64,000 nucleotides of DNA from TPA_inf: Saccharomyces (Eukaryota): positions 896,001-960,000 of the forward strand of contig BK006945.2 of the NCBI GenBank assembly GCA_000146045.2. The letters run 5' to 3'. The notes below the pieces were generated by a model that had not been told where the DNA came from, did no database searches, and worked only from the letters and a program-made list of their open reading frames with translations. A program made the position numbers and the translations under genes. Below are positions 1 through 64,000 of the stretch, piece after piece; the stretch's first letter is position 1, and every line of letters begins with the position of its first letter.

Positions 1-270
1 ATTAATCATTTTAAGGCCGTTTCAGAAGAAGATGAATATTCATCAGATATGATAAGGCTTGACCATGGTGCTAACAATAAATCACTTCTGCTTGGAAGTT
101 TTTTGGACGGTATTGACGAAGATAAACAAGAAATTGTCACACCAATCTCGCCCATGAATGAAGCTATTAACGAGGAGATGGAATCTCCCAACGATAATAG
201 TTCTGTCATATTAAAAGATAGTGGCAGTCTGCCATTCAACCGCAATGTATCCGATAAATTAAAAAAATAA
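1..270 (+). CDS. VAC14: 3' end of an upstream gene (partial; open from window start in frame 1, stop TAA at 268-270). By synteny this is probably the C-terminus of VAC14 (YLR386W).
   Basis: Frame 1 is open from nt 1 to the TAA at 268. Identity is inferred from position immediately upstream of REH1 (YLR387C) in the chr XII gene order, not from recognising the peptide itself. Confidence 0.5.
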   Translation: MNHFKAVSEEDEYSSDMIRLDHGANNKSLLLGSFLDGIDEDKQEIVTPISPMNEAINEEMESPNDNSSVILKDSGSLPFNRNVSDKLKK

Positions 271-373
271 CTACCCATTACCTGATTGAAAGCATCTTTG
301 GTTAAGAAATGGACCTGACATGCTACATAAATAGATACGTAAACAGATATTTAACCGAGACACATAAGATGAC

Positions 374-1672
374 CTATTGCAACAACTCATCCCTGTAATG
401 TGTTTGAAAGTTAACCCTTTTAATTTCGCGACGGATCTGCGTATTAATGGCATTTTTCTCCAATTGTTGCATTTTCTTCATACCCTTCTTATATTGCTTC
501 TCGGTAACACCACTGACCATCCTTCTATCAGCAGCTGTAATCGTTCTTCTGCTTTCGTTAGGGTTTGGCTGCGAAGGTAAATTTTGTCTATAGTACCTCT
601 GGCCCGCACGATGACCTAGCCTAGCGCCTGTTGGCAAGGTAAGTTCTAAACCAGATTCATCAATAGATACGGTGGTATAGTTTGCATTAATGTCATTTTC
701 GGATGAGACCAACGTGATATCTACCTCCCCATCTTCTTCATCATTTTTGGCCCCATAGACAGATGAAAGCTTGGAAGTAATTGCTCTGTCATTCTGAAGA
801 TTTTTGCTAATAGAGTGATCATCGTAAGTAAAATCGTAAAATGGGGCGAAAAGCTGACGCTCCTCCTTTGTTTCATATGGCAGCCTGCAATGACGCTTAG
901 AAGCCATATGCGCTCTTATACTTTCCAAACCGGAGCCATGAAAGTTACAACACAGACAGTTATGATCAATAACAATCATTTTTATTAAAAACTCTAGTAA
1001 ACCGTTTAGATCAATCAAATATGACCTTTCAGGTATGAAAAGACCATGCTCGCTAAACATATGTTTGACATTTCTTTCCACTTCTTTATTGTCTTTCCCG
1101 CAATATATACATTCCGTGATGGTAATCTTTTCATTTTCTTTATCACTTGGCTTATCCGCTATATCTAGTTCCTCATCACTAGTAGCATACTCATAATTAG
1201 AGTCACTAGTGAAACCGTATTCAGAGACAGTATCTTCACCATAATCTGTATTCGTGTTTTCTGTTCCTACTGTCAAATTAGATAATTGTGAAGATATTGA
1301 TCCAGAAGGGGACACCGATCTATTCTGTTTTTCTTTAGCAATATCCCTGTCTTTCCTCTTCAATAAGTTCGTACCAACTTTTCTTCCTCTCTTTGACTTG
1401 ATCGGTTTCTTCTGTTTCTGAGGCAAAGCGTTACTTTGGTTCATAACAGGCTTTAGAACAGGGAAACCAAACTCATCAACCTGATTTTCAGCTTGTTCCT
1501 TTTCTGAAATTTGCAATTTCTCAGCAAACTGTTCCGCACCAATTGGCGGCAGGTTGGCAATTCTTCTCTTTAAGTTGTACCTGTGCCATTCGGTCTTCAT
1601 GTGATATCTTTGCAAATCACTAGTCTTGAACTGAATAACACAACAGTTGCATGTAAAGAAAGTAGAGCTCAT
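374..1672 (-). CDS. REH1: REH1, a Rei1-like C2H2 zinc-finger protein (cytoplasmic pre-60S factor paralog), 432 aa
   Basis: 432-aa ORF with an N-terminal C2H2 finger (FTCNCCVIQFKTSDLQRYHMKTEWH) and C-terminal fingers (CIYCGKDNKE...HMFSEHG; CLCCNFHGSGLESIRAHMASKRH). Length and neighbours match YLR387C. Confidence 0.9.
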   Translation of the reverse strand: MSSTFFTCNCCVIQFKTSDLQRYHMKTEWHRYNLKRRIANLPPIGAEQFAEKLQISEKEQAENQVDEFGFPVLKPVMNQSNALPQKQKKPIKSKRGRKVGTNLLKRKDRDIAKEKQNRSVSPSGSISSQLSNLTVGTENTNTDYGEDTVSEYGFTSDSNYEYATSDEELDIADKPSDKENEKITITECIYCGKDNKEVERNVKHMFSEHGLFIPERSYLIDLNGLLEFLIKMIVIDHNCLCCNFHGSGLESIRAHMASKRHCRLPYETKEERQLFAPFYDFTYDDHSISKNLQNDRAITSKLSSVYGAKNDEEDGEVDITLVSSENDINANYTTVSIDESGLELTLPTGARLGHRAGQRYYRQNLPSQPNPNESRRTITAADRRMVSGVTEKQYKKGMKKMQQLEKNAINTQIRREIKRVNFQTHYRDELLQ

Positions 1673-2650
1673 CTTTCAAAATGTAAATTCTGCTGTTTTT
1701 AAGCTGCTATAACCCAATAATGATAAGGTGATTGTAAGATGAATTGTACAACTGTGTTGCCACCGTCTTGTGACTATTGCATATGACTAAGTCGTTTTAT
1801 TCTCTTTCGTGAGTGGCAATTTTGAAGAAACGACCCAAAAAAAAAGGACAGAATTCTACAACACCTGTACCTCCAAAAAACCCATTTCTTTTCTGTTTTT
1901 ACTGAATTGTAATTCGCGCTTGTCTATTCGTCATTCTGAAAAATTTCACGCAAAACAACTGATGACAGATCTTGACCATAGCATAGCATGAAGGTGCAGG
2001 AACATGAGGCAGGAGCACCCTACGGGGCACCGCGAAAATAGCTGTGTGAAAGTGCTATGCGATACACATATAATTAATGGTTATTAGATGCGCGCATTTA
2101 ACATTTTCCCTAACTCAAGTAATAGCTGAAATACCACGAACAAAAGTGTAAATTAGGGTATGTACCAAGTTCTATTCGAATTTAAAGGTTATGAGGTACA
2201 GGAAGGCTGAAAAATGAAAACTTCGAGATGAAATAATCCACGTCGAAAGTAATGCTGAAAACACAAGTAGCTCTGGATTCAAATCATAAGGACGTACAGA
2301 AGTGTTGCTGACAAATCGCTTCTTTTTGATATTAGAATTTCATTCAATGAACAACGGATTGAAGAATTGTCGTGTCGACAGGATTGTACATTTTACCAGG
2401 ACTGAGGAATGAATTCAACGGCTTTGCCGAACAAATCACGGCATAACCTGCAGAATAACATAACAACATAGCGCTTATTATCATTGCGTATGCTGGCTGA
2501 AACGAACCTTTCACTGAATCAGCTCATATCGCATGGACGGAATAACAGGTATAAAAAATCCACGAGTTATCAACCTCATTCTCTTTAAAATTGGAATCCA
2601 ATCAACCGAATTCATTTGTACTAACAACGTTTCCTATTATTGCAGATAAA

Positions 2651-2821
2651 ATGGCTCACGAAAACGTCTGGTTCTCTCACCCAAGAAGATACGGTAAAGG
2701 CTCCCGTCAATGTCGTGTTTGTTCTTCCCACACCGGTTTGATCAGAAAGTACGGCTTAAACATCTGTCGTCAATGTTTCAGAGAAAAAGCTAACGACATT
2801 GGTTTCAACAAATTCAGATAA
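2651..2821 (+). CDS. RPS29A: Ribosomal protein S29 (RPS29A), 56 aa
   Basis: [56 protein letters not shown] is eS29/uS14 with a CxxC...CxxC zinc knuckle. The tracked ORF 2591..2821 is only an in-frame read-through upstream of the true ATG at 2651. Confidence 0.9.
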
Positions 2822-3576
2822 GCCATCATAAATAAACAATGACGAATATATAAATACTATATGTATACATATATCAAACTGCCTTTGTACTTTTTATGGT
2901 CCTATTGCTCCCCGAATCTTTAGATCCTATATGTGCTCTTGAGTATCGTTGGAGGATTCGTCAACTCGAGGTACGAGATATGCTTTGTCTCTTCCTTGTA
3001 TTCGCTTGCTGATATTCCGTACCCTAGATTTCTTACTTTCGAAATACATTACCCGGATCAATTCCATTATTTTCGCCTTTCAAAAAATTTCCCGGTTGTA
3101 TAAAAAGGCAGGACTTCGACAGTCAACAACAATTTTGAGTATATTTACCACATTTTTTCTGATTTTTTTTTAAGAGGGTGAATCAAAAATTTATTTTTTA
3201 CACGGAAACGATGCCACAGTTGACTGAACCTGTCTTCTAACAGTAGTTAATTGCCAGTATTTCAAACAAGATTTGAAATACGAGTTTCCCAGAATAATTT
3301 ATTTGGACAGGATAGGAAGTCCGATTTCTGTGTTGTCTCAAACGAGGCGATAGAATTGGGATGTCGAAGAAAGTCTACATTACTCATATATTTACGTACT
3401 GTCTCTTGCAGGTAAAAAGTCTTGAAGATCAGTTTCAATATTGAAACTAACAAATTTAGTTAGTTTCTGTACTTAGTCCGAGGTATGTATGCTAAGATTA
3501 GAGGATGGTAAAAAAATCAGCTATGAAAATACATGTACGTACGTTGTCGTGCAACACAACCCCTTCACTTTCTATT

Positions 3577-6500
3577 TCACTCTGATTCAGAACTATTATT
3601 CAGCTTAGGAGGCGCGGAAATCTCGAAGTCTTTCATTGGTTGACGAACGGGAGCTACAAACAGCGTCGACTTGAATGCCCCGACATCTTCGATCAACTGG
3701 CCAGTTGGATACTTAGCGGTGTCCAATTCATTTTCATTGAGCTCTTTGTTTTCCACTTGAGATTTCAAATGTAGAATCAACTTCGATGCGTTCTCGCTCA
3801 TTATATAATTCTCATAAAAATCTATCATTTGCTGCTTTGTAATGTTAGCAACGAGCTTAGCCTTTTTTTGACGATGTGTGAAATTGTAATCACCTAAGTA
3901 AATTGCTGCTGTGTATCTGGCGCTTTCCTCGGCCATATTCTTGAATTTTTGCAATAGACTGTTGCATAACGCCTCTTTGTGTTTTTCAAAGTCCTCTTCT
4001 GGCATATCCCTCAAAACCTGGCCAAAAGTTTCATAAAAATTGTTTATTCTCCATTCTAGATATGGCGTGGTATGTTCTGACTGAATCAAGATCCTAATGT
4101 TCGCTGTACCGTGATTGTTCAAACTCGAACTAAAAACAACGTAGCCCAATTGCTCTTTTGTTCTTAAGGTATCAAAACATGGCTCGTGAATCAATTGCGC
4201 AAATAATCCGCTGAGGGCAGATAGGTCTTCTGAATAGACATCTAGCTGGGTGACATGTTGAATACATGAGTTAACATTCTGGGAGTCTTTCAAAGCAGTT
4301 TCATATCTGAAAGTTTTGCCTTTAGGAAGTAAGTAGGATCTCAACCGGTTGTTAGAAACCTGCAGATTATGAATGTTGTTTGGAATCAAAGACTTGATCA
4401 GAGAATCCACCTCCAATGCTTCTTCATGTTTTATGTTTCCGTGGATTAAAGTTTCAAAATAAACGCCTTCGTAAATGGTGGGTATGAAGTTGATCAATTG
4501 TTCAAAGGTCAATTTTTCAAAGACTTGTAATTTTTCTGCAGTTGACCAAGAACGTTCATTTATTATAGCATTGTAGTAATTCGACATTTGTGAATAAGGA
4601 ACTTCATATAAAAGGTTTTTCAAGTGACGTATGGTCTTATCTTTCAAAATCTCAAAACGATCCTTCTTAGGTTCGAATGAATTAACGCCTTGTAAAAACC
4701 TTGTTAATAGAATGATCAATTTTTCGTTGAACCCAGACGCGGTAATGGCGAGGCCTTGATTAGTTTTATTGAATGATATACGAAGATCGGCACAAGCAGC
4801 ATCATATTGTACATCTTTCAAGGCATCGTTGGCCAGCTGAGTGTATAGCGTAGAAAGCATACTATTAATGATGCTTGCATGCGTATGTGGAAGTTTAAAA
4901 GACAAGTAAATGTAGCCTCGTGGTTGCCAGAATCGGTCGTCCTTCTTGTACCATAATTTGCTGACGTCATCGGATAATAACAAAACAGGTTCATCTAATG
5001 GTTTTATACCGTCAATTTTATCAACCTTGAAATTTGTTGAAACGAATTCATTTGGACGTGGCAAAGTCAGAGCAGGGTTCAAACCTGGCGATTTCATGTT
5101 TTTTATTAAATCTGCCGGATAATCTACCACTTTATACGCAGTACCATACCATTTTTCAGCAGAATCTGTTTCTAAACTCCTTGAGATCAGAGTAACACGA
5201 GAATTTTCCGGGACCAGAGCGTCCGTATATTGGGTAAGCAAATCAGGTTCATATTTCGTTAACAAACCCATGGCTAAAATTCTGCTAACAGGAATGTAAT
5301 CCTTTTCCAAGCATTTTGCCAATGATGAAACTGTGGAAGATGGGCTACCAGCTTGCTTAAACTTGAAGGTAGCATTAGAGATATCTTGCAGTTCATTGAA
5401 TATCCATTTTTGAGGTAGTGAGTTTTTCAACATTTCAATATACTGGAAGATCAAGACAATAACATCGCGATAGTGTGTCAACCCGTTGTCTGTTAAATCT
5501 ATATCGACAGCAAAAAAAGCATTTCCTTTGGACACAGTATGCCCACCAGCAGATAGCTCATTGGCCCAGCCCAATTTTTTCAAATGTGCTAGTAATGAAC
5601 CGGACCCTTCATGGCCGATTAAATGACTTAATATCCTCGGTGGCTTGGACTCCCAATGTTCCTCCATATCAGGGACAGTGAAAGAGATTTCTAGTTTTTT
5701 CAAATCTTTCACAGGACGGACTTGAATTATTTTTTGCAAATGCTCAGGCTGCATAATAGGTTCCGCATAAAGGGGTACTTCACGACCGTTATTGGCTACA
5801 TCCTTGAAGAGATCATAAGTCCAATCAGAGAGAGTATCAAGGTCTTCTCTACCAAGAATACATAGCTTCATTAGGTTAGCGGAGTAAAAATTCTTATGGA
5901 ATTTTAACAGTTCATCTCTAACATTTAGTCCATTTTCCTTTGGCAATGTGCCCAAAGTTTCGATGTTTCCTGTAGAAAATTTGTGATATGGATGTTTTGT
6001 ATTGGTCAAAGACTTGTCTAATTGGTAAATTCTCCAAATATCATTCTGTAAGTTCTTTTTGTTTTCGCTGTTAACGGCGTTGATCTCTTTATCAGTAGAG
6101 TCCTTGTTGAAAAGAGGACAAGAGAAAAACCCTGAAAACCTGTCTAGCGCACCAAATAAATGTTGGTGATTAACCTCAAAAAAATAATTTGTGTTTTGCG
6201 ATGCTGTGTAGGCATTGGATGAACCACCGTGCTTGCTTAAATAGCTCGAGTATTCGTTTTCGTCTGGAAATTTCTCAGAGCCCATGAATAAAAGATGCTC
6301 GCAGAAATGCGCCAATCCAGGTAGGTTCTTTGGATCTTCAAAGGCGCCAATATTGACGTCTAGCGACGCTGCTGCTTTATCTGCTTTTGGGTCCTGGATC
6401 AACAGAGCCTTCAGCTTATTAGGTAGCTCAATAAACCGATACGATCTTTCGTCTAAATCCGGCTTTAAAAAGTCCAGATTGAATGTCTTAAAATTGGATG

Positions 6501-6660
6501 TCATATTATAAGGATTTGTTGTGTAATAGCGTGATAAGCACGTGAATGGCTTGAAGCGTCTTACGGTGAAATTGAGACTGATAGGTGAGAGGTGAACCAA
6601 TTGAGTGAGGAGTGGTTTAGTTACAAATGCAGAAGAAGAAGCTAAAAGAGATACGCCCAT
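3577..6660 (-). CDS. STE23: STE23, an M16A insulin-degrading-enzyme-like metalloprotease (a-factor processing), 1027 aa from the ATG at 6660
   Basis: Inverzincin motif HFCEHLLFMGSEKFPDENEY (HxxEH). The ORF is open up to the ATG at 6732 (1051 aa); further in-frame ATGs lie at 6660 (1027 aa, the form I recall as annotated) and 6504. Confidence 0.88.
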   Translation of the reverse strand: MGVSLLASSSAFVTKPLLTQLVHLSPISLNFTVRRFKPFTCLSRYYTTNPYNMTSNFKTFNLDFLKPDLDERSYRFIELPNKLKALLIQDPKADKAAASLDVNIGAFEDPKNLPGLAHFCEHLLFMGSEKFPDENEYSSYLSKHGGSSNAYTASQNTNYFFEVNHQHLFGALDRFSGFFSCPLFNKDSTDKEINAVNSENKKNLQNDIWRIYQLDKSLTNTKHPYHKFSTGNIETLGTLPKENGLNVRDELLKFHKNFYSANLMKLCILGREDLDTLSDWTYDLFKDVANNGREVPLYAEPIMQPEHLQKIIQVRPVKDLKKLEISFTVPDMEEHWESKPPRILSHLIGHEGSGSLLAHLKKLGWANELSAGGHTVSKGNAFFAVDIDLTDNGLTHYRDVIVLIFQYIEMLKNSLPQKWIFNELQDISNATFKFKQAGSPSSTVSSLAKCLEKDYIPVSRILAMGLLTKYEPDLLTQYTDALVPENSRVTLISRSLETDSAEKWYGTAYKVVDYPADLIKNMKSPGLNPALTLPRPNEFVSTNFKVDKIDGIKPLDEPVLLLSDDVSKLWYKKDDRFWQPRGYIYLSFKLPHTHASIINSMLSTLYTQLANDALKDVQYDAACADLRISFNKTNQGLAITASGFNEKLIILLTRFLQGVNSFEPKKDRFEILKDKTIRHLKNLLYEVPYSQMSNYYNAIINERSWSTAEKLQVFEKLTFEQLINFIPTIYEGVYFETLIHGNIKHEEALEVDSLIKSLIPNNIHNLQVSNNRLRSYLLPKGKTFRYETALKDSQNVNSCIQHVTQLDVYSEDLSALSGLFAQLIHEPCFDTLRTKEQLGYVVFSSSLNNHGTANIRILIQSEHTTPYLEWRINNFYETFGQVLRDMPEEDFEKHKEALCNSLLQKFKNMAEESARYTAAIYLGDYNFTHRQKKAKLVANITKQQMIDFYENYIMSENASKLILHLKSQVENKELNENELDTAKYPTGQLIEDVGAFKSTLFVAPVRQPMKDFEISAPPKLNNSSESE

Positions 6661-7065
6661 ACAGAGCAATATCAAAATGAGCAAGAATGAGGTCTTCCGA
6701 ATGGTTGGTTCTGACTTACTATTTGATTTCACTTTCTCTGATTCATTCAGGAAGAAAAGGGCGAAGTCCTCGAAATGAAAATTTCAACATCATTAACAGA
6801 CCGGCGCGCGCCTTTACAATTTAGTATGTACGCCACCAATAAAAGCTGCTTAAACAATAAGCTAGAAAGCCCAAAGGGTGTTAAATAGTACAGCGAACCC
6901 TTCAGCAACGGTACATCAACAACCCCTTGAAAAGAATAGAGACAATACAGCTACAGTCATCCCCTTCTCTTGTATTTTTGGCCACAATTGATTGTATTAC
7001 ATCATATTTTGCCTGTGCGCTTCTTCTATCTTTTCCGCATAAACTAGGGGAAACGCGATGAAGAA

Positions 7066-7404
7066 ATGGATTGGCTGAAAAATACAACAATTGTAGTGTT
7101 ATTCAGTCATTCAACTGACAAAAGTAACAAACACAAGAAACGTCAAGTCCAGTGCAATATGCGAAAGAACACTTTAGATATGGTCACTATAGGTATCGCA
7201 TGCCTTGTGGGAGTCTACACGGGCACGAGATTTTTCGAGCCCATTGTTATCGATAGATTGCGTAAGGATGGAAACTTGAGAACGGACATTCCCATCCCAG
7301 AATACGACGAGGACGGAAATCTGTTAAAGGTCACGCCGTCTTTATCATCCACACCAGCTGCACCACCTACACCACCTACACCTCCTACTCCACCACAACA
7401 GTAA
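7066..7404 (+). CDS. ECM19: ECM19, a small protein with C-terminal TPP repeats, 112 aa
   Basis: 112-aa ORF MDWLKNTTIVVLF... ending in a TPPTPPTPPTPPQQ repeat. Length and position match YLR390W. Confidence 0.8.
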   Translation: MDWLKNTTIVVLFSHSTDKSNKHKKRQVQCNMRKNTLDMVTIGIACLVGVYTGTRFFEPIVIDRLRKDGNLRTDIPIPEYDEDGNLLKVTPSLSSTPAAPPTPPTPPTPPQQ

Positions 7405-7723
7405 GGAAGCGTACTAGAAAATACCTCTATACTTTCTTTTCCTGTATATAGCATCAATAGTAAAGCCATTATAACGTTACAAAAACCTATTACCCGGAAA
7501 ATTACTATTTATAGAAGCATTGGACCCATGCACCACATGCATTAGGACCCATTATTTCTTTTTTACAATTTTTCCGTTAATTTTTCACGAATTTTTCACC
7601 GTTTATAAACACTCTCGAACTTATAAACAAAGGGATGATAAATAGATTTCGCCAGTTGTTAATACACACAGGGTCAAAGCTCACAGCACTACTACACTCG
7701 TTCAACACTCGTTATATATTATC

Positions 7724-8440
7724 ATGCGTGCCACCACTTTATTATCTTCAGTCGTTTCTTTGGCATTGTTGTCGAAGGAAGTCTTAGCAACACCTCCAGC
7801 TTGTTTATTGGCCTGTGTTGCGCAAGTCGGCAAATCCTCTTCCACATGTGACTCTTTGAATCAAGTCACCTGTTACTGTGAACACGAAAACTCCGCCGTC
7901 AAGAAATGTCTAGACTCCATCTGCCCAAACAATGACGCTGATGCTGCTTATTCTGCTTTCAAGAGTTCTTGTTCCGAACAAAATGCTTCATTGGGCGATT
8001 CCAGCAGCAGTGCCTCCTCATCCGCTTCTTCATCCAGCAAGGCCTCTTCTTCTACCAAGGCTTCTTCCAGTAGCGCTTCCTCCTCTACCAAGGCTTCTTC
8101 CAGTAGCGCTTCCTCCTCTACTAAAGCTTCTTCCAGCAGCGCTGCCCCATCTTCTAGCAAGGCTTCTTCCACCGAATCCTCTTCTTCCTCTTCTTCTTCC
8201 ACCAAGGCTCCTTCCAGTGAAGAATCCTCTTCCACTTATGTCTCTTCGAGCAAGCAAGCTTCCTCCACTAGCGAGGCTCACTCTTCCAGTGCTGCCTCTT
8301 CGACCGTGTCCCAAGAAACAGTCTCCTCTGCTCTACCAACTTCTACCGCCGTTATTTCTACTTTCTCTGAAGGTTCTGGTAATGTTCTAGAGGCAGGAAA
8401 ATCCGTTTTCATTGCTGCTGTTGCCGCTATGTTAATCTAA
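7724..8440 (+). CDS. CCW14: CCW14/SSR1, a covalently linked, GPI-type cell wall glycoprotein with a CFEM domain, 238 aa
   Basis: N-terminal signal peptide, 8-Cys CFEM-like domain (PACLLACVAQV...CYCEH...CLDSICP), a long Ser/Thr/Ala-rich repeat region and a hydrophobic C-terminal GPI-attachment tail. 238 aa. Confidence 0.9.
   Translation: MRATTLLSSVVSLALLSKEVLATPPACLLACVAQVGKSSSTCDSLNQVTCYCEHENSAVKKCLDSICPNNDADAAYSAFKSSCSEQNASLGDSSSSASSSASSSSKASSSTKASSSSASSSTKASSSSASSSTKASSSSAAPSSSKASSTESSSSSSSSTKAPSSEESSSTYVSSSKQASSTSEAHSSSAASSTVSQETVSSALPTSTAVISTFSEGSGNVLEAGKSVFIAAVAAMLI
8054..8152 (+). repeat. 33-bp coding minisatellite inside CCW14: two perfect copies and one diverged copy, 11 aa per unit (TKASSSSASSS)
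   Basis: ACCAAGGCTTCTTCCAGTAGCGCTTCCTCCTCT at 8054-8086 is repeated exactly at 8087-8119, with a diverged third copy at 8120-8152. It is embedded in a roughly 300-bp poly-Ser tract. Confidence 0.85.
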
Positions 8441-8748
8441 TTATCTATCACTTTATTTCTAATGGGTTAAGGTATCTATCTTTTATATTTCTTATTTCCT
8501 CTTCTTATATGATGCGGATGATTTTATTTCTTCAAAAAACATTTTAAAACTCCTCTTTATTTCGTTATGTTCCAGTTCACTACGACTTCTTTTCTCTTAA
8601 AGAGCAAATAAAAGTATATAAATCTATATTAAATGAAAATCAAAAAAATATTTTTTCGATCAGCTCCTTGTTCTTTTCATTTCAAAGTTTTTTACATTGT
8701 TACACATGTGCATGAATATATATGTTTGCAGAATATTTTTGGCGACGC

Positions 8749-10305
8749 TTAACTCGCCATTTCAGTATATGTCGGTGGCGGTACATATCTGGGCAGAGCT
8801 TCAGCTTCAACGTGCTCTCTAACTTGACAAAAGATCTGAACAGGATCAATGTTTACTTCAGATTGCTTCCTAATTCCATTGATTCCCCATTCTATCAGTA
8901 GCTGTAAACTGAATGTTCTTTTTATCGTGCATGTCTTGAAACTATACAACCTATTGCCGCGATGTCTATAGTCTTCTTCATTAAATACCAACTTTCTTAA
9001 AATGGGGTGATCCTTTAACCGTAATTCACATTCAAACATAGAACCATCAAAATTTTCTCGTATTTCGTTTAAGTCCAAAAGAGGTTTATTGGATTTGAGC
9101 TGATTCAAATCAATCTCGATTAGCTTCAAAGAAGAGTAATTGCCGTTCGCTATTCCCTGAGATAAATATGTTGTAGTCTCTAGCAAGTTCAGTTGTAGTT
9201 TAAGTGGGGTAATTTGCATTTTGCTCAAACTTGCTATATTCCCCTCCATGACTACATAGACCTTGTCAAAATTTTGGCTGCCAGACCTAAACAAGTAGTC
9301 TTTCCTGTATATTTGCTTCAAATCTCGACTTCTAACCTCTATTCTCATATTGCTTTCCCCATCAGGCAACCCCATTTTATAAGTAGATGGGAAAACTTTC
9401 ATACCATTTACTAGGCGAGTAGATTGTCTTGTTGATGTGACTGATGATACCGGTCTCGATCTAATGTCGCCGTTTTCTATCAATATAGAATTAGCTTGAG
9501 AAAAGTTCCTGTCACTTTTTATATATCCGACTCCATTAACGACTTTGACGTCCTTTGATGGCACCTTTAAATTTGAACTATTGAAAAATTCATTGTTGGT
9601 GACCATACTATTTCCTCTACTATTGTTACTGAAGGCATTAAGTTCTTCATTGTCATCTTCATCAGGTTCTATAATAAGATCTTTTGGCTCAGGTATAAAT
9701 TCGAACGTCTCGATTTCCCTTATCAGTTTATGGAATGGCTTAAACCAAGATGAAGATTTCCCTAGCTCTAATTGAACTTGCACCATATATATAACTTTTC
9801 CAAAAGAGTAAAAATACAAATCCAGATTATCGATTTTATTAAATTCTTGCCAATGACTATTGAACGTAGGTGGGAGTCGGGCATTACTTCTTGTCACAAA
9901 CGCTACTGTCTTTGCCGTATGATTTTTCAGACATTCAGGCTTTCTGGGAAACTTGTCAAATTGAAAGCTATAATTATATGAACCTGGTTTAACTTTGAAC
10001 GGCTTGGAGGAGCCATCAAGAGCATTCCATACATTATCTGGAGGGAAAACTCTCTGTTCGAATTTCATTAATGTATGAAAGGATTTGTTGTCTTGGCCCG
10101 GCATCATCATGCCATTCTGTTGAAACATGTACTCTTGATCAATTTTTGTTAAGGTCTCTGAGAATCCTTTTAGAATGACGGAAATTTTCCTTATAGATAG
10201 CGCTTTTGTTAACTGAAGACTAACTATCCCTGACATTTGATCATTAGAGCTATAAAACTCCCCGTTGTACGGTGGGTTTAAGGATATTGAAATTTTTGGA
10301 GCCAT
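8749..10305 (-). CDS. ART10: ART10, an arrestin-related trafficking adaptor, 518 aa
   Basis: 518-aa ORF with a PPxY-type motif near the C-terminus (VPPPTYTEMAS). Length and position match YLR392C. Confidence 0.85.
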   Translation of the reverse strand: MAPKISISLNPPYNGEFYSSNDQMSGIVSLQLTKALSIRKISVILKGFSETLTKIDQEYMFQQNGMMMPGQDNKSFHTLMKFEQRVFPPDNVWNALDGSSKPFKVKPGSYNYSFQFDKFPRKPECLKNHTAKTVAFVTRSNARLPPTFNSHWQEFNKIDNLDLYFYSFGKVIYMVQVQLELGKSSSWFKPFHKLIREIETFEFIPEPKDLIIEPDEDDNEELNAFSNNSRGNSMVTNNEFFNSSNLKVPSKDVKVVNGVGYIKSDRNFSQANSILIENGDIRSRPVSSVTSTRQSTRLVNGMKVFPSTYKMGLPDGESNMRIEVRSRDLKQIYRKDYLFRSGSQNFDKVYVVMEGNIASLSKMQITPLKLQLNLLETTTYLSQGIANGNYSSLKLIEIDLNQLKSNKPLLDLNEIRENFDGSMFECELRLKDHPILRKLVFNEEDYRHRGNRLYSFKTCTIKRTFSLQLLIEWGINGIRKQSEVNIDPVQIFCQVREHVEAEALPRYVPPPTYTEMAS

Positions 10306-11078
10306 GGTTTGACAAACTGTATGGTTCTCAACCTTCTCTAATCAAAAGCAGAATCTTAAATATAAACACTCACAGAATATCCGTTGGTCAATGAAGTAAT
10401 TCTCCTTTGTACTGGCTGCTTTTTCTCCTCTAGTTTATGTAATTCTACTTTTGGATGGGTGCGACTGCTTTTAATTGATTGAGTGGCGGTGTTAGAAGGG
10501 CTGTAGAGTCGAAGGCTTGTTTCTCTCTTACGCACCTCTTGTGAAAAGGGCGTGCACCTTCCCCAGGACCCTCTCTCACCCTCAACCCGCATTTTGCTGA
10601 GAATTTTCACCAAGGCCCTAGGTGATATTAGATTCCACCTGACTAATTGCATTACAGCCGACCCAAGGCAATATCAGTTTAATAAAATATCATGTATCTC
10701 ACCCTCTTCTTGGTATTAGTAAAGAGACGCCTGATCTTGTAACAGTGGTGAAGATTGTACTAGAGCAGAATCAAGAATTTAAAAAGTGTAAAGGCAAGGC
10801 AGAGGCGATGTACATAAAACTTCGAAGTAAGAAATATTTAATAGTTCTCGCCACATCACTATGCAGCTATATAAAAACTACTATAAACGTTTGTTTTGTT
10901 CCTTACGCACAATATCCTTGCCTAGAAATCGTTTTTGAAATTTAAATTTTTATTACCATTTATTTGATTCGCCTTCAGAAAAATATGGAAGAGTGCATAT
11001 TTAAAAAGGACTATTTCAGCATATAGTAAAAGTCAGGTTATTTGTTTATTTGCGATATCAGAGTAACTTAAACTAACT

Positions 11079-11918
11079 ATGCAGGGCACTTTTAAAAGGT
11101 TTTACCATCCCACGCTTACGCGGATGTCCTTCTTGGATAAATTCCTCAAGCCTATGATGGCAACGGCTTCCCCAAAGGAATACCAGATCAAACAACTGGT
11201 CAAGCCAATAGGCTTAACACAAGCACCAAGGAAAAGCACCAAATACTCCCAGGGGAACTCTTTGAGGGATATGTTTGATTCGGAAAAGACAAACCACAGA
11301 GTTAAAGAGTTGGCCGTTGAATTCAGCAAATCTGGACTTTATGACGTGCAAGTCTTCCAAAAGACAAAGGGGAAATTGTTTATAGCTCCAGTTTCATATT
11401 GGAAAGAAGATAAAGCTTTGTTTTTTCCTCATTTGATAGGAACGGCAATGGATGGTACGAAACAACAGAATATCGAGGATATGTTAAGGGGTAAAACCAG
11501 TATAGTGAGGTTATTTAGTACAGCATCTGGCGATAAGTTGAGTAGTTCATACTTCCAAGGAATCGTAGACGATAACAAAAAAACTGACTACTTGACTGAA
11601 GCTGATGCGCGTTTAAGTTTAAATGACAGTAACGTCCAAATCATCGAGGTCAATCTTGTAGAAAACGCTGTGAAAAGTGCTCTAGTGAAAACGCTTGCTC
11701 GTTGGGCCAATCGCGTTCCATCCTGGCGCCAGCCATTTTATTTCGAATGTTCTAGAGGCCAATGGCCATTTTCCGTCAGGGAAGAGCTCTTTTGCAATAA
11801 TGTCTTTTCTGGATACGTCTTTCTTGTGGACCAGCAGTTAAAAATTAGGTGGGCAGCTTGCGGGGAGGCTACTCCATCTGAAAAGGAAGCATTGTGGAAG
11901 TTTGCCAAACGTCTGTGA
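11079..11918 (+). CDS. ATP10: ATP10, a mitochondrial F1F0 ATP synthase assembly factor, 279 aa
   Basis: 279-aa ORF in the correct position (YLR393W). The N-terminus is basic and presequence-like. Confidence 0.88.
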   Translation: MQGTFKRFYHPTLTRMSFLDKFLKPMMATASPKEYQIKQLVKPIGLTQAPRKSTKYSQGNSLRDMFDSEKTNHRVKELAVEFSKSGLYDVQVFQKTKGKLFIAPVSYWKEDKALFFPHLIGTAMDGTKQQNIEDMLRGKTSIVRLFSTASGDKLSSSYFQGIVDDNKKTDYLTEADARLSLNDSNVQIIEVNLVENAVKSALVKTLARWANRVPSWRQPFYFECSRGQWPFSVREELFCNNVFSGYVFLVDQQLKIRWAACGEATPSEKEALWKFAKRL

Positions 11919-11949
11919 AGTTGACGCTTTGTGCGGCGGCCAACAAGGG

Positions 11950-13398
11950 ATGGGCGGCTATTTGGCGATCGTGTTCATTCCCCAAACTAACACGAAGAGC
12001 ATGAGAGAGAAAAAACAAAAGTGCTTGAAACAGGTAAGACGTTTATCATTGATATCACCAAAGAAATATATAATGCCGGATTCTATTTTTGAACAGCCCT
12101 TTGTTTACTGTGGTGTTTGCCACAGAAGAACATCGCATGGAGATCCATTGAGGCTGACCTCATGTGCTCATATCCTCTGTTCGCAGCATTCTCCATTAAC
12201 ATCAAAGGTGTGTCCTATATGCCGTTCGAGCGATATCTCCATCATTAACCTTGTGGAATCTAAACAGCTGCCTACCGACATTAGGATTTTTTTTGAGCCA
12301 CTGCCCCCACTTTTGGAGTCGTTATATAATGTTTCCCAATTCCAACTGAATGGGCTTTCGAAACAGTGTCAATACTATCAAAATCATTGTTTAAAGTTGA
12401 GAGAAAAATGTGCAAGACAACAGCAGCTGCTATATCAGGCCAAAATAGAGTTGGATTCTATGGCGATTCTTAAGAAAAGAATACAGGAATTAGAGTCAGT
12501 TTTGAATCATAACAATGTTTCTTCGATGTCAGTTGGTGTGCTACCAACAAGAAATAGCCATCAAAATCATTACCAGCCCCCTCCAACCGTTGATCTGACA
12601 GTTGATGATAATAGTTTAGAAGAATTCGAAGCCAAATCCTTTATTAAAAAGTTGAAAAAAAACTCTTCTTTGAGAAATTCTTCAAAAAATAACAATGGAA
12701 CTGTCACTCCCTCTACAAGTGGTCGTGTAAATAAAAACCAGCCTCTCTTTATGGAGACATTGAATAATCCTAATAGAAATAGCATTCCTCCTCCTGGAAT
12801 GAACCCAAACGCAAATAGTAATCTACCTAATATTTCGACTATTGCAGAATCAACCAATCTGAACAGATTTTCGTTCTCTCCTGTGCGTGTTGCAAAAGGC
12901 TTCGATGGAAAGTTGCCAAATCTTGACATCCTCACGAATAATGGCTCTGTATCTTCCAAAAATATATCAAGATTATCTTCAGCTTCTCTCCAACCCTCTT
13001 CGCCTCTATCTTCATCATCAAATAGGCTTATTTTACCAAATAGTAACCTCAAAGAATTGCATCATTCAAATACACCTTTAACAAGTACCTCGACGCAGTT
13101 TCCCTCAGCTTTAGAAAAATTAAAAATAACAAGGAAGAGAAATAATACTATCAGCGGTTCGAATAGAATAACACACAACTTGAGCTCACACGTAAGAAGC
13201 AGTGGTCTTGCCTTTTCATCTTCATCGAACTCATTGCAACAAAGTAAACTGCCGAAATCAAATATACTAAAGCGGTCCAATTCAACTCAGCAACTGACTA
13301 ATACACATTTGAAGAGTGATAATCATCTGCCACCTCGCTCAAGTAATACTGTGTTGGGTAGTAGCAAGAAAAACAATAAGTTTAGAAGGATTAGGTAA
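11950..13398 (+). CDS. CST9: CST9/ZIP3, a meiotic RING-finger SUMO E3 of the synapsis initiation complex, 482 aa from the ATG at 11950
   Basis: RING-like CGVCHRR...CAHILCSQH...CPICR, a coiled-coil region and a Ser-rich C-terminus. The ORF is open from 11902, but the 482-aa form starts at the second ATG (11950). Confidence 0.82.
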   Translation: MGGYLAIVFIPQTNTKSMREKKQKCLKQVRRLSLISPKKYIMPDSIFEQPFVYCGVCHRRTSHGDPLRLTSCAHILCSQHSPLTSKVCPICRSSDISIINLVESKQLPTDIRIFFEPLPPLLESLYNVSQFQLNGLSKQCQYYQNHCLKLREKCARQQQLLYQAKIELDSMAILKKRIQELESVLNHNNVSSMSVGVLPTRNSHQNHYQPPPTVDLTVDDNSLEEFEAKSFIKKLKKNSSLRNSSKNNNGTVTPSTSGRVNKNQPLFMETLNNPNRNSIPPPGMNPNANSNLPNISTIAESTNLNRFSFSPVRVAKGFDGKLPNLDILTNNGSVSSKNISRLSSASLQPSSPLSSSSNRLILPNSNLKELHHSNTPLTSTSTQFPSALEKLKITRKRNNTISGSNRITHNLSSHVRSSGLAFSSSSNSLQQSKLPKSNILKRSNSTQQLTNTHLKSDNHLPPRSSNTVLGSSKKNNKFRRIR

Positions 13399-13728
13399 AT
13401 AGGTGTAAGGATTCCCCGTGACGAAAACAGCCTTCAGAATAGATAGAGTATGTTACTGTATTATAAAAGTTATTCTATTTTCTTATGTGTTACTATATAT
13501 GGTATTATTTTAGAAGAAATTTGTCGAATTATGTTCTTCTTAGATCCTTCTTTCCCGCCGTCTCAATACGAAGGCACAAGGAGAGGATTATGAATATATG
13601 AAAAGAAAATTGTACAAATAAATAAAACGATGATATGCGCACCTAGGAATAGCAAAGAACACACTCTAAAACGTCTCAACCAAGCACGCTATGTACACAC
13701 ATCTATCCTTCAAACTTATGGGGGTGTT

Positions 13729-13965
13729 TTAAAAAGCACCTGACTTTTTCAATTGAACATAGCAGGCAACAAATGGAACAGCAAATCCAATAGCGAAGAA
13801 CCCGAAATGAGATAAGGCGTAAGGTGTCTTTCTTCCTTTGACTTTGAATGGGATATTTTCATACACACCGTCTTTGAAGTGTACTGACCTCTTCATGATA
13901 ATAGGTCTGGTCATGATATTGCTACTTCTCTTAGCTGTCGTTCTAATCATCTGTTGGCACAACAT
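13729..13965 (-). CDS. COX8: COX8, cytochrome c oxidase subunit VIII, 78 aa precursor
   Basis: 78-aa ORF MLCQQMIRTTAKRSSNIMTRPIIMKR... with a presequence and a single transmembrane helix (FGFFAIGFAVPFVACYV). Confidence 0.9.
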   Translation of the reverse strand: MLCQQMIRTTAKRSSNIMTRPIIMKRSVHFKDGVYENIPFKVKGRKTPYALSHFGFFAIGFAVPFVACYVQLKKSGAF

Positions 13966-14234
13966 TGCGTAATGGAAATGGATAACTTTTCTGTTTAGTT
14001 TGCTCTGTGGCTCTATCTAGAAAATTAAAGGATACAAAACTAATTAACCATTCTTATAAATCACTAAGCCAGCACAATGGTTTCTACTGCTGTCAGCCTT
14101 TATTTTCAATTTTTCTTAGTCCCCTAGCTTTTCCGTAAACACCGAACACTTCTCTCGTATGATTGGTGCAAACCGTTTGGTGAAAAAAAGCACATTTGCA
14201 TATACAAAAAATTAACAAATCTATCATATAATAA

Positions 14235-16310
14235 TTAAGATATAGAGTTCATGATCCTTGTGCCATTGATCAAGCCATCGGCGATGATGATAAACCTTTT
14301 ATTGATACCTTTTTTACCTAGTATTTTTTGCAAATGCTTCATTATAGCTATTTCACCCATTGTTACACCTCCGAGGAATACTACGAGTGCAATATCCTCT
14401 GCAGCATGAAATGTCCCATTAGATCCGTCTATGGACCGTCTATTATTGCTCTTGATGCTTGCATTGATCTTTTTTGTAATGGTTCCCGGGACCCATATAC
14501 TCTCTTCGATCGCATGTGAGTCTCCATATAACTGTTCAATTAAATCCTCCGTTTGAGAAACTCTAGGTTCTCTTGACAGTATAAAAGGCTGCTGCGAGGA
14601 ATAATTATGGAACAAGATAGACCTATCATATAACATCTGAACCAGTCTCATTGTCAAGGGCACTACACCACTGTAAGCAAAAGTGGCTTCCGAGAAGTCA
14701 TCGTTCTCATTTGTGATTTTATCGGCAGCATGCTCGTCTTCTATGGGTACTGTATTGAACCATTGTGAAATATAACGGTATTCTTTCTGTAATCTTGTTG
14801 ACTTACTTGTTGTAATATGCAAATCAGTTTTTCCCGTTTTGCTAGTGAAAAATCCTAACTCAGCCAATGATTCAAGTTGAAAGCATTTTTCAATGCCCCA
14901 AGAGTCGATCATAAAGGTTCTTAGATATTCATAATCCTTTTCTCGAAGTGAATTTTTACAAAGAGACAATAAACAGATTAATCTGAGAATCTTCTTTTGA
15001 TCAACCTCGTACTGGTACTGCAACTCGAGTATAATATCTTCAATGTCGTTATTAAGTGTATTTCCCATCAAAATTTCCAGCTCTAACTCTAAGATTTTAT
15101 TGAAAGATCCGTACTCTTCAGTCTCTACCACTTTCAAAACGTCGGATGATAAGGTTGTGTGATTTTTCAAAAAAGCTTGCCTTTGTTGCAAAGAACCTAA
15201 GGAATCAACGAATTCTTTGATTTCATGTACGCTCTCGGCTTTATGCCTTGTATCATATTGCGTTTGTAGTTCCTTTGCCAATTTATTTAACTGCGGCCCA
15301 ATCGACCCAAAATTTAAAAATTTCAAATCATTCCATATTTTATCTTCCTTATAATTGAAGTTCATGTCTTTCTCCTTTATCTTTATGCCAGAATTGAATT
15401 CATATAGATCATCTAGTATTCCTGCATACGTAAGTTGTGTCAACAATGGCGTTATAGGATCGGTATTCCTTTCCAAGATAATCAAGTCCATTTCTAGTCC
15501 ACAGTTGGTTCGTTCACCATAAAGCGTACCCTTGATGAATAAATCATTCTCTGTTTGATGCTCATCGATTCGTTTCTTCAAAAGATGGCTACATCTCTTA
15601 GACAGATTACCTATCGACACAACATTTGTTATGATACTATTAGTTTCAAAAATCAAGCTCTGCAACGAATTGACCATATCATCAACCAGTATTGACTCTG
15701 TGGCACTCTGCAAAGAACGTAAGTTGGGATAATACATGTTTACATTTTCCATGTTATAAAGGGAATGAGTCAATAGAACATTTTCATCAATCTGTGGGAA
15801 GGGCAAGAGATCCCAAGGGTAAAGGGTATATTCGTTCGATAGCTCCTTTAACTGAGATTCAATGACGTTAGGGAAATGTGTTTTTTTTGAATTCAAATCG
15901 AAACCATCCTTTTGCCATTGCTCTGTATCCTCCAAAGTATTTTGGAAAGACGGTTTCCATCGACAGTATATTATATGCAAAGATGATAAATTGTGCTTTT
16001 GAGCAGCATCAAGCAGTTGTGGAGGGAGTCGGAGAGATGTTCTGACATCAATAAGAAAAATAAGATCCATTTGCGGAACGCTGCCTAAGGCACTCGGTAA
16101 ATCGTCACTTAGCTGATCATCGAGTAACGTAATTTTCCTTACAGGAGTTGATTGAGTCAAATCTTGGAAAGTTAGCAAACTATTGAGTACTGGCAATACA
16201 CTTGGTTGAACCACAAGAACTTCATCATTTTGAGATATCTCATTTAAGGTAGCACATAGTCCATCGGCATTTGTTAATGAAAATTTCTTAGTATTCCAAA
16301 ATCTATTCAT
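14235..16310 (-). CDS. VPS33: VPS33, the Sec1/Munc18-family subunit of the HOPS/CORVET tethering complexes, 691 aa
   Basis: 691-aa ORF. Length and position match YLR396C; Sec1-like architecture. Confidence 0.88.
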   Translation of the reverse strand: MNRFWNTKKFSLTNADGLCATLNEISQNDEVLVVQPSVLPVLNSLLTFQDLTQSTPVRKITLLDDQLSDDLPSALGSVPQMDLIFLIDVRTSLRLPPQLLDAAQKHNLSSLHIIYCRWKPSFQNTLEDTEQWQKDGFDLNSKKTHFPNVIESQLKELSNEYTLYPWDLLPFPQIDENVLLTHSLYNMENVNMYYPNLRSLQSATESILVDDMVNSLQSLIFETNSIITNVVSIGNLSKRCSHLLKKRIDEHQTENDLFIKGTLYGERTNCGLEMDLIILERNTDPITPLLTQLTYAGILDDLYEFNSGIKIKEKDMNFNYKEDKIWNDLKFLNFGSIGPQLNKLAKELQTQYDTRHKAESVHEIKEFVDSLGSLQQRQAFLKNHTTLSSDVLKVVETEEYGSFNKILELELEILMGNTLNNDIEDIILELQYQYEVDQKKILRLICLLSLCKNSLREKDYEYLRTFMIDSWGIEKCFQLESLAELGFFTSKTGKTDLHITTSKSTRLQKEYRYISQWFNTVPIEDEHAADKITNENDDFSEATFAYSGVVPLTMRLVQMLYDRSILFHNYSSQQPFILSREPRVSQTEDLIEQLYGDSHAIEESIWVPGTITKKINASIKSNNRRSIDGSNGTFHAAEDIALVVFLGGVTMGEIAIMKHLQKILGKKGINKRFIIIADGLINGTRIMNSIS

Positions 16311-16549
16311 CGTGAAATGATTTGATAAAGTTGGAGATGGGCAATATCAGCTTTTTCTTCCTTTCTCGAATTTTCTATCTTTTAACTAATTAACATATAA
16401 CTAGTTCCAATTTGCTAACCTTTATGATATTTTATTTATGTATGTTCGTGTGAAGTGATTAATATATTATACAAAATGACCGGAGTTCAGTATAATTTCT
16501 ATCTACTATTATTGAGCACACAAAGGAAAAGAATTGACTATGAACAAGC

Positions 16550-18892
16550 TTACGAAGATGAACCGCTTCTTAGAGCAAACTCTTCATAATAAGAGAGCAT
16601 TTCTGGAGTAATGCCCCTAGCAATTCCTTTAAAAGCTTTCTCAAAATGACGTAATTCCACTTTTGCGACATCTAAATCTTCCATTATGGCAGCCAAGCCC
16701 GCTTCTTGACAAAGCAGCACAACTTCAGCTCCGGAATAACCTTCTGTACGGTCTGCCAATTCATGAAGATCGACTCCAGACTCTTCTGTATTAAATTTCT
16801 TTGTGCACTTCTTTAAGATTTCCAAGCGGGCGTTTACGTCTGGAGGGCCAACGTAAATGTGTCTATCTAACCTACCAGGCCTTAGAAGAGCAGCATCTAT
16901 TTCATCAGGTCTATTCGTCGCCGCTACAATAACTACACCCTTTAACTCTTCAACACCATCAATCTCATTGAGTAAAGATGTGAGCACGTGATTAGCTGCA
17001 GAGGTGGAACTCCCGTCTCTATCAGGAGATAATGCATCGATTTCATCAAAGAAGATAATACTTGGAGCTGCAGAGCGTGCTTTGCGGAAAATTTCTCTTA
17101 TAGCTCTTTCGGATTCCCCTACATACTTGTTAAAAATTTCAGGCCCTTTCACAGCTAAGAAGTTGATACCCGATTCTGTAGCGAGAGCTTTTGCGGTTAA
17201 TGTCTTGGAGCAACCTGGCGGCCCGTAAAGTAATACACCTTTTGGTGCAGAAATTCCCAGCCTGGCAAAAGTCTCCGAAGCCTCCAAAGGCAACTGTATC
17301 ATTTCTTTCATCTTTGTTTTAAGCTCTTCTTGGCCGCCAATGTCAGACCAATAAACTTTTGGCATTTCTAAGAAGATTTCTCTCATTGCGCTGGGTCTGA
17401 TATCAACCATGGCGCTCTCCACATCTTTCAATGTAACTTTTAGGGAAAACTTGTCAATATTGGCGTCTGTTCCTAGTCCTCGTTGTATCGTCTTCATAAC
17501 TGATTCTCTGCAGAGAGCAGTTAAATCAGCACCAACATAGCCATGCGTTTTAGAAGCAATGTACTTGATCGCTTCAGAATCTAATACGTGACGATCCGAG
17601 GACATTCTTGAGAATTGCTTAGTTAAAATGTCAAATCTGGCATCAACGTCTGGTATACCAATTTCTACTTCTTGGTCAAACCTGCCAGGTCTCCTGAGAG
17701 CAGGGTCGACAGAATTAGGCCTGTTTGTAGCAGCAATTACCACCACTTTACCTGCAGCGCCCATGCCATCCATTAGGGTAAGCAATGTAGCCACGACTCT
17801 GCTCTCAACTTCACCGGAGTCATCGTTTGCTCTATTTGGTGCTATTGAATCAATTTCGTCAATGAAAATAATGGAAGGCTGGTACTTCCTTGCTTCATTA
17901 AAAATATCTCTTAATGCCGCTTCCGTTTCACCAAGATATTTGGAGACGATTGAGGGGCCATTAATGGTTAGGACGTGTGCGTTGGACGTATTTGCTACAA
18001 CTCTCAAAAGCATAGTTTTACCAGTACCTGGGGGTCCGTGAAGAAGTATACCTCGAGGGGGAGAAACACCAAAGCTACTAAATAGCGTCGGTTGATGAAG
18101 AGGTATTTCAATAGCACTTTTCAGTGATTCAATCTCCTTGTCTAAGCCGCCCACTGCTGCATAGGATAAGGGCTCCGGAAGATTGTATTTACGATTTGCC
18201 TGGGTTTCTTTCGAAAAAGTTATATGTGTGGAGCCTTTTCTGAATATAAAAGGTGGAGATAGATAAAACAGGTTATCTAATCCACCGTACATATCGTCCA
18301 TGTTAAGATCTAGTTGGCTGACGTCGGGAAGCGAATCATCGCTCGCATCTGTAATTACGACATCAATGCTTTCATCACCTGCTTTTGTTTTTAAGTTTTG
18401 AAAAATCATTCCAGGCATTATAACGCCACTATCATCCAGTAGCTTTTGAATTACTTTTTCCTCCATACATTCCAAAATATTATATCCTTGTAAGGACCCC
18501 ACGGTAACCTTAGTGGCATAAGGTGGTTGCACCTGGGCTTTCTTTAATTCTAGACGATCACCAAGGATAAGGTTCCCAACAGATCGTATAGTTGTGGAAA
18601 GGGTGATAACATTAACAGGATGTACTTCTTCATCACCCGCTCTAGCTATTACTAAAATACCATTTTCGCCTATCTTACCGACAGTACAAAATGATCCCGG
18701 ATTTATCTCAAGCGAGGATAATACGTTAGGATGAATATATGCTGTGCATGTTTCCTTGCCATGATCTTTAGAAGGATGTGGTCTGGTAATAAATTCAGCA
18801 GGCAATTTAAATTTGGATGCTTTTGCATCAGCACTATTAGAACTTGCCGATGATTTCTTTTTGGAACCGGAAGAACTAGATTTAGGAGCCAT
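16550..18892 (-). CDS. AFG2: AFG2/DRG1, a type II AAA-ATPase acting in pre-60S maturation, 780 aa
   Basis: Two AAA modules with Walker A motifs GPPGTGKT and GPPGCSKT, Walker B motifs IIFIDEID/IIFFDEID and second-region-of-homology segments. 780 aa. Confidence 0.93.
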   Translation of the reverse strand: MAPKSSSSGSKKKSSASSNSADAKASKFKLPAEFITRPHPSKDHGKETCTAYIHPNVLSSLEINPGSFCTVGKIGENGILVIARAGDEEVHPVNVITLSTTIRSVGNLILGDRLELKKAQVQPPYATKVTVGSLQGYNILECMEEKVIQKLLDDSGVIMPGMIFQNLKTKAGDESIDVVITDASDDSLPDVSQLDLNMDDMYGGLDNLFYLSPPFIFRKGSTHITFSKETQANRKYNLPEPLSYAAVGGLDKEIESLKSAIEIPLHQPTLFSSFGVSPPRGILLHGPPGTGKTMLLRVVANTSNAHVLTINGPSIVSKYLGETEAALRDIFNEARKYQPSIIFIDEIDSIAPNRANDDSGEVESRVVATLLTLMDGMGAAGKVVVIAATNRPNSVDPALRRPGRFDQEVEIGIPDVDARFDILTKQFSRMSSDRHVLDSEAIKYIASKTHGYVGADLTALCRESVMKTIQRGLGTDANIDKFSLKVTLKDVESAMVDIRPSAMREIFLEMPKVYWSDIGGQEELKTKMKEMIQLPLEASETFARLGISAPKGVLLYGPPGCSKTLTAKALATESGINFLAVKGPEIFNKYVGESERAIREIFRKARSAAPSIIFFDEIDALSPDRDGSSTSAANHVLTSLLNEIDGVEELKGVVIVAATNRPDEIDAALLRPGRLDRHIYVGPPDVNARLEILKKCTKKFNTEESGVDLHELADRTEGYSGAEVVLLCQEAGLAAIMEDLDVAKVELRHFEKAFKGIARGITPEMLSYYEEFALRSGSSS

Positions 18893-19155
18893 TTTCCTTT
18901 CTATGATTGGGCAATTTTGAGAATGGGCAATGTTGAGAATTCAATTGTATATTGTTCGCATATTAGTTTATGTGATGAGGCAATATAAAATTTTCTTACA
19001 ATAGTCCGCCCGTTGCTTACATGAAAGAAAAAAAAAATAAAGATGGATCGAAGTGGACTTAAAAACTATGTATACGTGTGTGTGTGTGTGTGCAATAAGA
19101 GTTCGAAAACATTAACTTTTATAAACATGACTCACATTGAGAATAAATGAGCTCT

Positions 19156-22100
19156 CTATAAATACAAACTTGCGGCGAAAACAATATCTCTCTTAATCAA
19201 CTCTTGAGCCCTGCTCATCTTCATATGTAATGTGGAATTACCAATAATAATAGAGGCAGTCTTAACTTCGCGGCAAATTTCGTCTAGCCAAGTGATAACT
19301 CTGACTACAGTACCTTCAGCCTCGGGGCTCATTTCCATGATTTCTTTGAATGATAAACCACGGGCCCACTCATACACCACATTCATCATGGCAAACCTTT
19401 TTCTGTCCAAAAACTCAGCTTCATCCTGAGTTAATGGAATCTGATGCGTATTGAAAACACAAAGCATTTTCTTGTAAATTTCCTCAATTCTTTGTTTACC
19501 CTTTGCTAGCCTTGGTGTGACAATAGGAGGCTCCTCTTCCCTGGTTTTCCCCTCATAAACAAATACTGATAATAAGGCTACAATCTCTTCAGGTTCAAAG
19601 CTTCCTAAAAAGTTGTCTAAAATTAATTCAGTTAAAACTAACTCATAACCAGAATTAATTTCACATGCCACTCTACCTTTTAACAGCACGTTGTGGTTTT
19701 GGTCGATAAATTCAGTGTCTTTCAGAACAGCCAATCTCTTTTCATAATCGGGTAGTAAGCTCAGATTTTGGTCAGACATCAAATGGTACAATTCTTCAAT
19801 TTTCTTTTTAATTACATGCGCCTTAAACTTGGGAACAATGTGTTGGCTTAGGTTGGGACATTTAATGCTTTTTAGTTTGAATATCTCATCCCTTATATTT
19901 GTACGGTCTAACAATATTTGGTGAATTTTTAAACCTTGCTTTTCAATGTTAATTGCTTCTTTTAGCGTTTTGCCGTCCAAAATGTTATTTGTTTCAGCGT
20001 TAAACTCGTTCAAAGCGGCAACATCCTTTTTAATCACTTTTCCCAAGGGTGCGGCAAACTTGCGTTTAGTGATCACTTCAATAGCCGTCACAGGAACTTC
20101 TTCCATATAAAAATCAGTCTTCTGGAATTTAGGGAAGTTCCTTCTTCTGTATCCATCCGCTTTTGGAAAGTATATTAAATGATTTGGCTCACCATTTGGG
20201 AGTTTGTATGGTTTTGTGAACGTCATAATGACACAAACAGCATCCTTCAGAGAAACTTTAAATACAAATCCTAATTTCAAGCAATCATTGGGGTCCCTAA
20301 AAGCAACGAGTCTGCCCTCTTTCAAGATATGCAATATCGAAGGCGATTTAACCATTTCTTGCATTAGGTTGACTGTTGCCTCCTTATATGCCAGCATCAA
20401 TTCCAAAAACTTTTCGATATCATTATCACAGATTTCACAACTTTTGTACTCTATGGTTTGTAATTCCTCTTGTAATACTTTGATTTGTTTTTCATGTTCA
20501 GGTTGTAAAGTTTCTTTGGCATTCTCACTAAAAGAATACTTGATCATTTCTTCAACTCTCAACGCCTCAATTCTTAAAAGATTTAATATCATATTGTATG
20601 TTAATCTAAACTGAGACTGCAACCTCGTCGGAACACCCATCGTTACTTCTTTGAACGTAGCAATAGATAAAGGACTATTATATGCCATCACAATGACTGT
20701 ACCAGTGGAATCCAAGCCCCTTCTACCAGCTCTACCAGCCATTTGGGTAAACTCACCTGGAGTCAGTTCTCTTAATCCATTACCATCATGTTTACGGATG
20801 CTGCTAAAGATAACTGTTCTTGTGGGAAGGTTCAAACCCATGGCAAAAGTTTCTGTTGCAAATAAAACTTTGATAAAACCCTTGGAAAATAATATTTCGA
20901 TCAACTCCTTGACAATGGGCAATAGCCCCCCATGATGAACAGCTATACCACGTTCAAGTAATGATCTGGTTTTAAGAATTTGAGGCAAATCTCTATCCTC
21001 TTTTTTCAAACGAGTAATCGACTTCTCAATAAACATGTGGATTTGTGATTTTTCCTTATTGTTGCAGAAGTTAATTCCCTCCAACCAGTCAGCATATTCC
21101 TCGCACCTCTTTTTACTAAATACGAAAACAACCATTGGTAGAAGCTCTCTTTTCCTTAGGTAATTGACAATTTCGGGCCATGTTTTTTTCGAAGGACCAT
21201 CTTGAGTGAAAAACTTACGCTTGTTGGAGCCAATTGCGCCAGCACCTCTTGAACCTCCACGGTTGGCACCTCCACGTGTTGAATTACCACGGCCTCCTCT
21301 TCCATCTCGAGTATTGGATCCACCACGGCCCCCTCTTGCTGTGGATCCACCTCTCCCGTTGTCAGTTTTTGAAGGAGCCCCTTTTGCACTCTCCCCATTT
21401 AGAATCTCTTTATGTTTCCTGAAATTAGCTTCTAAAAATTCTGAATTTTGATTAATAACCGGTATCAGTTCCTTTTTAGCCCATATATTTATTTCCAATG
21501 GAACGGGTCTTTTTGGTGTGGAAATGACATAAATATTTTTTTGCTTAGTTCTTCCAATCCAATTAGCAAACTCATAAGTGTTAGGAACGGTGGCAGATAA
21601 TAAGATAAACTTGACATGCTGTGGAAGCATAATAATAACTTCTTCCCAGACAACACCACGGTCTTGATCATTAACGTAGTGAACTTCATCGAAAATGACA
21701 AACTCTACATCTCTGATCAAATCGGCACCTCTATAAAGCATTGATCTTAAAATTTCGGTCGTCATAATCAAACAGTTAGCATCCGGATTAATTTGCACAT
21801 CACCAGTAATCAACCCAATATTAACATCGTCAAAAGTTTCTTTAAAGTCTCGGAATTTTTGATTGGATAAGGCTTTAATGGGTGATGTATATATAGTTTT
21901 AGTCATGTTTCTATGTGCCATGGCAATTGCGTATTCTGCAACAACAGTTTTACCAGCAGATGTGTGGGCGGCAACAAATACGGAATCACCTTGTTCGAGA
22001 TGATAGACGGCTTCCTTTTGAAATGTATCCAATTCAAAAGGCCACGATCTAGCGGGGTTTGGAATCAACTCATCGAAATTTTCGATCTTATGGTTCAAAT

Positions 22101-33788: not shown

Positions 33789-34892
33789 ATGCACACAATG
33801 CATATTCCATCCGGTGATGTTCTGATACCGAAGCCGAAGCTTATTACTGAAGAAACAGATCCACTGCATATAATAAAGACGAGGCAAAAGACACATGGTC
33901 GGCCCGTGACCATTGCAGGCCCAATGGTTCGGTATTCCAAGTTACCATTCCGTCAGTTGTGCCGAGAATATAACGTTGATATAGTTTACTCCCCCATGAT
34001 TTTGGCAAGAGAATATGTCCGTAATGAGCATGCAAGAATCTCAGACCTTTCTACAAATAATGAGGACACCCCGCTAATCGTCCAAGTAGGTGTAAATAAC
34101 GTGGCTGATTTACTAAAATTTGTGGAAATGGTTGCCCCATACTGTGATGGTATTGGTATTAACTGTGGTTGTCCTATAAAGGAACAAATCCGAGAGGGCA
34201 TAGGTTGCGCTCTGATATACAATTCAGATTTGTTATGCAGTATGGTCCATGCTGTGAAAGATAAGTATGGCGACAAACTAAGAATTGAAACGAAAATAAG
34301 AATACATGAGGCATTGGACGAGACGGTGGAGTTATGTAGAAAGCTATGTGATGCTGGGGTAGATTGGATTACGATTCATGGCCGAACACGTAGAACTAGG
34401 TCATCGCAGCCGGCTAACCTGGATGCGATAAAATATATCATCGAGAACATCAGCGACAAAAATGTGCCTGTAATAGCGAATGGGGATTGTTTTAAGTTAT
34501 CCGATTTGGAAAGAATCACCAAATACACTGGTGCACATGGTGTCATGGCTGTGCGTGGGTTGTTAAGCAATCCAGCGTTATTTGCTGGATATACTACCTG
34601 CCCTTGGGGCTGCATTGAGAAGTTTTGTTATTGGGCTCTAGAGTTTGGTGGCTTGCCTTTTCAATTGGCTCAGCACCATCTGTACTGTATGCTTGAAAAT
34701 ATGGAGTTGAAGAAATCTCTGTTAAAGAAAATGATGAATCTTAAAAATTACATTAGTCTGATCGACTGGTTTAATAAAACCTTTGAGTTCAAGCGTTACG
34801 GCGAGGATGGATTTGGCATGGGCGTTGAAATTCCTTATAAAGCTAATAGCTGTGTGCAGAGGAGCGCCTCAGTGGTTGAGAGACAAGAATGA
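33789..34892 (+). CDS. DUS4: DUS4, a tRNA dihydrouridine synthase, 367 aa
   Basis: DUS fold with GPMVRYSKLPFR, the catalytic-Cys region GINCGCP and ITIHGRTR. 367 aa. Confidence 0.9.
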   Translation: MHTMHIPSGDVLIPKPKLITEETDPLHIIKTRQKTHGRPVTIAGPMVRYSKLPFRQLCREYNVDIVYSPMILAREYVRNEHARISDLSTNNEDTPLIVQVGVNNVADLLKFVEMVAPYCDGIGINCGCPIKEQIREGIGCALIYNSDLLCSMVHAVKDKYGDKLRIETKIRIHEALDETVELCRKLCDAGVDWITIHGRTRRTRSSQPANLDAIKYIIENISDKNVPVIANGDCFKLSDLERITKYTGAHGVMAVRGLLSNPALFAGYTTCPWGCIEKFCYWALEFGGLPFQLAQHHLYCMLENMELKKSLLKKMMNLKNYISLIDWFNKTFEFKRYGEDGFGMGVEIPYKANSCVQRSASVVERQE

Positions 34893-35064
34893 ATAAATTT
34901 TGAATTACAAAAATCTAATAAACTGTGGTACTGAAATTGTATATATTTTCCTATCATTCAAGAGCGTATACTCGTACCCCGAAAGCAGCTCTGTTTGTGT
35001 AATAATATAACCTAAAAGAAATAAAATGCTTATAAGATGGACATTATTTTTTTTTTTTTACAAT

Positions 35065-35755
35065 TTAAGCATCTTCTTCAACGACAACGGTTTGTAGACC
35101 CTTAGCAGAGGCAACCAAAACTGGTTCGACGTAGGAAAACAATGGGTTCTTGGCATCTTCTTCTTCGTTTCTCTTTCTGGAGATTCTCAATCTCAATCTG
35201 TATTCAACACCCTTAACACCTCTTTTCCAGATAGCTTGGTTCAATTCTGGGGCTAGACGGACATCTTCAGTACCCATGTGTAATTTGGCGAATTTCTTGA
35301 TTTCCTTCACAGCTCTTGGAGCTCTCTTTTTGAAACTGACACCATGTAGCTATATTAATATCAATTCAAGATTGGTCTGTTAGTAAAAAAAAAGTTGTTA
35401 TAAGAAGGTGGAACTAAAGCATCACGCCAAAAACATCGGCCCAAGCGCCATTATAGTGTAAACGTGAGGTACGGATATCGATCGCAGAACACAGAGAAAT
35501 GCAGTACCGAAGAAGAACCTTCCAGTCCTTGCATCACGCATTCCATATAATAACCTCTAATATTCCGAATTAAAACCTGGGGTCAATCATTGGAAAATGA
35601 AATTTCACCCGTATAGATTTCGCTTGGTATTTCACCACAATATCGCTTGTTGGCTTTCAATAATTTCCCACGTAAAGACAACGCTAATTTCGACATACTC
35701 TTTTGTGCAAGTTGATGGTGTATTCACGAGTGACAACGTCTTTTAAACCGGCCAT
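35065..35755 (-). CDS. RPL31B: RPL31B, ribosomal protein L31 (eL31), a two-exon gene: exon 1 35755..35699 (19 codons), intron 35698..35350, exon 2 35349..35065; 113 aa spliced
   Basis: Exon 1 encodes MAGLKDVVTREYTINLHKR and ends at the 5' splice site GTATGT (35698-35693, minus strand). The branch point TACTAAC is the reverse complement of 35379-35385. The 3' splice site TATAG is followed by exon 2, LHGVSFKKRAPRAVKEIKKFAKLHMGT..., up to the stop at 35065. The spliced product is 113 aa of eL31. Confidence 0.92.
35350..35698 (-). other. RPL31B: Spliceosomal intron of RPL31B (349 nt, phase 0)
   Basis: GTATGT...TACTAAC...(28 nt)...TAG on the minus strand, with canonical yeast spacing. Removing it joins two eL31 reading-frame segments seamlessly. 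Confidence 0.9.
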
Positions 35756-36252
35756 TTTCAAGTACTTTGGATTATCTGCTCGTGCAATTGAAATATACTA
35801 AGACCCAAGACTATGTAAAACTAAGGAACCTATCAACAATGAGACTGGTCAAATAATAGAGTAAACATGTACATGAAGCACTACCATCAGAAAGAGCTTA
35901 CAAGGTTACGAAACAACGTCAGTGCCCTCTGTCGCATTACCCTCGGTTTCGCGCCCTTCCAGTTGGCATTTGAAGTGCCAATCCAATTGTGAGCACATCC
36001 AACTAGCGTGCCCTTGCAATCCCAGAGGACACCATACAACTTCCAGCCTAGTAGTGAACTTACCAGGCGAGGAGCGCGGGCGCCAGAGGGCAGCTCATCT
36101 GCGTTCCGGCTCTAACGAGAAGGGCGGAAATGGCACCATCACCTGAAAAAGAACGTAATCTAGGCTGAGCCGCGCCTTTAAGTTTTTGTCGCATCTGGCT
36201 GCGCTTCATTTAAACGGCACTCCTAAAAAATTGTATGAGGTGATTTTTTTTG

Positions 36253-36316
36253 TGTACAGATGTACGGATGTACGGATGTACGGATGTATACTATGTAATA
36301 ATGCACGGATGTAGAG
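36253..36316 (-). promoter_or_regulatory. Cluster of overlapping Rap1 binding sites (RPG boxes) about 500-560 bp upstream of the RPL31B ATG
   Basis: The plus strand carries the tandem octamer ATGTACGG x3 (36259-36282) with degenerate flanking copies. Read on the RPL31B strand this gives ACATCCGTACAT x3, the classical ribosomal-protein-gene Rap1 motif. Confidence 0.7.
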
Positions 36317-36966
36317 AAACAGAAACGAGGATAATAAAATCGGTTTTTGTATCATCTGGCGGCGATATGGCGCAAGGCTTTAAGTAAACGTCCTATATGG
36401 TACTAACGGGGTTTTATTCCGAATCAAAAGAAAAAGAGATACGAAGTCTCTCTTAGTAAAAAAGTCTTTATGGAAGATTATCGATAATTCGATAATTCTA
36501 CCGACAACAGTGGTTTTGTTTGGCTCAGCAAACGTGCAGCACCATGATCTTGGTAGATTTCTTCTTTACCCTCACCTTCCCCACACCATGTTTGCTTGCT
36601 ACCCGTGTGTAATGCTATCAGCGCGCGTTTCTTTTTTTTTCTTGCTAACATTTTTCAACTTTAAAATGAAACGATGCATGAGTGATAGAGGCATTGAACT
36701 TTAGTAAACAATAGAAATAACCATCGGAGTTATTATTTTTTTCTGCTTATTCTTTGGTCGCAAAAAAGTGTGTTGTATAATTCTTTGGAATATTTATAAA
36801 AACAGGGAATACTCTAACAACAAACGCTAGTGCTTAGCTACTCTTCCGCTGGTACTTCAATATAGCTTGTCACATATTTTTGTCCATTAAGGTCGTTAAA
36901 ACCCGAATAATTTTGTACGATCAGTTTAGTAAAAGAAATACAGTATTCAAAAGCTAACGGTTTATT

Positions 36967-37653
36967 ATGACTGTTTCTACTTCCAAGACCCCAAAAAAGA
37001 ATATTAAGTATACCTTAACACATACTTTACAAAAATGGAAAGAAACTTTAAAGAAAATTACCCACGAAACGTTGAGTAGTATCGATGACTCTAGTGGAAG
37101 CGATGAAAAAATAGAGGCTCTGTTTACTGTGTCTCAGCCTGCCGTCGTAGCCTCCAAGGGTATAGACAGAGATAGTGGTGCTTCTATGTCGCAGGTAGGA
37201 GGAGGTGTCAATAGTACATTGGAGATGAAGCTCACAGATGAGAGTGAGGAATCTAGCTCTGCTAATAACACGACCACAACCGCCTCGCATACTCTATCGA
37301 ATTCGAAGAAGTCTACGCAGAACTTTGAAAACTATAACGTAGTGGAGGAACGCATAAAATTAGCACAGAAAAGTAAGGCGCCGTTTTGTAACGCTGAGAA
37401 AATCTGGAAACGAAGAAGACAACTCTGGACACAACCCACTGAGCAAAGTGAAAGCGCCAATAATGACGGAGTTACTCGAAGGGAGATTTTCCAAGCTATA
37501 CCTCAGGAATATTATGCTCGAGTTTACAAGAAACTGGTGGTAGATGATAAGCCATTGAGAGAGCCTCTAAATCTGGAAGATGCTTTACAAGTCATAAATG
37601 CAGGCTGGACGGAAACGAGAAAGTGGGCTAATGCTGCCAAGGGCATGCCATGA
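36967..37653 (+). CDS. Uncharacterized 228-aa Ser-rich protein (YLR407W-like)
   Basis: 228-aa ORF in the expected position between RPL31B and BLS1, with no domain I recognise. Confidence 0.7.
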   Translation: MTVSTSKTPKKNIKYTLTHTLQKWKETLKKITHETLSSIDDSSGSDEKIEALFTVSQPAVVASKGIDRDSGASMSQVGGGVNSTLEMKLTDESEESSSANNTTTTASHTLSNSKKSTQNFENYNVVEERIKLAQKSKAPFCNAEKIWKRRRQLWTQPTEQSESANNDGVTRREIFQAIPQEYYARVYKKLVVDDKPLREPLNLEDALQVINAGWTETRKWANAAKGMP

Positions 37654-37884
37654 CTGAGTGTCGACGTCCTTTTTGTTTTGCCTTATAGCATCTTTTCCTT
37701 TCTTCAAATTTGCATTACACAACTTTAACTCAGTTAAAGAACTTCGTCATTTACTTATTCTTCTTTTTTTTCTTACCCTTCTTTCTCAAATCTTATTTCT
37801 GTATAAAATACGTATTGATTCATTCCATTAATAATAACATATAATAATAGTACTAATTTAAAAACATTGAATATATTTATCGTT

Positions 37885-38253
37885 TTATTTCGAGTTGCGA
37901 TTCTTTTCTATCAGTTGGTACGTCATTTCAAGGATTCGGAGATCCCTATCCACAAGCTCTGCTTCCTTTTGTAATGCTTCGGTATGCCCCATATACGGAG
38001 TGTACTTTTCCAACATATAGTTAATAGGAGAAACACACTTATTTTTAAATGAGTCGTCATGAAGTCGCAATAACTTCTTCAACTGTACATTTAAAATATA
38101 TGATTGATTATTTTCAATTTCTTGCAAAGTCTTCGAGGCTTCTGTTCTATGCGGAGAGTTGATTATTTTGTCGAGTAATCGGTCAAGTTCTTCAGACCTG
38201 TTTGGCATTTTTACGATTATCCAGTTCACACACATTGAGAATGTAAGGAACAT
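37885..38253 (-). CDS. BLS1: BLS1, a BLOC-1 complex subunit, 122 aa
   Basis: 122-aa ORF in the expected position (YLR408C). Confidence 0.75.
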
Positions 38254-38413
38254 TTATTTATTGTCGATCATTTATTAAATGTGGGAGGGACCCTTTAAGA
38301 ACACTGCAACAAACCCAATAAATAATTCTTGGTTACCCTCTCAAAAAACATCATAGGAAAAAGAAAAATATACAATCTGCCTTTGTTACTAATATACTTG
38401 TTCTATATAATGC

Positions 38414-41233
38414 TCACGCGGTGGTCACAAAAGCTGCCACTCCCATGCAAAACTTCACAAGATCATCTAATCTGTCTTCCTTCTTATGTACATCCTCCCA
38501 ATTTTGAAGAGCAGAGGCAATATCTTGATTCTTGTTGTTAGCATGAATAACATCACCGTGTGCCTTAAACAGTAAGCTCATAAACGTTTCATAAAGTTCG
38601 AAATTTTTATTGCTCTTCAACCCCTGTGTTAACGCGTCGATAAACCACACAATTTCATCAAATGGCTCAAAGGAATTCAATGATCTTATCTCCAAATCCA
38701 CTGCAGCAGGTGAGAAATTTATTAGAGTGGCCAGCAATGATGAATAGTCCTTGGATTGTGAGCCCTCTCGTAATTGCTTTGTGAAATGTGATTCAAACCC
38801 TAATCTTCCTGTAACTTTGAATTTATTCATTTGCTCTTCTGCATCTAACTTCTTTTGTGCTTCTTGATCTCTGCGATGGATTTCTTCTGGTGTTTCATGT
38901 GCTATGCCTTCTCTGACAGAGGCTTCATCCCCAACCTTTTCCCCAGATAGTTGCAAGAAAAATGGAAGCTTTTCTGATTTCTTTGGAGCTTCCTTTGGCT
39001 TAGAACGTTTTCTGATAACATCTAAATGAAGCAATGTGTTCATTTTACTTCTAGGTCCTATTGATAAAGTCAACAGCTCCTTATCAATCTGTTCCAATGA
39101 TGTATAAGTGTTGAAATCAATATCATTTAGGTCTTCTCCTCCATTGCTTTCTAAAGCCCCTGATAACATCGAGTCGTTCCCTCGAACAGATGTGCTAGGT
39201 AACGCCATTCTTGCAAATTCAGACTCATCGATGGTTCTTGTCGATACTGTCTTAAATTGTGCTCTGTTCGTCCAGATGCATATACCATTACCAGTAACAT
39301 GGGTAGTGGCAAGCAAGTCACCATTCGGAGAAAACTTTACATTCGTAGCGACATTATCTACTATGATACCATCGATACATCCTCCGGTTGGAAGATCCCA
39401 CGTTCTAATGGTGGAATCTAGAGAAGCGGAAACAATCCAACGGCCCTCAGGTGAGAAATCAAATGCAGTTATTCTATTACTATGACCCCATAATTGACGA
39501 ACAACTCTTTGAGTAACTGCGTCAATAACAACAATTGATAAGTCGTCTAAAGCCAATGCAAATAGATCGGAAGAACGATGATAAACCATTGCGGTAATAG
39601 GTGCATCCAATTTCAATTTTCCCAACAAGGTTGACTTGTTAAAGTCATAAAAACCAACAATACCGTCTAGTCCACAAGAAACCATTTTACGATTCATACC
39701 ATCTAAGGATATACCGGTGACTGCTCTTTTGTGCAATTTGTATTTTTTACGGAGTATACCACTTTGCATATTATAGATGGTGATAGAGCCGTTAGAAGAA
39801 CCGATGAATCCAAAATTACCACATTGCGACATGGCCACAGATTTAACAAATCCATCATCAGTAGTATCAAAAGTCCACCTGCCAACTCTTTTATTTCGCA
39901 TATCCCAGGTTCTTGCAAACTTTTCATCTTTATGTGCAGTGATAATGTTTTCCCATTCACCTATTCTGGCATTTTCAATTGCAAGAGCCACTATTTCAGG
40001 AAATTTAGACTTAATTGTACTACCACCTACCCTGCCGCCATCTTGTTTCTTGTGTAACCTTTGTGACATTTCTTGCGACTGTGCATCTTTACGCAGAGAA
40101 AAGCTCCATAATGATCTATCTTTGGATGCTGATAGCATGAAGTGTGATTGCGAATCAGCAAACGCAATGTATGAAGGTGGTTGAGAATGACCCCCTCTGG
40201 AACGTAGATATCTTGGCGGTTGAACAACTACATCACCGCTTCCTTGAGATAATGACGGATCGAAAACGTACTCCTTCAGGGAATTGTCACCACCTGATGT
40301 AACAATAATGGGTTGACCATTTAAAAAAGTAGCCTGAGTGACACCACCGTACGATTCTCTATGAATGTTCTTCAAAACGTGTATTCTTGAACGGCGATCT
40401 AAATCATAAAATATTAGATCACCACTGCTCGTTCCCACACTCAAATGAGAAGAACCGTCGGTTCTGAAACTCAATGAGGAGATTCTTGATTGCGGAATCT
40501 TAATTGTGCGGATCCTTTTACCTTTTCTCATATTAAACATAATAACCTCACCGGTCACGGTACCTAGAGCAATAATATCCAGGACTGGAGCGGGTTCAGC
40601 AGTTGTGATTTGGTCTGGAAATTCGTTTGATGTGAATACAAGCTTCCCGGTTCTGACGTTAAAAAGTAAAACGTTAGATTTGGTAACGACAGTTAATTTA
40701 TTCAAATAAGTTGCCAAATGTTGTAAAGACACAATTTCGCCACCTTGAATTTCAGTAACGGTAAGTTTAGTGTAGAATTCTGATGGATATTTATCTTGCG
40801 GATCGGACTTCTTGTATATAAAGATGGAATTGTCGTCGGTGGAAGCGCAAAGATAATCTCCGAATATGCACAAATGTTCGACATTTGCATCAGTTTCTAG
40901 CTCAAGCAAATGTTCCTCAATACCCCTCTTGTAAATACCAACCTTGTTTTCATATGCTGCGTAGACGTAGTGAAAGTGTGCTGATAATGCTACAATTGAG
41001 GATGGTGTTTCTTTCTCGGAAACAAAAAGTAAATGTAAGGTATTCGCATCATATATCTGAAATGTTTTACCAACACACGTTACAATGTAAAAGGTAGATC
41101 CCAATGTACCAGTAGCAAAAGGAACACCATTGCTAACATTACCAATAATCCGGAAAGGGGAAAATATCTTAGAATTTTTCCCTCTACTTCTTACGTCTTC
41201 TTCGACTTTTCTTTTTTTCAAGTCGATAGACAT
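38414..41233 (-). CDS. UTP21: UTP21, a WD40-repeat subunit of the SSU processome (UTP-B), 939 aa
   Basis: Multiple WD40 repeats (e.g. ...WDL, ...WDM motifs) followed by a C-terminal Utp21 helical domain. 939 aa. Confidence 0.92.
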   Translation of the reverse strand: MSIDLKKRKVEEDVRSRGKNSKIFSPFRIIGNVSNGVPFATGTLGSTFYIVTCVGKTFQIYDANTLHLLFVSEKETPSSIVALSAHFHYVYAAYENKVGIYKRGIEEHLLELETDANVEHLCIFGDYLCASTDDNSIFIYKKSDPQDKYPSEFYTKLTVTEIQGGEIVSLQHLATYLNKLTVVTKSNVLLFNVRTGKLVFTSNEFPDQITTAEPAPVLDIIALGTVTGEVIMFNMRKGKRIRTIKIPQSRISSLSFRTDGSSHLSVGTSSGDLIFYDLDRRSRIHVLKNIHRESYGGVTQATFLNGQPIIVTSGGDNSLKEYVFDPSLSQGSGDVVVQPPRYLRSRGGHSQPPSYIAFADSQSHFMLSASKDRSLWSFSLRKDAQSQEMSQRLHKKQDGGRVGGSTIKSKFPEIVALAIENARIGEWENIITAHKDEKFARTWDMRNKRVGRWTFDTTDDGFVKSVAMSQCGNFGFIGSSNGSITIYNMQSGILRKKYKLHKRAVTGISLDGMNRKMVSCGLDGIVGFYDFNKSTLLGKLKLDAPITAMVYHRSSDLFALALDDLSIVVIDAVTQRVVRQLWGHSNRITAFDFSPEGRWIVSASLDSTIRTWDLPTGGCIDGIIVDNVATNVKFSPNGDLLATTHVTGNGICIWTNRAQFKTVSTRTIDESEFARMALPSTSVRGNDSMLSGALESNGGEDLNDIDFNTYTSLEQIDKELLTLSIGPRSKMNTLLHLDVIRKRSKPKEAPKKSEKLPFFLQLSGEKVGDEASVREGIAHETPEEIHRRDQEAQKKLDAEEQMNKFKVTGRLGFESHFTKQLREGSQSKDYSSLLATLINFSPAAVDLEIRSLNSFEPFDEIVWFIDALTQGLKSNKNFELYETFMSLLFKAHGDVIHANNKNQDIASALQNWEDVHKKEDRLDDLVKFCMGVAAFVTTA

Positions 41234-41540
41234 AATGTACTATTCCTAACTCGCTATAGCCTTTTCAGTGTCTTATTCCTTGCTGCTGTTTCGCTGTATA
41301 TTTATTGTGCTTAGGACTTATTAAATTTCATTAGCAATCTCATCGCGAAATTTTTCTCAAAATTTTTCAGTTAAAAAAAAAAAAGCACGTGCTCAAAAAT
41401 GTTTTTAGAAAATCATTTATTTAAGATAGGAAAAATGCAATTAATCATTGAATCAATATGTTCACCACTTAAATTACCCACTGAGCATTTCATACAAATT
41501 CAAAAGCATCTCGTAGCATATTAATATATTGCAGAAGGTC

Positions 41541-44500
41541 ATGAGTGGGATAAAGAAGGAACCGATTGAATCTGATGAGGTTCCTCAACAAGAGACAAAA
41601 AATAACTTACCTAGTGCACCTTCTGAGATGTCACCCCTTTTCCTAAACAAAAACACACAGAAGGCTATGCAATCTATTGCACCAATATTGGAGGGTTTCA
41701 GTCCTAAGACGTCAGCTAGCGAAAATATGTCTTTGAAATTGCCACCTCCCGGTATTCAAGATGATCACAGTGAAGAGAATCTCACCGTGCATGATACTCT
41801 GCAAAGAACCATAAGCACTGCACTAGGAAACGGAAACAACACCAATACAGTTACAACTTCCGGTTTAAAAAAGGCAGACAGTGAATCAAAGTCAGAAGCT
41901 GATCCTGAGGGGCTCAGCAATTCTAACATAGTCAATGATGCAGATAACATAAATTCCATCTCCAAGACCGGATCGCCCCATTTACCTCAAGGAACAATGG
42001 ACGCTGAGCAGACTAACATGGGAACTAACTCTGTACCTACTTCATCAGCTTCTTCACGCAAATCCTCGACTAGTCATCCCAAACCTAGGCTACCCAAGGT
42101 AGGGAAGATTGGGGTATGTGCAATGGATGCAAAAGTCCTTTCAAAGCCAATGAGACACATTTTGAATCGTTTAATTGAACATGGTGAATTTGAAACTGTC
42201 ATTTTTGGAGATAAGGTGATTCTAGATGAAAGAATAGAGAATTGGCCAACTTGCGACTTTTTGATATCTTTCTTTTCTTCAGGATTTCCCCTAGATAAAG
42301 CAATTAAATACGTCAAGTTACGCAAGCCTTTCATTATCAATGATTTAATAATGCAAAAGATTTTGTGGGACAGGAGATTATGTCTACAAGTATTAGAAGC
42401 CTACAACGTTCCAACACCTCCTAGACTGGAAATCAGTAGAGATGGTGGTCCCCGTGCCAACGAAGAATTAAGGGCAAAATTACGTGAGCATGGCGTAGAA
42501 GTTAAACCCGTTGAAGAACCGGAATGGAAAATGGTTGATGATGATACTTTAGAAGTTGATGGGAAAACCATGACTAAGCCCTTTGTTGAAAAGCCCGTTG
42601 ATGGTGAAGACCACAACATTTATATATACTATCATTCTAAGAACGGAGGAGGCGGTCGTCGTCTATTCCGTAAAGTTGGTAACAAGTCTTCTGAGTTTGA
42701 TCCTACTTTGGTTCATCCTCGTACGGAGGGGTCTTACATTTATGAGCAGTTTATGGATACCGATAATTTCGAAGATGTGAAGGCTTATACGATTGGTGAG
42801 AACTTTTGTCACGCTGAAACTAGGAAATCACCTGTGGTTGATGGTATAGTTAGAAGAAATACTCATGGTAAAGAAGTTAGATATATTACTGAGTTATCAG
42901 ACGAAGAGAAAACCATTGCTGGGAAAGTTTCCAAAGCTTTTTCACAAATGATCTGTGGTTTCGATTTGCTTCGCGTTTCTGGTAAAAGTTACGTCATTGA
43001 TGTTAACGGATTTTCTTTTGTAAAGGATAACAAAGCTTACTATGATTCATGCGCCAATATATTGAGAAGTACCTTCATTGAAGCCAAAAAGAAGATGGAT
43101 ATGGAAAAGAAGAATCTGCCCATTATTCGTGAAGAAAAGGAACAAAAGTGGGTATTCAAAGGACTGGCTATCATTATCCGTCACGCGGACAGAACACCAA
43201 AACAGAAATTCAAACATTCATTCACTTCGCCTATTTTTATATCGTTACTAAAAGGTCACAAAGAAGAAGTTGTCATTCGGAATGTAAATGATTTAAAGAT
43301 TGTTCTTCAGGCCTTAAGAATTGCGTTAGATGAAAAAGCAGGAAATCCAGCTAAAATTAAAGTGTTAGCAAACGCTCTAGAAAAGAAACTGAATTTTCCC
43401 GGTACGAAAATACAATTGAAACCGGTTTTAAATAAAGAGAACGAAGTGGAAAAAGTTCAGTTTATTTTGAAATGGGGTGGTGAACCCACTCATTCTGCCA
43501 AATATCAGGCTACGGAACTCGGAGAGCAAATGAGACAAGATTTTGACCTATTGAATAAGAGCATTCTACAAAACATCAAGATATTTTCATCGTCTGAGAG
43601 ACGTGTTCTTCATACGGCGCAGTACTGGACCAGAGCTCTTTTTGGGGCCGATGAATTAGGTAGCGATGAAATCAGTATTAGAAAGGATCTTTTAGATGAC
43701 AGTAATGCCGCCAAAGATTTAATGGATAAGGTGAAAAAGAAGTTGAAGCCACTTTTAAGAGAGGGTAAGGAAGCTCCCCCACAATTTGCCTGGCCTTCAA
43801 AGATGCCGGAGCCATATTTAGTCATAAAGCGAGTGGTTGAATTGATGAATTACCATAAAAAAATTATGGATAACAACTTTGCTAAAAAGGATGTCAACTC
43901 GATGCAAACAAGATGGTGTACTTCTGAAGATCCTAGTTTGTTTAAGGAAAGGTGGGATAAACTTTTCAAAGAATTCAATAATGCTGAAAAAGTCGATCCT
44001 TCTAAAATTTCTGAATTGTATGATACTATGAAGTATGATGCTCTTCACAACAGGCAGTTCCTAGAGAACATATTTGACCCGGGTCTTCCAAATGAAGCTA
44101 TCGCCGATGAACTCGGCAGTCATTCTTTAGTTGACCGATACCCAATTAACGTTCTCGCCAAAAATAATTTTAAGATAATAGACAGTCATAGCATGAACAA
44201 TTCTGGAAAGAACAGTAGTAATAGTGTTGGGTCGTTAGGATGGGTTCTGGAAAGCGGAAAAACATCTACAGCAAGAAACCCCAAATCTTCTTCTCAATTC
44301 GATGAGCCACGCTTTATGCAGTTGCGGGAGCTGTATAAGCTGGCCAAAGTATTGTTTGATTTTATCTGCCCCAAAGAATATGGTATTTCAGATGCAGAGA
44401 AACTGGATATCGGTTTGTTAACTTCGTTGCCTTTGGCAAAGCAAATACTAAATGATATAGGAGACATGAAAAATAGAGAAACTCCAGCTTGTGTTGCGTA

Positions 44501-44981
44501 CTTCACCAAAGAGTCCCATATTTACACTCTATTGAATATCATATACGAATCTGGTATTCCAATGAGAATCGCTAGAAATGCTTTACCAGAACTAGACTAC
44601 TTGTCGCAGATCACTTTTGAACTTTATGAGAGTACGGATGCTTCTGGTCAAAAATCGCATTCCATTAGACTAAAAATGTCTCCTGGGTGTCATACTCAAG
44701 ATCCGTTAGATGTTCAATTAGATGACAGGCATTATATTAGTTGTATTCCAAAGATTTCCCTGACGAAGCATTTGGATATGGACTATGTTCAACAGAAATT
44801 GAGAAACAAATTTACCAGGGTCATTATGCCTCCGAAATTTACACCAGTAAACATTACGAGCCCCAACTTGAGTTTCCAGAAACGCAAAACCAGAAGAAAG
44901 TCGGTATCTGTTGAGAAGTTGAAACGTCCTGCCTCGTCCGGATCTTCATCATCTACCTCCGTTAACAAGACATTAGATTAG
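41541..44981 (+). CDS. VIP1: VIP1, an inositol pyrophosphate (PP-InsP5) kinase with an ATP-grasp kinase domain plus a histidine-acid-phosphatase-like domain, 1146 aa from the ATG at 41541
   Basis: N-terminal RimK/ATP-grasp-like kinase region and a central histidine-phosphatase signature (IIRHADRTPKQK). The ORF is open from 41529 (1150 aa); I recall 1146 aa, which corresponds to the second ATG. Confidence 0.9.
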   Translation: MSGIKKEPIESDEVPQQETKNNLPSAPSEMSPLFLNKNTQKAMQSIAPILEGFSPKTSASENMSLKLPPPGIQDDHSEENLTVHDTLQRTISTALGNGNNTNTVTTSGLKKADSESKSEADPEGLSNSNIVNDADNINSISKTGSPHLPQGTMDAEQTNMGTNSVPTSSASSRKSSTSHPKPRLPKVGKIGVCAMDAKVLSKPMRHILNRLIEHGEFETVIFGDKVILDERIENWPTCDFLISFFSSGFPLDKAIKYVKLRKPFIINDLIMQKILWDRRLCLQVLEAYNVPTPPRLEISRDGGPRANEELRAKLREHGVEVKPVEEPEWKMVDDDTLEVDGKTMTKPFVEKPVDGEDHNIYIYYHSKNGGGGRRLFRKVGNKSSEFDPTLVHPRTEGSYIYEQFMDTDNFEDVKAYTIGENFCHAETRKSPVVDGIVRRNTHGKEVRYITELSDEEKTIAGKVSKAFSQMICGFDLLRVSGKSYVIDVNGFSFVKDNKAYYDSCANILRSTFIEAKKKMDMEKKNLPIIREEKEQKWVFKGLAIIIRHADRTPKQKFKHSFTSPIFISLLKGHKEEVVIRNVNDLKIVLQALRIALDEKAGNPAKIKVLANALEKKLNFPGTKIQLKPVLNKENEVEKVQFILKWGGEPTHSAKYQATELGEQMRQDFDLLNKSILQNIKIFSSSERRVLHTAQYWTRALFGADELGSDEISIRKDLLDDSNAAKDLMDKVKKKLKPLLREGKEAPPQFAWPSKMPEPYLVIKRVVELMNYHKKIMDNNFAKKDVNSMQTRWCTSEDPSLFKERWDKLFKEFNNAEKVDPSKISELYDTMKYDALHNRQFLENIFDPGLPNEAIADELGSHSLVDRYPINVLAKNNFKIIDSHSMNNSGKNSSNSVGSLGWVLESGKTSTARNPKSSSQFDEPRFMQLRELYKLAKVLFDFICPKEYGISDAEKLDIGLLTSLPLAKQILNDIGDMKNRETPACVAYFTKESHIYTLLNIIYESGIPMRIARNALPELDYLSQITFELYESTDASGQKSHSIRLKMSPGCHTQDPLDVQLDDRHYISCIPKISLTKHLDMDYVQQKLRNKFTRVIMPPKFTPVNITSPNLSFQKRKTRRKSVSVEKLKRPASSGSSSSTSVNKTLD

Positions 44982-45067
44982 TGATCACACCCAATTTTTA
45001 ATTTAGTAACCCAAAACTAAATAAGTATTTACTCAACTTTTTTTTAAAAAAAAAAAACTTAATTGAA

Positions 45068-45121
45068 TTTTGCTCGCGATCTTTAGGTCCGGAGTTTTCG
45101 TTGAACCCTTAGACGAGCAAA
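45068..45121 (+). promoter_or_regulatory. CTR3 upstream region with two inverted Mac1 copper-response elements (CuREs) and, further downstream, a TATA box at 45171-45179
   Basis: TTTGCTCG at 45068-45075 and GAGCAAA at 45115-45121 (reverse complement TTTGCTC) match the CuRE core TTTGC(T/G)C(A/G). TATATAAAG lies at 45171-45179, immediately 5' of the Ty2 LTR. Confidence 0.65.
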
Positions 45122-45191
45122 TTAGCGCCATAAGGATATGCGTCAGAGCACATTAATTAGTGACATATACCTATATAAAGAGCAACCTTCT

Positions 45192-45523
45192 TGTTGGAAT
45201 AAAAATCAACTATCATCTACTAACTAGTATTTACGTTACTAGTATATTATCATATACGGTGTTAGAAGATGACGCAAATGATGAGAAATAGTCATCTAAA
45301 TTAGTGGAAGCTGAAACGCAAGGATTGATAATGTAATAGGATCAATGAATATTAACATATAAAATGATGATAATAATATTTATAGAATTGTGTAGAATTG
45401 CAGATTCCCTTTTATGGATTCCTAAATCCTCGAGGAGAACTTCTAGTATATCTACATACCTAATATTATTGCCTTATTAAAAATGGAATCCCAACAATTA
45501 CATCAAAATCCACATTCTCTTCA
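45192..45523 (+). repeat. Ty2 5' LTR (delta), 332 bp
   Basis: Starts TGTTGGAATA and ends CTCTTCA. Contains the TYA ATG at 45483. By eye it is identical to the 3' LTR. Confidence 0.93.
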
Positions 45524-46799
45524 TGGTAGCGCCTATGCTTCGGTTACTTCTAAGGAAGTCCCATCAAATCAAGATCCGTTAGCCGTTTCAGCTTCCAATT
45601 TACCGGAATTTGATAGAGATTCCACTAAGGTTAATTCTCAACAAGAGACAACACCTGGGACATCAGCTGTTCCAGAGAACCATCATCATGTCTCTCCTCA
45701 ACCTGCTTCAGTACCACCTCCACAGAATGGACAGTACCAACAGCACGGCATGATGACCCCAAACAAAGCTATGGCCTCTAACTGGGCACATTACCAACAA
45801 CCATCTATGATGACGTGTTCACATTATCAAACGTCACCTGCGTATTATCAACCGGACCCACACTATCCGTTGCCACAGTATATCCCACCACTGAGTACTT
45901 CCTCACCTGATCCAATCGATTTAAAAAATCAACACTCTGAAATACCTCAAGCTAAGACAAAGGTGGGAAATAACGTCTTACCACCACACACTTTAACATC
46001 AGAAGAAAACTTTTCTACATGGGTTAAATTTTACATCAGATTTTTGAAGAACTCTAATCTCGGTGACATCATTCCAAATGACCAGGGTGAAATCAAAAGA
46101 CAAATGACTTATGAAGAACATGCGTATATATACAATACCTTCCAAGCATTTGCCCCATTTCATTTATTGCCAACATGGGTAAAACAAATTTTAGAAATTA
46201 ATTATGCTGACATCCTTACAGTCCTTTGTAAAAGTGTGTCCAAAATGCAAACTAACAATCAAGAATTAAAGGATTGGATAGCTCTTGCCAACCTTGAGTA
46301 CGACGGAAGTACATCTGCTGATACATTTGAAATTACAGTCAGTACGATCATTCAGAGGCTAAAAGAAAACAATATCAATGTTAGCGACAGATTGGCCTGT
46401 CAACTAATACTTAAAGGTCTATCCGGTGACTTCAAATACCTACGTAATCAATATCGTACCAAAACGAACATGAAACTTTCCCAATTATTCGCTGAAATTC
46501 AATTAATATATGACGAAAATAAAATCATGAATCTAAATAAACCGTCCCAATACAAACAACACAGCGAATACAAAAATGTTTCTCGCACATCTCCAAACAC
46601 GACTAACACAAAGGTTACAACTCGTAATTATCATAGAACAAATAGTTCAAAACCAAGAGCAGCAAAAGCTCACAATATTGCTACATCTAGTAAATTCTCA
46701 AGGGTGAACAATGATCACATTAATGAATCAACCGTTTCATCACAATACTTAAGCGATGACAACGAACTTAGTCTTAGGCCAGCAACAGAAAGAATCTAA
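45483..46799 (+). CDS. Ty2 TYA (Gag capsid protein), 438 aa
   Basis: [26 protein letters not shown]...[10 protein letters not shown] 438-aa Gag with the Ty2-type sequence (Ty1 Gag is 440 aa and differs N-terminally). Confidence 0.93.
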
Positions 46800-49700
46800 G
46801 CCAACACACACAATAGACTCGAATGACGAACTACCTGATCACCTTCTTATTGATTCAGGAGCTTCGCAAACGCTTGTCAGATCAGCCCATTATTTACACC
46901 ATGCAACACCCAATTCTGAAATAAACATAGTCGATGCTCAAAAACAAGACATTCCTATAAATGCCATTGGTAATCTTCACTTCAACTTTCAGAACGGCAC
47001 CAAAACATCAATAAAAGCACTACACACACCAAACATAGCCTATGATCTATTAAGTTTGAGTGAGCTGGCTAACCAAAATATTACTGCCTGCTTTACCAGA
47101 AACACTTTAGAAAGATCGGATGGTACAGTACTAGCTCCCATAGTCAAACATGGAGACTTTTACTGGTTATCTAAAAAATACCTAATTCCTTCGCACATTT
47201 CAAAGCTAACAATAAACAACGTCAACAAAAGCAAAAGCGTAAATAAATATCCATATCCGTTAATACATCGAATGCTTGGACATGCTAACTTCCGAAGTAT
47301 TCAGAAGTCTCTTAAGAAGAATGCAGTTACATATTTGAAGGAATCGGATATTGAATGGTCTAACGCTAGCACATATCAATGTCCTGACTGTCTAATCGGC
47401 AAAAGCACGAAACATAGACATGTCAAAGGATCACGACTAAAGTACCAAGAATCATATGAGCCTTTTCAGTACTTGCATACCGATATATTTGGTCCTGTAC
47501 ATCACTTACCGAAAAGTGCACCTTCTTACTTTATATCGTTTACAGATGAGAAAACCAGATTCCAATGGGTGTACCCATTACACGACCGTCGTGAAGAATC
47601 TATCCTCAATGTTTTTACATCGATATTAGCATTTATTAAGAACCAATTCAATGCTCGCGTTCTAGTTATCCAGATGGATCGTGGCTCCGAGTACACTAAC
47701 AAAACTCTTCATAAGTTCTTTACGAACAGAGGTATTACTGCATGCTATACAACCACGGCAGATTCTAGAGCACACGGTGTCGCTGAACGATTAAATCGTA
47801 CTTTATTAAACGATTGTCGCACACTGCTTCATTGCAGTGGTCTACCAAATCATCTATGGTTCTCAGCAGTCGAATTTTCTACTATAATCAGAAATTCATT
47901 AGTCTCACCAAAAAACGATAAATCTGCAAGACAACATGCAGGTTTAGCTGGACTGGACATTACTACTATACTACCTTTCGGTCAACCGGTTATAGTTAAC
48001 AACCATAATCCCGACTCGAAAATACATCCTCGTGGCATTCCAGGTTACGCCTTACATCCGTCACGAAACTCTTATGGCTATATTATCTATCTTCCATCAT
48101 TAAAAAAGACAGTAGATACTACCAATTACGTTATATTACAAGACAACCAATCCAAATTGGACCAATTCAATTATGATACACTCACCTTTGATGATGATCT
48201 CAATCGTTTAACAGCCCATAACCAATCTTTTATTGAACAAAATGAAACAGAGCAGTCATATGATCAAAATACAGAATCTGATCATGACTATCAATCGGAG
48301 ATTGAAATAAACTCTGATCCTCTAGTGAACGACTTCTCGTCCCAATCAATGAACCCCTTACAATTAGACCACGAACCAGTCCAAAAAGTACGTGCACCAA
48401 AAGAAGTTGATGCCGACATATCTGAATACAATATTCTTCCATCTCCTGTACGATCTCGTACACCCCATATCATTAATAAAGAGAGTACCGAAATGGGTGG
48501 TACCATTGAATCAGATACTACTTCACCTAGACACTCGTCTACCTTCACTGCACGAAACCAAAAGCGACCTGGTAGTCCCAATGATATGATTGATTTGACC
48601 TCACAGGATAGAGTTAATTATGGACTTGAAAACATCAAAACTACACGTTTGGGTGGTACGGAGGAACCATATATTCAACGAAATAGTGATACAAATATCA
48701 AATACAGGACTACAAATAGTACGCCCTCAATAGATGACCGTTCGTCCAACAGTGAATCCACTACTCCCATCATCTCCATAGAAACAAAGGCTGTATGTGA
48801 TAATACACCCTCCATTGATACGGATCCGCCAGAATATCGATCTTCTGACCATGCGACTCCTAATATAATGCCTGACAAATCCTCAAAAAATGTTACGGCT
48901 GATTCTATTCTTGACGACCTCCCACTTCCTGACTTAACCCATAAATCTCCTACGGACACTTCTGATGTTTCAAAAGATATTCCACACATACACTCTCGTC
49001 AGACTAATTCCAGTTTGGGTGGTATGGATGATTCTAATGTTCTGACTACTACCAAAAGTAAGAAAAGATCATTAGAAGATAATGAAACTGAAATTGAGGT
49101 ATCCCGAGACACATGGAATAATAAGAATATGAGAAGTCTGGAACCACCAAGATCGAAGAAACGCATAAATTTAATTGCAGCAATAAAAGGAGTGAAATCG
49201 ATCAAACCAGTTCGAACGACCTTAAGATATGATGAAGCAATTACATATAATAAAGACAACAAAGAAAAAGACAGATATGTTGAAGCTTATCATAAAGAAA
49301 TTAGCCAACTATTGAAAATGAACACTTGGGATACAAACAAATATTATGATAGAAATGACATAGATCCTAAAAAAGTAATAAACTCAATGTTTATATTTAA
49401 CAAGAAACGTGATGGTACACACAAAGCTAGATTTGTTGCAAGAGGCGACATTCAACACCCCGATACATATGATTCTGATATGCAATCCAATACCGTACAT
49501 CACTATGCACTGATGACGTCACTGTCAATCGCATTAGACAACGACTATTATATCACACAGCTGGACATATCCTCTGCTTACTTATATGCTGATATCAAAG
49601 AAGAATTATACATAAGACCTCCACCACATTTAGGTTTGAATGATAAATTACTACGTTTGAGAAAATCACTCTATGGTTTGAAACAAAGTGGTGCAAACTG

Positions 49701-50796
49701 GTATGAAACCATTAAATCATATTTAATAAATTGTTGCGACATGCAAGAAGTTCGCGGATGGTCATGCGTATTTAAGAATAGTCAAGTAACAATTTGCTTA
49801 TTCGTTGATGATATGATATTATTCAGCAAAGACTTAAATGCAAATAAGAAAATCATAACAACACTCAAGAAACAATACGATACAAAGATAATAAATCTGG
49901 GTGAAAGAGATAACGAAATTCAGTACGACATACTTGGATTAGAGATCAAATATCAAAGAAGCAAGTACATGAAATTAGGTATGGAAAAATCCTTGACAGA
50001 AAAATTACCCAAACTAAACGTACCTTTGAACCCAAAAGGAAAGAAACTTAGAGCTCCAGGTCAACCAGGTCATTATATAGACCAGGATGAACTAGAAATA
50101 GATGAAGATGAATACAAAGAGAAGGTACATGAAATGCAAAAGTTGATTGGTCTAGCTTCATATGTTGGATATAAATTTAGATTTGACTTACTATACTACA
50201 TCAACACACTTGCTCAACATATACTATTCCCCTCTAGACAAGTTTTAGACATGACATATGAGTTAATACAATTCATGTGGGACACTAGAGATAAACAATT
50301 AATATGGCACAAAAACAAACCTACCAAGCCAGATAATAAACTAGTCGCAATAAGCGATGCTTCATATGGTAACCAACCATATTACAAGTCACAAATTGGT
50401 AACATTTTCCTACTCAACGGAAAAGTGATTGGAGGAAAGTCGACAAAGGCTTCGTTAACATGCACTTCAACTACAGAAGCAGAAATACACGCAGTCAGTG
50501 AAGCTATACCGCTATTGAATAACCTCAGTCACCTTGTGCAAGAACTTAACAAGAAACCAATTATTAAAGGCTTACTTACTGATAGTAGATCAACGATCAG
50601 TATAATTAAGTCTACAAATGAAGAGAAATTTAGAAACAGATTTTTTGGCACAAAGGCAATGAGACTTAGAGATGAAGTATCAGGTAATAATTTATACGTA
50701 TACTACATCGAGACCAAGAAGAACATTGCTGATGTGATGACAAAACCTCTTCCGATAAAAACATTTAAACTATTAACAAACAAATGGATTCATTAG
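46756..50796 (+). CDS. Ty2 TYB (Pol: protease, integrase, reverse transcriptase/RNase H), expressed as a Gag-Pol fusion by +1 frameshift at CTT-AGG-C (46773-46779)
   Basis: The +1 ORF overlaps the TYA end by 44 nt. Protease DSGAS, integrase HHCC zinc finger and DD35E, and RT YxDD (FVDDM) are all present and uninterrupted. Confidence 0.93.
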
Positions 50797-50818
50797 ATCT
50801 ATTACATTATGGGTGGTA

Positions 50819-51150
50819 TGTTGGAATAAAAATCAACTATCATCTACTAACTAGTATTTACGTTACTAGTATATTATCATATACGGTGTTAGAAGATGAC
50901 GCAAATGATGAGAAATAGTCATCTAAATTAGTGGAAGCTGAAACGCAAGGATTGATAATGTAATAGGATCAATGAATATTAACATATAAAATGATGATAA
51001 TAATATTTATAGAATTGTGTAGAATTGCAGATTCCCTTTTATGGATTCCTAAATCCTCGAGGAGAACTTCTAGTATATCTACATACCTAATATTATTGCC
51101 TTATTAAAAATGGAATCCCAACAATTACATCAAAATCCACATTCTCTTCA
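50819..51150 (+). repeat. Ty2 3' LTR (delta), 332 bp
   Basis: Preceded by the polypurine tract GGGTGGTA and followed by the target-site duplication CTTCT. Confidence 0.93.
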
Positions 51151-51252
51151 CTTCTCCGATAGACTTGTAATTTATCTTATTTCATTTCCTAACACTTTGA
51201 TCGAAGAAGAGGGATAACAACAGACGAAAACACATTTAAGGGCTATACAAAG

Positions 51253-51978
51253 ATGAATATGGGAGGCAGTAGCAGCACTGCTGCCAAAAAAGCGACTTGT
51301 AAAATATCGATGTTATGGAATTGGTATACCATTGACACCTGCTTCATTGCCAGATCTTGGAGAAATGACACCAAAGGAAAATTTGCTGGTTCTTGCATCG
51401 GCTGTTTTGCGCTTGTGGTGGTAGCTCAATGGCTTACTCGTTTTTCAAGGCAATTTGACGTAGAGCTATTAAAAAGACAGAAAATAAAGCATTTAGCTAG
51501 TTACTCGCCAGAGGAGTACGTTGTCAAATGTGGAGAAGAGGATGCTAAATCTGATATAGAAGAACTACAAGGCTTTTACAACGAACCAAGCTGGAAAACA
51601 ACTTTAATTTCCTTACAAAAAAGTTTCATTTATAGTTTTTACGTTTGGGGTCCAAGGAGATTGAACGAGCCAGAAGACGACCTGTTAAAGAAGGTCCTAT
51701 CATGCTGTACATTAATAACGCCAGTGGATTTGTACCCAACTTTTTTGGATCACATGATAAGAGTTACTATTTTCGTATTACAGTGGGGGTTATCTTATAT
51801 CATCATGCTGCTGTTCATGTACTATAACGGCTATATCATTATTAGTTGTTTAATAGGTGCTATCGTTGGTCGTTTCATATTTTGCTATGAACCTCTAGGC
51901 TCATTGGGTGCTAATGGATCAGCCCAGGGTACAGTGAGTTATGATAAAGAGAGTGATGATCGCAAATGCTGCTTGTAG
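51253..51978 (+). CDS. CTR3: CTR3, a high-affinity copper transporter, 241 aa
   Basis: 241-aa ORF MNMGGSSSTAAKKATCKISMLWNWYTID... with a Cys-rich N-terminus and three transmembrane segments including a GxxxG-type helix. The ATG is 103 bp downstream of the Ty2 3' LTR. Confidence 0.9.
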   Translation: MNMGGSSSTAAKKATCKISMLWNWYTIDTCFIARSWRNDTKGKFAGSCIGCFALVVVAQWLTRFSRQFDVELLKRQKIKHLASYSPEEYVVKCGEEDAKSDIEELQGFYNEPSWKTTLISLQKSFIYSFYVWGPRRLNEPEDDLLKKVLSCCTLITPVDLYPTFLDHMIRVTIFVLQWGLSYIIMLLFMYYNGYIIISCLIGAIVGRFIFCYEPLGSLGANGSAQGTVSYDKESDDRKCCL

Positions 51979-52367
51979 AAAGACAAAAATGAATAGAGGA
52001 AAGCCGAGAGGTTTGTTTCAAAAATTGACGCCTTCCTCATTTTTTTCATAATTAGCTGGTAAAAGTTACTATTTGTAACGACTGCTAAATAACAAATAAT
52101 TATTCGTGTAAAAATAAATAGCTAATACCACCAGGTGTTCATATTCCATGACTGCATATTTGGGAAACGAGACGGTTTGAACATCCTTAGTTGATGTAAA
52201 ACTATAATAAAAGCTCTATGGGAAGTAAACTATCTGCGGGTCGGGTAAGGAATGATGCTTGCTCGACGTGTAGCGATGAAAAAAGTGAAAACTTATTTGA
52301 ACTCTAGAAAACTGCTAAGATCCTGAACTGATACCGAAGTTAATGACCTTGACCGGTCTTCTGCTGT

Positions 52368-53192
52368 ATGGATTTTAAAGCAAGTGGGACAAAGTTTAAG
52401 AAAACTGGCAAGAAGGTAGTGCCTGCTAAAGCGTTTGAAGAAATTGTTCAGACAAATAGAGATGTTCTGAAAAAATCAGCATTCCTCTCAGATTTACTTG
52501 AAAATTTACAACCGCACCTCAATAACATTAAGAAAATACGATGTGTTGCAATTGGAAATTTCAAGGAGGATTTTCCTGCGACGTACCAATTCGCTCTTCT
52601 CCTAGAGATTACTGATTATATAAAAAGTGAGGATGAAAGGGATGTCGTTGTTTCCCTGTATGATCCAATATTTACTAAAGAAGAGATACAGTACTTGAAA
52701 AGTTTAGGAAGCAAATGGCTGATAGAGGAAGAATTTTCAGAGAACGATGCAATTGATTATGAATCGGTATTATATTTCCTTCCCCATGCTCCTTTGGATT
52801 TAACTGAGAACATACTATCGTCACAGCGACCACACTTATGGCTGGCAAATAATATGATATCACACACCGATAGATACACCAAAGCAAAACTTTGTGAAAA
52901 CTATCCTAATTTAAGCAAGCTAGTTCATTACTTGCAGACTAACGCTCCGCCAGAAGTTAAAAAAGCACATGATGTAGATGGTTTTGCAACATTCATTCCA
53001 AAGAGAAAAAGAAAAAACAGAAACAACTCCTCTAAACTCAAGGTCACACCATCTGATATAGACTATGATTCAATAGCACCGAAGTTTAAGTCCTGCCAAA
53101 TACTCACCGATTTTGATGAAGGAAAGTATTTGAAGGAAAAACCCTGGATCAATTCCTTCTCTGACTTGACGTTACATGCTATAGAGTACTAA
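52368..53192 (+). CDS. BER1: BER1, an SRR1-family protein, 274 aa
   Basis: 274-aa ORF in the expected position (YLR412W). Confidence 0.78.
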
Positions 53193-55155
53193 CATATCAT
53201 TCACTACATAGTACTTTATAACTAAACTGTAACCTTTCAGGGCATCGTAACCTGACGCTTTACCATCAATAACGACACGAGACCGCTTTATCTATGATAC
53301 TGGAACAATCAACATGATTGTTATAAATGTACTCGACAGGATCATGAAAGGATACCAACTTAGTTGCCGGTTCATTGAAATGGAAAGCTCAAGAACGTAT
53401 ACTGAAAGAGAGCGACGTCTACTTTGCCCACAAAAATCTACTCTCTGAATTGAATAGTATTTAGAGATTGCATAATTCAAGCCCTCCTCGAGGAAAGGAT
53501 ATAAATGAAAATACCGTTTTTCCTGCTGATGGTTATCGTCCCTGTCAAGGATACTTCTCGGACTCGAACAACGTTACAGCTCAACTTAAAGAAGGCTAAA
53601 TACGACAAGGGCGCTTGCCCTAAGAGGAACTGTTTCTAAGTTCTAACGAGTGCCTGCGAAGATCGGTTTTTTTTAACTTCGCGGGCGAATTGATAAATAA
53701 AGTTCTTCTTGCAATTTTTTAAGATCAAGGTTGGGGCAAAAAGGACGCAAACGAATGGTTGGGTTAAGAAAGTGGAAAGACCCAAACCTGAAGTTCATTT
53801 AGTTCTTGGCGGAATGAATCATTCGAACGGCGCAATACGCTCGTCAAAGAAGGAGGTATGATTTATGACGGTTTGTGGGTAGCCCTCTAAACACGTGGAG
53901 AGTAACCTTTTCTGTTTAGCGATCCTAGAACTGCGAACAATGGTAGCTATTCGCTTACTCAACAATATTGTTCTTGATTAATGCATTCAAATATGTAACT
54001 TCGTCCCTCATATAAGCGTCTGACGCGTCGTGAAAATTTACCCTCTCAAGAAAATACAAGAGATTACGTAAAATTAGAAACCAAAAGATATGAGTGGAAC
54101 AGACACATATCACCCATATTTCCTTTTCACGTAAGAAAACTTAAGTACTAGTGCGGTGCCTGCGTTAGTGCTTGTCTTTAGGTCAAACAGGTCATCTTGA
54201 CCAACTTAGCTTATAATAAGAATGATAATCGATTACTCTAAATAGCATTCTTTCATTTGCGGCATCTTATAACCCACACACCGCATTTAGGACCCGTTTT
54301 TTTTCTTTTTTTTTTTGTTGAAAAAATTCAACAGTTCCTATTTTTTTCTTTTCATTCTTTTTTTTTGCCTTGCCTTCGTTTCGAGAATTCTTTTTCTTTT
54401 TCTTTAGGTAAGGGACCTTCTCAGCTGAGGCACGGTGGGGTTTGTAATAGTGTCCATTCTGGCACAAATGCATAAGTGATGCTAAAATAGTGATACGTCT
54501 AAACAAAACGGTTTGGATGCCTAGCAAATAGTAAAAAGACTTGAATATATCACTTTTATCACTATGTAAAAAAACTGAGTTATATTATTAAGTTTTTTTT
54601 GAAATGTTCCCGTTTGACGTGTATTTAGTACAGTATGTTCCGTGGATACTGTTTAGGTGCATTTAAGCGCTCCAGAACTCTCCTTTAAATTCCTGCAGCA
54701 CTCCGTCAGTTGCTTCGTAAATCCGCCTGGATACCGCCTTGAAGATTAAAGTTCCCCTCAGTACTCGTTTAGCTTGAATCCACCGCATTATGGCCTGGTA
54801 AATTCCCTAGTTGCTTTTTTCTATACGGCGTCGTCCCTGGAAAAAAAAAACTTGCCTACAGATCTTAGTAGACAAATTTAACTACGTCAATCTATTGTTC
54901 TGCTTAAAAAAAAAGTTGAAATTGTTAAATCCTCAACAAACTTATCGCTTTTCAAGCTGCTGCAATCATAGATCTTACACTTCTACACAGAATTTTTTTT
55001 TCCTGTAAAAAGAACGACAAAATATATAAACCTTTGACAATCTAGCTGCATTTACTCACATTAAGCCTTGAGATTTTCATTTACTTCATAATAGCTTGTA
55101 GATGCGATGCTGATACAGTAAAATAAAAATTCAGTAATACAGTCAAATTATTGCG

Positions 55156-57183
55156 ATGAATTTTAAAATACTCCTCCCGATTTGTGCTTTATTGACACTT
55201 ACAACATTTCTGTTGACCATTATTGCAACTGCGGGTTCTACCTCAAATTATAAGCCAATAACGAACATTTATATCGGTGATGCTGATATATCAAAAATCA
55301 ACGTTACAAAAGTTATGCCACAAGTTGGCCCAATTTTGACTGTGTTAGGTTCTGCTCTAACCGCTCCAAATACAACGGTGGATACCATCTTCGGCGCTCT
55401 TAAGGCAATCGCTTCTACCGAAGCCTTGTCTCCTTTACTGCACTTGTTGTCTAATGCTGCTAACACTTCAGCCACATTATCATCTTTGACACAGTTGGCT
55501 CCAATGGCTTTGCTAGGAACCAATACCGCTACTACCACGACCTTCTCCGCTCTTGATGAGTTATTGACTACCTCTAAAAACACAACCGAACTCTTGGATG
55601 GGTTTAGCACATTGATGTCATCTATGTCAACCAACACTTCTTCTACTTCGGCTTCCTTAGAAAATACTGTTCTAACCCTATTAGTGGATTCGACCAATCC
55701 TATAGGCACTACTGAGTCTTTGATCACTTTAAATAATATGACCACAGAAGAAAAGACAAAATTGTCGCCTGTATTCGAGTTATTCGCAAGTTCCAAGAAC
55801 ATTACTGCCACATGCGATGCGTTAGAAACCATAATGAACTCTACCATTCCAACTTCAACGGTCTCCTCATTGTTTTCTAGTCTAAAAACCAGTCTTGCGG
55901 AAGGTGGCAATGCTACTGAAACTATTATGCAATTAGGCTCCCTCGTTCCTTCGAGTTTAAAACCAGCTGTCCAAGCTGTTGTTACTCTGTTTGATGAAAC
56001 TACATCTCAAAATGTAACATTATCCGTATTGAGCACTATGATTGCCGAAAACATTACCCAATCATCTTCCGCTAAAGCTGCCATGGGTGCTTTGACTGAC
56101 TTGTTGAATTACACTACAAACCAAACAGAGCTGCTAACATCTGTCGAAAGTTTGGCCCTCTCTAAAGAAGCCGCTTCCTCTACTAACCAATTGGTGGCAC
56201 TTGATGAAATCCTTTCTGCAAGTGCTAACGCATCCACAGTTGTTTCCATAATCCCTACTTTGGAATCCCAATTGGCCAATAACACCGTATTACTTAAGTA
56301 CGTTCCATACTTGTTCAGCCTATTAGCTGCGTCAAGCGACCCCGTGTCAAGTTTCTCTTCTCTGGTTAATATCACCAAATGGGCAGAAACTAATGCCGCT
56401 ACATTTATGCCCATGTTGAAAATTTTAAACTCTGCTGTAAACATGACAACTATCACACCAGAACAACTCAAGGAAATGACTCCTTCTATCCTTGAATATC
56501 TACACATCCCTGTCATATACCGTTTGTCCATTTTCACAATGTGTCGTGCTCACTTAAACAGAACAATGTACTCGTGTAGCAAGTCACACGCTGTTCAAAA
56601 CATGGATTTCCGGTCGATTGTTTACAACAACATTGAAGGCTCGGACTTTAAACCTTATATGGATGCCCTGAACATCGGTAAGGACGATTTGCATTTAGAT
56701 GGTGAATTACAAGACAGACAACACATGTATGTCCCAGCAGTGAAAGCAGCTTTAGCTATGAACTTAATGTGCATAATCACATCCTTCTTCTTAATGGTAT
56801 TCTTGTTGCTACTAAGTAGACGTTCCGTGGTGAGTCAAAAATTATGGTTGGCATTGGGCTTTATTTCCTGTTGGATATGTATTTTCAGCGGGTTGGGAAG
56901 CACAATCTTTAGCGTCATCCTTAATATGATGAAATCCGGCTCCAAGAAGGACAATTACGATGTCATTATTTCTGGCTCTTCTCCATTTTATGGCCTAATG
57001 TGGTCTGGATTTGTATTTGCCGTCCTTGTATTTCTCTGCATTGCATACTGCTGGTGGAGCAGCAGAAAGGGAGCTGCCATCGTGGAAGCTGAGAAAGCTG
57101 TTCAAGAAAGTGACTCTACTACCTCAAGAATCATTGAAGAACACGAAAGCCCCATTGATGCTGAAAAAAACTTTGCAAGGTAA
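55156..57183 (+). CDS. INA1: YLR413W-like plasma-membrane protein of the SUR7/PalI (claudin-like) family with a very long Ser/Thr/Ala-rich extracellular loop, 675 aa
   Basis: N-terminal transmembrane helix, then a roughly 450-aa low-complexity extracellular region, a Cys-containing SUR7-like segment and three more transmembrane helices. A paralogous four-TM architecture is seen in adjacent PUN1. The gene name is recalled from memory as INA1 and is less certain than the ORF call. Confidence 0.75.
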
Positions 57184-57352
57184 AATAATAAAAAGAAGAT
57201 CATGCAACATCACCCCGTAAATTTTTTCAATTCTCCATCCTTTTAATTTTCTTCATTATAATTTTCTGAATTGTATATAGACAATATATTTTAATCATAT
57301 TTAATATGAAACGGAACACAAAAATTAATTAATAACCTTGCCTTTTTCAAAT

Positions 57353-58144
57353 TCAAATCAATGGTTTTTCCTCAATTGGAGCGTTCGCATAGATGACGGT
57401 GGGCCTCGATCTCACGCTACACCATAGAATGAAATTCAGTAATGCTCCAACGACAGCCCCCCACATCAAACCCTGGTAGTTCCTACCAATGCTCATTGAA
57501 ATACCGTAATCACTATAGTTATGCTTTAGGATGTATTTGATGTATGAGTAAGTGCCCAAACACGAACCTATACTGACTAATAGGGCGGCAAAGGCGAAAA
57601 ATGAAAAAAAGGCACCAAACCACGTTAGCGGCCTTATGTGGATGATCCAGCGCAATACGTTGAACACTAGATTCACAAAGGTCAAGACAATACCAATAAG
57701 AATGGTAATGAACATACACTTGACCAAATTGTTGTAGTATGTCATTTTACTTTTTAGTTTTTCGGGCAAAACAACACTGGCCACGGAATCCATAAGCTCC
57801 AGAGCCTCATTGTTGTTGATATTGTCATACACTAATGACGATAGGTTAAAATTCTGGATACCGTGAGGCGAAGAACATGATTGGATGTTATGCGAGGAGT
57901 CCACTGTACAGTACGACCAAAGCCCTATATTTATATATGAGGGCAGGCCCAACGAAGATAGCGTAGCAGAACTCAAAGAAGGGAGCACCGTCGATACCTT
58001 CATCTGCGACAGATCCAATTCTGCACAGTAAATTTTATTTATGGGACTGTAATTTTTCGTTGATCCTGCGCATGCAACAATGGCTAATATAAGTGCTCCT
58101 AGCGAAAATATAGCTGCAAAAAATAACGTGAAAAAATTCCTCAT
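57353..58144 (-). CDS. PUN1: PUN1, a plasma-membrane SUR7-family protein (MCC/eisosome, cell-wall integrity), 263 aa
   Basis: 263-aa ORF with four transmembrane helices and a SUR7/PalI-like loop. The N-terminus (MRNFFTLFFAAIFSLGALILAIVACAGSTKNY) is highly similar to that of the upstream paralog ([24 protein letters not shown]). Confidence 0.85.
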   Translation of the reverse strand: MRNFFTLFFAAIFSLGALILAIVACAGSTKNYSPINKIYCAELDLSQMKVSTVLPSLSSATLSSLGLPSYINIGLWSYCTVDSSHNIQSCSSPHGIQNFNLSSLVYDNINNNEALELMDSVASVVLPEKLKSKMTYYNNLVKCMFITILIGIVLTFVNLVFNVLRWIIHIRPLTWFGAFFSFFAFAALLVSIGSCLGTYSYIKYILKHNYSDYGISMSIGRNYQGLMWGAVVGALLNFILWCSVRSRPTVIYANAPIEEKPLI

Positions 58145-59009
58145 GCTTATAGCGTCCTTCGATGATGTGTTTGTTTTTTTCTTAATAGTTCTCTATTGCT
58201 TTAATCAAGTTTCACTACTGCGCAGCGTTGTATGATCTTGATCTAGTTTCTTTTAGTTCTACTTCCAAACAACTGGTCCAGAATGAAACACCACTGGACA
58301 CTCATTGACTACTGAGACATGGAAGAGCAACATTCTCGCGTATATATACTTCTCAGCCAATTTTCCTGCGAGAAGCGCTAAAAATACCGAGCTGGGCTTG
58401 GCTGATAGTACGCCCGATTTGGAAATAACGCTCGAGGCGTGCTGCGTCCTTTTTTGCCTGGCCAGGCCAGGCCGGGTTGTCCCGCACCATTCAACGGCGG
58501 CTATCTGGCGATGTTGAAAGAGGGGGGGAGTGGAGAGGGCTCTGAGGGTCAAGTGGGAGGCTGTGACAGTTCTCATAAGCTGGGCACTGAGATACATGGA
58601 AAGAAATAGGCTGTTCACAGTGTACGTCAATGTGTGGCTGACTAACCGTTAGCGGGGCGGAACCGACATGTCTGGTGCAGTGTATGTAAGAAAAAAAGAA
58701 TGACAATGCATGGCCAAACTTTTGATCTGTGACGTTCGCAAAACGCACTACTTTGCTTTCTGTATGCAATGGGAATGAGGCGTAGCGACATATTAAGAAG
58801 CCTTTTCCATGTGAGGAAGCTTCGCCTTGTTTTCCAGACGCGCTTTTTTTAGGATCAACGAAGAGGAAAAAGGGTTTCACATGTTTCATCTGGAAAAGAT
58901 GGAGACTGAAAAACAAAAAAGCAGAGAAAAGGTCATCCAAGATAGAATAGGGGACCTCGGCTAGGAATCAGGAAGTGTGTTTTGAAAGTCATTCTTTTTT
59001 TTTCAAAAG

Positions 59010-60710
59010 ATGGAGTACTGGCATTATGTGGAAACTACGTCATCGGGCCAACCTCTTCTTCGAGAAGGTGAAAAAGATATCTTTATCGATCAGTCCGTAG
59101 GTCTTTACCATGGCAAATCTAAGATTCTACAGCGACAGAGGGGCAGAATCTTTTTAACGTCACAAAGAATTATCTACATCGACGATGCAAAGCCCACTCA
59201 GAACTCGCTTGGGTTGGAATTGGACGATCTAGCGTATGTAAACTATTCATCTGGCTTCTTGACCAGATCACCTCGTCTGATCCTGTTTTTCAAGGACCCC
59301 TCCAGTAAGGATGAACTTGGTAAAAGTGCGGAAACAGCAAGTGCCGACGTTGTTTCGACGTGGGTCTGCCCCATCTGTATGGTTTCGAACGAAACGCAGG
59401 GGGAATTCACTAAAGACACTCTACCTACACCCATTTGTATCAATTGCGGTGTGCCAGCGGACTATGAGCTCACCAAGTCGTCTATAAATTGTTCTAATGC
59501 AATCGACCCGAACGCCAACCCACAGAATCAGTTCGGAGTGAACTCTGAGAACATTTGCCCCGCCTGTACTTTTGCTAATCATCCTCAAATAGGAAATTGC
59601 GAGATTTGCGGCCACAGATTGCCTAATGCATCCAAAGTACGATCAAAGCTGAACAGGCTAAACTTTCATGATTCTAGGGTCCATATTGAGCTAGAAAAAA
59701 ATTCACTGGCTAGAAACAAGAGCTCGCACTCGGCATTATCGTCCTCGTCCTCGACAGGATCATCGACAGAATTCGTGCAATTGAGTTTCCGCAAATCTGA
59801 TGGCGTATTGTTTTCACAAGCTACAGAGAGGGCTTTGGAGAATATACTCACTGAAAAGAATAAGCATATTTTCAATCAGAATGTGGTTTCTGTAAATGGT
59901 GTAGACATGAGGAAAGGGGCTAGTTCTCACGAATACAACAATGAGGTGCCATTTATTGAGACTAAATTGAGCAGAATTGGCATATCAAGCTTGGAAAAAT
60001 CTAGAGAAAACCAGCTTTTGAACAATGACATTCTCTTTAACAATGCGTTGACCGACCTAAACAAGCTAATGTCGCTGGCTACCAGCATCGAAAGACTATA
60101 CAAAAATAGCAACATAACGATGAAAACCAAGACATTGAACTTACAGGATGAATCAACCGTGAATGAACCGAAAACGAGAAGACCGCTATTGATACTTGAT
60201 AGAGAGAAGTTCCTAAATAAAGAGCTGTTCTTGGATGAGATTGCGAGAGAAATTTACGAGTTCACGTTGTCCGAGTTTAAAGATTTGAACAGTGATACCA
60301 ACTATATGATCATAACTCTGGTAGATCTATATGCAATGTACAACAAATCTATGCGTATAGGTACAGGCCTGATATCTCCCATGGAAATGAGAGAAGCATG
60401 CGAAAGATTCGAGCATTTAGGTCTAAATGAATTGAAGTTAGTGAAAGTTAACAAAAGAATATTATGTGTAACGAGCGAAAAATTCGACGTTGTAAAAGAA
60501 AAGCTAGTAGATCTGATCGGTGATAATCCTGGTTCTGATCTCCTAAGATTGACACAGATTTTGAGTTCCAATAATTCAAAATCAAACTGGACGCTAGGTA
60601 TCCTTATGGAGGTATTACAAAATTGTGTCGATGAAGGCGATTTACTGATAGACAAGCAACTGAGTGGGATTTACTACTATAAAAACTCTTATTGGCCCTC
60701 GCATATATAA
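59010..60710 (+). CDS. VPS36: VPS36, the ESCRT-II subunit with a GLUE domain split by two NZF zinc fingers, 566 aa
   Basis: NZF-type fingers WVCPICMVSNE... and ICPACTFANHPQIGNCEICG inserted after the N-terminal GLUE segment, with C-terminal winged-helix regions. 566 aa. Confidence 0.9.
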   Translation: MEYWHYVETTSSGQPLLREGEKDIFIDQSVGLYHGKSKILQRQRGRIFLTSQRIIYIDDAKPTQNSLGLELDDLAYVNYSSGFLTRSPRLILFFKDPSSKDELGKSAETASADVVSTWVCPICMVSNETQGEFTKDTLPTPICINCGVPADYELTKSSINCSNAIDPNANPQNQFGVNSENICPACTFANHPQIGNCEICGHRLPNASKVRSKLNRLNFHDSRVHIELEKNSLARNKSSHSALSSSSSTGSSTEFVQLSFRKSDGVLFSQATERALENILTEKNKHIFNQNVVSVNGVDMRKGASSHEYNNEVPFIETKLSRIGISSLEKSRENQLLNNDILFNNALTDLNKLMSLATSIERLYKNSNITMKTKTLNLQDESTVNEPKTRRPLLILDREKFLNKELFLDEIAREIYEFTLSEFKDLNSDTNYMIITLVDLYAMYNKSMRIGTGLISPMEMREACERFEHLGLNELKLVKVNKRILCVTSEKFDVVKEKLVDLIGDNPGSDLLRLTQILSSNNSKSNWTLGILMEVLQNCVDEGDLLIDKQLSGIYYYKNSYWPSHI

Positions 60711-60913
60711 GTAATAAATGCATGGTTTGATTACCTGCTCGTAATACTACATTCTCCCAAATAAATAGTTTACATATAAACGCGCGGCTAAACTTCACTT
60801 CGTTACTTGAAATGCCAATAATAACACATAACATAGAGTACAAAATCGGAATAGAAACGCCGACTGAAGAAACACTTTCAATGGCCGAAATACCATTCTT
60901 CCGTTTATCGTAT

Positions 60914-62095
60914 TCAACGGTATCCTCTTGAAATAAGTTCCTTTTCTAAACTATGCCAGAAATAACGCACGACTTCCACATCCTTAAATCTTTTATTTTT
61001 GTCAAGTTCGACCTTTTCTACATTCCATTGCTGCACGTGTTGTGGTACAGAATCACCGGCAAAGTGGAAATAGTAGCCTTTGCAGCGTTGAAATAATTCC
61101 TGTGGCGAATTCCACTGATAGTTATTAAACTGCCACGTATGACCAGTAGTGAAGATAGCGACAACTCTGTCCCAATATTCTGGCTTAGTAAACATCCTAG
61201 TGTTATCGACTATAATAAATCTAATTGGTCTTGATATACGTTCGAAGTTTTTCTCTATGTTAACTAATCCGTTTGGCACTGACGGTAAGTTACGAGGATT
61301 CACGTATTTTGACTCCAGCAGGAACTGTTTTATATTTGCAACAGTTAAAATTGATGACGCAGCCGAAGGAATCAAAATAATTGGATCTTTGCGAGGGCCA
61401 CCTGATGAACCATTTGTTTTGGAAATACGACCGTGCGCGCCCTTATGACCGGGAGGCAATTTAGATCCTCGTAAAGATCCTTTGATCGACTGTACTAATT
61501 TTAGTTCTGCATCTTTTATTAGATAACCAAAGTTGATCGGCTTAGCACCACGCAATGCAGAGTTGTGGTCCACCAATATACGTTCATGTTTCATTGTTTC
61601 CACCACAACTGGATCGGAAACTTCACTATCATTTTCAAGAGATGCTGAAGTGGTTGATTTTACAGTCGACAATTCACCAGCCAAAGTTTTATTTTCTATA
61701 TCTACTTTATCGGATGTCTCGCCTTTCTGACCGGGTGCTTTCAGATATTGGGATGATTCCGTATTGCCAGACAACCAATTTATTAAATCAGTTCTTTGTA
61801 AAAATGAAACATTAGTCAATTGTTTATTCTGACAGTCTGCTAGATAGTCTGCGGCACTTGAGTCCTTATTCATCCAACAATGAACAATTATTCGTAACTG
61901 TACCAATGAACCATCAATCTCAATTTCCGTTTCTTCATTCAATGGAAAACTATCTTGGGTACTACCATCACTGGATAGAGTTTCTACCATGGTTGCTTTC
62001 GTAATATCATCAGTAGACTGTCCCTCATTATTTTTTAGAACCAGTTTATCGCCGTTCTTTAAGTGTTCTCTCAGTCTGTCTAATGAGTTCGCCAT
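60914..62095 (-). CDS. CDC73: CDC73, a Paf1-complex subunit, 393 aa
   Basis: 393-aa ORF with a conserved C-terminal Ras-like Cdc73 domain. Length and position match YLR418C. Confidence 0.88.
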   Translation of the reverse strand: MANSLDRLREHLKNGDKLVLKNNEGQSTDDITKATMVETLSSDGSTQDSFPLNEETEIEIDGSLVQLRIIVHCWMNKDSSAADYLADCQNKQLTNVSFLQRTDLINWLSGNTESSQYLKAPGQKGETSDKVDIENKTLAGELSTVKSTTSASLENDSEVSDPVVVETMKHERILVDHNSALRGAKPINFGYLIKDAELKLVQSIKGSLRGSKLPPGHKGAHGRISKTNGSSGGPRKDPIILIPSAASSILTVANIKQFLLESKYVNPRNLPSVPNGLVNIEKNFERISRPIRFIIVDNTRMFTKPEYWDRVVAIFTTGHTWQFNNYQWNSPQELFQRCKGYYFHFAGDSVPQHVQQWNVEKVELDKNKRFKDVEVVRYFWHSLEKELISRGYR

Positions 62096-62427
62096 AATTT
62101 TTTCACCAGTTTCTTGCTCAAATTATTATTCTTTTAACGCCCCGAATTAAGAAACAGCCTGTTTTGGAAACGCAATTTGAAAAAGGGTGGAATATTCGTT
62201 GAAGTACTTGTTTTAAACCTGTCCAATCGAAATTTTCATCCTTATGCTTTGAGAACAATATTGCGTTGCCGGTTAACCGTCTCGGTGTTCGATGAGTTGA
62301 AAAATTATACACTAAAAAGATACATACTATTCAAAGTTGTAAAAGAGACTCTTAGCTAAGGGAAGTATTAACAATAATCATTCACTTTATACTTTACATC
62401 GCAATTGCTTTCATTAATTTTTGATAA

Positions 62428-64000
62428 ATGGCCAAAAAAACGAAAAATAACTCAAAAAGTTCAACTCCAGTGAATGATGTACCAACAACTGCTGGCAAAA
62501 AGAAAGCAAAAGGAAAAAAGGGACAAGAACCAGAGCCAGAAGATGACAAAAGGGCCAAGCAACAAAGTAATAGAGCAAAAGTGACATCCACAGCAAGCTG
62601 GACAGGTAAATTGCCTCATACAATCTTACACGAAACATGTCAGAAACGAAAATGGAATAAGGTAGAGTATGATATGAAGAAAATCGGTGATAAAGGTTTC
62701 ATTGCAATTGCAGTTTTGTCATTCACTGACCCAAAGACAAAAGAAACATTGACTGCAAGAATGAACGATCCAACCTATGACAAAGCTTCAGGAAAAGGCC
62801 TTGTAATTCCTCAAGAAACTCCAATTGAAGCTAGACACATGGCCTCCACTATTGCGCTATATCGCATTGCATACAACACCAACCTGCACATGATGCTTCC
62901 GCCAAACCATAGAAAAACATGGTATGCCCTCGACGATTTTCGAAAAGATAACCTGAAAACAGACGAAAAGCGTATAAACAAACTATTTGATCTTGATCCC
63001 TTCAAGACAATGGTGGAAGACAGAAAGCTCAAAGCCCAACGTGAAAAAGAACAAGTGGCCCAGAATAATCAAGCACAGAAAGAACAAGTTGCACGAACCA
63101 TTTTATCTAGCCATGGTGGAATTTCTTCTTCTGGAAAGGACAGGCAAGAGAGAAAAGTAGCATCTCATAAAAACTCACATAATCCTTCATTAGTGCGGTT
63201 TCCAAAAAAGGTTTGGGAAAATTCTATATTTGTTGACCTTGATGAATCGTCTAGACAACTGATAGAAACTTCATTGAAAGAGAAAATTGATTGGCAAGCT
63301 AAAAAAATTAGCCATAAAAATGAGACAATTGCTGAAAATCGGGAAGATCTCAAGGCAAAATTATTAACTCTACAATTTAGACCAAAACACGTAGAGGAAG
63401 CCATGCTTTATAAAGATCCATTGTCTTTCTTATTGTTTAACTTACCGGAAGATGATTTACCACCATTTTTTCATAAAAAGAAAGGTGATACAAAAAACAA
63501 GGTTGAAATAACAAACCTACCGTTATCAACTAGAATGATCGTTGAGCGTTTAACAGAAATTGGTGTCTCTTCAGATGAAGCCTTATTGGCTTTACAACAA
63601 AACGATATGAATGAAAATGAAGCGGCCGGGTTCTTGACGAGGGAAATTTTACCAACTTTAAATAGCAATACGAATGAACCTGTATCAGAAACTGAATCTA
63701 TAGAATGTTGGAACCAAGAGCTAGAGAGCCTAGAGAGCATTTATGAGGGCTGCGTGATGGACGCCAAGGAAGATTCACACTACACGCTCAATTTAATTGA
63801 AAAACTCAAAATAAAATTGAAAGTATATAGAACCAAAAATTATCCTGCATCATTACCTGGTATTGTAGTTTCAACCTTTGATAAAAATTACAAGCTACCT
63901 GATTATATTAAGAAACAAATATTAACCAGGTTACTGCATTATCTCCAGGAAGGAAATCTAATAGGCGATATGTTAGTATATCATATTTATGAATGGTTGA
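62428..64000 (+). CDS. 5' portion (first ~524 codons; continues beyond the window) of the YLR419W-like putative DEAH/RHA-family helicase with N-terminal UBA and RWD domains
   Basis: The ORF is open from the ATG at 62428 to the window end. It has a Lys-rich N-terminus, a UBA-like segment (VSSDEALLALQQNDMNENEAAGFL) and then an RWD-like segment (CWNQELESLESIYEGC...). It is absent from the supplied ORF track only because there is no stop codon inside the window. Confidence 0.8.
   Translation, partial: MAKKTKNNSKSSTPVNDVPTTAGKKKAKGKKGQEPEPEDDKRAKQQSNRAKVTSTASWTGKLPHTILHETCQKRKWNKVEYDMKKIGDKGFIAIAVLSFTDPKTKETLTARMNDPTYDKASGKGLVIPQETPIEARHMASTIALYRIAYNTNLHMMLPPNHRKTWYALDDFRKDNLKTDEKRINKLFDLDPFKTMVEDRKLKAQREKEQVAQNNQAQKEQVARTILSSHGGISSSGKDRQERKVASHKNSHNPSLVRFPKKVWENSIFVDLDESSRQLIETSLKEKIDWQAKKISHKNETIAENREDLKAKLLTLQFRPKHVEEAMLYKDPLSFLLFNLPEDDLPPFFHKKKGDTKNKVEITNLPLSTRMIVERLTEIGVSSDEALLALQQNDMNENEAAGFLTREILPTLNSNTNEPVSETESIECWNQELESLESIYEGCVMDAKEDSHYTLNLIEKLKIKLKVYRTKNYPASLPGIVVSTFDKNYKLPDYIKKQILTRLLHYLQEGNLIGDMLVYHIYEWL

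Follow-up and report, generated by a model that had tools for sequence, protein, structure and literature searches.

Within the window, by which we mean the whole 64,000-nucleotide stretch of DNA analyzed here, a Ty2 retrotransposon occupies the spacer between VIP1 and CTR3. The VIP1 stop codon marks the beginning of this spacer, and the VIP1 start was set from the 1,146–amino acid gene that is annotated there in other strains. The analysis established the anatomy of the element, what its parts are, how the empty site looks, that the promoter is conserved, and that the CTR3 open reading frame (ORF) is intact. The genes and the parts of the element are as follows:

41541 to 44981, plus strand: VIP1, inositol polyphosphate kinase/phosphatase, 1,146 amino acids (ORF; Pfam PPIP5K2_N, RimK, and His_Phos_2)
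45187 to 45191, unstranded: target-site duplication CTTCT, left copy (single copy in empty sites)
45192 to 45523, plus strand: Ty2 5′ LTR, 332 bp, TGTTGG...TCTTCA (TG...CA ends)
45483 to 46799, plus strand: TYA (Gag), 438 amino acids (ORF; Pfam TYA, E = 2.9e-205)
45524 to 45533, plus strand: primer-binding site TGGTAGCGCC, adjoining the 5′ LTR (from sequence)
46756 to 50796, plus strand: TYB (Pol) frame, with protease, integrase, reverse transcriptase, and RNase H in copia order
46773 to 46779, plus strand: +1 programmed frameshift heptamer CTTAGGC, in the TYA frame
50810 to 50818, plus strand: polypurine tract TGGGTGGTA, adjoining the 3′ LTR (from sequence)
50819 to 51150, plus strand: Ty2 3′ LTR, identical to the 5′ LTR (332/332)
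51151 to 51155, unstranded: target-site duplication CTTCT, right copy (from sequence)
51253 to 51978, plus strand: CTR3 coding sequence, intact, 241 amino acids (ORF; Pfam Ctr; exact S288C match)

Identity of the element and its empty site

The element spans 5,959 bp (45192 to 51150) on the plus strand and is co-oriented with CTR3, in agreement with an earlier note on this DNA, which had described a 5.96-kb Ty2. The 5′ LTR contains TATAAAA at LTR position 167, CTCGAG at 238 to 243, and the TYA start codon at 292. Gag is residue-for-residue the UniProt entry P0C2J4 (“Transposon Ty2-LR1 Gag polyprotein,” S288C), and skipping A46776 yields a 1,770–amino acid Gag-Pol that is exactly P0C2J3 (S288C Ty2-LR1). 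The exact identity of Gag and Gag-Pol to the Ty2-LR1 entries identifies the element, at the level of sequence, as Ty2 rather than Ty1. Pfam domains in TYB comprise Pol_BBD, gag_pre-integrs, and rve (235 to 335), all of which precede RVT_2 (872 to 1046). We take TGGTAGCGCC to be complementary to the 3′ end of initiator tRNA-Met, as in Ty1 and Ty2, and TGGGTGGTA presumably serves as the polypurine tract, a role assigned from what is known of the same elements. The LTRs, the target-site duplication, the two priming sites, and the frameshift with its domain order are those of Ty2, a Ty1/copia-type LTR retrotransposon (Pseudoviridae), and the element is apparently full-length and intact. A BLAST search of the window with the LTR detected neither solo LTRs nor further Ty fragments, and no tRNA genes, the usual target landmark of Ty1 and Ty2, were found across the 64 kb.

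An empty site with one copy of CTTCT, as the earlier note had predicted, is present at 15 loci from other Saccharomyces cerevisiae strains. In nine of these, the VIP1-CTR3 spacer is 307 bp long and identical (307/307) to that of the window once Ty2 and one CTTCT are removed; the other six Ty-free loci encode a second Ctr3 protein allele. The locus L008, from an independent assembly, carries the same Ty2 insertion with a single mismatch. Spacer sizes among the 16 S. cerevisiae loci are 306, 307, or 6,271 bp, and none of the 16 has a solo-LTR allele (a spacer of ~644 bp).

The Ctr3 protein matches that of S288C and of Ty-free strains exactly, and its Pfam Ctr domain (PF04145, E = 5.8e-38) covers profile positions 1 to 151 of 151. 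We are highly confident that what the window holds is CTR3 (YLR411W, chromosome XII) in its S288C form, with Ty2-LR1 inserted, regulated expression lost, and the ORF intact. The insertion of Ty2 at CTR3 is already known from the literature. The earlier note had recognized this allele of the S288C lineage, an assignment upheld by the exact match of the proteins to S288C and by published descriptions of the allele. The window and the known allele share the same locus, element, orientation, and proteins to the residue, agree with the published phenotype, and show no detectable difference within the window.

The CTR3 promoter upstream of the insertion

Between VIP1 and the insertion lie the following promoter features:

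45038 to 45057, unstranded: T8A12 homopolymer tract, 5′ of the CuREs (from sequence; tract length differs between species in alignment columns 63 to 82)
45069 to 45076, plus strand: distal CuRE TTTGCTCG, fitting the Mac1 consensus TTTGC(T/G)C(A/G)
45114 to 45121, minus strand: proximal CuRE CGAGCAAA (TTTGCTCG read on the minus strand), matching the consensus
45172 to 45179, plus strand: native CTR3 TATA box TATATAAA (from sequence), in which ATATAAAGAG is invariant in four species

The proximal CuRE is the exact reverse complement of the distal one; the pair is inverted, with octamer starts 45 bp apart. Two copies of TTTGC(T/G)C(A/G) are found 5′ of a TATA box, as in Mac1-regulated promoters. 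Each of these motifs had been noticed in the earlier note, with small shifts in position: its first CuRE, given as 45068 to 45075, was one base off; GAGCAAA at 45115 to 45121 stands as given and is part of the full octamer at 45114 to 45121; and its TATA box, begun at 45171, had taken in a preceding C. CTR3 is a known Mac1 target (PMC9674712), one of four with a promoter that holds two perfect copies of the consensus (PMC3514956).

The promoter is conserved within Saccharomyces. We aligned it among S. cerevisiae, S. paradoxus, S. eubayanus, and S. uvarum, which have the gene order VIP1-CTR3-BER1 in common. Columns invariant in the four-species alignment make up 82% of the CuRE-to-TATA block and 26% of the sequence 3′ of the insertion point. 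The TTTGCTC core of the distal CuRE and GAGCAAA of the proximal CuRE are unchanged in all four species, and the S. uvarum proximal variant, TGAGCAAA, still falls within the consensus.

The insertion point is 12 bp 3′ of the TATA box and 102 nt 5′ of the CTR3 ATG (51253). The earlier note's distance of 103 bp agrees with this: counted from the end of the LTR, 102 nt come first and the A of the ATG falls at +103. The native sequence left between the right CTTCT copy and the ATG is 97 nt (102 nt with that copy). Insertion adds 5,964 bp (the 5,959-bp element and the 5-bp duplication), so that the distance from the CuREs to the ATG grows from 168 bp in the empty allele to 6,132 bp here, and that from the TATA box to the ATG from 110 to 6,074 bp. 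Yeast start sites generally lie ~40 to 120 bp downstream of the TATA box. With the insertion this close to the TATA box, little room would be left for a start site 5′ of Ty2. From this geometry and the published picture of the allele, we infer that the CTR3 start site is probably 3′ of the insertion, with Ty2 between it and the TATA box. Knight et al. (1996) reportedly described this arrangement for the CTR3::Ty2 allele. Papers on the allele mostly cite that work.

Expression of the separated gene and alternative readings

The loss of regulated expression and the dependence on CTR1 are drawn from the literature. CTR3 expression in S288C and BY4741 is described as abolished or copper-unresponsive owing to Ty2 (PMC7956333, PMC3514956, PMC2515631, PMC11747415; bioRxiv 10.1101/350652; bioRxiv 10.1101/2021.06.10.447839), and by RNA-seq a BY-derived strain expresses CTR3 far less than a strain free of the Ty does (PMC3484046). 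CTR3 mRNA in BY4741 is ~5-fold below that of the Ty-free strain GRA2, a difference to which trans-acting factors also contribute; once the Ty is removed, CTR3 mRNA is 2.5-fold higher and cells grow better at high pH (PMC2835564). BY4741 still gives a CTR3 RT-PCR signal (PMC2835564), and one paper ascribes residual CTR3 expression to the transposon promoter. Thus, where the earlier note called CTR3 “silenced,” the loss of regulated expression stands, but the silencing is not absolute, as the lowered BY4741 mRNA is still detectable. CTR3 is better described as uncoupled from Mac1, with low residual expression. We also weighed activation of CTR3 by the Ty and discarded it, given that the two run in the same direction and that expression is reported to be reduced.

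The mechanism that we propose involves distance and termination. Upstream activating sequences (UASs) and TATA boxes in yeast act over short distances only, so that Mac1 would have lost its control of initiation at CTR3, and transcription derived from Ty2 would mostly terminate in the 3′ LTR. The outcome would be that induction of CTR3 by copper starvation is lost and the intact ORF is expressed at a low, unregulated level. We find no sequence evidence against this explanation of the S288C CTR3::Ty2 allele.

The separation would have no meaning if the CuRE-like octamers were chance matches and the true control elements of CTR3 lay elsewhere. The CuRE consensus is not enriched in the 64-kb window (7 matches versus 9.3 expected), so enrichment cannot serve as evidence, and a CuRE pair no more than 60 bp apart arises in 7% of Markov-simulated 64-kb sequences (~2% in the observed plus/minus arrangement), counting non-overlapping pairs only, as TTTGCGCAAA yields overlapping matches on both strands. 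Two things set the pair apart from chance matches: it lies within the ~210 bp 5′ of a TATA box that belongs to a Ctr-family gene, and it hardly varies among the four Saccharomyces species. The pair is at most 110 bp upstream of that TATA box, and whereas the flanks diverge, the octamers and their intervening spacer hardly change. Furthermore, the 97 nt of native sequence 3′ of the insertion, the only such sequence before the ATG, are poorly conserved, and the two perfect Mac1 sites are independently stated for this promoter (PMC3514956). We consider a chance origin very improbable. It is still harder to credit that the Ty2 junctions are a repeat-induced mis-join, a reading that we regard as practically excluded. 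Ty elements are multi-copy and a frequent source of mis-assembly, but here the 5-bp duplication is perfect, removal of the element and one copy gives exactly the empty site of other strains, and the independent assembly has the same structure with one mismatch. Moreover, this Gag-Pol is on record as Ty2-LR1 on a 1,078,177-bp contig, and several laboratories have reported the insertion experimentally (PMC7956333, PMC3484046, PMC2835564).

Another reading is that CTR3 has been rewired rather than switched off. Most of its mRNA would then come from the 3′ LTR promoter (near CTCGAG at 51056), under Ty-type regulation and with a leader of ~194 nt, and a short upstream ORF would lower translation and could trigger nonsense-mediated decay:

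51110 to 51217, plus strand: 35-codon upstream ORF, beginning at the LTR copy of the TYA ATG and entering the CTR3 leader

This ORF is in a different frame from CTR3 and stops 35 nt short of the CTR3 ATG. The 3′ LTR, being a perfect copy of the 5′ LTR, retains the TATAAAA and CTCGAG region. Strong transcription of Ty1 and Ty2 depends, however, on activating sequences inside TYA, 3′ of the 5′ LTR, and the 3′ LTR has no such sequences downstream. Rewiring is compatible with the detectable CTR3 mRNA kept in BY4741 (PMC2835564) and with the presence of CTR3 in global lists of candidate targets of nonsense-mediated decay, in which the CTR3 allele of the surveyed strains may differ (PMC9674712). On balance, we think it possible but rather unlikely. 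It would refine rather than oppose the explanation by separation from Mac1, since both entail the loss of copper regulation.

The arrangement may also generate two chimeric transcription units, which are apparently uncharacterized in the literature. The orphaned CuREs and TATA box now face the 5′ LTR, 12 bp away, and could drive a Mac1-dependent, copper starvation–inducible read-in RNA that begins in the Ty2-LR1 U3; eight ATGs would precede the TYA start codon in such a transcript. At the other end, initiation in the 3′ LTR would put the 35-codon ORF into the CTR3 mRNA and might thereby direct it to nonsense-mediated decay. Judged from sequence, this ORF, whose function is putative, would sit in any transcript that starts in or crosses the 3′ LTR. 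We put forward this pair of transcripts tentatively, and rather doubt it. If it were true, a CTR3 mRNA bearing the upstream ORF could account for the appearance of CTR3 in surveys of nonsense-mediated decay targets.

Related alleles and practical importance

Alleles of a similar kind include his4-912 and his4-917, the classical Ty promoter insertions. The Ty1 at the 3′ end of HAP1 in the S288C lineage, named beside CTR3 in PMC2515631, is likewise a Ty1/copia LTR element that disturbs the expression of a gene otherwise intact. It changes the coding end of a regulator, whereas the Ty2 at CTR3 changes promoter geometry only and leaves the ORF untouched. The CTR3 insertion reverts by LTR-LTR recombination under alkaline selection (PMC2835564). 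Other promoters of the Mac1 regulon, those of CTR1, FRE1, and FRE7, also have paired CuREs upstream of a TATA box (PMC3514956). In CTR3 here, unlike in these genes, the paired CuREs are cut off from the gene and face the U3 of a Ty2 LTR.

The allele makes S288C and BY strains rely on CTR1 for high-affinity copper uptake, which shapes how ctr1-delta phenotypes are read. It also confounds comparisons of expression between strains and species (PMC3556494, PMC3514956), is a quantitative trait locus for alkaline tolerance (PMC2835564), and has been named as a disadvantage of using S288C as the synthetic-genome chassis (PMC11747415). The importance of this locus is thus practical rather than one of discovery: it is a textbook case of a transposon parting an intact gene from its intact, conserved promoter.

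The Ty2 element upstream of CTR3

A 5,959-bp Ty2 (45192-51150, from the sequence and a script check) lies between CTR3 and its upstream neighbor VIP1; BER1 flanks CTR3 on the downstream side. The principal features of the interval are as follows.

Features of the VIP1-CTR3 interval and CTR3
45069-76, distal CuRE (Mac1-binding copper-response element), TTTGCTCG
45114-21, proximal CuRE, CGAGCAAA, the exact reverse complement of TTTGCTCG
45172-79, TATA box, TATATAAA
45187-91 and 51151-55, target-site repeat CTTCT on both flanks of Ty2 (sequence and script check)
45192-45523 and 50819-51150, direct long terminal repeats (LTRs), 332 bp each, with TG...CA ends (sequence and script check)
adjoining the 5' LTR, primer-binding site TGGTAGCGCC (script check)
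46773, +1 frameshift heptamer CTTAGGC in the TYA (Gag) frame
adjoining the 3' LTR, polypurine tract TGGGTGGTA (script check)
51110-51217, 35-codon open reading frame (ORF) running from the 3' LTR into the CTR3 leader
51253-51978, CTR3 ORF, 241 aa (ORF search)

The 438-aa ORF belongs to the Ty capsid family TYA (Pfam, E = 2.9e-205), and an exact-protein look-up found it residue-identical to Ty2-LR1 Gag. In the 1,346-aa ORF, the integrase domain (rve) precedes reverse transcriptase (RVT_2), the copia-type order in Pfam. Skipping one base at CTTAGGC yields a 1,770-aa product that equals the S288C “Transposon Ty2-LR1 Gag-Pol polyprotein” at every residue. With the LTRs, target-site repeat, primer-binding site, polypurine tract, TYA/TYB frames, and frameshift site all present, the element is, judged from its sequence, a complete Ty2 in which no defect can be seen. 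The 5.96-kb Ty2 that the earlier note placed upstream of CTR3 is thereby confirmed. The two LTRs are identical (332/332), which points to a recent insertion.

A mechanical ORF listing also returned a 104-aa antisense ORF inside TYB (48675-48989, minus strand), with no sign of a real gene. The Ty2 protein cluster includes members deposited as Streptococcus uberis (GAA5351190.1, GAA5349144.1/WP_461254127.1) and Parabacteroides merdae (MTT11453.1), most likely yeast DNA contaminating bacterial assemblies.

Ty1 and Ty2 usually target Pol III genes. ARAGORN found no tRNA gene in the 64-kb window, so this Ty2 is located away from Pol III genes. BLAST detected no further LTRs or Ty fragments in the same 64 kb.

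The CTR3 promoter and its empty alleles

The 241-aa product covers the whole profile of the Ctr copper transporter family (Pfam, E = 5.8e-38) and is identical to S288C CTR3 by exact-protein look-up. Its ATG is at 51253, as the earlier note had it, with 102 nt between it and the last LTR base. We gathered contigs encoding exactly this Ctr3 protein. In other S. cerevisiae assemblies, nine loci have a VIP1-CTR3 spacer of only 307 bp, which matches the window minus Ty2 and one CTTCT at 307/307 positions (junction ...AGCAACCTTCTCCGATAG...). This is the single-CTTCT empty site that the earlier note proposed looking for in Ty-free strains. It also shows, at the sequence level, that the CTR3 coding region is intact and common to strains with an undisrupted promoter. 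A tenth locus, L008 (from the independent assembly GCA_016858165.1), has a 6,271-bp spacer with the same Ty2; its sole difference from the window across that interval is at 48238, within TYB (A, versus C in the window). A second Ctr3 protein allele (six loci) is likewise without Ty, in a 306-bp spacer that keeps both CuREs and the TATA box. In the FostersB annotation, Ctr3p (protein P0005) is 222 aa rather than 241 aa; the allele may be truncated, or it may have been annotated differently.

The inverted CuRE pair reported previously is present, although the distal motif, given as 45068-75, is in fact one base further on. Counting CuRE motifs is by itself uninformative, because the window holds 7 consensus matches against 9.3 expected. 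Among simulated windows, 7% contained a non-overlapping pair ≤60 bp apart somewhere, and ~2% contained one in the same +/- arrangement. Position and conservation are the stronger evidence. We aligned the VIP1-CTR3 spacers of S. cerevisiae (empty allele), S. paradoxus, S. eubayanus, and S. uvarum (alignment A1). Invariant columns make up 53% of the alignment upstream of the distal CuRE, 82% from the distal CuRE through TATATAAAGAG, and 26% 3' of the insertion point; the TATA box and both CuRE cores are unchanged in all four species. A T8A12 homopolymer just 5' of the distal CuRE (45038-45057; A1 columns 63-82) differs in length among Saccharomyces species. Four Mac1 targets, CTR3 among them, have two perfect consensus sites each (PMC3514956).

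Expression of the Ty2 allele

Ty2 inserted 12 bp 3' of the TATA box. It moves the proximal CuRE from 168 to 6,132 bp, and the TATA box from 110 to 6,074 bp, from the CTR3 ATG. Yeast RNA polymerase II initiates ~40 to 120 bp 3' of TATA. Thus, we infer that the native CTR3 start sites are downstream of the insertion point. Yeast activators are weak across several kilobases, and Ty transcripts terminate within the 3' LTR. This distance and termination would be expected to abolish Mac1-driven, copper-repressible CTR3 expression.

The literature agrees exactly with this expectation. CTR3 shows no response to copper in S288C (PMC3514956), its copper-dependent regulation is lost (PMC2515631), and its expression is described as abolished in BY4741 (PMC7956333; PMC11747415; bioRxiv 10.1101/350652). 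RNA sequencing gives a much lower CTR3 signal in a BY-derived than in a Ty-free strain (PMC3484046). Silencing is not total: CTR3 mRNA is ~5-fold lower in BY4741 than in Ty-free GRA2, and Ty deletion raises it 2.5-fold (PMC2835564). LTR-LTR excision was repeatedly recovered under alkaline selection (PMC2835564).

The locus is the CTR3::Ty2 allele, and the finding is already known; the earlier note was correct in both observation and interpretation. The window has every defining sequence feature examined, while start position and expression phenotype rest on the literature. Most papers on CTR3::Ty2 consulted for this locus cite Knight et al. 1996 (Genes Dev 10:1917). The allele was reportedly first described there.

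Possible chimeric transcripts

Still intact, the CuRE pair and the TATA box are now directed into U3 of the 5' LTR, 12 bp away. These orphaned elements might, speculatively, drive a Mac1-dependent Ty2 read-in transcript inducible by copper starvation. In such RNA, eight ATGs within U3 would precede the TYA start codon. A literature search combining Ty2, Mac1, and copper returned nothing on a Mac1-driven read-in transcript.

At the other end, because TYA begins within the LTR (its start codon is at LTR position 292), the copy of that codon in the 3' LTR opens the 35-codon ORF, which is in a different frame from CTR3 and terminates 35 nt short of the CTR3 ATG. CTR3 is listed in surveys of targets of nonsense-mediated decay (PMC9674712). 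Transcripts initiating in, or reading through, the 3' LTR would carry this ORF upstream of CTR3, where it could, again speculatively, trigger nonsense-mediated decay of LTR-initiated CTR3 mRNA and be linked to that listing. Both ideas are of modest interest.
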